Origin: Blepharisma stoltei ATCC 30299
Taxonomy: Eukaryota; Protista; Ciliophora
Reading direction: 5' to 3'
Length of the DNA: 64,000 nucleotides
Assembly (NCBI GenBank): GCA_965603825.1
Contig: CBFDEM010000053.1
Span: 1,240,001 to 1,304,000 of the forward strand
The notes below the pieces were generated by a model. That model did not search any database and was not told where the DNA came from. It worked only from the letters and a program-made list of their open reading frames with translations. Shown piece by piece: positions 1 through 64,000 of the stretch (position 1 is the first letter of the stretch; each line of letters starts with the position of its first letter). A program made the position numbers and the translations under genes.

Positions 1-1762
1 CTACGAGCTTAGAAGAGTTATACATATATCCAAGATGTGGAGAGGACAAAGTCAAGAAAAACTGCATTTTTTCAGAAATTGACTCTAGATGAGGCAAAGC
101 TGCACGAATGATAACTCCTCCTAAAGAATGGCCTATAAAGGACACTTTATGGAGGCTTTTCCCAGGGCATCATTCTTCTATATAGCTCAGGACTTCTCGA
201 GCTAGACGTTGTCCCATGTCAAATATGTCCCCTTCAGTTTCACCTTCGTTCATATGAGAGCACATTAATACACAGTCAGGCCTGAGCAATGCAATTTGGT
301 TTCTTATTGTTCGGACATCAAAAGAGTTCCCTTGGAATCCATGGCATAGCACTATTAAATGCAGCCCTTTTCTTTGGATTCTTGGGTCATTCATAGGGGT
401 TATCCAAGTAGGATCCCATGGATCTTGCATGTCAGTCTGCTCATCTTCAGTGATCTTGGTATATATATCTTGAAATACAATTGGATGCCACTCAGGTGGA
501 GGGAAAAAATTGGTTTTCATCACAGGGATCTGCTCTAAATTCTTGTAATATGGAGTTTTTCTTAGTGTTCTTGACAAAGCTCTGTGGCTTTCTCCTATTT
601 TTTGGTCTGTTGTTAACGCAAACTCTTCAACCTTCTTGACTTCCCTAAAAATGCTTTCTCCCCATCTATCTTTAAGTTTCTGGTTAAACTGATATTGTAG
701 CATTGCGCATATAGGCTTTGGAGAGGCCTTTATTAGATCAATAAATTGTATACCAAGATAGTACATTTGCCCTGCGAATTCTTGGATTTCCATAAGAATT
801 TTTTCAGCGACTGCTTCAGGATCCCGAGACTCTTCTCGTTCACTGAAAGGAAGTCTTCATAAAGAATTCATAGATGCGTTTGTACCTATAGTAGAATCCC
901 CATCACTGTTTTCTTCCCTTTGTGATAAAGGGTTTGGGATCTTTGGGATTGAATTTTTAATTTTTGACGGGATATGAAAATTAATCCATTCTTCCATCAA
1001 TTTTCTATTTTTTTCATGAGCCATGATTAATTGATTTATGTAAATATCATGGACTTGATCAATTAATTCTGGCGTGATCTCTGTAGCGTTTTTAAACATA
1101 TACTGAGATAAAGTTTTTGGCAAATTAATTTCTACATCAGTTAAGATTTCGCCTTTTCTCTTTAGGGCTTCTTCTTCTGGACTTAACAAAGGATTTGGCC
1201 TGAATCTGAAATCAATGAGCACTACATGAAATGCTGTATTTGCAACACAGCAGTGATTTTCGTCAAACACAATAGGATAAAATGCATTAATTCCTTGCAG
1301 GGATCCAGTCACATTCAATTGAATTGTGCAAGCTGTGGTAAACTCTGGAGGGTTTCTAATGGTTGCTTTAATTTTGTCTTCATCTATTCTTCCTTCCAAG
1401 TCATAAAACATTAAATCCACTTCAAAAATCATATTAAGCTCTTGATAATCTTTGGACAGCTCAATTTCAGTTCTAAATACTCCTATATCATTAATGTCAA
1501 CTTCTTCATCACTATATTTGATCAGAAAGCAACGTGATCTGAAACTTGTGTCTTCTATCTGAGCTGGAAAAACTCTATAAAGGTCTTTCAGTACTGATGA
1601 TTCTTCATATGTATGAAAATTGTATGGAGAGGCCGGCAGCTTGTAGCCGCGAGAGATGTGATATAAACGAAAGTTTAAATAATAAAGACCTTGCTGGTAA
1701 AGATCAATGTTGCGAAAACTTTCAAGCTGGACTATGACTTCGATGATTGCTCTCAGTGACAT
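1..1762 (-). CDS. FAM135-like / DUF676 putative lipase (alpha/beta hydrolase), runs off the window at its 3' end
   Basis: ORFs 857..1762 and 170..793 are one frame joined through TGA at 857-859 and 170-172. N-terminal FRNIDLYQQGLY, then HLIVLCHGFQGNSFD, and the nucleophile motif SFIGHSLGG just after the second TGA. Confidence 0.85.
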
Positions 1763-2062
1763 TTATTAATAGGTTTTTTTGTATTTGAATTGAGAGAATT
1801 AAAAATTTTACGAAAACTGAATGGACGATTATAGACACTTTTATTAGTTTAATCTTTAATTAAATTTTTAAAATAGCTTTTAGAATTAAATTTAAATGCT
1901 TATTTTATATGCTGCTGTTTCACTTTAAATTTATATGAATTTAACTTAAAAATGTATATACCTAGATAAAAGAAAATTTGCAAAAAACAAAATATTCGTA
2001 CTTTGACCAGCTTTTATTCAGAATTTAGCATAATAGAACTTATAACTCCTAGTTGAATAAAT

Positions 2063-3316
2063 ATGAAGGTCATCTTAATTTGCTGTCTTTTCTTATTTGC
2101 AGCGAGCCATGAAAGTGACTATCAGCATCTGCTTCATGGCATCTTACAAGGTGCAGAGCTCATCAGCCCATCATTTCAGTTAAATTGCAAAATATCAATT
2201 CCTCGCTTTCTCGAAGCCTACCAATTTGATGAAACTTGGGAATCAATCATTTCTGATGCAATTTTATATTCAGAATACTGCAAGTTCACCTCAGCAAAAG
2301 AAACCTTGCTGCAATTTAAATCTTCGGACTCACTCATGACAAAGTCATTTTCCAAGCTCAGCGAGGCCATTGCAAGTGACAGAGTTGTCCCATCAAGCAA
2401 TCTTAATCAATATGGTGTCTCAATCGGAGCTTTTCTTAAGCCTTATTTTGCCTTAGCATCTCCCACTGTCCTTGACTTCGAGTTCTCTGGAGATATTTCA
2501 GCTCTGACATCAGGAAAATATCCAACAGCGATTTTCCATGGTCTGGGAGACTGTTGCTACTACCCTGGGGATATTGAGTTCACTGATTACATTCGTAAAA
2601 ACGTTGGAACTTATACACGATGTGTCGAAATTGGTGACGGGTCTGCTACCAGTTGGCTTGAAGCCTTCCAATCTCAAGCTAATGAAGGATGCGAAAAGAT
2701 CAGAGCTGACCCAGAATTTGCCAATGGACTAAATGTGATTGGGCTATCTCAAGGAGGGTTAATAGCAAGATCTATTGCTGAAGAATGTGGAATGCCTGTG
2801 CATGTCCTCGTTACTATGGGCGGGCCACATATGGGAGTTGCAGCAATGCCGAACTGTTTTAATGGATTTTACTGCGACATTGTCAACGCTGCCATTGATA
2901 AAGACGTATATAGCAGCTTCTGCCAAAACCACCTCGGCCCTCCTGGCTACTTCAAAGATCCATATAGATACGACGCTTATCTTAAAAACAGCAACTTTTT
3001 AGCAACCCTTAACAATGAAAAATCACTCAACACCACCTATGTAACAGGGATGCAGAATTTAGATAATTTAGTCCTTGTTAAATTTACAGAAGATACTATT
3101 GTAGACCCACCAGACAGCGAATGGTTCGGATACTTTGAAAATGATAGTCATCATCTTGTACCAATGAACCAAACTACTGATTTTCACCAAAATTTAATTG
3201 GCTTACAACAACTTTACGCTCAAGAAAAGATGCATTTTATCCCTATCCAAGGTAACCATTTACAATTTACTGAAGCCGAGTTCACTCAGCTGGTGTTGCC
3301 TTATCTTTTACAATAA
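2063..3316 (+). CDS. PPT1: Palmitoyl-protein thioesterase 1-like, with signal peptide and N-terminal extension
   Basis: Hydrophobic N-terminus; IFHGLGDCC, GLSQGG (catalytic Ser), GGPHMGV, DTIVDPPDSEWFG, GNHLQF; ends TAA. Confidence 0.9.
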   Translation: MKVILICCLFLFAASHESDYQHLLHGILQGAELISPSFQLNCKISIPRFLEAYQFDETWESIISDAILYSEYCKFTSAKETLLQFKSSDSLMTKSFSKLSEAIASDRVVPSSNLNQYGVSIGAFLKPYFALASPTVLDFEFSGDISALTSGKYPTAIFHGLGDCCYYPGDIEFTDYIRKNVGTYTRCVEIGDGSATSWLEAFQSQANEGCEKIRADPEFANGLNVIGLSQGGLIARSIAEECGMPVHVLVTMGGPHMGVAAMPNCFNGFYCDIVNAAIDKDVYSSFCQNHLGPPGYFKDPYRYDAYLKNSNFLATLNNEKSLNTTYVTGMQNLDNLVLVKFTEDTIVDPPDSEWFGYFENDSHHLVPMNQTTDFHQNLIGLQQLYAQEKMHFIPIQGNHLQFTEAEFTQLVLPYLLQ

Positions 3317-3360
3317 TTTAATGGCAATAACCTTAAATTGGAAAAATAAATTAGCATAAA

Positions 3361-4371
3361 TTAAACTGCAGTGGCTTCGACCACGAAAAGTCTTTTCACA
3401 GGCTGGTAGTTTGTGATTCTGAACCCGCTTCTATCAAAAATTTGTTCAAGTTCTTGCCTTGTTCTTATTCTCCCTTCACTTACGATCAGATCATAAATGT
3501 CTAACTGAGACACAAGTTTGTAGGTGCTTTGGTCATGTCTGTCAAGAATATGGTCAGTTAAAAATAATTTATTGCCGTGTTCTATTGCCCTTCTGCAGTT
3601 CTTTAGGATATTTTCTAGCTGCTGGTTATTATACTCAGAAATCGCGCATTTAAGGATCACAGTGTCAAACCCTTCAGGTACTGCATCCACGAAGTTTCCT
3701 GATGCAACTTTAATCCTTTCCCCATGTCCATAATCAGAAATATTTTTTTCTACAAAATTCCTGAATACCGTCTGCTCATAAATTGTCCCAGTAAAATCTC
3801 TATAAACTTTAGCCAATTCATTTAGCAAAGTCCCGTCTCTTCCTCCAACTTCAATGACTTTTCTGGAATTTCTTAAATCTATATGTGGAGCTATGTCATT
3901 TGCAACTATTTTTATAAACATCTTATAGGTTGCTATATACTCTTCTAATAATTCTGGTCTTTGGCTTATGAAATCGTTGAATGTTTGGTTAAATTTAAGT
4001 TCTGGTGCTGTTTTTTCAGATTTTAAAACTTCAGGAAATACACTGTAAAATTCATAACGATATGGATTTAATGATAATTTTACGAATTTAGCAAATTGTT
4101 CGTTCAGGAGGCACTCTGTGATGCTTGTATTGGAAAATTGACGGGTTTGTTCATTATAAGCGAAGAGCTTTTCAGTTTCAAGGGCAAGAAGGACACGCTC
4201 CAATTTATCTGGGACTGATGATGATTCTGATGCAAGCTCTTCTGCTGTTTTAGGACCTGAAGCTAAAAGTCTGGGAATGTTTAAATCGACGACAGAGTAT
4301 AAAAGAATACCAAGCTGAGGACCAAATAGCATTTTTTGAATCTTTGCTTCTCTATCGGAATATTCTTGCAT
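3361..4371 (-). CDS. SAM-dependent O-methyltransferase family 2 protein (dimerisation + methyltransferase domains), divergent motifs
   Basis: GPKTAEELA winged-helix region, VIEVGGRDG SAM-binding loop, GNFVDAVPEGFD, GRIRTRQEL..IFDRSGF; ends TAA. Confidence 0.85.
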   Translation of the reverse strand: MQEYSDREAKIQKMLFGPQLGILLYSVVDLNIPRLLASGPKTAEELASESSSVPDKLERVLLALETEKLFAYNEQTRQFSNTSITECLLNEQFAKFVKLSLNPYRYEFYSVFPEVLKSEKTAPELKFNQTFNDFISQRPELLEEYIATYKMFIKIVANDIAPHIDLRNSRKVIEVGGRDGTLLNELAKVYRDFTGTIYEQTVFRNFVEKNISDYGHGERIKVASGNFVDAVPEGFDTVILKCAISEYNNQQLENILKNCRRAIEHGNKLFLTDHILDRHDQSTYKLVSQLDIYDLIVSEGRIRTRQELEQIFDRSGFRITNYQPVKRLFVVEATAV

Positions 4372-4887
4372 ATTATTTATTATTTACCATTAAAAATGCT
4401 AATTTATTATCTTTGATTATTGTCCATTATGGAATATAAATTCGACAGAATAAAATTAGGAGTCAGAATAGGAGAATATACTGAAAATTCAAAAAATTGT
4501 ATTATTAGATAGAAGGAAAAACACCTTTTTTGAAAATATAGTATAAAATACACAAATACCCTTTTATTTGAAATTTAGGAGTCTTAGATGTGGATTAAAT
4601 TTATCGTGAGGTAAATAATTGATTCCTAATTAATTTCAAGTGTAATTAAATATAAATATTTTAGAAATAGTGCTTTTATTATCGTATTTAGGAGTGTTTA
4701 TAGCGTGCATTAGCGTTTTAATATTTATTATTAGCATAATACATAGATTATAAATGTTGAAATCGTATAAATTATTTCTTCAGGAATAATAAATAGTTTG
4801 CAATCAAATTATTGATATGATATGTATAATAAAGTGTCATTAAAATAACTATATAAAATCTCAATAAAAATCATAACAAACTTTATC

Positions 4888-5331
4888 ATGAAACTTGGAA
4901 ACCAAGCAACGCTTTCTCCTTCTTCTACTAATAGCTCACGAACTAAATTTTCACTATCCGCTTCCCCATATTCAAGAAACAACAAGTATCTCTCAACAAT
5001 TAAAAAACGCCTGGAATCCTTTAAGGATTCTTATCTAATGCATTTAGACAGCAAATCGATTTCTCGAAGTCCACTTTCTAAAAGAGGAGCTCTGATTATT
5101 AGAAAAGATTTAAAATTGCCTGAAGAAACCAAAAAAATATTTTCTGAGAAAAGAAATTCCCCTGAATCACGAAATTTAGCTCAAATTGCAGGGATAAAAA
5201 ACAAAAAGCCGCTAAAAATTCATTTAAGAAGTCCACAAACTCCGTTTAAAGATGAAAGCATTCAAAAGCAATACGAAGAAATAGAGTTGCTATTTAGGAA
5301 GCACCACCAGAACCTGACTCCTGCCAATTAA
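4888..5331 (+). CDS. Hypothetical basic Ser/Lys-rich protein (147 aa)
   Basis: Open ATG-TAA frame after an AT-rich intergenic region; no recognisable domain. Confidence 0.6.
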   Translation: MKLGNQATLSPSSTNSSRTKFSLSASPYSRNNKYLSTIKKRLESFKDSYLMHLDSKSISRSPLSKRGALIIRKDLKLPEETKKIFSEKRNSPESRNLAQIAGIKNKKPLKIHLRSPQTPFKDESIQKQYEEIELLFRKHHQNLTPAN

Positions 5332-5346
5332 TAGCTATTTATTTAA

Positions 5347-6015
5347 TTATCCAAATTTAAGATAAAGCCCAAGTACAATAATAAGGAAAAGTGCAATAAA
5401 CGGCCCATACTTTCGGATCCACATCATCATGTTTAGTGTTTTTGATTTATCAGCGAACTTTTTAGAGTCGTCTCTGAGCTTGTGGGCCATGCTCTGTATA
5501 TTCACAAGTGTGATATCCCTTTCGAGTAAAGTGTCAATATTTTGCCTCATAATTGTTTTGACATCCTCAAGTTCTTTTTGCACATCAATCATGTCACTAT
5601 TTGGGCTTAAGTATTGCTGCCTTTTTTTCTTAATGAACCTATCAAATTTCAAGAAAAAATACGGCCTTTCAATCGTCTCAATTTTGGACCTAAAATCGAC
5701 ACTTTCACCAGTTCCCCATTGCTTTTTCAATTCTTCATGAAATCCTCCAATAATTTCATCTAAGAACGCTAGAGCTAGTTTTCTAGGGTATTTTCCTTCT
5801 GCGCAAGTCAAAAAGCACACCCCGTCGACGATTTTATAATAAAATGTGTGATTGAGTTCAGTTTCTAGGATGCAAGCATCTGGAGCTCGATTTAATTTCT
5901 TCATGACTTTTTTTGCAAGCCCTTTAAGCTCGAAAGATTCTTTTTGCATATCTTCATATGTTTCACATAGCATCATGCCATCAGAGACCCTTCCAATAAA
6001 TGTCAGCTTTGGCAT
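5347..6015 (-). CDS. SEC22: Longin R-SNARE Sec22
   Basis: IGRVSDGMML longin start, YPRKLALAFL, IETIERPYFFLKFD, SNARE motif DVKTIMRQNIDTLLERD, C-terminal TM anchor. Confidence 0.92.
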   Translation of the reverse strand: MPKLTFIGRVSDGMMLCETYEDMQKESFELKGLAKKVMKKLNRAPDACILETELNHTFYYKIVDGVCFLTCAEGKYPRKLALAFLDEIIGGFHEELKKQWGTGESVDFRSKIETIERPYFFLKFDRFIKKKRQQYLSPNSDMIDVQKELEDVKTIMRQNIDTLLERDITLVNIQSMAHKLRDDSKKFADKSKTLNMMMWIRKYGPFIALFLIIVLGLYLKFG

Positions 6016-6588
6016 TTCTGAATAGGAAAATTATTATGGAAATTATCAAAATATTTACATGTGGGAAGTTTATACATTGAGTGCAGAGATTTTAAAAGAA
6101 GTGATAATTTTTGGACTCTATAATAAGTATAAAAGGATTTTAGTGCTATACAACTATGAAAAAAAATTTAATTATCTTAAGCAAATATTTAGCTTATTTC
6201 TTATTTACTGTATGAATATGATTTATGATTGCAAATATAGCAAGATATTAATTATTTTTATAATTAGTAATAAGCTTCTTCAATTATTATTTTTAGTAAT
6301 CTTCCTGATTTCAAATTTCTTTGCTATCTATTATTCTAATTTTTAGGTGTTAAATTTTAAATTTAATCATATCGATAAGATTTCTAATTTTTAAAACTTT
6401 TATTTTACTACAATGCTCTATCAATTATATAAATGCCATTTTAAAAATCTTACAAACACTTCATTGTCGAATTTAAAATTTTCTTAAATAATTAATATAA
6501 TCTTTAATTTTATAGTGCCTGAAAAATTTTCTATTTTATTATTCAGCCAAAATTTAATTTAATTTTTACCACTAAAATATAAATAATA

Positions 6589-7374
6589 ATGACTTCAGTC
6601 AAAGAAGAAACATCAGTTTTGGGCACCGATGAAGACGAGTCGCCAAATAGCTCAAAAAGCAGGCGCCGTTCTAAACGTGATCTTCAAGGTCGTACCTTTA
6701 AATGCGGGTGCGAAAAAATGTATTTGAGCTACCCAGCATTATATACTCATATAAAAACTAAACATGATGGGATTTCTCCTCCGGGCACTGAAAATCCTCA
6801 TCCTATGACTAACAGAGGTAGAGGAAGGCCACGAAAAACTCAAATAGGAAAAGAAGAAAAAGAAGAAACAAAAGAGACACCAGAAGAAAATCCTTTAGAA
6901 GAACTACAAATTAATGGCGGTCAAACAGACCCAATTATTGGCTTTGAAGATTCTAATTCAGAACTTCTAAATAAAATAAAAGAATGAAAAGATAAACTTA
7001 TTGATGACTTCTTTGACAAAGAAAATTTATCTTGCGATGATGTGTTTGCTATCTATTTGATAGAAATTGCCAGAATTATAGAAGAAGATGCATATAAAAA
7101 TTTTGTATTATTTTTTGAAAATTTAAGAATCTGCCTAAATTTAAGAGGATACCAGATGCACTCTGAAGAGAAATTAGAGAAAATTAATAATTATTGCGTG
7201 TTAAAAGGCCCAGAAAAGGTTCCTGGAATATTTAATTATTATATCCAACAATTTATGCCGCTGAATTTTCCATCGTTTAATAAAGACTTCGCGATTAGAA
7301 TTTCTATTCATTTCGATAAGTGGCTATTGAAAAATAATTTGACTGATATGAAGATAATTTTGACAGAAGATTAA
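6589..7374 (+). CDS. C2H2 zinc finger + AT-hook protein (261 aa)
   Basis: CGCEKMYLSYPALYTHIKTKH finger and GRGRGRPRK AT-hook. TGA at 6985-6987 read as Trp joins the frame to 7042..7374. Confidence 0.8.
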
Positions 7375-7830
7375 AATAATAAACTATAACGAAGTATTAA
7401 AATTGGTATTTTCTTGCATTAATTATTAACTAATATATTATAAAATATTTGTAAATCTCATAAATGTAACCACAATATTGTTTATAGCGCTATTTTTTTA
7501 AATAATTTCTTTTAAATTGTATTATCCTTAAAAATAAATTGACTAAAATTAGAGCGCATTGTGGTATTAGTAAATAGATTTTCTAAAACATACCGTAAAT
7601 TTAGCATATAATGAAAGCATTAGCAAGAGGTTAATATTTTTTATTAAATTTTAAATATAGCTAAGGAAATGATAATAATTTAGAATAAAATATATTTGTT
7701 TTAGGGTAAAATAAACTTAAATAAAAAAGCATATAAAATATTGATAACAGCTTTTGAGATAAGCACCAAAAATAGAAATTTGATAAAGTAAAATAATAAA
7801 AACGTATATATACAGCTAGATAATTAAATA

Positions 7831-9903
7831 ATGGCTTTCTACCTCAATTCAAATGATGAATGCGCTGATATACCTATTGATGATATTAATAAATTTACTT
7901 TGCTAGAAAAAATTGCTGAAGAAGAATTTGGAAATAGCTGAGAAGCAGAAAACAAATTTTCTCAAAATGAATATCTCATCAAGCAAATCTATAAAGAAAA
8001 AATCAATGAAGCCCTAAAAGAAATACTGACTGGGATTAGCTTCTTGCATAGAATTAATAACTCAAATATTTTGAGGCTAATATCTTGCTCAGAAGATGAG
8101 ACATCTATTTATTTAATATTAGAGAAGCCACCCAGATTGAAACCTATGACAGTTGATTTATGTGATTTTGAGCTAAAACAAATATTTTTAGGACTCATTA
8201 TTTTATCTCAGGTAATTCAATCATCGAAGTTAATAAAAAAATTTAGGCTATTATCCACAAATATGCTATGATTTGATAATTCTGGAATTATGAAAATTGA
8301 TATATGACAGAATTTTATTAAGGACAGCAAAATATCTAATGATTTCAGTCCAATAAAGAATTTAGGCATAATTTTCTATGAACTTTTGGCACATAAAATG
8401 CCTCAAGGAGAATTAGAAAAAAATAAGCTAAAATTTCCTTTGAGTATATCTTATGCTGCAAAGATGCTGGTGAAAACTGCCTTGTTTAATGATGAGATTA
8501 GTTTAGAAGATTTGCTTGATTTTGAGTGGCTCAATGATATTTCTATTGATAATATATCCAGGCTTTCAAATATTAGTGGCAAAAGAAAATCAAAAAATAC
8601 CCCTAGAAATAGCTTTTTGTTTACTAAGCCTTCTTTCGCACAGGAAAAAAGCCCGAGAAATGAAGATAACAATGATGATCTTTCATATTCTGATAGTGAA
8701 AATGAGAGGGATTCGATGCTATTAAATAGTGATTTTATTGAAGAAATTGCTGCTAGAGAAAGTATAAAGCAGTTTAAAGATAGAATTGACATGAATTTTT
8801 CTAACTCTAATTTAATGAAAGCTAAAATTCTTGAAGCGAATATCCAGTTGATTAGTTTAAACACAACATTACTTAGCTTAGAAGCAGAAGTTGACAAAAG
8901 AACAGAAATTGCAGATAGAAAAAATCAAGAAGAAAACTCAAAGTTGCTGCTTTCCTTAAAGAAAAACCGAAAAATTACCGAAAGTATTTTAGAACTCCAA
9001 GAAGAATATAATTTCCGCTTAGACGACCTCGAACATCTAAAAGCAAAAAAAAGCCAAGTTCAGGCTTTACTTAAATCCCAAGAAACCCGTTTAACTTCAT
9101 CTCAGTTCAAATTATCAACTCTTAAGCTTGAACTATCCAAAATAAGTTCTAAGGCAAAAAAGTTTTCAATATATAAAAAAATTTTTTCTCCAGTTTGAGA
9201 AGAGTCAAAATCATTCCTAAACTACAGAATAGAAAAAGTTTCTCAGACTTTACTTAAACCTAAAGACCTTGAAGATGCAAAAAGCTATATTTCTTCGCTT
9301 TTCGATCAAGAAGATTCTTCTATTTCAGAGCATGGAGAAATTACTATTGATTTAGAGCAACTTAAAAGCAAAATAAAAAAGAAAAATAAACTTTACTCAA
9401 ATAAAGAAGAAGATATTTTGCTTGCGCAGAAGGACTATAAGCTTGCTAAATTGAAAATTCTGAATGATTTAAAAGAAGAAAGGCAAAATATTATGAAAAA
9501 GGCGAAAGAAATATGGGAATTAGAAGAAAAAAATAGAACTGAAAGTGCAAATATTAAAGCTCAAATCGAAGGAATCCCAGATTGTGGGCTACATTCAAAT
9601 AACTGCAATGATATTGACAGTTTATTTGAAAGAATAAAGGTAAATTTTATGTAGATTTTACAAAGAAAAAGGAACGAAACTTATAATAAAATAGATATTT
9701 TAGAGCACGAACATAAAAAAAATATAGAAATTATCGGGAAAAATAAAACAGTTTTGCAAAGAATTGAATATGAGCTTGCTGATGCTAAAATTCCTTATTT
9801 AATTACACAGCTGGAGATGCCTTTATTAAGGTCGAAAACAGAAAAATATGTGATAGAGCCACCAAATATTGAGCAGAAAATAAGATACGCCAGGTTTCTC
9901 TAA
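7831..9903 (+). CDS. Pseudokinase-like N-terminus + long coiled coil (about 685 aa, one intron)
   Basis: One frame from ATG 7831 through TGAs at 7939, 8269, 8305 and 9196 and intron 9640-9654 to TAA 9901-9903. Kinase-like remnants (YLIKQI, NSNILRLI, IYLILE, LGIIFYELL) but no HRD or DFG. Confidence 0.7.
9640..9654 (+). other. 15-nt spliceosomal intron
   Basis: GTAAATTTTATGTAG; removal deletes an in-frame TAG and extends the frame by more than 80 codons. Confidence 0.8.
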
Positions 9904-10076
9904 ATCAAAAAATCTTATAAGTTATTATATGCTAACATTAAAGTTATTATATTGTAAAATTGATAAGACCAGTCCATTATATTTAAAAACTTTCAATTAT
10001 AATTTGGCTGTCAATCTATAACTGCTTAATACTTTGATAGGTTGTAGTTGCTATTAATTAATTCAAAAAATTAATT

Positions 10077-10577
10077 TTACTTAAAAATCAGCCTATATAT
10101 ATAATTAATCAAATAGCTCGCCCCAATGCCTAAAAGTGCGGCAAAAATAAAAGTCACGAAATAATTCATTTTCGAAGGATTTTTTCTAATTTCTGCTAGC
10201 TGAACTCTAGAGGATACTTCTTTCAATAATAATCCAGTGCTTAAATGGTGAAACTTGCTAGGAATCTGCAATTCATAATTAATCTCTTCATGAGATTTTT
10301 TTTCAACTTCAAGGAACTTTATTAATGTATTTAAATTTGCTCTTGCTTCTATGGTGTTCTCATCTTTTGCTAGCGCTTCATCAATTTTTCCAAGAAGAGC
10401 CAAAGATCTGTCAATTTTCAATTTCACAGGAACTGAATCAGAAAAAGTGATGTGCTTTAGTTTTGGACTCAAATATAAAGAAATTTCTGCATTGATTCTG
10501 TCTATAATATTTCTGTTCTCGATTATTTCTTCTCCGAGATTGTTTAGTTTATCTTCTATCTCTTGAACAGTCTCCAT
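10077..10577 (-). CDS. Hypothetical tail-anchored coiled-coil protein (166 aa)
   Basis: Helical N-terminal region and one C-terminal hydrophobic segment YFVTFIFAALLGIGASYLINY. Confidence 0.7.
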   Translation of the reverse strand: METVQEIEDKLNNLGEEIIENRNIIDRINAEISLYLSPKLKHITFSDSVPVKLKIDRSLALLGKIDEALAKDENTIEARANLNTLIKFLEVEKKSHEEINYELQIPSKFHHLSTGLLLKEVSSRVQLAEIRKNPSKMNYFVTFIFAALLGIGASYLINYIYRLIFK

Positions 10578-10923
10578 TATAAATTTAATTAAGCTAAAAT
10601 TTACTTTCTTATAAAAAATATTAAAAAATTATTGATGATAAATCAATAAACTTATGATGTTTTTATCCTGTTTGTGCAAAAATTGCCTCATGCATAATTA
10701 ATTGAAATTGAGGGTATTTATTTACTTACAAAATTGTTTATGATTAAGAGAATTATTTAGCAAATTGCATAAAGATTGCATTTGTAAGAAAAGTTTTTCA
10801 GACTATCGCAAATATTTTAAATATTCTTGGAGAGAAAAAATGTTTGTTTAAATCTTGAAATACATTCATATTAATGATAGCATAATTGATCCTCAAAATA
10901 TATGGTGCTTGTTTATAAATAAT

Positions 10924-11709
10924 ATGGGAAATAGCCCAGCAAATGCTACAGTTACTCTTTCAAATAGTCCATCAAATGAAGATCCCTTAAGTCTTAACCA
11001 AAAAAAATCCTCGATATCAGAAGTTCTTGGAACTAAACCTCTCCAAAGAGCTGAGCTTAAATTAACTAGTCCGAGAACTCCATTTAAATCACCAAAAAAT
11101 CAAATTCAGCCTGATTTTGCTAAACGAAAAATACAAAGATCTAAAACCAATATAGAGCCGGGGTCTATAAAAATATGTTCTAAATGCTTATCAAAAATTC
11201 CATGTTATCATACAAGTGATGGAAAGTTCCAAAAAGCATCACTCAGCCCTGAAATAAATGTAGATGCGTCACCTAGTACTTATAGACGGTCTTATACAAA
11301 TCGAGCTTCATTTAAAGCATTAACATATGCAACATTAGAACATGAAGAAACTAATATAGCAAAACTCGAAATTAAGCTCCCAGAAATAGTATCCCCTAAA
11401 GGAATAAAAAAATCAATAGGAGGCTCGCCTTCAATAGTTGATGAACTAAGGGATCAAGAAATCAAATGCCAAAGACGGCAAGAAATTTTAATTGAGAAAA
11501 AAGAACAAGAATATGAAAAAATCGTAGAAGAAAGAAAACATGAAGAAATAATTAGAAAAGATACTATAAGAAGACTTGAAACCTTAAATCTGAATAAAGA
11601 AAAACAATTAAGAGAATTGGAAGGAAAAATTAAAAAAAGTAAAGATTATTTAAAAAATTCAATAAAGGGTGAAGGGAAATATGCCAAAGGAATGTGGGCA
11701 CTGATTTAA
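10924..11709 (+). CDS. Hypothetical protein with possible N-myristoylation start and C-terminal coiled coil
   Basis: ATG at 10924 (MGNSPA) preferred to the TTG at 10855; ends TAA. Confidence 0.65.
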   Translation: MGNSPANATVTLSNSPSNEDPLSLNQKKSSISEVLGTKPLQRAELKLTSPRTPFKSPKNQIQPDFAKRKIQRSKTNIEPGSIKICSKCLSKIPCYHTSDGKFQKASLSPEINVDASPSTYRRSYTNRASFKALTYATLEHEETNIAKLEIKLPEIVSPKGIKKSIGGSPSIVDELRDQEIKCQRRQEILIEKKEQEYEKIVEERKHEEIIRKDTIRRLETLNLNKEKQLRELEGKIKKSKDYLKNSIKGEGKYAKGMWALI

Positions 11710-11940
11710 AATTAATTAAAATAAATGCTGAAGTTAAAAACTGTTTAAGCCAAATTTCACAATTTTGGTTCTTGCATTTATATTATTATATTATATAAGT
11801 ATAGTCTGACTATTTACCTCTTTAAAGGAACTATGAAAACCGTCGATAATGAAATTAATCCTCCATATTAATTTTCTCAACAACTATTATCAGTGAGTTT
11901 CATTTAATTATCACTTTTGTTTTCCTATAATTACCAAAAA

Positions 11941-13089
11941 ATGGGCTGCTGCTTCAGCTGCTTTAAAAGTGACTCCAGAGATCCTACAAAAGCTGCATTA
12001 ATTGACTCAGAAGGGAAAAAAATTGAAGAAATGGACACTGCTACTGAAAATACAACTTCAGTTCAACCTCATCCTATTTGTCTCGAGGATTTTAAAATTG
12101 AGCGAGTTTTAGGCAAAGGCGCATTTGGCAAAGTGTTCTTGGTTACCAAAAAAGACAATGGTAAATTTTTTGCTATGAAATGCTTAAGGAAAGACATGAT
12201 CAAGCAAAGAAACCAAAAAGAGCATACAACTACAGAGCGAGAAATATTAGGAGATGTAGATAGTCCCTTCATAGTTCAATTGAGATACGCATTTCAGACT
12301 CCAGAAAGGCTATACATGGTTATGGACTTTATTAATGGTGGTGAGCTATTTTTCCATTTAAGAAGCTCATCAAGGTTTTCAGAACAAAGGGCAAGGTTTT
12401 ACGCAGCCGAAGTTCTCCTTGCCTTAGAATATATTCATGGTTTGGGGATTATATATAGAGATTTAAAGCCTGAAAATATTTTATTAGACTCTGAAGGACA
12501 TATAAAATTAACTGATTTTGGTTTAAGCAAACAGTTTTTTGACGAAGAACCTAATGGTGAAAATAAAACATTTTCTGTATGTGGGACTCCTGAGTATTTA
12601 GCTCCAGAAATTTTAAGACAGACAGGGCACGATAAAGCTGTGGATTTTTGGAGTTTTGGAGCTTTGCTATATGAAATGCTATCGGGTGCTCCACCTTTTT
12701 ATTCAAAAAATAGAGACCAGATGTTTAGAAATATTTTAACGAGGCCTGTAGAAATGAAATCTCATTTTTCATGGCAAGTTGTTGATTTATTAAAAAAGTT
12801 GCTACAAGTAGATGTAAGATTAATTTAGCCTCGAAAAAGATTATCATCAATTGACGCTTTAAAACAGCATCAATTTTTTGAAGGCATGGACTGGGTAAAA
12901 CTAGCTAATAAAGAAATTCCAGTTCCATTCAAGCCGAAAGTGACAGGCCCTAGGGATTTAAGGAATTTTGATAGAGTGTTTACAGATGAAACTCCAGAAG
13001 AAAGTCCAATTTCTTCAAATTTCAATTCTCGAAGGACTTCGTCTAACCGATATGATGGATTTACTTATCATGATTCTGGCAACATATAA
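11941..13089 (+). CDS. AGC-family Ser/Thr kinase (SGK/Akt/S6K-like) with N-terminal MGCC acylation motif (377 aa, one intron)
   Basis: GKGAFGKV, FAMK, YRDLKPEN, DFG, CGTPEYLAPE. Removing intron 12814-12828 restores QVD-PRKRL. AGC tail DLRNFD...YDGFTY. Confidence 0.93.
12814..12828 (+). other. 15-nt spliceosomal intron
   Basis: GTAAGATTAATTTAG; splicing restores kinase subdomain XI (DPxKR). Confidence 0.93.
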
Positions 13090-13160
13090 TAATCTAATAA
13101 TAAAGATCTTGATTTTAATTTCTAATTAAAGTAGAAAAGATTAAAAAAAATAATTACAAA

Positions 13161-15338
13161 ATGGTTGACTCAAACAAGTCAAATTCCAAAAAAGGGGTCC
13201 TTGATATATGAGATGATTATGATCAGAACCACCCAGAAAATGCTCAGCTTAGAGGCGATGCAGAATTCGATGGCCCAGTGAAAGATCGCAAATGTACAGA
13301 TATTTTTTACTTGATCTTTTTTATTTTGACAAATTTCGGGCTTGTTTTTGTATGTTACTTTATTATTCCTGAAGGAGATTTGCATAGGTTGACGCACGGG
13401 TTTGATTTTCGTGCAGAAATATGTGGATACGGTGGTTTAGCGGACCGTCCGTATATGTATTGGCCAGATCCTTATAATCTTGATTTTTCTTTGTGTGTTC
13501 AGAGATGCCCTGAGTATTATATTACTGATTATATATGTTTATATGACACTGATCACAAAACCCTACTACTTGACTGGGGATGTTGGGATACAGTGGTTAC
13601 AACTTATTATGGGTATTATTGCGTTCCTGTTACAGATCAAGCAAGGCGAAAAGTGATGGATTATTTATACCAGCCCATGATTCTAGTGAAAAGAAGTGTA
13701 GGTGATCTAGCGCTTGCATGAGATACAGTCGTAATGGGATTGATACTTTCGATTGGAATTGGCCTCATATATTTAGTTTGCTTTAGAATTCCCTGTAATT
13801 TTTATATAGATGTGATGCACGCGCTTATGATTGTAAGTATTTTTACTCCAGAATTGCTATTCTTATATTTTATTTATCTATTCCGTGAAGCTCAACTCAG
13901 CACTCACCAGCAATTATGTGGAGAATCCGATGCAGGGGCAGAACCTGAATATTGCTATGAGGCTCCTTCTCAGGGTTTTTATTACCTTATGTTCGTTGCA
14001 TTAGGATTTGCAATTGCATATGCTGTTTGAATAATCATGAAATGAAGACTTTTGAAACTTGGAGTAAGCATCATTATGCTTTCATGCAGACCTCTGCACA
14101 CTCTAAAGCAGTTTTTCTTATACCCATTTATGCTTATGCTATCAGGGATTGGTATTATTGGCTTATTAACTCTATTGGTCTTATATACAATGAGTACAGG
14201 TACAGAAACTACAGTTAAAGCTTCTGAAATACCTGGAGGATATTCCAAAAAAATAGAGGACTACGAAACAGAAAAATATATGATGATTTATAATGTATTT
14301 ATCACCTTATGGTGGCTTGTATATTTGATAGCTTTTGGGGAGTTTGTATTATCTTCATCGGTCGCAGTTTGGTATTTTACTAGAGAAAGGTCGTCATTGT
14401 ATTACCCATTGTGGAAAGGCTTCAAGTCAATTCTTAGATATCATTTAGGCTCTACAGTCAGAGGATCTCTTTTTAATTCAGTTTTGGCAATACCGAATAA
14501 AATAATGACAAGCTATACAAGAATGCTTTATAAGCTGAAAAAGAACCACAATGGGCTAGCTAATTGCTTAGGAAAATGTTGTGCTTGCTTAGCATGTCAC
14601 CAAAAATACTTGAGGTTTTTCACTGATTATGCATTTATATTTTTAGCCCTCTTTGGACATCCGTTTTTTGAATGCGCTAAAAAATCTTACTATTTACTAA
14701 AAAGGAACAAACAAAGAGTTAATTTACCTTCAAAAGCAGGACAATTCGTTATTTTTATTATGAAAGCTACGATTTGCTTATCAGGGACTGCATTAACGTA
14801 CTCTTTGCTGCTCTTGCAACCTTATACTCCACGTGGCCAAGATACAGACTTACTAGTGGCTCCTTCTTGGCTTGCATTTTATTCTTTAATTGTTGGCTGG
14901 TTCACAGCTCAAGTATTTGGTGGTTCCATGGCTGCATGCATGAATACTGTTGTATTATGTGGTGCGTGCGATGAAGAAATGTTTACCCGTGAACAGCGTT
15001 TTATGGATCATCAGTTGCAAGCATTTTTAGATAGCGTTTTTGAAGAGCAGACTGAACAACAGCGAGAATCAAAAGAAAGAGCTGTAATGCAGAATCCGAA
15101 AAAAGTGTATCAAAAAGCAAGCTTGCTTGAAAATATGGATGAAGAAGGAGCTATTTTATTGAAACCAATAAAAAATAATTATACAGGAAGCCAAAAAGGA
15201 TCAGATACTTTAATGGGCGATGAGACTGTAATAGCTGCCCAAAGGCCAAATGTGGCTTATAATAATAATGATCAAAGCAATTTCCATTGGATGGAGGAAG
15301 ATACTGCTGAAGATAAAAGGCCGCAATTCAGTAGATAA
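13161..15338 (+). CDS. Choline transporter-like (CTL/SLC44) protein (about 720 aa)
   Basis: GPVKDRKCTD, GDLHRLTHGFD, CVQRCP, SVAVWYF, RYHLGS..GSL, CDEE. Frame is continuous through TGAs at 13209, 13719, 14028 and 14043. Confidence 0.9.
13795..13809 (+). other. Probable 15-nt intron with no in-frame stop
   Basis: GTAATTTTTATATAG matches the intron consensus, but the frame is open with or without it. Confidence 0.65.
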
Positions 15339-15394
15339 TAGTAATTTTGTTAATAAGCGTAATTAATAAAAATGTTTAATAAATACTTTGAAAT

Positions 15395-15400
15395 AAAAAA
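15395..15400 (-). terminator. RNA polymerase III oligo-T terminator of the tRNA
   Basis: T6 on the minus strand, 2 nt after the discriminator base. Confidence 0.75.
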
Positions 15401-15402
15401 GA

Positions 15403-15475
15403 AGCCTCCATCCGGGTTTGAACCGGAGACCTTTTGCTTACTAAGCAAATGCTCTGCCGACTGAGCTATAGAGGC
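15403..15475 (-). tRNA. tRNA-Thr, anticodon AGT
   Basis: Reverse complement GCCTCTATAGCTCAGTCGGCAGAGCATTTGCTTAGTAAGCAAAAGGTCTCCGGTTCAAACCCGGATGGAGGCT. Acceptor stem GCCTCTA/TGGAGGC, anticodon arm TTTGC-TTAGTAA-GCAAA, T-loop GGTTCAAACC; CCA not encoded. Confidence 0.95.
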
Positions 15476-15499
15476 GCTCGATTGTCTGCTGGAGGTGGG

Positions 15500-15508
15500 A
15501 TATATATA
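15500..15508 (-). promoter_or_regulatory. TATA-like element upstream of the tRNA
   Basis: TATATATAT about 25-33 nt upstream of the tRNA 5' end, embedded in locally GC-richer sequence. Confidence 0.5.
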
Positions 15509-16091
15509 GAAGGAGATCAATCTATATTGCAGAATATTAAAACAAAAAAATAAAATCTATGCATTTTTAAGTTTAATAAGCTTGAATTCTATTTTAATTT
15601 GGGTCTTTTGCAATTTGGATAGCTATCAGAAATATTCTATTGCTAATTTATATAAAATAAATTAAGCTTGCTAAATTAACTGTTTAGTTTTAAAGTTTTC
15701 TTAAGTATAAAAATTTAAATATAATATTTCCCATTTTTTGTGCTTTTTCTTATTGCTAATATTAGAATATTTTCCAGTAAATTAATCTAATTGACCAAAT
15801 TCACGCTAAAGTTAATTGGGTTGCTCATTGTCAATAAAAATTATGAGTATTTTAATAAAGGAGTGATTATAAATAAAAATTACTCTATCAAACTAGAAAA
15901 AAAAATTTATAATGATAACTTTTATTCTGAAATAACTAGCCATTTTTTATTTTGTATTCAGTATTTCCAATTAAATACTTTCATGTCAGAATTTAAAAAA
16001 CTGGTGTGCCTATTAAGAAAACTTTGGCAGAAAATTTCTTATTTATAATAAATAATTATTGTACTTACGAAATCTTTTTCTTTAATGAGCA

Positions 16092-16553
16092 TTATTTGAA
16101 TTTGACATTTTGATACTTCCGGCTTATCTTGTTGCACGTTTTCATATGGGTACTCAATGCGTATTTAATTTTAAACTTTTTGCCACAATAGTCACAGGCA
16201 TATGGCTTCTTGCTCATATCATGCATTTTGCCAGTGTGTTGCTTAAGACCTCTCATAGAAATAAATCCTCGCTCGCAGTCTTCACATATATACTTAAAAT
16301 CTCCTGAAAGCTCATTTTCTGATTCTTCACAGCTTGAGTTTGTATCATCCACGATTTTTGTCTCTTCAACATTTGCCCCGTTGTCATAATTTTCATGTAG
16401 GTGAAGTTTGAGCTCTTTTTCTGTCGCAAAAGCAAATGGGCAGTAGGGGCATGGATATATAGATGATGTTTCTTTATTTAGAGCATTCAGCGAAAGGACT
16501 TCAGGAAGCTTTTTGGGAGATTCAATGCTAGGGACACTAAATTCATGTTCCAT
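16092..16553 (-). CDS. C2H2 zinc-finger protein (three fingers)
   Basis: CPYC...LKLHLHENY, CEDC...QHTGKMH, KPYACDYC...STHMKTC. Confidence 0.85.
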   Translation of the reverse strand: MEHEFSVPSIESPKKLPEVLSLNALNKETSSIYPCPYCPFAFATEKELKLHLHENYDNGANVEETKIVDDTNSSCEESENELSGDFKYICEDCERGFISMRGLKQHTGKMHDMSKKPYACDYCGKKFKIKYALSTHMKTCNKISRKYQNVKFK

Positions 16554-17740
16554 TTTAGTAGTTATTCACTTTATCTTTTTCTATTTTATAGTTTTTAAAT
16601 GCATTCGATTGTCAGAAAGCTTAATAACTACTCTGCAAGTGGTTTTTATCATAAATTATTTATCTTACAGTAAAAGAAAATATGCAATTTTTATAATGGA
16701 GTACTGGCGATTTATCCTTCTTAAATCAGAAAGTTCAAATGTCAACAATGGAGAAACTGGCTTTATCAGGCTTGATCTGATAAATCGTGTAGAATTCATA
16801 AACAGAATGGTCAATAATTATATATAGCAAAAATCGGCCAAAATGTTTCTTTTTTTTTGATCCCTTTTTGGGTTGATGAATAAGACTATGATGCTAAGCA
16901 GATATCTTTTTTTTTAGATATTTCTTGAGTTGTAAATCCTAATTGCAAACTAAAGAAATATTTACACACATTTGATGAACAATTCCAAGAAAGTTGATTT
17001 TCAAGCAAATCCATAATAGTAATCATCAAATTAAATGATAGATCCCCTGCATTGTAAATGAAAAGATATTGATTAAAATTTAAATAATTATATTTAAAAA
17101 AGTCTTTTCAGAAGAATGCCCAAGATTTAAATTTAAAGTTTAAAAATTTATTTTTTTTGCAAGGAAATTAAATTCTAAATTTTTTATCATATAAAATGCT
17201 ATTAATGCTCATATATTTAATTAGCATAAACTCTCATTAAATTTTATTTTGATATTAAAGTCCGGATGCTTGACCAAAATATATGGAATGGAAAAATCTA
17301 TGCTAAATTTTATTAACAGAAATGTAAAAGAAAGCCGATAAAAAGGCATAGAAATTAGTTTATTTGAGTTTTTACTCCCAATAAATAATTAAAGTAGGAA
17401 TGAAAGTGATCTATTTATTATTTATTTCATTTTTTTAAAATCTGGTCATTGAATTTTAAATTTAAACAGAGCACCAGAAATAGAGATTAATAATTTATTT
17501 GAATTGCATATATTTTAAACTGTCATGCAATGATTTTTCCTAAAGCTAGAAGAAATAAAAATTAATTATTTTTTAATTCAAAAGAAAAGACCGCATTTGG
17601 TTTGGAATATAATATAACTACTCCATTTCCCTTAATAAATAATTTGTCGCATGAAGCATCTTAAGTCTTCCTAGAAGAGAATCTTAAAAAATATAAATTA
17701 AGAAATATTCATCTATAAATCTTCATCAAACATTTTCAAA

Positions 17741-20700
17741 TTAATTATTTAGCCTTAATATTTCATCAAGTACATAAAGTGTGATCCTCTTATTCCTATC
17801 CACAATATCTTTGTGAATATCAAATATATATGGACATTGTGGATTTTTCTGCACCAGATTTTTCGCATTCTCACTTACCACTATCTTCCCAGCAATTCCA
17901 TTACTTTCGCATTTATTCGCAATCAGCACATCTCTACCATAAATGTCATATCTTACTATTTTCGTCCCAGCAACACCTCCTATGACGTTTCCTGAGTGGA
18001 TCCCAATTCTCATATACAAGCTAGTGAAATATTCTGAATTAATATCCTGAATCACTTTTAGCATGGATTGGGCAAATTTCATGATATTCAAACATTCTAC
18101 TGCAGGATTCCTATTGCTGTCTTCTGTAAAACCAATAGCTACATAGCAATCCCCAATGGTATGAACTTTATAGACATGGTGCTCTACACAGATTCTATCA
18201 AAGCGGGTAAAAAATTCGTGAAGCATACCTACAATTTGTTCAGGGGTTTTCGAAGCAGATCAGGCTGTGTATCCTACGATGTCTGCATACAAAATAGTGA
18301 CGTCTGATAAAGAATCTGTGGTTGTGTTTTCTTCTTTTAGATTGAAGTATACGTGGGAAGGCATCATTTCAGTAAGCAGGCTTTCAGTTTTTTTTCCTTC
18401 TCTGCGTGCAGCTTTTCTTAAAGCGTAGGAAATCCTAAGTTTCTTTTCCCGGTAATAGATTGAATATGTCATAATAGAAAACAAGCATAAAGATAAAATC
18501 GCAACTGATGAAGTATCAAATCTCATTAAAACTAGAACTATTAGCACTCATGTGATAGAAACTACTGAAATTGTGATAGTAATGTGCTTTAAAAATGACT
18601 CTGAGCAGTGTGTAAGGTATAAAGCATGCAAAACCATTTTCCCGAACTCTATATAGTTGTTATAAGACGAATCCTCACTTGTAGTTAGATATATTAGAAC
18701 TCCCATACCAGCTGCAAAAGTCCATTGTAAAAACCACCCAGTCATAATATTCCTTTTCTCTTTCTGTATAATTTTAATCATCAGCAAAAATAGAAAAAAT
18801 TCGAAAAATAAACTGAAAAAAGAAATGTACCTATAGGCACTTCTATCATTACTTATAATCAGTCTTGTTAAGCTTAATACAGCAGATATCGCAAAAAAAC
18901 CAGCTCCAATAACTAATCCATAATAGACAATTGAAAAATTGGAATCAATGAAATATTTTCTAAATTTCTGGTCTTTGCAGCTTTCTTGGCATTTAAAAGA
19001 TATAAATTTGACTTTCTCGATTTTGGGGGTGTTTGTCCGCTTGAAAACTTCTTCTTCGTTTGCTAGGTCAAGAGTTTCTAATAAAAACGATTTTCTTCGT
19101 TCATTTGTGTTTGTGTGGTGACTCGAATCGAAAAAACTAGATCTAGAAAAAGAAAGGGAAGAATGGATTCCATCCATACTTAATTGGTTCTTTTTGACAC
19201 TCATCAAATCTTTGTCACCAAGCACAGCTTCTTTTACGAGCTTGGTATCCATCATTCCTTTACCTTTGGCTTCAACCGTTCTGTTTTCGAATGTCAAACC
19301 TTCTCTAGAGTCAATTAATTCAAAAGTTTCGATTGAAATCTGAATGCTACCTGTTTCTTGTAAAGTTGATGCCATTCGGCTCGCAGTATTTACAGTATCT
19401 CCTACTAATGAAAATTGAGGCTTATGAAATCCTACAACTCCAGCAGTGACTGGGCCACTATTGATCCCGACTTTTAATTTCAACTGAGTGTCATCATTAA
19501 TATAAATTTCTTCAGCCGCTTTTAGCATTCCTAATCCAAGCTCTATTGCTCTTCTAGCATGAGAAACGCTTGCAAACGCTGGATCAGACTCAGGCTCAGA
19601 GTCTTTGAGCCCAGCACAAGCCATATAAGTTTTCCCTACCGTTTCTATTTTTGTAACCCCAAATTCATCGCATAACTGATCAAATTTTCTAAAAACACCA
19701 TCAAGAAACTCTATAAGCTCTTGTGGGGTAAATCTTGCTATAATTCCTTCAAAATCACAGATGTCACAAAATAGCACTGAAACTGTGCCTTGGCTTTCAG
19801 CTATATATCTGACGCCGTTCTTTACTCTTTTCCTTACAAAGGCTGGAAGCAAAAAGTTTAGGACGTTCATTGATTTTTCTATTTCATGCTTGTCATACTG
19901 AGTTGTAGCAAATTCTTCTCTTCGTGATTTTTCTATTACGTAGCTTATAAGTGCGGAGACAGAAATCACTGATATATATATAAGAATGTATTCAATTATA
20001 TATAAAATCTGATCGTTGGAGTCTAAATGGTCGTTCATTAATATTCTTTGAATGATCATTGCTATAGCTAAGCCAAAATCAATTATTGTTAAAGCTACAA
20101 GATAAAATCACAAGGTACATAATACGAGTAAAATTACCACAGGTAATGATATGAGGAAACTGATAGTAAAAGTGTCAAATGCATAATATGCTATCACGAT
20201 TGATATTAAATTAATAATGTACATTGAAAGTAATAGTTGTTTTTGGTATTTTGGAAACAAATATCTCCACGTCAAAACTAGCAGAACGACGTGATATAGA
20301 CCTAAAATTGCATAGTAAATCAATTTTCCATAGTTTCTGCTGGAAGATAAATATGATATAAAGAGTGAAAAATATCCAGAAATAAAGAGAAGCATTAAAA
20401 CTCGATATAGCAAAATATTTTCTCTAAGCTGCTCCCCTTGATATTCCAGCTCTCTAACAGGCGAGACAAATTGCAATGTTCATTTATTCAAGTCATATCT
20501 GTCTAATCTTTTTTGTTCTTTCCATTTATTTGTAACTCTATATATTTCTCCTATCCTATCTTTATACTTTTCCAGTCTAGAAAGCACAGTGACTTGATAG
20601 ATTTTATTTTTCAGCACCCTCATCAAGTTGATGGTATTTGGGTGAAAATTAAAACTAACTACCCTTATTGAATAGCTGAACACAAAGCATACACATGGTA

Positions 20701-23700
20701 TCAATAATATGTGAATATAACTTCTTGATGCATCATTAATCATATCTGCAGCTGAAAAACTTTCATTTGTGACTGAGTCAGAAACGCCTTGAATGTAGCC
20801 AAAGGTTATCAAAACTGAAATAAAAATGGAAGCCATTGTGTATTTGTTAAAAGAGTTCATCTGCAGTGAAATGGTTATCATTGATACTATATACCAATCT
20901 ATAAAAGCTAAAACTCCTATATAAGTAAAATTTTCTGTGTATCCTGATGAATTAATAGTAGAATTCAGCCCTAGGAATAAAAATAAAAAAATGATAAAAG
21001 CATGCATGAGACCTTCTATAGCAAAAGATGTCAGCTTTTTAAAGGTAAATAATTCTCTTTTTATTCCTAAATCATACGACTCAGGGTGCAACGTAATTTC
21101 TCTTTGGGAAATATCATCGTCAAAAAGTCCTATTGCTATAATAGGAATCAGTGTGACAAGAAAATCTAAAATAATAATGTATTGGCTGTCAATTAAGCTA
21201 ACCCCCGAAAATCCGACGCTCGAACTGTAAAAAAATAGCAAGCATACTAGCAAGATGTCTCTATAAATGATTAATACAACAACCGATGCTATTCTTGTAT
21301 AGCTATAATGTCCTTCAAAAAGTAATAAATTCTTCAACTGTGAAAAATCTCTCAGCCATATGCATCCACATAAAGAAGCTTCTGGGCCTTCATTTCCACT
21401 AATTCCAACCCCTATATGTGACTCCTGGATCATTCCAGTGTCACTTGATCCATCTCCAATAGCCATAATAACAGGCTTAAACTCAAAATTTCCTTTCAGC
21501 AGTTTAATTATTTTTATTTTTTGGTCAGTCGTAATTGAGCTAAAAATGACACTTTTTGCCGCGAAAAGTAAAGCTACTAAATACCTTCTGTTTTCTTCAG
21601 AACTTAATGCAAATTGCAGCCCAGTTCTATCAATAGATAAGCTATAAAATACAGTGTCAGGATCAAAAGAGTTTTTTAAAGCGTCTTCTAATACAACAGC
21701 ATCAGCAAATTCTGACATTAATGGATGTATTGACCTTCTTTGAAATGGGATATTAAAGCTCCTTTTTCTAGGTGAATCTATAAATGGTGAAGAGATCATC
21801 AATTCATCCCTCATCATGATTTGTTCACTTCTATTTGAGATATTGTTATACTCACCTGTGAATTGCCTTTTCGGCGACCCTAATGATTTATTGGGATTTT
21901 CTGGAGATTCCCCTATATGATAAATTAGTTGTTTTATATGATGTCTCATTGTCCTATTGCACTCCATCTCTGACGTGATATTCATAATTCTTGCAATCTG
22001 CATGTGCTCTTCAATTAACCCAGAAGAAATCCCAGCACATAAGGTGCTTTCTTCAGAGTCTCCGCTGGCGATCCATACCTTAATTCCAGCCCTACTCAAT
22101 AATGCCATAGTTTCCTTTGTTTCTTCACTAACCAAGTCTTCAATTCCTATAATCCCCAAAAACTTCATCCCTTTCTCATAAAATTCAAACACCCTATTCA
22201 TTCTTCCATCAGAATTTACAGGTGACAGCTTAGCATTCCCATAAGCAAATTTAAACTCATTAAGTTCTCTTGAGCTCAACATACGATAGCCTAATAAAAC
22301 TTGTTTTTTTCCTGATAAGCACTTTAGGCAGGTAATAGTTTCTATACTACTAAAAGTATTAGACTCCAATGATAAATGCTTTATCATAGGGTCTCGGTAT
22401 CCGCGGACGTATAAAATTGCTTGATCACTGTCTGGACATCTGACTAAAATTCTTGTCCTTTTAGTTTCTGGACTATGAGGCTGAAATGCAACCACACTTA
22501 TGTCCAACTGTTTGTCAATGTACATTACTGATACTTTTCTATTAGACCTTTTAATTAATTGCATACCTGCCCTCTCACATGTTTTAGCTAAAAGCTTTTC
22601 TTCGTCTGATAGAGCGAAATAGTCCCCATTTGCCCTTGTTACAGTTTGGTTGCAAATAGCTAAATTTAGCATAAAGTGAAAAATTGGAGAGTAAATATCT
22701 GCAGACCTTAAGTCGTGCCGCAAGTTAATGAAATGATTGTAGTCTGTTGAGATTTTTTTAAAAAAACCTGGGGCATAGTCGCTTTCTTTAGGTGTGTCAT
22801 GAGGGGTGGTAGGATAAGGGCAGGAATCTATGGTTTCTTCGCAGTCGTTTACATAGATTTCATCACCAATTATGCAAACATTCGCAGTTAGGACGTCTTT
22901 GGTCAAAGTTCCTGATTTATCAGCTAAGATATATTCAACCTGGCCTAAGTCTTCATTAATACTTCAAGTATGAAAGCCTATATCTTTATTGCTGTACTGG
23001 ATTTTGTATACTTGAAAACACCTAATTATAATCAAGCTGATAAATAAAGAAATTGGCATAATATTGCTAAACAGGATGATAAAATTGCCGATAAGCTCTA
23101 TTGTGGTATCTTGGTGCTTTAAGTCATAATAAACAGTTCCCATTAAACTAGAAAATAAAACTAGACAAAAAGCAAAAAATCATAAATATCTGATCCATTT
23201 CCCTAGCAACTTTTGACTGACCGAAATTCGTCTAAGTCTATTTCTTTTGTGTGCCCAAGTCGTGCAGTCAATTCCTGTATAAATTATCATCCCAAGGATC
23301 CAGCTTGTATTCACTAGCTTAGAATCGCTTTGCAATAGGTTATTTATCGTTATTTGTGAAGCTTTTGGGTTAGAAGTGAGTTTAAGTGACCCAGAAAAAT
23401 TTTGGTTTTCATTAGCCAGTGAGACTTTTACAGTTGCATTGAGTTTAGTGAGCATAGATACTGCAATATTAATATCTGTTTTATCAAGGATTTCTTGAGA
23501 ATCCTTCATTGATCGCTTGATCCTTAAACTTTTTTCACCATTTATTTTTGAAATATCAGCATAACAGATATGTTTTTTAGATCCTATACTCAAGATCAGC
23601 ATATCTGCAGGAACAGTTTCATTTTCGGTGATACATAATATATCTCCTACCCCGATGTCTCGGCTTTTCTTTTCTGCTATCATATCTCCATTTCAGACCT

Positions 23701-24061
23701 TATAAAGCCTATTGTTTACTTGCTCATCATTTTTGTATTTCCAATAATCATTTAAAGCATCTTTTATAAGGTTAAACAAAATCATGGCAAGAAAAACGCT
23801 AAAAATAAATCATTTATAAAGCAAATCAAAATTCAGAGGGGTAAGAAGGATAATAAAGATCATAAGAAACCATAAATTGTATGAGTATTGAAGCTGCTCA
23901 AATAAATTTTTCGGAAAGAAATCTCATTTGGTGTATATAGAAGTCCTCGTAGAGTTTGTGTTATATAAATTGCTTGTGCAAGATAAGCCTTCGTTTAGCT
24001 GAATTATTCGTCAGATTTCTTTTTCTTTTATTTCGGACTTGTGCTTCGATAAGTTTTCCAT
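17741..24061 (-). CDS. Alveolate-type bifunctional P4-ATPase-like / guanylyl cyclase (2106 aa)
   Basis: Single 6321-nt frame once TGA = Trp. TSIYTK(W)DFFPKNLFEQ, VGDIL..VPADMLIL, EDLGQVEYILADKSGTLT, AIGDGSSD, then two TM blocks and two cyclase domains (KIETVGKTYM..KPQFSLVGDTVNTASRM; KVHTIGDCY..RYDIYG). Confidence 0.93.
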
Positions 24062-24475
24062 AGTGTGATTATAAACGATACAAATTAAGAATGATTATCT
24101 CAAAACTATTTTGAATTATTAGCTAGTTAAGAGGAAAACTGGAAAAAATTATTTGAGAATAAGATTGAGGAGAAGTAGAAACAGTAAAAATATTTTGGAA
24201 AATCTTTATAAAATGGAAGAAAGATAAGAAGCAACAGTGAATTAATTAACTATTTAAAGGGAATTTATGAAAAATAATCAAAGCAGCCTTAGATCATAAT
24301 TTGATACTTTAATCAGATTTTTGAAGAAATCAACAATTATTATTTTTGAAATTTTTTCAACTGATAGAAAGACCCAATTTAAAAGATTTTTATGAAGAAA
24401 ATTTAATTGACAAGCAGCTTGCTATTTTGATAAAATACTTTCTTCTTATATATTAAACGCCTGATATCCAGGAAT

Positions 24476-25888
24476 TTACTCCTCTGTAAACATATCATCC
24501 ATTCTATCCACAACAATCGAACCTCTCCTCGGATCTTTCACTGCAACATCTTTCATAGTTGGCGCTCTTCTAAATTCATGAAAAACTTCAGCACTCGGTA
24601 CCACTTCAGGAATTTTCCCAGGATCTTTGTGGCTAACTTTGATTGTAGATTGATTAAGTTCCAAAATTAAGCACGAAATATCATCGATCATCACATCTTC
24701 TTCTTCAATGATCGTTTGCCATCGAATTCTAGCTTCTTCACATAGTAGCTGAGCTATACACGAATTTTCAGGCTTTACAACGTCAAATGTTCTTTCCTCT
24801 GAGCCTCTTGCACATCGGTTTCTGTAAAATTCAATAAAATGAACGACATCTTCATTTTCAAGAACATCCCAAACCCCATCTGATGCGGCAACTATAAAAT
24901 AGTCTTCCCCTCCTGATAGTTCATAATTGGTGCATACAGGAGTTGAGATTACTCCGACCCTTTTGCCTCGAGTATCGCCAATAGATCTGCTCATTGCAAG
25001 TCCTGGGCCATTTGAGTATAATTCTCATACTCTATAAGGCCCAATCCTATTCCCAAATTCATCAGTCAATTGTTGAACTCTTCCACCATTTTTCATAATT
25101 CTAGACAGCTCTTCAGGATCTTCAGGTTTTTGGTCTCTTGTGAGCTGTACAGCATGAATTGCTGGGTTTGGCACACTGTTTCTCCTTTTCTTTACATCCT
25201 CAAGCACTTTTCTGTCTTCTCCTATAATTGCAGGGGGAGCCGGCAATATCGCTGGAATGCAAGAAGTAGCTAAAACTGCCCTAGAGTCTCCTACACTAGC
25301 ACAATATAGTGAATTTCCATAATAATACACCAAAACCCCAGTGCTGCTTATATTTTACCTTCCAGAGTTTGTTGCATTAATACCATTTATTGGGTTTCGC
25401 ACCTCATCATCACACTTTTTAATTATTGAATTGAGCAACTCCAATGGGTTTTCCTATTTAAAAAATACTGTAAATTCTACCTTATGGGATTTAAAAAATT
25501 CATCCACAGTTCTTGCACACAGCTCTACAACTTTTTCGCCTTCAGACCCATGCCCATCAAAAAGTGCCATTAAGACACTGTCTGAATCGCTACAAAATAA
25601 ACATAAATCTTGACACTTTTTTGGGATTTCTCCATGTGGATCAAGTCCTGGGAGAACACAAGCAGATGATCAAAAACTGTGACTCCCAAATTCAATTTTT
25701 TTTGATGAGCATAATATAGGTTCTGTATGGTTATAAGTTAAACTATTTGTCCCAACGATCTTTCCTGTGTTGGTTCGTTGCTTAATATGGACTGTTGCTT
25801 TGCGGTGATAATTTCGAATATCATTATTTTCTGGATTTTTTGAATTGATATCTCTTTTGCTTTTATTAGTCCCGTTGATACATCCCAT
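24476..25888 (-). CDS. PP2C/PPM protein phosphatase (460 aa, two introns)
   Basis: CQD, LFDGHG, SGSTG (after splicing), SVGDSRA, GPYRV(W), GLAMSRSIGD, ASDGVWD, DDIS. TGAs at 25670 and 25025. MGC start. Confidence 0.92.
25344..25358 (-). other. 15-nt spliceosomal intron
   Basis: GTAAAATATAAGCAG; splicing restores the PP2C SGST motif. Confidence 0.9.
25454..25468 (-). other. 15-nt spliceosomal intron
   Basis: GTATTTTTTAAATAG; splicing removes an in-frame TAG. Confidence 0.9.
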
Positions 25889-26515
25889 TTTGTTTATGGA
25901 TGATTCAGTGAATATTTTTATGGATTTTTTATTTATAGCTATAGTGAGCGAAAAAAATAAGAATTTTATATGAGTAGTAAGGAAAAAAAGCATGTTAAGA
26001 ATTATTCTCTAAAGAATAAAAGATATTTATGAAAAATGGCTTTAATTGAAACTGACACTTCTTTAGAATATATTTTTTATATCCTTGATGTTGGCTATTA
26101 AAGACAGTTAAATTAGCATTATAACTTAATATTATTCTTGAATAAGCAAGGAATAATTTAGCCACTAAAAAGAAAAGTACTTAAAAAATTATTGAATTAT
26201 AATATTGATTTCTAATTCAATTGAAGTATATATTATAGTGAATAAATTGCAATTCTATAATAATTTTTTAATTCATGCATTCTATTAAAAATTAAAATAA
26301 TCTCTAAGAATGTGCTTATTATTTAAATACTTATTTTTCTGCCTTTTCCAATTGCCGATAATGCATTTTGAAAAAGATTTGAAACTTCATTATAAATCAT
26401 ACATGTAAAATGTCTATTCCTCAAGTTTTTTTCTTGCTTTATAAAATTAGATTAAGTATCGTCTTATTAACTCCATTTAACTCATAAAAGTACTGATCGA
26501 TTATAATATATAAAT

Positions 26516-26758
26516 ATGTATTGCAATCAATGAAATAATTTTGCTCCTTTAGAACCAGCAAAATCTTATAATGAAATAGCAGACGAGGAATTTTGTAAAA
26601 CAGAAATATTAGCTTGTCTTTCACATTCAAGCACGAATGATGATATATCTTCCCCGATTCCCTCATTAGAGAGTAATGATGCCGAATCTACTTGTTGTAT
26701 AAATTGAAAAGTTTCCAAAAATTCAGAATATTATGTATATAAACTAAAAATGATCTAG
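26516..26758 (+). CDS. Possible small acidic protein (80 aa), visible only with TGA = Trp
   Basis: ATG..TAG frame with two TGAs covering a GC-richer patch (EIADEEFCKTEILACLSHSSTNDDISSPIPSLESNDAESTCC); no known motif. Confidence 0.3.
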
Positions 26759-26975
26759 CCTTTAGGCTAAAGAATAATCAAAAAATTCACAAAAATGCAA
26801 TTAATTTCTGACTTTATTATGACCTGTAAAAATAACTGAAATTTTAAACTCATTTTTTTACTTTGTAGACTTAAGATTAGTAGTCACCTTTATATAAAGA
26901 AAGAAGAAGCTATCCAAGATAAGCAGCTTATATTGAAAATTAGAGAAAATAGTGTGGATCAACTTAAAAATTATA

Positions 26976-27576
26976 TTAAATCTCATCTATCAGACTTAAA
27001 ATTTCTGGATCAGAAACTTTCACCTGATTGCTATAATTTGAACGATTTCCTTTCACAGAAGATGATTTTCGCTTAAAATAATTTTTACACTCCATTGCCT
27101 TAAACCTTCTTTGTTTCGCTTCTAATATATTTTGTTTATACCTTAAATGATTTTGATAATCTTTTTCATAGCTTGTAAAGTCTACAGAGAGGGTTGCATT
27201 CTTCAATCGATAAGAGATATTTACATTTTCCTCTAAAATTTTCACTTGTTTTCATAACCGAATGTGAAAATTTGAGACATTGTATTTTTTAGGAGACCGA
27301 GTTTGGGGTGAAGCTGAAGAAATATTTACAAGATTTCTAAGAATTCTTAAATTTTCTTTTGCTATTCTTTGGTTTTCTATATAAGTACATACCTCTCGAT
27401 GCAGACACTTTGTCTAATTTTATTAGATTTGTATTAGAAAAAATCTTTGGAGATGGAAAATCAATTGATGACTTAAGAACTCGAATTTCATTCAAATTTT
27501 TATGACAATTGCTGGTTTTATTTCTCCAATCTTTTAAATCAGGTCTCACGGCTAATGTAAGGCGTTTTGATTTCAT
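26976..27576 (-). CDS. CFAP97/Hemingway-like domain protein (194 aa, one 16-nt intron)
   Basis: Splicing 27377-27392 and one TGA join two ORFs, giving RIAKENLRILRNLVNI...KILEENVNISYRL...YEKDYQNH, which resembles the KIAA1430/CFAP97 repeat pattern. Confidence 0.65.
27377..27392 (-). other. 16-nt spliceosomal intron
   Basis: GTATGTACTTATATAG; the one-base frame change links 27337..27576 to 26976..27245. Confidence 0.85.
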
Positions 27577-27711
27577 TTTTTCTTTTTATATTAAATAAGC
27601 TTATTTTATCAGATAATTTATATCTCCTAAATATTTTCTTTTCATTATTAAGCCAAAAATGTCACAAATATATTCCATAGTTAAGATATACCTTCTATAT
27701 TTATAAAGAAA

Positions 27712-29052
27712 ATGTCGTACAATTGTGAACTTTGCAATTACTTGAATATAGCTACTTTAATATGCACATCAGATAATGAAAAATTTTGCGAAAACTGCAT
27801 TGAAATTCATTTGAGATCGAGCAATGCTGAGGAGCACAAGTTTCAGTCTATTGAGCTATATCAAGAAGAAAAAATCAAAGAAGAGCAGCGAAACTTGGAA
27901 AATTCACAAAAGATATCTGAAGCATTAAGACTAAAGATTGCTAAGGAAAATGAGTCCATTGATAAATATACTGAAGATATTTACAATTTATTGCAAAGTA
28001 AAAGAGAAATATTGCATCGTATAATTGATGACATAATCGAAGATCAGATTGATGTCTGCTATGATGTGAGAGATAAAGCTAAGATGGAAATGAATTTATT
28101 GCTAAGGGAACTATCATCAGACTATTCTCATAATCCAGAGCTTTCTAGTTTAGTTAATCGATTTCAGTCAATTGAGGATACCAACAACTTGACTTTCTTA
28201 GAAATCAGAAATCCAACACATACCGAGCATTTATCTAAAGCCCTAAAGCAAGAGCTTAATTATACTTTACAGTATTATCCTTATGGAAAGCCTATACCTT
28301 TAGTACATTTCAAGCCAGTATCTCACGAGTTACTTATTTATAGCGGAATTTCCAATACTTTCAGCAAAATAGAAATTCCATCACAAACATTCAAAGACTA
28401 TCCAGCCTATTGCACATTGCCTGATAACACAATACTGTACTCTGGAGGGTGAAAAAATAATGCATCTAGCTCTGAAGTAATTTTAATAGACCCTAAATTT
28501 AAAGAAGTTGAGCTGAAACCATCATTAAAAACACCTAGGCATCAGCACTCAATGATTTTTCATAACGGTATTGCTTATGTTTTTGGCGGGGCAACAGCTA
28601 CTGGTATAACAAATTCATCAGAAAAATGGGCTTTTGGAGAAAATCAGTGGAAATCTAATGGATTTATGAATAAACCGAAGGCTCAAATGGGGATTTGTGT
28701 GTTAAATGAAATTATTTATATTTCTGGAGAAAATGATATAGAGAGCTTTAATACAGAAGCAAATGAATATAGAGTTCTCCCTATTATATTGGAGGGGAAG
28801 CTGCTTTCTGTACTTATACCGAGACAAAACTCATTCTTGATGTTTAGAGGAGGAGAATTAAGGGAAATAGAAGTTTCTCCTAGACTGATTGATTTTGTGG
28901 TGTCTCCTATTAAAAGGACTGAATGGTGGTGTCCTACTCAACCAATTTGGCTAGGCAGCCAAATTTTTATATTCACAGATTACAGCAAAACTATATATTG
29001 CTATGACATGAGAGAGAAAGCACTTTATCTTGCTAATAGCTTTAGACAGTAA
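27712..29052 (+). CDS. B-box-like zinc finger + coiled coil + Kelch-repeat protein (446 aa)
   Basis: CELC..C..FCENC..H..H; Kelch motifs ILYSGG(W), PRHQHSM..AYVFGG, IYISG. TGA at 28450-28452. Confidence 0.85.
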
Positions 29053-29229
29053 ATAATAAAAAGTTACCAATGGCTCTATTTATAGGGGAAATTAAATTAT
29101 TATTTTATGTTTTCTAAAATAAACTTGGCCTCAATTATCATTATATATTTCTTTCCTTTATCATAGCAAATAATTTATATTTAATAAATATATCAATATG
29201 ATCAAATTTTACGAATTATTATATTGTTA

Positions 29230-29892
29230 ATGTCGGTATATGGCGGATTTTCATCACTATGTTCAGAGTCATCATATATCAACTGCCTAAGCCACATTCT
29301 TGAATTACTTCAATATCACGTATTATCTTCAATAAGAGATTGTAATTTCTACACAGCACATATTGACTTTAACATATGAAGCAACGATTTTCATAAATCT
29401 TTTGAAAGATTGTATATACTAGAACAACAAAGATTTTCAATACCAAAATTTTCCGATTCTTGCAAAGAAGTATACAGATATATTGAAGGAATCAAGCATA
29501 ATCAGTCATCACAAGAGTTAAAAAGTGAAAAACAGTTAAAAAAAAGAAAAAATAAGCACAAAGAAGAAGGAGATGCGTCAGCAATAATTCTGGAAAAAGC
29601 AAATGAGTCATTAAGAGATTTACTCAGAGAAAGTCCAGTAAGTATGAAATATAAGACTACTGAGAGAAACGAAAGAAAAAGATGCATAAGCACTAGGCCA
29701 ACTACAAGCAAGCATAGAAGATTTACAAGTGAGGGAAATTCATTCATGCTAAGACTTCCATCAGCTTCTTCCAATCGAAAGAAAAACCAAATTGAAACAG
29801 GAGCATTACAGCGCCGCTCTTTAAAGCGATTATTGCAAGATCTTGGTACCTCTGCTTCAAAATCTGTAATATGGATCCCAGACAAATCTTAA
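29230..29892 (+). CDS. Hypothetical protein (about 215-220 aa)
   Basis: ATG 29230 (MSVYGGF) is in frame with 29410..29892 through one TGA; probable intron 29342-29356. Confidence 0.65.
29342..29356 (+). other. Probable 15-nt intron with no in-frame stop
   Basis: GTAATTTCTACACAG matches the consensus; the frame is open either way. Confidence 0.55.
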
Positions 29893-29982
29893 ATTGTTTT
29901 CATTGTTGCAATTTTCAAATTATTTCTCATAAAAGAGTGTGAATCATTAATAATTTTTTTATAAATTTATCGATAATAAGAA

Positions 29983-30561
29983 TTAATTAGTACTTTGCTG
30001 TTGGGTCTGGGTCATATTCTTAATCACCATATTCGTGCCTTGTTTAATAGCTTCCTCTTTAGCTACTGCAGCCACCTTTGCCCCGATATCGACAGCACGG
30101 TCAATGCCTTCATCAATATCTTTCATGTGCTTCTGGAGAATTGGCCTTATAGCAGTTTCATATATTTTCAAAGCTCCACGTGTCTGTGGTGCAAACAAGA
30201 AAACTAAGAAGGCAAGCTTAATAGGGTAATAAAAGGGTAGCCAGGAAAACAGAATTTCAGACCAGTCATCGATAACTTTGAAAAGGGCAAACACAACCCA
30301 ATAGGTCAGCCACTGTTTGTCGTCGTCAGTTTCAGCTGATTCTATTGCTTTAAATGACATATATGCTGGATAAAGGATGGCGATTGCATCTGTTATTAGA
30401 GCTGCCCCTAATCCAAAAAGCATGCAAAGGAGTAAAAGAACTCCAGCACCAGCAGCTATTTGCCCTGTTTCTAAGCCAGTCTTGGCAGAAATGTCTTTGA
30501 GAACTGGCATATTTTTGGTGCGATGAGTGAGATCCTGTAAAATTTTGTTTACTTGTTCCAT
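29983..30561 (-). CDS. YOP1: REEP/DP1/Yop1/HVA22 ER-shaping protein
   Basis: YPAYMSFKAIES..DDKQWLTYWVVFA, WLPFYY, APQTRGA..IY. Confidence 0.92.
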   Translation of the reverse strand: MEQVNKILQDLTHRTKNMPVLKDISAKTGLETGQIAAGAGVLLLLCMLFGLGAALITDAIAILYPAYMSFKAIESAETDDDKQWLTYWVVFALFKVIDDWSEILFSWLPFYYPIKLAFLVFLFAPQTRGALKIYETAIRPILQKHMKDIDEGIDRAVDIGAKVAAVAKEEAIKQGTNMVIKNMTQTQQQSTN

Positions 30562-30737
30562 ATTATAATAGGTGGAAATTTTAGGAGGCTTTTAGGATTT
30601 TAATAGAGGGTTATTTATAATAGAAAAATTCTAGAAAATATATGCATTTTGACATATATAAATTAGTTAAAAATAATTCAAAAATTTATAAGTTTCATCA
30701 TTAGTCTGCTGCTTTTATGTTAATAATTTTGATATTA

Positions 30738-33700
30738 CTAAAATAATTGATTATTATTACTCTTTGCAAATTCTAAAATTCTTTCTAATCTGTTGGAAAA
30801 CTCACTCATATTTTCCTCTTCTTCCTCAATTCTTTTGATTGCTGAATCACATAAAATTTGGTTGCTTTGGTTGATTTTGTCGATGCTTTTTTCGAGCGCT
30901 CTTAGCTTTCCTTCCCATTCGTCTCTGTCTTCATTTACCGTTTCATGGCAAGATTGGACATATTTGTTTTCATTGAAAAGCCTCTTGTGAAACATCATAT
31001 ACTCAACTTCTATTATCATGTTAATTAATTCCTTTAAATCAGCAGCAACACGATCACTCAGCACTCTTTCATAAGTATCTGAAATAATAGAAATCAGCAA
31101 ATTAAACATAATAATTGGTCCTATTATCAGTGAAGTAGTCACCATTATAAACTCAATAAAATTAAAATCACCTTCAGGGTAATTTCCAAGTGCTAAATTA
31201 TAAGAGTCTTTTAAAGATATGAGAATTTCTATCAGACTGTCGTTAAATGCAAGCACCATGAAAAGGAAACTAAAAGCAAGCGTGGAATATAAAAATAAAA
31301 TAAGAAATCCTGAAATGTCTGCTGCAGTTTCAAATAGTAAATTTATATAAGGCCTTGTAGAATCTATAAGGCGAAAATAAGTTAAACCTCTTAGCCAGCT
31401 CATAAGTGTGGCTACAGAAAAGACGGAATACAAGTATCTATCCATCCCTCCTGTCCATTCTCCAATAATATAAATAAATATGAAAATCCCTCTGCTTCAG
31501 TCCACATAATTCATCCCATCAGAAAAATATGATCAGCCTCCAACACATATTTGGAAAACCTCATATCCTAATAGCAAAATATTAAAGACAAAAAGACTGA
31601 TAAGATATGAGAGATTACCCATGAAAAAAAGAGTGTAAACACAAAGGCACAGCATATATGTAAGAAAGATGGAGCCTTGATAAATCATGATGTATTTAGC
31701 TGTTTGCCACTTATATTCAATAATATCTTTGACAAGCTGGCTTTTGATGACATCAGAGTTGGAGCAGGCTTCAAGGGATTCTAAAAATTCAATGCTTTCT
31801 CTACTGCCAATTGCCATATTGACTTTTACGTAGCTTTCAAAAAAAGTAACTCCAACTCCATGAGAAGTTAGCTTGCCTTCATCAAGAAATTCTCCTGCCT
31901 TTACTCTAAAGCTGTCTTTTAGCTGTATATTTGGCAAAACCACGTCTTTTGCACAGAATTTCGGTAAGCCTTTTCTGTAAATATCTTTATATATCACATT
32001 ATATAAATCTCCAAGGAGCGAAAATCCCATTCTGTTCATCGCTGTTAAATCAGACTCGACCATCTGCAATAAATAAGTATTGGTTTCTCCTTGTTCACAA
32101 AAAGCTCTAATGACATCATCTCTTAATTGACCTAGGCCTCTTAATAAGCAGACAGACAAAGGATTAAACCCATTCTTTGAGGTAAAAAATGGAGGACTCT
32201 CTTGAGATAGTGATAAGGCGAGGTAATCTCTTTGATTGAAATAAGCATATATGTGGAGAGAATTGAAAAACTCAGGCAAAATCAAGAATTGGTCCATTTC
32301 TGGATCTGGAGTTCGCTCGAGTTCGGTGAGAAGGGATTTCATATAAGTTAAGAACTTCTGGATCGAGTCTTCTGGGCCGAGAATTCTGAAATCGTTTGAG
32401 ATTAATGGGTTTTCTTGTAAGTAAATCAATTCGTGTTCGCCTGTTATTATATATTTTTCATCTGATGACAATCCCATGCAAAAAATGGCTTGTTTTCTGG
32501 CCATATAAGTTAACGGTGTCCTATATTTTAAAGAATAAATCTGAAGAGTTTTATCAAGCGACGAACTAAAAAATATTTCATTGTCAAGTGTTACATAAAG
32601 CGACGTCACAGCATCAGTGTGTTTATTAAACGTTGATTCATGGTAAAACTCAAACACGCTCCATATTTTTACTTGCCCAGAAGTGCATCCAGCTATGATG
32701 TAGCTATCAGTTCTATCAAAAGCTACACATGTAACTTGGTCCAGTGCAAGTATCACTGATTTTTCATTTCCATCTTGATCCCAGACTCTTAATGATTTAT
32801 CACTGCTCCCTGACACAAGAATCTCTCCATTTGAACTTATAGAAATGGATCATATTGACTGCTGGTGGCCTTTTAGTGAAATTGCTTCTAAAGTTTCAAT
32901 ATTCCATATATTAATTTTTGAGTCTCCTCCACCTGTGAATATTTTTAGATTATTAGGGGTAAAGCATAGATCCCTAATCGGCCCCATATGAGCATGCACC
33001 TGCTTTTCTATACTTTTTCCAGCAAGGTTTACAATGTATAAATACCCAATTTCGTCACCAATCGCTACATATCTTTCATCTGAAGAAACAGCAGCTTTTA
33101 GACATGGGCCTTGTGCAGTAAGCAGCAAAAATCCTTCATCTTCATAAGGATTTCATAGCCTGACACATTTATCAGACCCACATAAAATGATTGATTTTGT
33201 GATAGGGGTAAAAGTGACACATAAAATATCATTTTGAAGTGACCGGTATATCTTATCATCAAGAAATATAGGAAAACTTCATATTTTCAAGCTCATATCT
33301 TCTGATGAAGAAGCTATAAAATCTTGATTTGGGGATATTAATAAGCTGGTAACTGGACCTGTGTGGGCATTTAATGCGATTTCTCGACGCTCTTTGTCGA
33401 TATCTCATACTTTTATATTAGAATCCCTGCTACCAGAAATAAGAAAGCTTGAGTCATCGTTAAATGCTAAAGCAGATATAGACGATGAGTGCTCAGAAAT
33501 TACTTTAATCGGTGTGAATTCTTGAATACTCCAAATAATAACTAGATTATCATCTCCACCTGAAGCTAAAAATGAAGATTCTTTATTCACGACTAAGCAT
33601 CTCACACAATCACTATGGGACTTCAAGTTTAAAATTTCTCTTTTAAAAGTCATATCGTAAACCTTAATTAGTCTTCCTTCTCCTGAAGAAAAAAAATATT

Positions 33701-34376
33701 TTCCATCATAAGTTATAGCAATGCATTTTACCGGAAAATTATGCTGTAATATGATTTCTTCGAAGGATTTTTTCGCTAAACTTCATTTTCTTACTGTTTT
33801 ATCATCACTTGCTGAGTATAAAAATAATCTTCTTGGGTCTAATAAAATTTGGCACACTTGTTCAGAATGGCCTAAAAATTCAAATTCTAGCTCAAAAAGC
33901 GGCAATCTGTATCACCTGATTTTTGAGCTTTCTCCACAAATGAAGGCTCTTTGGCTTATCTCATCTAATAGAAGGCTGTGGATTTTTTCGCTTCCTAAAG
34001 GTACATCATATGTAACTTTTTTTTCGATGGTATTGTATTTTGAGACAGAGCCATTTTCACTGCCAAAAAAGATAGAAACTCCGTCAATTGAAAGAGAGAG
34101 GCAAGATATAGGATGAGGAGTTGCTAAGGTTGACTCAGCGTTCGATAAAATATTATTTGTGATTTCATCCATTTTAGAGATGAGCAGCATTTGGCGTGGG
34201 GTTAATTGCTTCTTTTTTCTGCCTGTAATTTTCTTTTGAATCGGTTTTTCTATTGTTTCTAGAGGAATTAGCTGTGTTAGCTCAATTTCTTGCTGGGTTT
34301 CTTGCTGAGTTTCTTGATAATTTTCTTGAGTTTCTTCTTGATTGGTAGTAAGCAGAGGTTCTGAAATATCTCCCAT
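30738..34376 (-). CDS. WD40-repeat protein fused to a TRP-like six-TM cation channel domain (1212 aa)
   Basis: One 3639-nt frame with TGAs at 33912, 33783, 33405, 33279, 33153, 32850, 31533 and 31497. Many GH...SGxD..IxVW repeats; C-terminal WLRGLTYFR, SYNLALG, FNLLISIISDTYERV. Confidence 0.88.
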
Positions 34377-34991
34377 ATTAAATTTGTGCCAGACTAAATT
34401 TCATTATTTTTTTCAGTATTTATGAGAATCAAGTATTTCAATTACATATTTTAGCAAGAATGCAAATTAATATTTTGGCTGTAAAATTGTGATTGTGGAA
34501 AACTGCTACAAAATATTAGAAAAGTAAATTTATGAATATAATCTTAGCTAGCTTGAAGTCGTTGATTTAAATAAATGGTTAGTAGTCTACCTATTGAATA
34601 TTTATACCTTAGATGAGACTTGAGAATATGCAATAAAAAAAGAAGTTAGCTATTAGTTTCAAGCTAAAATTTTTATTAAGCACTACAAAGGTCCATTTTT
34701 CAATATGTGAATAAAAATTATCAAACTTATGCTTTAAGCATTTGGCTGTAATTTCAAAATCTCAAAATATTAATAAATAAGAAATTGCTTAACATAAATA
34801 ATTTAATTGTTTATTAAAAAGAGTTTCCATACTCTTTATTAAAAACTCATCTAAAACTGAATTAAAATCAACATATTAGTATAAACATTTATTACTAATC
34901 TTTTCATATGATTCTTGAGCTCTTAATTTGCTATTTCATTTGAATTTTATTCTTAATTTACTATTAAAATTACTCTAAATAGGGGGCTTAT

Positions 34992-36419
34992 ATGGAATTT
35001 GCCTATGACCAGATTTTAGCATTGAATGCTAAAATGCCTCGGTTATTTAAAATAGACAGAAAAATAAGCACTAATACTCGCCATGTAATTTTTATACAGC
35101 GAAAAACCGAAGCCGAGAAATTACAAATAGGCACCCCACCTAAGGAGCCTACACCTCCCAAAAAAGGAAAAATCAAAAAAGCGAAAAAGATCGTTGAATT
35201 TGATGGAGATACTTTAATATACAACGATTTACCCCAAGAGCAAGCTCCAAACACTCGAAAAAAGTCTTTAAGATCAAAAAAGTCCCATGGATCAGAAGAA
35301 GATTCTTCATCAGTCAGCAATGAACCTATTGAGCCAGCCCCAACTAAAAAAGCAAAGCTACCAAAAACTCCACCCACCAAGTCTCCACCCACAGGCAGAA
35401 AAACAGCTGCTTTCAATAAAATTAAGTCAATCCTCCAGCAAGTCATCAGGCATCCGATGGCCGAGCCATTCCGAAATCCACTTAATATCAATGAATCCCC
35501 AGACTATTTCAAAAAAGTCAAAGAGCCCATCGACCTGTCTACCATTGAGGCAAAATTAAACGAAAATAAATATGAAACAGGATATCAGTTTGCTATTGAT
35601 ATGAGGCTGCTATGAAGCAACTCATTTTTATATTATGCCAAAGGCTCTGATACTTATCACATGACAGTCGAACTTAGTTCTCTATTTGAAAAACTCATAA
35701 AAGGTAACGAAAGCCTCGTTCTAACAGGGAAAAAAGACATTGTCAAAGATCTCTATCATCAAGTGGAAACATTAACAAAAGAAATCCAAGGCTCAAAAAT
35801 CAAAATCGAAGAAAACCCACCAAAGCCAAAACAAAAAGCAAAACCAGCTAATGAAAAACCTATGACTTTAATAGAGAAAAAGAAGCTCTGCCTCAATATC
35901 AAAAGCTTGAACCCTAAATATTTAAGAGGAGTCTTAGACATAGTAAAAAAATGTATGGACGTCAATGGAAAAGAATTCCAATTCGACGTAGAAAACCTTC
36001 CCACTGCGATTTGTAGGGAGCTCGAAAAGTATGTAAAAGCTTGCTTGAAAAATGAATCTCCGAATAAATCCAAAGCAAATGGAATGAATAGGGAAGATAT
36101 AGAAAGGGTGCAAAGGATCGCAGAAGAAAAGCTGAAACATGTGGACATGAAAATTGAAGAATTGACTAGGGTGCCACAACAGGTAGAAAATATAATGAAA
36201 AAAGAAACAGAGGATGAGATCGTAGAAAGCTCAAGCACTAGTGAAAGTGAAAGTGAAGATGAAATTGTACCACCCATGCAAGATATAGGACTTATACCGC
36301 CTAACAAAGAAGATAGTGAAAGCTTGCCGAGGGCTTCAGATGTGTGGAATTCTTTGAGTAATGATTTAGCAGATAAAAAGCCTCAGAACTCAGCTAGCGA
36401 TATAGTAGAAATTAACTAA
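34992..36419 (+). CDS. Single-bromodomain + ET-domain (BET/GTE-like) protein (475 aa)
   Basis: AEPFRNP, PDYFKKVKEPIDLSTI, DMRLL(W)SNS through TGA 35613; ET domain PMTLIEKKKLCLNIKSL..LRGVLDIV. Confidence 0.88.
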
Positions 36420-36698
36420 ATACCTAATTATATTTTGTTTGAGTAATTAGCTTTATTTCTAAGCAGATATCTGGTCAAAATATATAAATTTGGGAAGTAT
36501 AATAAGTAATTTCTAAAGCCTTGGCTTGGGCGAGCAAGTAATGAGAATTTTCTTTTCATTTATCAAGAAAATTACATTAATTTATAGCTCCCACATAAGA
36601 TTCAAGTAATTATTGTCTACATAATTATATTTAAGCTCAATTAATCATTATTCTTTTGTTGTTAAATTGCCCATATTTCATCCTTAAGAATTCCTACT

Positions 36699-37907
36699 AT
36701 GAACATCTTGTCAATAGAATCAAAATTCCAAGAATTAGACAAAAAAGATAAGCATGCAAGACTATATTACAACCCAAAGGCAGCAAAAGGCTTTAAACAT
36801 CAATATATCAGTGATATCCGTGCTGATTTCCAGCATGACACTCTTCTCTATGGTTTAGGGCTGTTTTGAAATCAAGAATTCGATAATGAAGGCCCAGCTA
36901 CCGAAGAAAATATCCCTGAAGCTCCTCAAGAAGAGCCTTCAAAGCAAGTAAAAAAAGATTCTGAGCCAAAGCCAGACATTATCGCAAAGCGAAAAAATCA
37001 AAAATTGCTCGACATCCAAAAACCTTTAGCTAAAGATGACTACCAAGGCATTTTTTCTAATACAAAAGTATTAAATCACGATTATCTTTACAAAAGGCCT
37101 CAACTAGAAAACAGAACAGCTGGCTGAAAAACTACTGGTGACCAAGACATAACAGTTGTAAACAAAGCAGCCCAAGGAAGTATCAATAATCCTAAGAAAA
37201 CCAGCATTGAAGATTTAAAATCAAAAATAGACAAATATCGATCAGATTACAAAGGTAAACCAAACAAAAAAATGCAAGAAGGGCTTACCCAAGACGAATT
37301 TAAAACAATGATGGACGACCATCAGCGTTTTTTGAAAGAAAATAAAGGAGCTGATAGAAATTTCCAGCTATCTCCTACCACATTAAGAAAACTAAATACT
37401 TCGAACAGCTTTATACAATCCAGAACTCCTGAGCCTGCATTTGAGCTAAAACTTTCTGCGATCGACTCTTATGAAGGTATCAGTGATCGAAATCTGTCTT
37501 TTATTGAGGGAAGCGAAAATAAAAGCTTTGAAAAGCCTTCAAGCTCTAATAACACTGATAGGCCATATAGAATTCAATCAATGAAGCCAATTACTATGGA
37601 AAGATTGAGTGAAAAAAGCCCAAAAAAAGGAAAAATTCAAATTCAGCTGCCACCAATAATAAAGAACCAAAAGCCAAGCAAAGCAAATTCTAATAAGCCA
37701 ATTGCAAATCCTTTAACTCATGCGCTATATGCTTACAAGCAAAATTTAGATGCTTTCCATCCACATGCGTATCCAGCTAATTTAAGTATTTTTGAGACTC
37801 ATGATTTTATAGAACAGCGATATTTCAGGTCTTATTTAAAAAATAAAAAAGCTGTAGAAGAGCCTGAAGTCTTATTAGGAGTTCACGGGAAGCCTGTGCT
37901 GATGTAG
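36699..37907 (+). CDS. Hypothetical protein (402 aa)
   Basis: ATG 36699 is in frame with 37272..37907 through two TGAs; ends TAG. Confidence 0.7.
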
Positions 37908-37936
37908 TTTTTATATAATTTACGTAATAATCATTA

Positions 37937-38758
37937 TTATTTAAATTTCCCTACTGATTCATATACGTAATCTGGCGAATAATCGTATTTTGTATATGAA
38001 TCCAAGGTCTCCACCCCTGTCAAGACTAAAACTGATTTTATTCCTGCATTTTTTGCTAATAAAATATCAGTCACCATTGTATCGCCAAAGAAAATAGATC
38101 TTTCCTTATTGATTCTATCCCTTTCAAATATATAATTTAATAAATAAGGGTCTGGCTTTCCAATGTTCACAAAATTTTTTGTCCCAGATGATGCTAAAAC
38201 TGCATCAACAGTGCAAGCAGCACATGGCAATAGAAATTTTCCAAACTTATATTGAGTATCATAATTAGGGGAAGCCAGAACTGCTCCATTCTGTACATGA
38301 ATTGAGGCGTAATAAATCATTTGATGGGTTAATGAGTCAGAATGTGAGACTATAGCAGCTTTTATTTCTGGGTCAATATTAAGCATTAGATTTTCATAAT
38401 TTGGAGGATTCAATGACCTTGTATTGGTTACTCTGAATCCGAATTCTGTAAGTTCTTCATCTACACCATCTTCACCTATTGTCAAAACTTTGGAATTTCT
38501 TGGACAATAATTAGTTGCCCATTGCGCACTTGCATAAGCACCGTTTAAGATGTTTTCCTTTTTAGCTGTGATACCGTATTTTGCAAAAAATTCTACTTGT
38601 TTTTCTCTTGTTCTTCAAGAATTATTTGAGACAAAATAAATTTCTTTGCCTAAGTCACACAGCTTGTTGATAAATTCCACTGCTCCACGCAATGCTCGAT
38701 GTCCATGAAAAAGTACTCCATCTACATCAAAGAAAAAGTAATCAAAATCATTTATCAT
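37937..38758 (-). CDS. HAD-IIA phosphatase (phosphoglycolate/pyridoxal phosphatase-like, 273 aa)
   Basis: FFFDVDGVLF, VSNNS(W)RT through one TGA, IGKPDP, FFGDTMVTDILLA, VLVLTGV, PDY. Confidence 0.9.
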
Positions 38759-38901
38759 CAAGAAAAATTTCTATTATATAACAAAAATTAATTAGCATTT
38801 TTACCACTCTACATTTATTAATACGGACATAATGTCAGAATAAATATAATCCAAAGTAGCTAAATTTTAGTAAGAAAATTCTTCAATATTTATTAAAAAG
38901 A

Positions 38902-39603
38902 TTACCTTCGATAATCAGGCACAAAATTTGCCCTTCCATTGAGGACTTCTTTTTGCTCTTGTTTAAGCTCATTTAATCCATCATGGGCTGCAGATCTCGA
39001 TTGTGCATATGTGAGCCCAAAAATATTATCAGCAGCTACCCTTCTGGAAACTCCTGTATATCCTGGAATAGGCTCTCCATGCTTTATAGGCTCTTCCTGC
39101 CGTTCTTTCCCAAAGAAAATTTCTGTATGAGTCTGAAAATCGTCTCCTTTATTTTCTTGCTGAAAATTAGCTTTACTGTCCCCAAAAAACGCATTTGTGG
39201 CTGCTTTGAATTCCCTGTCTCCATCTTCAATAGCCCAAAACTTGTTTTGGGTTTCGATAGGAATTACAACTGGCTCTTTGCCCTTTTTAGGCTGAACTCC
39301 TAATATTTCTGTTGCTGTTTTTTCTTTCACAGTATTTAAGTTTATAAATTGCTCTCTGTGAACTGACTTGTACTTGTCTTTTGGCTCTACGTCCAAACCT
39401 TTTGGAAATTCCCCTGCTAAGGACTTATGAGTGGTTTTCCCATAGGTTTCACCGAATAGATTTTCTGATTTTACGCTAGGGATGTAGCCTTGATAACCTG
39501 GGATGTGGCTTTGGTTCGCATTTCTACCGATGCCTTCTTCTTCATCTAATCCAGATGGGATATGTCCTGTATAGCCTGGTAAATGTTTGAACTGAGTCGT
39601 CAT
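38902..39603 (-). CDS. FAM166/CIMIP2-like ciliary microtubule inner protein (PGY repeats)
   Basis: Three repeats: LPGYTGHIP, IPGYQGYIP..ENLFGETYG, IPGYTG..DNIFGLTY. Confidence 0.75.
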   Translation of the reverse strand: MTTQFKHLPGYTGHIPSGLDEEEGIGRNANQSHIPGYQGYIPSVKSENLFGETYGKTTHKSLAGEFPKGLDVEPKDKYKSVHREQFINLNTVKEKTATEILGVQPKKGKEPVVIPIETQNKFWAIEDGDREFKAATNAFFGDSKANFQQENKGDDFQTHTEIFFGKERQEEPIKHGEPIPGYTGVSRRVAADNIFGLTYAQSRSAAHDGLNELKQEQKEVLNGRANFVPDYRR

Positions 39604-39699
39604 TTATATATAACTGTCGTTAAGCTAAGGTAATTTTTGAGAAAATCATGAGGACTTTCTCAATAAAAACTAACAAATATAAGAATAAATTGAATTATA

Positions 39700-42600
39700 T
39701 TAATAGCCTCTTTCACGGTCTGTCAAGAAAATAGAGCCAATGACTGAAGAAAACCACCCTCCCTGCTGCTCAGACTCCACTATAGGTTCTTCTAGAGCTT
39801 TTTCTTCAGTCTTATGCTTTATTCCAGTCGCCATTTCTTGTATGAGGTTTTGGAATTGTTCTTTGATTACTGCAATTTCTTCGTCTTTTTCTTTCAATCT
39901 TTTCTCAAGATCATATGATTTTGTTTCCAATAACAATTTTTCATAATAGGATTTTTGGTTTTCGAGGTTTGTGCGATTATCATTTTGGTTTTCTCTTATT
40001 TTATCGAATAAAGCTTCAATTTCTGCGTTGAGATTTGCTATTTTTTCATGTAAAATTTCTTTATCTTCTTCGAGTTCTTTAATCTTAGCTTCAAGCTCAT
40101 ATTTTTCGCTCTGCAGTGTGTCATTTTCTTCTTTGTTTATTTGTTTTTCAGAAAGATTGTTGATTTCTTCATAAGATTTTGAGAGTTCGTAGTCTTTTTG
40201 TTGAATTTGATATTGGAGATCTTCTATTTTTCCTTCTAATTCGTTTACTTTGTTATTTATTTCTCTTTTATGAGCTTTCTTCAGGGCTAATTTTTGTTCT
40301 AAGAGTGACATTTCTTGTTTCAATTTAGACTTTTCCTCAGACAAAGCTAATAAGTTTTGCTTGATTTCTTTATTTTCAGCTATTGATTTTCCGATTTCAT
40401 TTTCTAATCGTTGCAATTGGCTTTTAAGCTGCACATTTTCATTGATTAAATGGTCATCATTTTTTTCTTTTTTATCTGAAAATTCTTGAATTTCTTGCTG
40501 TAGATTCATCTTAGCAATTTTTTCATTTTTAAGTTCTTGCTCTAACATAAGAATTCTTTGATTTTTGTCAAGCAAAATGTTTTTTATTTCATCTATTTCT
40601 GATTCCTTTTCTGATATACTGTTCTGCAGCTCTAATAAATAGTCTTCTTGGCTTGCAGTGTTTTCTTTATGTTCTTCAAACGCAGTGACTGTGTCTTCAT
40701 AGTATTGCTTATTTTCAGATGCTTCAGTTTTATATATTTCAATTTCTATCTCAAATTTTTTTCTTTCATTTATAAGGATTTGTTCATAGTGGGCTTTAAT
40801 ATCTTCTAACTCCTTCCTATCAGAATTAATTTGGTTTGTTAATTTTTCTATTTCCCCTTCGTATTTTGATTGTATGCTAGCTAACTCTGCTTGATTATTT
40901 TCATTATTTCTTTGTATATAATCAGCTAAATTTTCATTTTTCAGCTGCAGATCAGAGTTTTCTTCAATTTTTGCATCAAGTTCACTTTCGAGGCCTTTTA
41001 ATTCATCATGTAGCTCATCTTTTTCTTTTTGGATATTTTGTTTAAGAGTTTCAAGGTCTTTTTGATAATTTTCTATTTCAGTTTCATAAGAGATTATTTG
41101 ACTTTGATAATTTCTTACTGTATCTGATTGGTTTTCTTGCAAATTCTTTAAGTTTTCTTCTTGTGTGCTATTTTGCGCTTCAAGAATATCTACTTTTTCT
41201 TCAAAAAGCTTTATTTCTGACTGCAATAATAGAATTCTTTCATCTCTATCTACTATACTTTGCTGGATTTCAATATAATCGACATTAATTTTTTGGTAAT
41301 TTTGATTGAGTTTTTCATAATCTTCTTTTATATTTTTTAGCTCAAAAATTTCTTTATTTTTATCGTTAATTTGTGTCACAAGAATCTTGTTTTCTGAGGT
41401 TAATTTTTCTAGTTTTTCTGATAGATTATTTATTTTGTTTTCTAACTCATTTTTAGAGCTTTCAATGATTTCTAAATTCAAATCTTTTTCATTTAGCTCT
41501 TTATCTTTTTGTGAAATTATTGAAATATAATTTTTATTTTCTTCATCTGATTTGCGTAATAAATCTGAAATTTGTTTATCTTTTAAGCTAATTTCACTTT
41601 CTAGCTCTGCCCTTTCTCTTTCTAATGAATTTATAGCATCTTTGAAATTTTTATTTTTCTTTTCACTTTCTTCAAATTTCTTTGAAATCTCATCAACTGC
41701 TTTTTGTAATTTTGTTTCCTTAATATTTGCCTCTGTCAGCTCTGCTGAATATTTTTTCTCTATAATTTTTGCTTCTTCTAAATTTTTTGAAACCTCATCA
41801 ATGGTTTTTTGTAATTTATTTTCTCTCACACCTGCTTCAGCCAAATCAGCTAAATTTTTTTTCTCCATTATTTTTGCTTCTTCTAATTTTCTATTAACAA
41901 TTTCATTTTCTTCCTTATAGCTAGCAATTTTATTTATATAATTTTTGATTTCTTCATGATAATTTTTTGTTGTGTTTTCAAATTCTGCCTTTTCTCTTTC
42001 TGCTTTTTCACTATTTTCATGTTCGATTAAGTGAATTTCGTTTTTAATGTTCTCAATATGCTCATTTGCTTCTCTTAACTCAATCTGCAGTTTATAAATC
42101 TGTTCCTTTTGTTTATGCCCTTCTCTCTTTTCTTCAATAAGATAGGTATGAAGCCTAAGTTTTTCCGTTTCTGCTTGCTGCAGTTGAGCTTGAAGTTCTA
42201 TCATAGCATCCTCTTTAGGCTCACTCAGCATTTGCATTTTCAAGTTATGAATTTCGTCCTCTAGTGCTCTTCTATTAGCTTCTAAATTTTTAATTTGCGA
42301 TAAGGCGTGCTCATAATCTTCTTCTGCTTGTCTCTGCTCAAAAATCGATTTTTTTAAGTCGACATCAGCCTTGCTTTTGGCTTTACTTAAAATTCCGATT
42401 TTCATTTCTTGCTCCTCTACAATCCCCTTTAGCCTTTCTAACTCTTCATTGTTTTCTCGGCATTGGTCTTTGAACTGTTTTATTTGATTTCTATTAGAAG
42501 AAATAGTTTGCTGCAGTCTTTGTCTCTCTTCGTTAAAATACTGCTTATCAAGCTCTTGCTCATGCCTAAATCTGTCAAGTTGTTTTAATAATGCTGATTT

Positions 42601-44850
42601 TTGAATATCAAGTTCTTGTATTGTTTCTCTAAATTCTGCTAATTCTAAGTCTTTTGTGCCAATATAAGATTGCAAAGAAAGTTTTTCATTTTCTAACTTT
42701 GCTGCTTGAAGCTGAAGATCACATGTATCAGCTTCTGATGGATTTCCTACGCTAGCTGACCTCAAAATTGTATTTTCATGGTTAACTGAAATTAATGCTT
42801 TCTGCATATTTATTATTTCTTCTTTTAAAGCAGCTCTGCTTTCTGCTTCAATTTTAAGGTCCCATTCCAGTTCTTGAATTTTTAATTCATTTTTAGCTCT
42901 CAGGTCATTTAAATAAGAAACCTGCTTATAAAGCTCTTCGTTTACTTCTTTCAGCTCTTCAATTTGATCTTCGCTTTGCTGGGTAAGCTGTCTTAAGGCT
43001 GCTTTAAGTTCTGTATTCGTTTCATTAGCTTTAATCTCTTCAAGTTTACTATTTTTTTGAGTTTCCTCTGGTTGAGGAATCTCAAAGCTTTCGGCTTCTT
43101 TATATTCAACTGGATTATTTTCATTTTTATTTTCATTAAAAGCTGCTTCTACATGAATTAGCTCTTCTTCACCAATAGATACTGCTTCTTTAATTGGCTC
43201 TATCATAGAATCATCTTTTATTGGCTCAATTTTGTCTTCTTCTTCTTCTAGATTTTCATAATTTTCATTAAAAGCGATTGCTGAGCTTTCTTCGTCTTTT
43301 TTTCTGAATTCTTCTATAGGCTCTTCAATATTAGCTGGCTTATAATTCATTTCACTATATGAAGATTGTCCTAGAGTGTCGACATAATTAGACCTTTTCC
43401 TTGGCTCTGCTGGTTTTGTGAATTCTTTGGGTGGGAGCAATATTTCTTCCTCTTTTGCGTCCTCTTGGCCTTCTATTACCCACTTTTTTTTAACTTTATC
43501 ATAGTAAAATCCACCAGAATTCCCCAATTTCATTTCTTTGGGTGGAGGATCGGTAGATGCAGATTTTGATGAAAAAATTCCTTTGATTTTGGCTCCAAAA
43601 GATTTGGGTTGATTCTCAGGGGGAGGAGGAGGAGTTTTTTTGATTGCTCTGATGGTTTGATGAAGCGCATTTCGGCGCTCAATCTTTGGTAGGTGAAAAC
43701 TTGCGAAGTTTGGGATATACTCAAATTCTTGATCAGATTCTAAAGAGCGTGCGGTTGACCGACAAGAACTCATAGCTGGTGACACTAGTGGCATAGCAAG
43801 ATTTAATTGCGACTCTTCGACAATTTCTTCTTTTTCTGGTGTTTCTAAGTCTTTTCTTATTCTTACAGATCTGAGTTTTTGCTGTGGTTTTGAATTCATA
43901 TTTTTATTGATCTTTATTGAAGGTTTATTACTTTCTAATGCTTCTGTCAAAATTTCGATGCTTTTTGGCTTGAAATTTGCTACTTCTGCTGTTGCAAACT
44001 CTTTTAACTGATCAAACTGCTCTTTGACTAATTCTGAGATTTTTTTCTGGTCATCTTTCAACTCTTCGATTTTCCCTTCTAAAACCCTTTTCATATTCAT
44101 CTTTTTATTAAGAAATTCATATTTGCTATTATTTCCTTGGCATCCCAGCTGTGATTGTCTATGAATTTCATTATGAACGATAACTTGTGAAGATTTTTCT
44201 GCAGATTCTATTTTTGTTTGAATTTCTGCTTCAGATTTTGGTGTTTGAATTTGAGTATTTTTATCAGTTAAAATTTTTATCTCAGTTTGGCTAAAATTTT
44301 CTTTATTTGAAATTATTGAAGCTGCTTGAATTTCTTTTTCAGCCTGAAGTTTTATGAATTTTTGATGACTAAGAGCTTCCATTTTTAGCTCTTCTATACA
44401 TTGAGTGCCTTTTTCAGTGGCTTTTGGACGCACTTGGATGGACTTTTCTTTCAGGTTGAAAATAGAAAAGTCTGTTTGTGACTTAGATTTTGAGCTGGAA
44501 ACTTCTGTTTGGGTAAAACTCGATTCTGAGGGGCTACAATTTTGGGTAGATGAATCAACTCCTTTTACACGAATTTGGGATGCTACACTCGCTTGGGATA
44601 CTTGTGTTTGGATTTCTTCATCTAATAGCTTTTTATATGCAATTTCTATTGTTTGGATTTCTTTGCTTACTAAGTCTTCCACATTGAATCCTCTTCTACT
44701 GGCGACTCTCAAATACATTTTTTCCAGCTTTGAAATCTTGAAGCCTCTTTGCTCATATTTTTCCGTCATTAATTCAAGCTCATTGAGTAGTGAATTTTTC
44801 TCTTCCATCAGCTTAGCAACCACAGTGTTTGGGTCTATCTCTAATTCCAT
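39700..44850 (-). CDS. Golgin-like long coiled-coil protein with N-terminal TQT-motif array and Sec16-like motif (1716 aa)
   Basis: Uninterrupted ORF; about 1100 aa of E/K/L-rich heptads; KLGNSGGFYYDKVKKKWV and RSNYVD; C-terminal GGWFSSVIGSIF. Confidence 0.85.
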   Translation of the reverse strand: MELEIDPNTVVAKLMEEKNSLLNELELMTEKYEQRGFKISKLEKMYLRVASRRGFNVEDLVSKEIQTIEIAYKKLLDEEIQTQVSQASVASQIRVKGVDSSTQNCSPSESSFTQTEVSSSKSKSQTDFSIFNLKEKSIQVRPKATEKGTQCIEELKMEALSHQKFIKLQAEKEIQAASIISNKENFSQTEIKILTDKNTQIQTPKSEAEIQTKIESAEKSSQVIVHNEIHRQSQLGCQGNNSKYEFLNKKMNMKRVLEGKIEELKDDQKKISELVKEQFDQLKEFATAEVANFKPKSIEILTEALESNKPSIKINKNMNSKPQQKLRSVRIRKDLETPEKEEIVEESQLNLAMPLVSPAMSSCRSTARSLESDQEFEYIPNFASFHLPKIERRNALHQTIRAIKKTPPPPPENQPKSFGAKIKGIFSSKSASTDPPPKEMKLGNSGGFYYDKVKKKWVIEGQEDAKEEEILLPPKEFTKPAEPRKRSNYVDTLGQSSYSEMNYKPANIEEPIEEFRKKDEESSAIAFNENYENLEEEEDKIEPIKDDSMIEPIKEAVSIGEEELIHVEAAFNENKNENNPVEYKEAESFEIPQPEETQKNSKLEEIKANETNTELKAALRQLTQQSEDQIEELKEVNEELYKQVSYLNDLRAKNELKIQELEWDLKIEAESRAALKEEIINMQKALISVNHENTILRSASVGNPSEADTCDLQLQAAKLENEKLSLQSYIGTKDLELAEFRETIQELDIQKSALLKQLDRFRHEQELDKQYFNEERQRLQQTISSNRNQIKQFKDQCRENNEELERLKGIVEEQEMKIGILSKAKSKADVDLKKSIFEQRQAEEDYEHALSQIKNLEANRRALEDEIHNLKMQMLSEPKEDAMIELQAQLQQAETEKLRLHTYLIEEKREGHKQKEQIYKLQIELREANEHIENIKNEIHLIEHENSEKAEREKAEFENTTKNYHEEIKNYINKIASYKEENEIVNRKLEEAKIMEKKNLADLAEAGVRENKLQKTIDEVSKNLEEAKIIEKKYSAELTEANIKETKLQKAVDEISKKFEESEKKNKNFKDAINSLERERAELESEISLKDKQISDLLRKSDEENKNYISIISQKDKELNEKDLNLEIIESSKNELENKINNLSEKLEKLTSENKILVTQINDKNKEIFELKNIKEDYEKLNQNYQKINVDYIEIQQSIVDRDERILLLQSEIKLFEEKVDILEAQNSTQEENLKNLQENQSDTVRNYQSQIISYETEIENYQKDLETLKQNIQKEKDELHDELKGLESELDAKIEENSDLQLKNENLADYIQRNNENNQAELASIQSKYEGEIEKLTNQINSDRKELEDIKAHYEQILINERKKFEIEIEIYKTEASENKQYYEDTVTAFEEHKENTASQEDYLLELQNSISEKESEIDEIKNILLDKNQRILMLEQELKNEKIAKMNLQQEIQEFSDKKEKNDDHLINENVQLKSQLQRLENEIGKSIAENKEIKQNLLALSEEKSKLKQEMSLLEQKLALKKAHKREINNKVNELEGKIEDLQYQIQQKDYELSKSYEEINNLSEKQINKEENDTLQSEKYELEAKIKELEEDKEILHEKIANLNAEIEALFDKIRENQNDNRTNLENQKSYYEKLLLETKSYDLEKRLKEKDEEIAVIKEQFQNLIQEMATGIKHKTEEKALEEPIVESEQQGGWFSSVIGSIFLTDRERGY
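41668..41892 (-). repeat. Intragenic 105-nt (35-aa) tandem duplication
   Basis: RKLEEAKIMEKKNLADLAEAGVRENKLQKTIDEVS / KNLEEAKIIEKKYSAELTEANIKETKLQKAVDEIS / KKFEE. Confidence 0.75.
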
Positions 44851-44949
44851 TCGATATTAATCAATAATAAAGATTAAATATTTCTTCTAAATTTTAAATA
44901 ATTCATATAAAAGCATTGACAAAATACATAGAAAAAATATTTTTTATAA

Positions 44950-46575
44950 ATGTCTTGCATAAGAAGACTATCGACAATAGGGAAAAGATATTTCTCTAAA
45001 AACTGGAATTATAATCAATTTGTCGATGAAGTCTTCAAAAATGATCTTTTTTTACAAGTAATTTTCCCTCAAAGAGATGAGTATGCGGAGGAAATTAGCA
45101 TAAAAAATTTCACAGACAAAATCATTGACTCAGCATTTATAAGACCACCAAAATTGGAGCATGAGCTTGAAAGAATTGTCAGGACTGAAGGAATATATAA
45201 ATCTGAAGAATTTGCCAAGCTTAATAATGACGATTTCATACAAAAAATTCTTAAACCTTCTCCCGAAGCTGTGGCCAGATTTCAAGCTTATCGTCCTCCA
45301 TCTCAAGATGATTTTCTTCTGCAAAAAGGAAAAGAAGCAGGGGTTAAATTTATCACAGGCTCCTCCAGTATAACTTCAGCAATGCAGCAGATTTACTATA
45401 CAATCTCCAATTTCAAGTCTCCAGATGTGACTGGCTTAGCAAAAAATTACGATAACCAGAATATGAACTATATGTCTGCCTATAGGAAGCCTACAACTTT
45501 AATGCTAAGAAAAGTGGATCAAAATTTATATGCCATTGATGGAGATCATGGACCTTTACCCACTTCCAATGAAGCTTTGACCACAATGGGGATTGTGTTG
45601 GAGACTATGTTTACTACTGAAAAAGAATTATTTAAAAGAGTTATGGACCCAACCGTAGAAATCTCAAAAGAAGACATGGAAATTTTACATTCATCCAGCA
45701 GGTCTTACAGATATAGGCAGCTAGGGAATATTTTAGTACGTTCACAGATTGATTGTGAGTCAGTCTCAGAAACTGGCGAATATTTTGTATTTGAAATAAA
45801 GACCCGAGCATGTGCTCCTATCAGATATGATGTCAAAAATTGGGAAAATTATTTAGACTATAAAATTGAAACACGAACAGGAGTCCATTCTTCATATGAA
45901 AGAGAATATTTTGATTTATGCAGAAGCATTCTATTAAAATACTTTTTCCAAATAAAAATGGGGAGAATGGACGGAGCGTTTGTAGCGTATCATAACTTGC
46001 AAGAGCTGTTTGGATATGAGTATATGAGGCTTGAAGAAATGGAAAAAAGGCTTTTTGGGGGGAGTGATTTTGCTGACCAAATATTGAAAAGCTGTGCATG
46101 CATTCTTCAAGATGCACTGCAAGATGCTATTGCTTTGTTTCCAAATGATCCAATGCTTAAAATCGGTTTTTATGCTATGTATAGGTCAGATGAACTTTTT
46201 ATTACTATTGAAAGATTTGATGAAATGGAGCAATGGAATGACCATACTAAACAAATTGAAGGAATCGAAGATGAGCTTGACTATTATGAAGCCTTTCACC
46301 CAGGAAAAACTGCTTATACGCTTGGCCGACGATTTTACCCTCACATTAATGGAATACTCCAAAAAGAGCCGCTTTTCTTGGAGCCTGGTGACAAATTTTC
46401 CATAAAGCAAATAAAATACACCAAAGGCACCATGGCCTATAATGAATATATGTACTTCTTGCATTCAGCATATAAAATTGATACTCTAGCCCATCATAAA
46501 GACTTTGCTGGGTTGTGGAAGAAATTTAACGATTTTCACATCTACAGGAAACCTTTATATAGGGAATCAAGCTAA
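44950..46575 (+). CDS. PET127: Mitochondrial RNA 5'-processing nuclease Pet127-like
   Basis: Arg/Ser-rich presequence; GSSSIT, RSQIDC, VFEIKTRA..PIRYD, SYEREYFDL, QIKMGRMDGAFVAYHN. Confidence 0.85.
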   Translation: MSCIRRLSTIGKRYFSKNWNYNQFVDEVFKNDLFLQVIFPQRDEYAEEISIKNFTDKIIDSAFIRPPKLEHELERIVRTEGIYKSEEFAKLNNDDFIQKILKPSPEAVARFQAYRPPSQDDFLLQKGKEAGVKFITGSSSITSAMQQIYYTISNFKSPDVTGLAKNYDNQNMNYMSAYRKPTTLMLRKVDQNLYAIDGDHGPLPTSNEALTTMGIVLETMFTTEKELFKRVMDPTVEISKEDMEILHSSSRSYRYRQLGNILVRSQIDCESVSETGEYFVFEIKTRACAPIRYDVKNWENYLDYKIETRTGVHSSYEREYFDLCRSILLKYFFQIKMGRMDGAFVAYHNLQELFGYEYMRLEEMEKRLFGGSDFADQILKSCACILQDALQDAIALFPNDPMLKIGFYAMYRSDELFITIERFDEMEQWNDHTKQIEGIEDELDYYEAFHPGKTAYTLGRRFYPHINGILQKEPLFLEPGDKFSIKQIKYTKGTMAYNEYMYFLHSAYKIDTLAHHKDFAGLWKKFNDFHIYRKPLYRESS

Positions 46576-46593
46576 ATATTAATAATAGACAAA

Positions 46594-48183
46594 TTATGTT
46601 TTAGGAGAAAATAGGGAGTTTGAAAAAGATCTTCGGCTTGGCCCAAGGATGTTGCACCTTAATAATTTCGCTTTAATTGCACTCATTTCTTCAGGAGGCT
46701 TTGAAGCTTTTATTTTTTCTGTTTTTTGAGGCTTGTCAAAATGGATAAAGCCTTGTAGCGATGAGTTAGGAGATAATGCTTTTGCATATGAGTAGCCACT
46801 TAAGTCAAAAGATGAAAATCTGTGTCTTGTTTCTTGTCGTGAAATCTGTAAATTATCTTCGAATTTTGAGAGTTGATCACTCATTAAAGAATTTAGTGAT
46901 GATTTTCTACGCAGAAAAGAGCTCGCTGGCTTCGGGGAAATCATATAGCTGCCATCCTCTGTATTTTCGTAGTAAATTGTAGCTGTTGAGCTTTTAAATG
47001 GTTTTAAAAAGCAATTAGATCTATGGACTGTTGGTTTAACATCATCGTCTTCAGAAAGAGATGGCTGGTTGTTTTTTCTTATTGACAATAATAGAGTAGA
47101 ATTGCTTTGAATGTCTTTTAAGTCCTTAACGATTTTTTCTCTATGAAGTTCTTTTATTTTATTATAGTCCATAAATTGGTTTAATGCGTCTTCTGATCGT
47201 ATCCTGCGCTTGAATTCTAGCTTAGATATAGAGAGCATTTCCACAGTTTCTGAATAGCACTTACAGCTAGTAAGTCTATTTGTGCCTTTAATAATTTCTT
47301 CGTGGCCAACAAACTCTCCTTTGCTTTTTATTGCAAGTCTTGCTTGCTGGAACTTGCTTTTTTTCTTTATAAATTTAGGTCTTCCATATTGATTTGATTT
47401 TGTGTCCATTATAGGCAACTCTATGCTTACTTTTCTATAGAGTTCTACTTCTCCTTTTGTAATTATATACACATCTTTTGGCGAATCATTTTCTCTATAA
47501 ATCACTTGGTTTCTCTTAAAAGAAATCGGAGTAAAATAATAACTTAGCTTTACAAGCTCTCTTTTTGCCCATTTTGAAAACACCGGCAAAGAGCCTAAAA
47601 ACTCAATTAAATCATCCAGCTTTGTAGTGGAATTTTCTCCTAAAATACGTAAATAGTCATGTTTTTCTAAAATCGCAAAATGAGTATTTGTATCACAAAT
47701 AATAGTAGCTGCACGCGGTTGACTTTTTAGTAACGCAAGCTCTCCAAAAGAGCAGCCAGCTTCTAGTGTAGAGACTTGCATTAGCTGAGTCTCTTCTTCA
47801 GAAATAACAGTTGGGACGAGAACTTTTACAGTTCCATTAAGAATAACATAAAATAAGTCGCCTTGGTCGCCAACATTGAAAACAACATCATTCTTGTTTT
47901 TAAATAAATAATGCATGTATTGACAGCATGATCTGTGAGCACTTTCATTTATTTCGTTTCTTATTCTAATAAAGAAAGGGACGTCTTGAGTTATTGTTAC
48001 AAGAGTTTTCAAAAAATTCGAGGACCTGCTTGTGGGAGAAGTATTTAGAATTGTTATAACTTTCATCAGTGAAGGAGAAATTCCAAGGGCAGTTTTAGAG
48101 AATGATGCGAAAAGAGGGGTGATTGGGGTTAATTGATCTTTTATGTTAGGTGTATTTTGAGATGATGATCTGCTATGAGACAT
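46594..48183 (-). CDS. Tandem cyclic-nucleotide-binding domain protein
   Basis: GDQGDLFYVILNG, FGELALL..PRAATI; second domain VYIITKGEV..GEFVGHEE. Confidence 0.88.
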   Translation of the reverse strand: MSHSRSSSQNTPNIKDQLTPITPLFASFSKTALGISPSLMKVITILNTSPTSRSSNFLKTLVTITQDVPFFIRIRNEINESAHRSCCQYMHYLFKNKNDVVFNVGDQGDLFYVILNGTVKVLVPTVISEEETQLMQVSTLEAGCSFGELALLKSQPRAATIICDTNTHFAILEKHDYLRILGENSTTKLDDLIEFLGSLPVFSKWAKRELVKLSYYFTPISFKRNQVIYRENDSPKDVYIITKGEVELYRKVSIELPIMDTKSNQYGRPKFIKKKSKFQQARLAIKSKGEFVGHEEIIKGTNRLTSCKCYSETVEMLSISKLEFKRRIRSEDALNQFMDYNKIKELHREKIVKDLKDIQSNSTLLLSIRKNNQPSLSEDDDVKPTVHRSNCFLKPFKSSTATIYYENTEDGSYMISPKPASSFLRRKSSLNSLMSDQLSKFEDNLQISRQETRHRFSSFDLSGYSYAKALSPNSSLQGFIHFDKPQKTEKIKASKPPEEMSAIKAKLLRCNILGPSRRSFSNSLFSPKT

Positions 48184-48673
48184 TTTTTAATAAATTTTAA
48201 GGATGATTAAATTTAAACGCCATACGAAAATCTGTAATTCTTTACAAATTTTAAATTATTAATTAAAAAAGTATTTATCAAGTAAGAGAGTTTTTTAAAA
48301 GTTCTTGGATGCCGAACAATATTGCAGGTCTGTTTGCTACTGTGGAGAAATACCCAAAATCTGTATAAGTTATCGAAGTAGCGTCGCTGCTAGCGAATAT
48401 AAAAGTAGTTTGCTATTATGGAATGATACCACCACATGCAATAAAGTATAAATAAAATTCAATTATTATTTAGTGCAATTATGCAATTTTATATATACAG
48501 AATTAACTTCATGTTTAAATTGAAATAAAATATTATACTAATCTAGTTTCATGCTACGTTAAAGAACTTTTAAATCAATTTTTATTTATATTATTAATAA
48601 ATTATTTGCCATTTATAATGATCAAATAACATATAGAAATTTATATTTTAACTATAGCTTCAGTAATTTGATT

Positions 48674-50149
48674 TTATTTCGGAATTTCTACTGGCTCATC
48701 ATAAATATTTAATTTTTTTCTTGCTATTGCTGGGCCTCCTCCATATATTGTATAATAAGCTTGCCATACTTTTTCATTAACTCCTCGATAATGAGCTACT
48801 GGCTTCAGCTTCAACTTAAGTTGTTGCATTGTAGCAGGGTCTAAAAATAACGAATCATTCGAAATTTTTCCTGGTGGGAGCGTCCCTATCTCTTTATTGG
48901 GTGAATTTTGTGCCATATTCGGTGATGGTTTATTAAAAATAAAACTTTTCCATTCAGCTATTCACTCCGCATTAATTATATACCAAACTCCTGTATTTCC
49001 CGACTCATTGTCCAGCTCGCTTATCATCTCTAATTCAGTATTCCTCCTCAATTGAATTTCGTTTAATTCTTTCTCAGTCACATTATTTGGATTTTTCAAA
49101 AAATTAGGATAAGTCTCAATTTTTCTGAAGCTTTTACAGTTGAAACACTGAATTTCTCCATCGATATTTTTGCTATTGCAGGAGTGACAATCCCAATTTT
49201 CGCTTTGTTTTTCTTCTACATGGATTTCATATGACTGTGCTATTACATCTTTTAGGGATTCATAACAAGCTCTGTTGATACTTAGTGTCAAAATGTTTAT
49301 ATCTGGAGATATTTCTGGGCTTGGGATAGAAATTTCAGCTAAAATTTTTGGGATTTCTTCAGCCCAGCTCACTATTTGTTCATCTTTTAAAGATTCTAAA
49401 TCTAGTAAACGAGCTTCAAATTCTCTTAAACTTCCTTGGATGGTTTCCAATGAAGTTAGTTTAAATTCTGCTTCTTCTTGCTGTTGCTGTAGCATTTGAT
49501 TTAAGTTGGTTTTGGCGTCATTATAAATTTTCTGAAGGCTTTTTTTGAGCATCTGGAAGTGCTCTTCTAGTTTTTCTATAGATTTTTGGCTTTCATCACT
49601 CCCAAGCCTGCCTAAATTCATCTTCATCCTATTTAAATCACTCTTTTTCTTTGTTATATTAGTCAATGCTTCTTCTAAAGAATCTCTCATAAAATTCACT
49701 ATTTCAGGAAGAGGCTTAATTATTAAACCGAGGTCGGCAATTTCCTCTAAGCATTCATCACATAGCAAGCTATACGGTTTTTCTGTATAGGAATGGATAG
49801 GCAGATCATGCTCTTCGCAATGTTGACCAAATGTGATCTCATGAGCAAAGGTTTTTACTTTTCTAGCAGGGCTAAATCCTGGATTAATTGAAGGTCTAGA
49901 GCAGACCAAGCTTAGAAGAGAAAAGTTTTTAGGCATAGTGTTTATACATTTGTTTGCATACGAAATATCTGTATCATTGTATTGCCTTTCAATTGTAAAC
50001 ACATTGGGACTATTGCAGGTCGGACAAATTAGTTGAGATATTGAAAATAATCGATGAGCGCAAGGATCGCAAAGAGAATGTCCACAATTAAGAATTCTAG
50101 GAATAATTTCTTCTGAATTCCAGGTATTTAAGCATTCAGGGCACTCCAT
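48674..50149 (-). CDS. RING + B-box + coiled coil + RanBP2-type zinc finger + DUSP domain protein (491 aa)
   Basis: CPEC..CGHSLC..C..CPTC; CEEH..LCDEC; WDCHSC..N..CFNC; WYIINAE(W)IAEWKSF..PPGKISN..W..IYGGGP. TGA at 48962. Confidence 0.85.
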
Positions 50150-50467
50150 ATTAAATCTTTAGATATATCTGATTAAAGATTAATTGAATTTTCTTTGATT
50201 TGCACATTTCATGTAATTGAATTTTTGCATTGAATTAGGAGATATTTAAGTTAACTTTTTTAGAAAAATTATATTGAAATTTTTCAGGATTTAAACTTTA
50301 TTTCTTTATAGCTGTCTATTTTGATAGAAAATAATTTTTTCAGGTAATTTAAACTATCTAGAATCAATATAACTTACCAAAATTGTTTAAGGTTTTTTCA
50401 TATTTTACGTCATTACCACTAATTATTGAATTTATGGAAAATATAAGGCTTCCCAAAGCATTATAAT

Positions 50468-51244
50468 ATGGATCACAAAAAAGGGGTTTATTTGCTTACC
50501 CTATGCGTTTTCATCCTTTCTTACGATGCTCTCCTTATTGCTTATCTCTTTTATACTAAATTCAACGAAACAATTATCCAGATTTTTGGATTTTTATTTT
50601 TCCTGTTAAGCCTCCTGATAAACCCTATAATCCTAGTAATCTTTGCCAAGCAAACAACACAGCTTTCAGTATGTCGCTTTAACGCAAGGCTCATTATTTT
50701 TGTCCCAGCAGCAATTTTTTTGGCAAACACATTTTTAGTCTTCATCCCTGCAATTCTAAAAAAATTAATGCGTGTTGTGGGTGTTACTGATACCAGAATA
50801 ATTGCTTATACAGCAGCTGTTATATTTATTGGAAAAATAGCTACTACTGGATTATTAGATTTATTTTGTCAAACTCTTATTATTGGGAACAACATTGCTT
50901 CAGCTGATTCATTAGAATATTTTGATTTTGCATTTATAGCTGGAGATATATTGGTCACTCTCCTTCTCTGCATTTTTGTATGCTGCTTTGGCAAGGATTC
51001 CATAAAATCTTGTATGGGACGCTATTTCTCATCTCTAGACTTAGAACAATCACTATTAGAACCTATTGAAGTTCAGTTTTCTGATAAAATCAAGCAGGAA
51101 TCTTGTGCTATTTGCTTAGAACGCTTCACTTATGGTGAAATTCTCTCAAATCTACCCACTTGTGAGCATTCTTTTCACAAAAATTGCTTAAATCGGTGGA
51201 TGGAATATAAGAAGGCATGTCCTCTTTGCAGAAGTGAAGGGTAA
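50468..51244 (+). CDS. Multi-pass membrane RING-H2 E3 ligase
   Basis: Several hydrophobic helices, then CAICL..LPTCEHSFHKNC..W..CPLCR. Confidence 0.88.
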   Translation: MDHKKGVYLLTLCVFILSYDALLIAYLFYTKFNETIIQIFGFLFFLLSLLINPIILVIFAKQTTQLSVCRFNARLIIFVPAAIFLANTFLVFIPAILKKLMRVVGVTDTRIIAYTAAVIFIGKIATTGLLDLFCQTLIIGNNIASADSLEYFDFAFIAGDILVTLLLCIFVCCFGKDSIKSCMGRYFSSLDLEQSLLEPIEVQFSDKIKQESCAICLERFTYGEILSNLPTCEHSFHKNCLNRWMEYKKACPLCRSEG

Positions 51245-51276
51245 CTGCAATGATAAATTAATTAACAAATTTTAAT

Positions 51277-51909
51277 TTATTTTGTTGATAAAAGCTTGCT
51301 TAATTTTTTATAATATCTTGAAATTAATATCTTGTGCTGCTGAGATTCGCTGTTTTCTATTTTATTTTCAGTTAGTTTTGGAGATAGTCCATGATATTTC
51401 CTGGCACTGATAGACTTTGGACTAGTTCTATGCATCATTTTTGGAAAATAAAAATTTGACTAGATAGGTTTTACCACATAAGGAGCTAGTGATGGATTTG
51501 CTTTTGGACTTTGAGTATCAGAATTAAATGCAAAACAAGAGCTTGATTTGCTGGCAATAGATCCTTTAGGAGAGCAGTTCGCAGATGCAGGCTTTATTGG
51601 GTTTTTATTTGAATTCCTTGGGGTTACTAAACAACTATTTGGATTTTTAGCAGTTATCTTAGACTTTTGTACTAATTTTCCTTCTTCAATTTCGTTGGGC
51701 TCTTTTTCATTCCATGTGATGTCAATAATTTCTTCAAGAATAGTTTTTAAGGAGGATTTAACAGATTCTGATGAATTGATTTTTTTCATTTTCCTCAAAA
51801 TTGCCTGAATTTCTACGAAGTGTGCTTCATATTCTTGGTTTTCTATTATTTTTTCAACATTTTCATGCAAGTTCAGCTCTTGTACAACTTGTTCATTTCA
51901 GCTTGACAT
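51277..51909 (-). CDS. Hypothetical protein (205 aa, one intron)
   Basis: ATG 51909, TGA at codon 4, intron 51460-51474, TAA at 51277-51279. Confidence 0.6.
51460..51474 (-). other. 15-nt spliceosomal intron
   Basis: GTAAAACCTATCTAG; splicing extends the frame by 60 codons. Confidence 0.7.
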
Positions 51910-52018
51910 TTTATATTAAATCATTATATGCTTGCTTGCTACTTATACTCTAAAACGCAATAATTTATAAAGGATTTGGCATATAATCTCATATATCTTA
52001 TCTATTAACTCTAATTAT

Positions 52019-52498
52019 CTAATGAGTAAAAAAGTTCCCCAAATCGTTTCGTGCAAAGCCTGGGTTGGTCTCTCTTATATGATAATCATTCATAACAAAT
52101 GGGAGTCTTCTGCTCTGATGGGAAACTAGTCTTGGGTATGATTCATCGCTTCTGAGCTTTGTTGTCTTTGCCAAGCCTATCAGTTCTTGTTTTTTTCTTG
52201 GGTCAATATTAGAAAATTTGCTTGCCATGGTCGATAGCATAAGCTCTTGCCTTGACTGTCGTCTTCTTAAAAAGCCAGTCGTTTGAGCTCTGGCTGGTGG
52301 CTTGATTGGTGTCTCATCTCTATTAGGGCTGCATTGATACCTGAAAACATTGAAATGGGTTGTATTGTAGAGAACTTTATCATTTGTGGTCCCTATGTCA
52401 TCATAGAAAATTTCCTTGGAGCGGGAATAGTTGACATAAGGCTGCTTTTTAAAATAAGAGTAAGCTTTTAAGTCGTCGAGGCTTTTTTGGCTATTCAT
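52019..52498 (-). CDS. Hypothetical basic protein (159 aa)
   Basis: ATG 52498 (MNSQKS) preferred because the upstream in-frame stretch is very AT-rich; C-terminal DYHIRETNPGFARN; ends TAG. Confidence 0.65.
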   Translation of the reverse strand: MNSQKSLDDLKAYSYFKKQPYVNYSRSKEIFYDDIGTTNDKVLYNTTHFNVFRYQCSPNRDETPIKPPARAQTTGFLRRRQSRQELMLSTMASKFSNIDPRKKQELIGLAKTTKLRSDESYPRLVSHQSRRLPFVMNDYHIRETNPGFARNDLGNFFTH

Positions 52499-52645
52499 TT
52501 TATATAAAATTTTGAAGACTATATGTAACTGTTTAAAATTATTATAATTTACTTGACTGAAAATAGACAGGAGGGTAAATTCCCTCATATTTTAGGCTAA
52601 ATCAAGATTTATTTATTAGAAAACGATTAAATCCTCTAAAAAGAG

Positions 52646-54014
52646 TTAATTAGGCTCTGTGACAGTTAAAGCAAACTCTTTTTCTTCTATAATAGGTTTC
52701 CATGGTGAGACTTCTTGGAATTTCCAATTAATTACAAAAGAAACACCTGACAAGCAGGTTAAAATCCAAAACATTGCTTGATAGCCTAAAGAAGGCACGA
52801 TATAAAGTTGAGTTAAAAATATCACAATCGTCGCAAAGCCAAAACTGAAAAAAAATATTCCAAAAATTTTGGCTCCCATACTAAATATCCATTACTTTCT
52901 ACCAAAAAGCTTCGCCATAACAGTAGGGAATAAGGAAAAATGGCCGCCTTCACACATCATAATTACACAAATTCAGATAAAAAACAATGCTTCAACTGAG
53001 CTTATATAATATAGTGTTGCCATCATAATGATTTGGATTACTAACAAAATTCCATATGCTAACCTAAAGTTTGATCTGTCCATCAAATATGCTCATATAT
53101 ATCGAAAACTTCCATTGAATACTGAACTAACTGACCCTACAATTGACAAAAAATCGTCATCACCGATTTTTTCATTTCCAAAACTTTTATATGATCCCGC
53201 TACATAATATCCCGAAGCTAGATCTAAAATTACCGGTAGAGCATATGCTTGCTATAAAAAGCATTATAAATTTGTGTGACTTTATTCCTTCTTTTACATT
53301 TGGACATGAATAATCGTCCTTTTCAGCCTTATTTTGTTTTATTATAGGTGCAAGCAATAAAATTCCAACGACGCTCATAATTAAATAGCAAAGAGAAAGT
53401 CACCTGAGCATAGCAGGAACTCCATCAGCAATGCTGCTATCAAAATAATGGTTTGTTGTTCCATCATCTTTAACTTTTATATTAGCTTTTTCGTTGTTTG
53501 GGTTTACTATTTTCGTAGCAATTTGATTATAAATTGCTGCTCCCAACCCAAAACCTCCAACTATGACTCCACTTACCTTTCCTTTTGAATTAGGGAAGTG
53601 ACTCCAGCCTATAATTAGAGGAGTTGTATATGACAACCCGCAGCCTAGGCCAAACATAAACCCATATGTAATGCTGAAGCTTACTAAGTCTTTGCAAAAT
53701 GAGCTTGCAAATATCCCGAGTACCAAAAGAGAATTTCCAATTATTATAGATCTGAATAATATTTACATATAAGGAGAATATTGTTGGGCAATTCAGGAGC
53801 CAAGGAAATTTGTCATAGTGCTTGCAGTCACTTGTAAAGTAAATAAAATATTGATGTCCTGGATGGTAACAGAATGTTCGTGCTCCCTTAAATAAGATGC
53901 TATGTATCCACTAATATTCCCAGTAATATATAAAGTCCCTAACACCTACCTAGCATCTACCAAGTGAATAAGAAAAGACCCTAGTAAAGATAATATTTTC
54001 CTTTTTCTATCCAT
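52646..54014 (-). CDS. MFS transporter, oxalate:formate antiporter-like (435 aa, four introns)
   Basis: YGFMFGLGCGLSY..WSHFPNSKGKVSG..GFGLG, NGSFRYI(W)AYLMDR, GGHFSLFP. Needs four introns and four TGA = Trp; spliced length 1308 nt is divisible by 3. Confidence 0.88.
52881..52895 (-). other. 15-nt spliceosomal intron
   Basis: GTAATGGATATTTAG; contains an in-frame TAA. Confidence 0.88.
53218..53233 (-). other. 16-nt spliceosomal intron
   Basis: GTAATTTTAGATCTAG; required frame change in the MFS gene. Confidence 0.88.
53752..53766 (-). other. 15-nt spliceosomal intron
   Basis: GTAAATATTATTCAG; contains an in-frame TAA. Confidence 0.88.
53946..53960 (-). other. 15-nt spliceosomal intron
   Basis: GTAGATGCTAGGTAG; in-frame terminal TAG; splicing gives IHL-VLGT. 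Confidence 0.85.
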
Positions 54015-54066
54015 CTTTTTAATATATAAAAAATCATACTTATTTATTCAACAGTGAAATTTATTT

Positions 54067-56118
54067 TTAGAATCCTGGATGCACTCTTAAAAATATAGGG
54101 AATCTTGGCTTTCCTTTATTGCTGACTTCTTGGTATTTATAAGTAACTCTTGATCCGATTTTTGGAGGCCTTCTTCTTTGTTCATCAGTAAACCCTGATC
54201 CGATTTTGAAATTTACCCCATTGTCTCCTACAACTTCTAAGGCTCCCATAAGATTAGCCAGTCTTCCTGTGCCTTTTTGATGGCCTGTAACAGTGGCTTC
54301 TGCATCAAAAAATGTTTTTACTTTGAGTAGTGTATCAGATCTTCTATGCTCATACATGCTACCAGGTTTTCTGAGCATTAAACCTTCACCTCCAAGGTCT
54401 TGGACTCGTTGTAGCTCTCTTTCCATATGTTCTTTGCTTTCACACCTATAATGCTCATGTGCTCTCACATATGGTGATTGCAATTTCGCAGCTAAGTTGT
54501 GAAGATAGTTCAATCTGTCTTCGAATGGTGCTTTTAAAGATGGGGCATCAAACAGGACATATACAATTTTTGCCCACTCATTCATATCATATTTTTGAGC
54601 ATCTTGCCTTTTAATTATTCCGACACATTCTGAAAACTGCTTTCGGCCCATTCACAGCTCTCCATCTAAGCTGACAGTTTTTGGTAATTTTTCAATAAAA
54701 AACTTGGGTGCAAAAAATGGGTTTCCGTTTCTTGACTGAAGACGGCTACCATTCCAATAGCATCTAACACCATCTAGTTTTTCACTCATAATTCAGCCTG
54801 TTGGATCTATACTATCATCCCAGGTTTGGGCTAATAAAACTTGAATTTTATCTGCAGGCTTTCCTTTTCCTCTTTCTATTACATATCTTGGATCTATTCT
54901 TATAAGGTCGTTTCCTTCGATTTTTCTCTGTTTTACTTTTTCTTCTTCATCATATGGCAGAATAGCACTTCCTGTAAGCGCTGGGACTCACTCACCATTT
55001 TGAATACTCCCAAGGATTTTTTGACGTATTTTTTTAGGAATTCCTAATTCTTGGAGATCATTCTCGTTCATCGTCAAAACTTGATCAGGATGAATCCCTC
55101 TTGTTTCAAAATTCAGCACATACCTTCCTAAATTAATAGAATCCATCATGCTTTGTATGGTTGTATAGGGGTTAATTTTTTCTCTGCTCCTTTTCACTGG
55201 GAGATTTTCTAACATTTGTGTCTGATTTAAGTCCATTTCATTTTCCTCGTCAGTTTTTTCTAAAATTTCTTCTTCAGTTTCTGCTAACACCTCGGTATGC
55301 TGACTTGTATTGAGGTCTTCGTCTTTTATATCAGGTTTTTCAAAGATAAAACTGGTTAAAACACCGTTTTCTTCGTCTTCTACTATTTGATGCTGATGCA
55401 TAGAAGATAAAAGAAGGGCTTGTGAGACAGGAAAGGCATGATCGTCTATTTCTACTGCTCCACTTCTACGTAAAAAGCCAGGCTGCGATTTAGGAGCGTC
55501 AAGGCTATGGGTTTCTTCTTCATCTTCACTGATTTCTAGTGTGCATTGCTTATCTAATTCGCTTAAAAATCCTCCTTCTTTTTTATTGCCTTCCTCTGAG
55601 CAGATAGACATGGTTTTAATTAAATCGCTTTTGTTGAAATCAAAGGTAAACTTTGGAGAGTTTCTCTTGTACCCAGTTGCAAGCATTTTTCTAATCATTT
55701 CTTTTGCTTTAGCAAGAGCAGTTTGGTGGTCTTTATAAGTGTAAATTGAAGTTTCAGGTGGGCCGGCTCTTGACCCTTTTTCAGTTTTTACTCTTTCTTC
55801 GTGCACTTGGATTTTTATAAACTCAGGTCCTTTTTCTAAGTAATCACCAAGAAATTCATCAACCACAGCAATTTCTGGGGCTTGCTTGAATGCATATCCT
55901 TTCGATCTTTTTGAAGTTATCATATCTTTACCTTTTAGCAATGCTTTATCTATTGAATTAAATCGTTTTCATGATGTTTCTATATCTTCCTCTTTTCCAC
56001 CTGATATTTTTCCAGTTCTAATATGATTTGTTTGATTTTCATTTCTAATTTCCCAAAATTTCCCATCAGAGTTTTGCATGTAAATTTTTGAGTTAATTCC
56101 GAAATCAATAGAATCCAT
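54067..56118 (-). CDS. WGR-WGR-SAM fused to a minimal ATP-dependent DNA ligase (adenylation + OB domains; 683 aa)
   Basis: Single 2052-nt frame with TGAs at 55969, 54988, 54793 and 54652. Ligase motifs G(W)IMSEKLDGVRCYW, SRNG, LDGEL(W), YVLFD, GEGLMLR, LLKVK, KIGSGF, PRFP. N-terminal KFWEI..TGKI..KRSKGY; SAM-like INLGRYVLNF..MNENDLQELGI. Confidence 0.88.
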
Positions 56119-56354
56119 TTTATAAACGATTTAGGTGAGGGAAAACTTGCATATCTATATTCACAAATTTAAAGTTTTGAATACTTAAGAAGATAATAAA
56201 GTTTTATGATATAATCTAGGATTTATATATATAAAAAAGACGATTGTCTATAAAAAGTAGAGAGAATATATGACACTGTCCTATCTGTTTAGCTGAGTAG
56301 GCTGATATCATAAGGCTCACTATATTTAGTTAAAATAATTGAGCTAAATTATCT

Positions 56355-57917
56355 TTAAATTAAGCTGAAAGTCTGCACAACTGGGTATGATGAATTCTTT
56401 TCTTCTTTCTCCATGCTCAACAGCTCAATACTTGCAAGGTTTACTTTTATATCAAATACAAAATTCCTCGCCAATACATCAGAAATATCCATTTTCTGGT
56501 TGTTTTCAGACTTTGCCAAAGTCAAATGTTGAGCTTTCTGCACGCTTCCTCCTACTAATTTAGCGTTCTGTTTTTTTAGGTCTTCTTGGCTGATAATTCC
56601 TCCATCCATAAGGGTTTTCACAAGCGCAGTGTTCATTTGATTCATCTTATCTGTTTCTGCATCTTGTTTAAGTTCTAAAGTAAGCACATTCGCAGCAGTT
56701 GGCTTTCCAAAGAAGCCAACTTTATCAAATGTAAGGCTAAGTGGAGATCCTTGAAGGCTTCGTTTTATAGAGTCTAAATTATTGTTAACAAGGCTTACTG
56801 TTTGGTCAGTTGATTCTAAATTCATCAATGCAAGCGTCAAGTGGAATTTGTTAGGGGTGTTTATTCAATCGTTCTTAAAGTTACCAATTCGGCATGTGAG
56901 GATTTCTTGTTGTGCTTTAGCTATGTTTGGATCGTTCTCCATGCTCAAAGCGAAGAAATGGGTGAATTTCTTCTGTTTTTTGCCAGATCCCCACGATTTC
57001 ATAGCTTTTTGGTCAGTTTTTACTAATTTAATAAAATTCGCATACCCTTCCTTGACTTGATCCTTCGTATATCCAATAATTTCTAAAACTTTTGTGTTTT
57101 TATTGATCAAAAACTCGACGTTATTTCTCATTTTTGATTTTAAATTTTTTATATTTTGCCCTTTATTTGCTAACAAAAGAGTGATGCATGGCTGAGGCAG
57201 ATCTTTTACATTGGTTTTATAGCCTTGCCACTTATTATCCCAGTTCATCTGTAATTCAGGGTATTCTTCAATTTCAATGGTTTCTTTTTCTTCTTCTTTT
57301 TTTTCTTCCTCTTCTTTTTCATCAGCTTCTATTTGTATTGGGTTTAGATCTGATGGCTTTAGTATCATGATTAGCTTTCTCGTTTTTTGGTTAATGACGT
57401 TGTATTCTGATGGTTTTGATGCCTGTGTTTTATTGAGAAAATTAAGTATCATTTCATTAGCATTCATTACAAACTCTGGGCTATTTCCTCTGATTTCTAC
57501 AGTTAAATCTTTTATGTTCCCTTTTAAGACTGTGTGAGTTTCTGATTCAACTCTTTTTTGGTATTCAGTTCTGTCTAAGCTGCAAGCCCCAATCACAATT
57601 GTGAAATGCTGCCTATTGTTAAGCTTGTTATATAATGTGTAAGAATTCATCTGTGAATCATAAAAAATTGTCTCAATGATTGAACTTTCGATTTTTGGTT
57701 CTTCAACTACATATTTTTTAGTTAAGTCTTGCATGAGGTCTTCATAATCTTTGACGTCTAGGTTCACAATTTCTTCTTCGCCTTCTCCATCATCTTCTTC
57801 TAAAAGCATCAAATTATTTTCTTGGAATTTTGACTGTACAGGCTCCTGCAGCACAATTGGATATTTCCTATAAACTCTTTTTCCTACTGAAATCAGAACT
57901 GCAGATTCCTCAGCCAT
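56355..57917 (-). CDS. ASCC1/AKAP7-like protein: KH-like domain(s) + 2H phosphoesterase (520 aa)
   Basis: FTHFFALS, KFHLTLALM and QHLTLAK (two HxT motifs); degenerate KH LLLANKGQNIKNL. TGA at 56865 joins the two ORFs. Confidence 0.75.
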
Positions 57918-57941
57918 GAATAGATAAATTAATATTAAAAT

Positions 57942-60080
57942 TTAGAAATTATTATCAGGGTTCAGCCTCCTTTCATATTCTTGCTTCATTGCTGACTTTT
58001 TTAAATTATTCATGGTTTCTTTCATTCTCTGTTTTTCTTCATTTTCTGATTTCAGCTTAAAAATTTCTTCTCTTGCTTGCCTTATATAGTCTACTTTGGC
58101 TTCTTGCTTCATAGCTTTTATTTGTTTGTCTTCTAGAGATAGGGTCATTGGAGTCATTCGTTTAGAATATAAACGGTCATTTTCAGACATAAACATACCA
58201 GATGAGGGATTGGGGACCATGTTGACAAAAGTGTCTTTATGAGGTGGAGAAGCTCCATATCGAGTTTTAGGGAGTAAAGTGCTGTCAGGTATAAAAGAAT
58301 TTCTCATAGTTTCATGAGCCTTACTAAAGGAGTTTATAGTACTTTGCTGGTTTTTTAAAAATTCTTTAGTTGGCTGGTTAGTGTTTAGATGCTTTTCTTT
58401 GGAGTCTGAAAATACTTCATAATGATTTGCAACGATGTTTGGCTGGATATGCTTGGAAAATTCTCCAAAATTGATATAGCCTTTTTTATTTTCATCTAAA
58501 AATGCCATTAATAAATTAGAATCTTCGTTTTCCAAAGCAATTTTATTTCGCTTTAAGCCTACTTGCAAATCTTCTATAGTAATATATCCTAATTATCTTT
58601 TACCATCTCCATCCTTATCAAATGTCCTAAAAATCGAAAATAAATTTGTAGGTCCTTGGCTGAATAATTTATTATCTAAATCATTCAGGATTTTTCTAAG
58701 TCTAGGCTTGTCTTCTTCTGTATAGCTTTTTGTTTCTCTATTAGGCGGCAATGATCTATATCTCTTCTGAGCCTCATCAGCAAAAATCTGGTCATTTACA
58801 AATACAGCATTTGCTACAGTATCTGCACCTATTTCTTTATCTTTATTATATATAAATGATGATAAAAAGCCTTCCAAATCTTTTTGTGTAATTTTAGCCG
58901 AGCTTTGATCATCCAAAGTTCCAATAACTAGCTCATTTAATTTTTCTATTGAAATTCTTGAATTATTTCCTATTTCATTTAATTTATTTTTGAAATTTTC
59001 TTGAGAAACAAATGAAACTTTTAAAAAATCTCGGACGATCTTAGCCCGATTAATTATTTTTTCAAGCTGGTTTGGAGGCACAGTTTGCCTATCATGAATT
59101 TTAAATTCATTATTGTAAAAGTTTTCATAACTCTGTGCATAAGTTTGAGGATTAGACTGGTATTCATTAGGAATTTCATTTATTTCTACTTCTTCTAACT
59201 TTTTTAACGCTTCTTTATAATTAATTCCATCTGCAGCTCCTCCAAGTTCCTCATATAATTTTTTAATACTATTTTGATTGCAGCGTGGCAATCTCATATT
59301 AGATAAAACATCAGCAAAATTTTCATAAGAAATTTTATCAGTTTTTGATTTGTCAATTCATAAGAATTGAGAATTTAACTTCTTTTTAACGCCATGCAAT
59401 TGAGTTTTCATTTTATTAACTTGAGCGGCAGTAACATCAATATCTTTTACTTCTTTTACGTTTTGGAATTCTTCAGATAAAAATTTTTTAAATCCATTGA
59501 AATCCATTGTTTTGTTATTTCCATTAGCAGCATAGTCCATCAAAGCTTCAGCTTCTTGAAAACTTATAGAAAACCCAAGTTTATTTACCATTTTATGCAA
59601 GTCCTCTACACCAATAATTCCTGAAGCTTTTTCATCTCATTGATTAAAAATTTTCATAAAATCTTTCCTATTTGTGTATCTTTCACTTAATTTTTTTCTT
59701 AAAATTTCCAACTCTCTGTTCCCATCATTACTTGTATAAGCTAATTTTGCTAAATTCGATAATTTCGTGTGAGCGTTATTTACAAAACTAGGTTCAAGCC
59801 TGGAATAAAACGATTTTGCTTCAAGGACTGTAGTTTTTGGCCTAGTTTGTATAAAATTTGTTTTTAACTGTTTCTGGTTCGTAGCATAAAAAGACATTTG
59901 AGATTTAATTGGATCTTCGAACGGCTGCTCTTTTATGGTTTTCTTAGGAATGAACTCTTCATGATAATTATATTTGCTTTCGTGCAGGGCTGCTCTTATT
60001 TTTGCAGGGCTTGCTGAAGCAAATCGTCTGTCTATGTTTGATTTTCCTGTTAAATGCACTCTAGGTTTTCTTACTGCCAT
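57942..60080 (-). CDS. Multi-EF-hand protein (707 aa, one intron)
   Basis: (W)DEKASGIIGVEDL, DKSKTDKISYENF, DKDGDGYITIEDL (after splicing), DENKKGYINFGEF. TGAs at 59637 and 59358. Confidence 0.85.
58589..58603 (-). other. 15-nt spliceosomal intron
   Basis: GTAAAAGATAATTAG; splicing restores a canonical EF-hand loop. Confidence 0.92.
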
Positions 60081-60121
60081 TTATTATAACGAAAATTGAA
60101 TGTGGAATTGATAATAAAGAT

Positions 60122-60493
60122 ATGGATGAAGAGGAAGCCAAAGCAAATGAAGGCCCTGAAATATTGCTACCTCCTGATTTAGAGCTTGAAATGAAATCGC
60201 TTAGTTTAGAAGAAGAAACCTTAGATGAATTTTTTAGAGAAAATCAACCTCAATTGAGCAGGTGTCCTGTGTGCATTATCATAATGACAGTATTTTTCAC
60301 AATCATCAATATCGCATTGATAATTGTAGGGTTTTGGCTTGCTTCAGATAAACTTTCTAAAGCTCTACCTTGTTGAATAATTGCCTCCTTATTAATGCTT
60401 CCAACTGGATATTGCTACGGCCTACTAATTAAAGCTTATTATGCAGATCCTGAAGAAAGAGCAAGCATTTTATTTGAAATTCCTGATATCTAG
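60122..60493 (+). CDS. Small two-TM protein, TMEM230/TMEM134-like (123 aa)
   Basis: TGA at 60374 read through to LLMLPTGY..LIKAYY..EIPDI, then TAG. Confidence 0.65.
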
Positions 60494-60550
60494 ATGTTTT
60501 ACTTATTTTGATAACTCCTAGTTAATTAATCCATTTCATGCTGGAGATTT

Positions 60551-61789
60551 CTAAAGCTTAGGATTCAATAATTTTACTGTATGCTTGCAAATCGCTATTA
60601 TGTCTTTTTTGGGCACATCTTTATGGATTGGAAGATATAAAAGGTTTTTAAACATTTCATAAGATTTTTCTGGTTTAGGAATATTTGACCCTTCAGGAAC
60701 AGGGACTGCATATAGCTGAGAAATACCTGAATAAGTATCAATTCCAGCATTATTCAGGACATCATATGCTTTTTTTGAGTCTTGAGCTACTATTGGATAG
60801 AGCCAAAAAGTACGATCTTTAGGGTTTAATCCAGGAACTGTGACCCCACCTTTTATCAAAATATCTGTACCTTCCTGCATGTTTTTCATACCTTCCATGA
60901 ACTTTTTCTCATCAAAGTGACTGATTCTTCTTCACAGAAACGAAAGCATGGCTGTGCATGGCCTGAATCTGTAGACTTCTAAGCCTTGCCCAGGTGCAAA
61001 CCCTCTGAGAAGTGACACGACCCTTTTTTTATAATCGAATTTCGCTTTTAATAAAAAGGGCCTGAGTATGTAATTAAGCCATCTTATATTTAGTAAGACT
61101 ATTCCGCCTGAATATTTAATGATCTTTTTGAGATAGATCTTTCCTGATTGAATTGGATAAGTATCGTGGATTAATTTTGCCTGCTGCAGTATAAAAGGAT
61201 TTTTTCGAATAATCATCACGGCACCTTGGAACGTAGTCGCATGCTTAATCGGCCCAAAGCTAAAAACAGTGACATCTGCGTTTGGGTCTCCTTTGTAGCT
61301 TTGCCCAATATATCCTTGAGCACAGTCTTCTAAAATTGGCAAGTTGTGCTTTTTCGCGACTTTAGCAATTTCAGTTAAATCATATCTGACTCCATAGGTA
61401 AATGTGGCAATTATCAGTTTGGTCTTATCTGTGATCGCTGCTTCCAGCTTGTCTGGGGTTACAGCTAAAGTGTCAACTTCTACGTCTACAGGAACTGGGA
61501 CAAATCCATGAAGTTTTATTATTCTAACCATCTCTGGGATGTTAATGGCAGTCATTAATATTTCAGAACCTTTCGGCATGTTTAATGCTCTTAAATAAAC
61601 ATCAAAGGCAGTGCGTACACTGATTGAGACTATGACATTATCCTCATCTGAAAAAGCTTTAGTGAGATTTTTTAATAATACTGAGCGCTTTTCTCCTGTA
61701 TAAATAGCTCTTCTTAAAGCTCGAAACCAATCAAACCATGAACAATCAATACTCAAGCATGCATAAGGATAAACCGGGAATCAAAACAT
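60551..61789 (-). CDS. DegT/DnrJ/EryC1/StrS-family PLP-dependent aminotransferase-like protein (412 aa)
   Basis: GFVPVPVDV, AAITDKTK, ILEDCAQ, FSFGPIKHATT (PLP Lys), LLYLPIH. TGA at codon 3 and at 60932; ends TAG. Confidence 0.85.
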
Positions 61790-62400
61790 ATTTATTTATT
61801 CAACTGTTGCTAATATAGAGAAATGTTCACAGATTTTATTAATAAAATATTCTTCAATCTATTTGATATTCAATTTACTGAGGTGATTTTAAAGTCTGCA
61901 TCTTCATTTCTCACTTTGTAATAGCAAAATTTCATTGTGTTAAAATAAAAATTTGTCAAATTATTCCTTAGGCTTTTTATGCTAATAGAGTAATTTAGCC
62001 AAATTAGGATTTTGAATTATTTAAAGCTTGTGCTAGTTTATATCTCCAAAAAATAATTAATTACTATACCGATTTCTTCTGGCCATTTTAATAGGCTTTA
62101 GAATTGATTTATGTTATAGTATAGCATTAATGGCATTAATTCTAGGATACACCAATTTATTTTATTCAAAATTTGGCAATAGCTTAATATCAAAACATTT
62201 TTATTATCTAAAAATACGGTAATGAGAATGAAAGACCAATGCTGTTGATTTCTAACTAATTAATAATTAACTTTAATTTTCTTTAAGTCTAAGCATATAA
62301 GCAATCATAAATTGCAATTTTTGCAATCTTCTTTGTAATTGATGCTAATATTATCATCAAGTACTTATGCAGTTTATTTTCAGTCAGTAATTAAATCTTA

Positions 62401-63780
62401 TTATAAATCAAAATTATAAACTCTAAGCATATTTCCAAAAACTCCTACAATTTTGACTTCATCAATAAAGGCTTGCACACATCCAGTCTTGCTAGTATTC
62501 GCTACAAATGATTTTGGCACCAATCTTGGATTAGCACTTCCGCCCAATAGCACATATCTTTTTTTCCCTGTGGTGGAGTCATAAACATAAATAGAGTTTT
62601 CATTCGATGCGGCTATAAAATTGAAGTTATTGCAGGAAACTGAGTTGAAATGCTTGCCCTTCTCTTCGACCTTCGATACTAAGACAATTTGATTATTTTT
62701 GTCAATCTTTAATAATGAAACCGTGCTGTTATTACCAACTGATATATATGTAGTTCCATTAATGTTTGCAACTGTGGATAAGTAATTATCTCCAAAATTT
62801 TGCGGGTAAAAAATATATCGGTTTTGAGCCGGCTGGTTTATAGGGTAATAGTTGATGATCATTAAGGTCAATGTCATCAGATATACCCCTTCATTGGTAT
62901 TTACTATGATTTTATTATTTTCTAATGATAATTTTAGCACGCTTTGTTGGCCAAGATGAGTTTCTATCTATATTTTACCTCTTCTAATATTTGTTTTTAG
63001 ATCCAGCTGATAAACAGTATTTCTTATCCCAAAATATATAAAATTGCCTGATTTTACTATGTTTGCAGTCAATGGAGCACCTGGGAGGAATAATTCAAAC
63101 CCAATTTCTGCTAAAGTTACTTGATTAAAAGCGTCAATTCCAATGATTTTCCCATTTCCATAGCGATTTCCACCAGCAAAGATTCTATATTAAAAATACT
63201 GATTGTTATCAAATAAGCCTATAGAAGTCATTTGTTCAAGCTTCAGTCTCCCTCTTGTTATTTCTCTAGGCAACTCTGATCCCAAGCTCCAAACACTAAA
63301 CTCCCCTGTGTTGGTACCAGCAAGCAACAGCTGATCATTATGCGTCAAAAATGTTATTGAAGCCTCCAATCGACCAATATTATTCAGTTTATAAGTCTGT
63401 GGGTTTTCAGGTGACCATAAGATAATTTCCCCATCTACGGATCTACATTAAAAATACCCAGATACAATAAAATCACCTAGAATTATAGTTGACGTTATAT
63501 ACCCAATATGGCCCCTGCATGGAGCCATTGCATAGTCCTGAGGAGTCCCTCTTAGCATGCCTTCATCAGTTGTTATCCGGCGGATAAAAAGAGCTCGCCA
63601 TGAGTTAAGTGATTTAGAGATTCGGCAAAATGACCATTTTCTTAGACAGAGTTCTCTTCAGATCAGTTCCATCATTGAGCCTCTGTAAGCATTTTTGCAG
63701 GATAAGCTAGCTCTAGCGATGTCTTTATGATCAAGAAAACTAAAGATCACAGAATAAACATTAGGAGATAGGTTATTCAT
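62401..63780 (-). CDS. F-box / WD40-repeat protein (444 aa, three introns)
   Basis: LSPNVYSVIFSFLD..ASLSCK..I(W)RELC F-box; GHIGYIT..IVSGSVDGEIILW after splicing. Confidence 0.85.
62964..62978 (-). other. 15-nt spliceosomal intron
   Basis: GTAAAATATAGATAG; contains an in-frame TAG. Confidence 0.82.
63185..63199 (-). other. 15-nt spliceosomal intron
   Basis: GTATTTTTAATATAG; contains an in-frame TAA. Confidence 0.85.
63443..63457 (-). other. 15-nt spliceosomal intron
   Basis: GTATTTTTAATGTAG; splicing restores the WD40 SGSVDG motif. Confidence 0.9.
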
Positions 63781-63870
63781 TTTTATAAGAAAGCCATAGT
63801 TGCCTATAAACTTTATATATTTATTATCAACATAAATTTTCATGGAAAATCTTGGCTTGATAATACAAGG

Positions 63871-64000
63871 TTAATGTATGTCTGTTATTCTTCTTATGCG
63901 GTCTTTCAGGTTTCTAGGAGAAATTGGAGAAACATCATCAAAGGCGGTTCTTCTTCTATTGGTAAGTCTCCTTTGGGATAGTCTTTTTGTGCCTTTTCTT
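63871..64000 (-). CDS. 3' end of an unknown gene entering from the right edge
   Basis: Open frame EKGTKRLSQRRLTNRRRTAFDDVSPISPRNLKDRIRRITDIH ending TAA at 63871-63873. Confidence 0.5.
   Translation of the reverse strand, partial: RKGTKRLSQRRLTNRRRTAFDDVSPISPRNLKDRIRRITDIH

Follow-up and report, generated by a model that had tools for sequence, protein, structure and literature searches.

The gene at positions 54067 to 56118, on the minus strand of the window (the whole 64,000-nucleotide stretch of Blepharisma stoltei DNA that was analyzed), encodes, as judged from its sequence, a minimal ATP-dependent DNA ligase of Lig E-like type, with a nucleotidyltransferase (NT) and an OB_2 domain. Two WGR domains, an acidic linker, and a SAM domain precede the catalytic core, an architecture proposed in a preliminary description of this DNA and supported here by profile, structure, and orthologue evidence. 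The WGR-WGR-SAM head hints that the ligase may locate damaged DNA unaided, and we consider it probable that the enzyme is a Lig E-like ligase aimed at nicks or breaks in nuclear DNA by the WGR pair and concentrated by the SAM domain. The ciliate WGR-WGR-SAM variant is new; WGR-fused minimal ligases were already known from bacteria, as was eukaryotic Lig E with other targeting domains from rotifers. The features of the gene, from N terminus to C terminus, are the following.

54067..56118, minus strand: whole coding sequence, 683 codons plus TAA, intronless; transcript contig X1 record 3 spans 54063-56109 with 0 gaps
55882..56094, minus strand: WGR domain 1, residues 9-79, split by the TGA of Trp50, triad T-G-K (local HMM; orthologue model)
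55969..55971, minus strand: in-frame TGA, codon 50, inside WGR1; Trp here, GAG in the orthologue
55630..55866, minus strand: WGR domain 2, residues 85-163 (AF2 model, structural matches, hhalign, family profile)
55204..55629, minus strand: acidic linker, residues 164-305, predicted to be disordered (net charge −27; pLDDT <50 in the orthologue model)
55177..55200, minus strand: basic P-x-K-R-x-R motif, residues 307-314, possible nuclear localization signal (NLS), conserved in family alignment A1
54997..55173, minus strand: SAM domain, residues 316-374 (Pfam SAM_2 1.7e-8, SAM_1 2.7e-7; model fold)
54988..54990, minus strand: in-frame TGA, codon 377 (Trp); TGA also in the orthologue, Trp in most relatives
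54793..54795, minus strand: in-frame TGA, codon 442 (the Trp directly preceding motif I); TGG in the orthologue
54652..54654, minus strand: in-frame TGA, codon 489 (the Trp of DGELW, motif III); TGG in the orthologue
54319..54876, minus strand: nucleotidyltransferase (adenylation) domain, residues about 415-600 (PF01068; alignment to Lig E 6gdr and 4d05)
54082..54276, minus strand: OB-fold domain of Lig E type, residues 615-679, with motif VI PRFP at 671 (PF14743, 97.1 bits; alignment to 6gdr)

The gene is a single frame, from the ATG at 56116-56118 through 683 sense codons to the TAA at 54067-54069, and all motifs previously quoted for it are present. TAA and TAG account for 4.5% of local trinucleotides, and a frame of 683 codons lacking both has a chance probability of ∼2e-14; TGA occurs in frame four times, against ∼15 expected by chance over the same length. 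TGA is read as Trp, since TGA and TGG are interchanged at the same Trp positions in the orthologue from another Blepharisma (a 674-codon gene on L003), including the reverse exchange at codon 455, which is TGG in the window gene and TGA in the orthologue. The gene had been described as hidden by four TGA codons; these were found, but they reflect nothing beyond the ordinary genetic code of the organism. The whole frame was translated with table 4, and Pfam was scanned on the five pieces into which the TGA codons divide it; database searches and structure models drew on these pieces, the orthologue fragment P0121, and relatives from databases. A bacterial or mollicute (table 4) source of the window was rejected in view of the 41.5-Mb genome and of a 15-nt spliceosomal intron next to the gene. 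Between the window gene and the orthologue, dN/dS was 0.10 to 0.26 for WGR1, WGR2, the SAM domain, and the preligase segment, while synonymous sites were saturated in the linker and ligase core, where pN was 0.21 and 0.07, respectively. Every segment for which selection was estimable is under purifying selection.

Transcript contigs from four runs traverse all four TGA codons without gaps and are bounded by the gene. The neighboring 15-nt GT..AG intron was spliced out in two of these runs, which are therefore RNA. This evidence comes from assembled contigs, from which neither transcript ends nor levels can be read, and the contigs end 9 nt short of the ATG. The preliminary description had proposed checking for a single transcript across the TGA at 54988, and one contig crosses it.

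All catalytic motifs of the ligase core are intact: motif I is KLDGVR, with the codon of Lys447 at 54778-54780, and motifs III (DGEL, 485), IV (EGLMLR, 578), and V (LLKVK, 597) follow. DNA_ligase_A_M (PF01068) scored 36 bits on the last piece alone (cutoff, 26.2), compared with 39 to 54 bits in relatives with the whole domain, and DNA_ligase_OB_2 (PF14743) scored 97.1 bits (cutoff, 28). The best solved relatives are the Lig E structures 6gdr (E, 3e-39) and 4d05 (E, 3e-38), and the core is 40 to 50% identical to Lig E DNA ligases crystallized on nicked DNA. Pfam (E up to 1) found neither a LIG1/3/4-type DNA-binding domain nor a BRCT domain in any piece, and the PARP catalytic domain (PF00644) was likewise absent from all pieces in Pfam. 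The earlier view of a complete but compact ligase lacking the DNA-binding and BRCT domains of LIG1/3/4 is thus upheld. With bacterial Lig E (Ame-Lig, 6gdr; Psychromonas Lig, 4d05) the protein has in common the PF01068 and PF14743 core, all catalytic motifs, and the lack of a DNA-binding domain, but strictly defined bacterial Lig E carries a periplasmic signal peptide and is free of accessory domains, whereas the N terminus of the Blepharisma protein is a folded WGR domain and about 410 extra N-terminal residues, including an NLS-like motif, precede the core.

Models and sequence profiles indicate that both WGR domains are genuine folds, despite the failure of Pfam to detect them in Blepharisma. 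PF05406 was not matched in the window pieces or in P0121, a fragment of an orthologue with 69% identity. WGR1 is divided by a TGA and was therefore scanned in halves only; Pfam misses the domains because neither half of WGR1 is long enough and WGR2 has diverged too far. In the wider family, PF05406 matched (E up to 0.1) seven of nine WGR1 and four of 10 WGR2 domains, with best E values of 6.7e-9 and 9.4e-9, and the Pfam WGR score in relatives reached 34.5 bits. An HMM made locally from WGR domains that Pfam does recognize gave the window protein 55.8 bits, compared to 8.9 bits for the best of 2,000 shuffles, and family profiles matched PDB 2ra8 with both WGR1 (E, 4e-8) and WGR2 (E, 1.4e-7). 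WGR2 was aligned to WGR1 by hhalign with a probability of 96.3%.

The structural comparison leads to the same result, the WGR fold of a helix and a sheet with four to five strands. WGR1 in the orthologue model matched 2ra8_A with a Z score of 11.0 and the PARP1 WGR domain with a Z score of 8.0. WGR2, modeled from the window's own sequence, had an AF2 pLDDT of 93.3, and its top five structural matches were all WGR domains, with Z scores from 10.4 to 7.4 (2ra8, 10.4; PARP1, 8.0; PARP3, 7.4). Among the WGR domains of PARP1, PARP2, and PARP3 and of Bacteroides Q64V53 (PDB 2ra8), all of the same fold, Z scores were 10.4 to 11.0 for 2ra8 and 7.2 to 8.0 for PARP1 and PARP3; a Z of 7 to 8 lies in the range where a common arrangement is possible, and only 2ra8 (10 to 11) is clearly above it. 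The first WGR-like domain of the preliminary description is supported by the local HMM and these matches; the second copy is also present, but it folds with high pLDDT and cannot be called degenerate. A Foldseek search with the whole 366-residue N-terminal model returned weak, mixed matches (triphosphate tunnel enzymes, sliding clamps, and PUR repeats) and ranked 2ra8 21st, a muddled result that all-against-all structural alignment and the single-domain model resolved.

PARPs use the W-G-R triad at DNA ends. The triad is not retained here, being T-G-K in the window gene and K-G-E in the orthologue; in relatives the position reads F/Y-G-K/R, and most keep an aromatic and a basic residue (family alignment A1). 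PARP-like recognition of DNA ends is therefore doubtful for WGR1. Compared with the PARPs that carry WGR domains, the Blepharisma ligase lacks the PARP catalytic domain as well as the Trp and Arg of the triad, and its WGR domains are of a short, bacterial type. Each domain is weakly basic: the net charges are +4 and +3, and the pI is about 9.2 to 9.5.

Between the WGR pair and the core, the acidic linker and SAM domain suggested earlier were confirmed, the former by charge count and the latter by Pfam and fold match. SAM_2 (PF07647) scored 35 bits (cutoff, 20.5) and SAM_1 (PF00536) scored 31.3 bits (cutoff, 23), and the five-helix SAM fold of the orthologue model matched the EphA1 SAM domain (Z, 9.5; root mean square deviation, 1.3 over 61 residues). 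The closest solved SAM sequences belong to ANKS6, BICC1, ANKS3, and tankyrase; polymer formers are among them (BICC1, ANKS3, and tankyrase), which is a matter of likeness only. The P-x-K-R-x-R motif before the SAM domain may be a nuclear localization signal.

On this basis, we predict that K447 is adenylated and that the enzyme would seal nicks or breaks with 5′-phosphate and 3′-OH ends in nuclear DNA. The two WGR domains, being weakly basic, may provide the affinity for nucleic acid or damage sites that is missing from the minimal core, a role that would be analogous to those of the PARP-like zinc finger of LIG3 and the PBZ fingers of rotifer Lig E. The SAM domain could gather enzyme molecules by self-association or through contacts with two ligase-less WGR-SAM paralogues. 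The process served is most likely general nick or break repair; genome rearrangement is possible.

The assembly examined comprised 41.5 Mb in 64 contigs. At least twelve relatives of 548 to 670 amino acids have the same domain order (P0122, P0126, P0127, and P0146-P0154). In the ligase tree, which is a quick search, is unrooted, and has an organism name for only a minority of its rows, all fused ligases fall into a single clade (SH-aLRT, 97) next to an unfused 304-amino-acid paralogue from the same genome, and the ligase core groups with other ciliate minimal ligases, apart from the rows named bacterial or archaeal. Direct descent of the fusion from bacterial ligase-WGR proteins, considered as a candidate origin, is unsupported by this quick, unrooted tree. 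A literature search found no description of the WGR-WGR-SAM-ligase architecture, and no member has been characterized, in line with the preliminary description; the architecture is not unique, however, given the dozen or more relatives that share it. The further proposals of the preliminary description, i.e., break sensing, oligomerization, PARP independence, horizontal origin, and a part in DNA elimination, are weakened by the loss of the triad, the presence of at least five PARP loci, and the grouping of the ligase with those of ciliates.

Similar fusions occur elsewhere. NT-OB_2-WGR ligases, which likewise join a minimal ligase to WGR, have been noted in a cluster of delta-proteobacteria and Planctomycetia, and a Prochlorococcus ligase has an N-terminal WGR domain (PMC7470946). 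WGR1 of family member P0126 shares 40% identity with the WGR domain of one bacterial ligase-WGR protein, P0027. Unlike the Blepharisma protein, P0027 and P0046 have a single, C-terminal WGR domain and no SAM domain, and their ligase cores lie in the other half of the tree. These bacterial ligases are also uncharacterized. Among eukaryotes, Lig E is known from bdelloid rotifers and Mortierella (AvLigE and MvLigE), the rotifer enzyme being radiation induced and carrying PBZ domains, and the data set of the same study contains ciliate homologues, one of them from Stentor (PMC10665377). AvLigE and MvLigE likewise combine a Lig E-type core with damage-targeting accessory domains, but these are C-terminal PBZ zinc fingers and PST repeats rather than WGR and SAM domains, and the induction by radiation is a finding of that study. 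Human DNA ligase III is of analogous design, with an N-terminal nick-sensing module (a PARP-like zinc finger) from the PARP toolkit. Its sensor is a zinc finger and not a WGR domain, however, and LIG3 also differs in its OB subtype and in having DNA-binding and BRCT domains, none of which was found in the Blepharisma protein.

The WGR-WGR-SAM head could instead be a scaffold for protein, poly(ADP-ribose), or RNA rather than sensing DNA breaks directly, in which case the ligase would be recruited by SAM-SAM pairing with the WGR-SAM paralogues or by PARP signaling and would be PARP dependent. The same genome contains WGR-SAM modules without a ligase at two loci, C36:565067-565954 (P0131) and C18:44697-45251, the former with a PARP catalytic match at a distance of about 5 kb, and at least five strong PARP catalytic loci. 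This explanation also gains from the lost triad and from a published description of WGR domains in other proteins as RNA binding (PMC7470946). We nevertheless regard it as rather unlikely, as bacterial minimal ligases fuse WGR directly, without SAM or PARP (PMC7470946), which argues for a direct role with nucleic acid, and the weakly basic character of both WGR domains also speaks against a scaffold. In a more far-reaching version of damage targeting, the tandem WGR domains would see nicks and 5′-phosphorylated breaks directly, and the SAM domain would polymerize the enzyme and the WGR-SAM paralogues into a repair focus that bypasses PARP and serves both damage tolerance and programmed breaks in the developing macronucleus; taken as a whole, this version is unlikely.

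A ligase dedicated to developmental genome rearrangement, closing the breaks left by IES excision in the new macronucleus, would suit a ciliate that eliminates DNA and an architecture seen so far only in the Blepharisma lineage and its relatives. IES end joining in Paramecium, however, uses Ligase IV-XRCC4, and nothing in the present data, in which contigs give no expression levels, links the gene to conjugation. The eukaryotic Lig E-like enzymes characterized so far respond to damage by radiation or desiccation (PMC10665377), and an exclusively developmental role is accordingly improbable.

An RNA or RNA-DNA hybrid substrate, with a function in RNA repair or processing rather than at nuclear DNA breaks, is more improbable still. 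The upstream neighbor encodes an AKAP7 2′5′ RNA ligase-like (2H phosphoesterase) domain, an adjacency kept on the orthologous contig, and relatives show subthreshold Pfam RNA_ligase matches, to which the RNA binding ascribed to WGR domains may be added (PMC7470946). Gene adjacency is weak evidence in eukaryotes, however, the RNA_ligase matches fall below the Pfam cutoff and reflect the common nucleotidyltransferase fold, and the identity of the core to Lig E was to enzymes crystallized on nicked DNA. Finally, the standard code would give five pieces and automatic gene callers cut the orthologue into three genes, but an artifact, in which stops in a pseudogene or between at least two neighboring genes were read through, is hardly credible. 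Against it stand the codon comparison with the orthologue (TGA/TGG interchange at conserved Trp residues, with dN/dS well below 1 where estimable) and single, gapless transcript contigs that cross every TGA, and gene callers called the frames of relatives with the same domain order whole.

Targeting of a minimal ligase to DNA damage by the WGR pair, the reading that we prefer, bears on a wider question. Lig E-type minimal ligases have no DNA-binding domain, and how eukaryotes aim them at their substrates is largely unknown. Sensor add-ons differ among lineages: rotifers have PBZ fingers, some bacteria one WGR domain, vertebrate LIG3 a PARP-type zinc finger, and this ciliate lineage two WGR domains and a SAM domain. 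The Blepharisma fusion would be another separate case of a sensor module from the PARP toolkit joined to a ligase. Should the two WGR domains prove to bind breaks, the protein could be a small ligase that targets itself, useful for understanding how ciliates maintain their genomes and as an enzyme tool; otherwise, the gene would just add one more multidomain ligase annotation. The same genome supplies natural controls in the unfused 304-amino-acid paralogue and the two ligase-less WGR-SAM proteins.

The minus strand at 54067-56118 is read on reverse translation as a single frame of 683 sense codons, bounded as follows.

56116-56118, minus strand: start ATG, preceded by an in-frame stop
54067-54069, minus strand: stop TAA, end of the 683-codon frame

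The frame is broken solely by TGA, at codons 50, 377, 442, and 489. With TAA and TAG together accounting for 4.5% of the trinucleotides in the window, the chance of 683 codons free of both is ~2e-14; in-frame TGA was observed 4 times versus ~15 expected by chance. The source assembly comprises 41.5 Mb in 64 contigs, with the window in contig 53. An orthologue of 674 codons, 76% identical to the fused ligase, lies on L003, a contig of 25 kb that comes from an independent run. At conserved Trp positions, TGA in the window corresponds to TGG in the orthologue at codons 442 and 489, and TGG in the window to TGA in the orthologue at codon 455; codon 377 is TGA in both. Because TGA and TGG exchange at conserved Trp positions, TGA encodes Trp. 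The preliminary description correctly reported one 683-aa frame with four TGA codons, and all of the motifs it quoted are found in the translation. Its view that these codons hide the gene does not hold: the four “stops” are the ordinary code of this organism, and the gene is neither hidden nor broken. The orthologue retains Met1, but not Met14, and Met1 is therefore the likely translation start.

Transcript data came from four runs of one study (X1 to X4), labeled only “RNA?”, whose contigs were aligned to positions 53500-56700. The evidence consists of assembled contigs, which show neither transcript ends nor levels. One 2,047-nt contig of X1 spans 54063-56109 without gap or mismatch, one contig of X2 spans 54109-56109, and contigs of X3 and X4 cross 54988. 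Contigs of all four runs thus cross the TGA at 54988, where the preliminary description asked for a check of a single transcript, and separate transcripts on either side were not found. Across 53500-56700 the contigs are bounded by genes, with none from any run in the intergenic bin 56175-56281; those of the ligase do not reach the ATG, falling 9 nt short of it. The ligase gene contains no intron. Over the downstream neighbor, contigs of X1 and X2 are missing precisely 15 nt (53752-53766, GT..AG on the minus strand), a spliced mini-intron of an MFS-like gene on that strand, and its removal identifies X1 and X2 as RNA. The X4 contigs differ from the window by single bases within the ligase gene (54496 G>A, 54523 G>A, 54934 T>C, and 55804 C>T), which probably reflects allelic or strain variation.

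The C-terminal part of the protein is a complete compact ligase, as first described. In its last piece between TGA codons, Pfam DNA_ligase_OB_2 scores 97.1 bits and DNA_ligase_A_M, matched in its C-terminal part, scores 36 bits; the closest solved proteins are the bacterial Lig E structures 6gdr (3e-39) and 4d05 (3e-38), followed by the Chlorella virus ligase. Motifs I (KLDGVR, with K447), III, IV, V, and VI are all intact, and Pfam detected neither a LIG1/3/4-type DNA-binding domain nor BRCT in the pieces between TGA codons. The B. stoltei genome also encodes an unfused paralogue, which provides a natural comparison.

Contig C13, 601712-602290 (L002): P0009, unfused Lig E-like paralogue of 304 aa, 53% identical over the core, with only a short basic N-terminal tail

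Several lines of evidence bear on the two N-terminal domains. First, Pfam WGR has no match in the Blepharisma sequences themselves (window pieces and orthologue); the full-length relatives P0122, P0126, and P0127 share the domain order WGR, SAM, and ligase, their WGR domains reach 34.5 bits in Pfam (cutoff, 22), and in sub-alignments of the family PF05406 is matched by seven of nine WGR1 and four of 10 WGR2 members. Second, hhalign aligns the WGR1 and WGR2 profiles with each other (probability, 96.3%; E value, 1.7e-9), and both profiles match PDB 2ra8 residues 11-68 (4e-8 and 1.4e-7), which we take from its Pfam entry to be a WGR domain and whose pattern is near-identical to the Pfam-verified WGR of P0027, a ligase with a C-terminal WGR. 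An HMM built solely from Pfam-positive WGR domains gives aa 9-79 of the window protein 55.8 bits, versus 8.9 bits for the best of 2,000 shuffles. Third, WGR1 in the orthologue model (pLDDT, ∼88) matches 2ra8 (Z score, 11.0) and the WGR domains of PARP1 (8.0) and PARP3 (7.6). The WGR2 model, made from the sequence of the window itself (pLDDT, 93.3), has WGR domains as its top five matches (2ra8, 10.4; PARP1, 8.0, 8.0, and 7.8; PARP3, 7.4) ahead of a sixth match at 6.3, and Foldseek also ranks 2ra8 first. Relatives, profiles, and predicted structures combined indicate that each copy has a true WGR fold, of the short bacterial type. The WGR-like first domain is thereby supported and the second is present as proposed, but “degenerate” does not describe its fold. 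A further structural similarity of the WGR2 model (55630-55866, minus strand) is to the N-terminal DNA-binding domain of the African swine fever virus ligase, 6imk_A (Z score, 6.1 over 65 residues), within the aligner's range for common arrangements.

The W-G-R triad itself is not kept, being T-G-K in the window, K-G-E in the orthologue, and F/Y-G-K/R in most relatives. In PARP1-DNA structures, the triad Trp stacks on the terminal nucleotide at the break; with this Trp lost, PARP-like end recognition should not be assumed for the fused ligase.

The predicted SAM-like domain (aa 316-374) was recovered by Pfam (SAM_2, 1.7e-8; SAM_1, 2.7e-7), by a family profile matching the SAM domains of ANKS6, BICC1, ANKS3, and tankyrase in the PDB, and in an AlphaFold model covering the N-terminal half of the orthologue, which superimposes on EphA1 SAM (Z score, 9.5; RMSD, 1.3 Å; 61 residues). 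Between WGR2 and SAM lies a 142-residue linker of net charge −27, predicted to be disordered (pLDDT, <50 in the orthologue model); the WGR domains, SAM domain, and ligase core are each basic. A P-x-K-R-x-R motif after the acidic linker is conserved across the family and is a plausible nuclear localization signal. Comparison of window and orthologue gives dN/dS values of 0.26 (WGR1), 0.16 (WGR2), 0.17 (SAM), and 0.10 (pre-ligase segment). In the linker (pN, 0.21) and the ligase core (pN, 0.07), synonymous sites have reached saturation.

With aa 51-376 as the query, an exhaustive HMMER search retrieved 14 proteins, and a second search added relatives of 626 to 670 aa with the same domains (P0146 to P0154). 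The family includes an MMETSP transcript and a protein that JGI annotates as a “predicted DNA-binding WGR domain protein.” A quick, unrooted maximum-likelihood tree was made from 54 ligase cores. It groups the window protein with its orthologue, P0122, and P0126 in a clade (SH-aLRT, 97) nested in a larger one of 24 rows (SH-aLRT, 99), to which a Euplotes ligase and the unfused paralogue of B. stoltei also belong; the tree does not resolve P0127. The other half of the tree contains rows named Planctomycetaceae, Scalindua, and Thorarchaeota, together with P0027 and P0046. This topology fits a fusion that arose within a ciliate Lig E-like lineage. The WGR module itself may have a bacterial source, since the WGR of P0027 and WGR1 of P0126 share 40% identity.

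A minimal ligase with a damage-targeting module, sometimes WGR, is a known kind. In a sequence similarity network, the largest bacterial NT-OB_2 ligase group (delta-proteobacteria and Planctomycetia) mostly carries WGR, one Prochlorococcus ligase has an N-terminal WGR, and no WGR-bearing NT-OB_2 ligase has been characterized (Williamson and Leiros, PMC7470946). The metagenomic P0027 and P0046, Lig E-like ligases with strong Pfam WGR matches (69 and 60 bits), exemplify this class, but their WGR is C-terminal, whereas WGR-WGR-SAM is N-terminal in Blepharisma. In bdelloid rotifers, a ligase of the Lig E type with an extension of PBZ fingers is radiation induced and raises the radiotolerance of human cells; the same data set includes ciliate homologues, one from Stentor, and the text mentions neither WGR nor SAM (Nicolas et al., PMC10665377). 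Our literature search, which included ciliates and Blepharisma, found no description of a WGR-SAM-ligase combination. Profiles and structure uphold the proposed WGR-WGR-SAM-ligase order; its novelty stands for the N-terminal arrangement in a ciliate lineage, undescribed so far, and not for the general kind.

This conserved and expressed anatomy is best read as that of a nuclear Lig E-like DNA ligase. The tandem WGR pair would supply or aim the DNA-binding function absent from the core, and SAM would mediate association with itself or a partner, with all these parts on a long acidic tether. Intact motifs and a well-studied ligase family suggest that K447 would be adenylated and nicks then sealed. 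We infer break sensing, oligomerization, localization, and the pathway served; a break-sensing ligase is plausible, and loss of the WGR triad weakens that account. The main rival reading treats the WGR-WGR-SAM head as a scaffold for protein, PAR, or RNA that is coupled to PARP signaling and shared with ligase-less paralogues.

Contig C36, 565067-565954 (L012): P0131, ligase-less WGR(-WGR)-SAM copy, annotated “SAM domain-containing protein”
Contig C18, 44697-45251 (L013): ligase-less WGR(-WGR)-SAM copy

Strong PARP catalytic loci number at least five in the B. stoltei genome. A weak match to the PARP catalytic domain (C36, 559524-559910) is located ∼5 kb from P0131.

A dedicated role in DNA elimination is less likely, as is an RNA-directed role, at which a conserved neighbor hints.

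56355-57917, minus strand: upstream neighbor, a frame of 520 codons that includes one TGA

The last 161 aa of this neighbor match the AKAP7 2′5′ RNA ligase-like (2H phosphoesterase) domain (E value, 1.3e-12), and a 2H phosphoesterase gene also adjoins the ligase in L003 (2742-3521). An artefactual origin of the fused ligase is essentially excluded. Downstream of the ligase, an MFS transporter is found in L003 and L009 too, which suggests conserved synteny.
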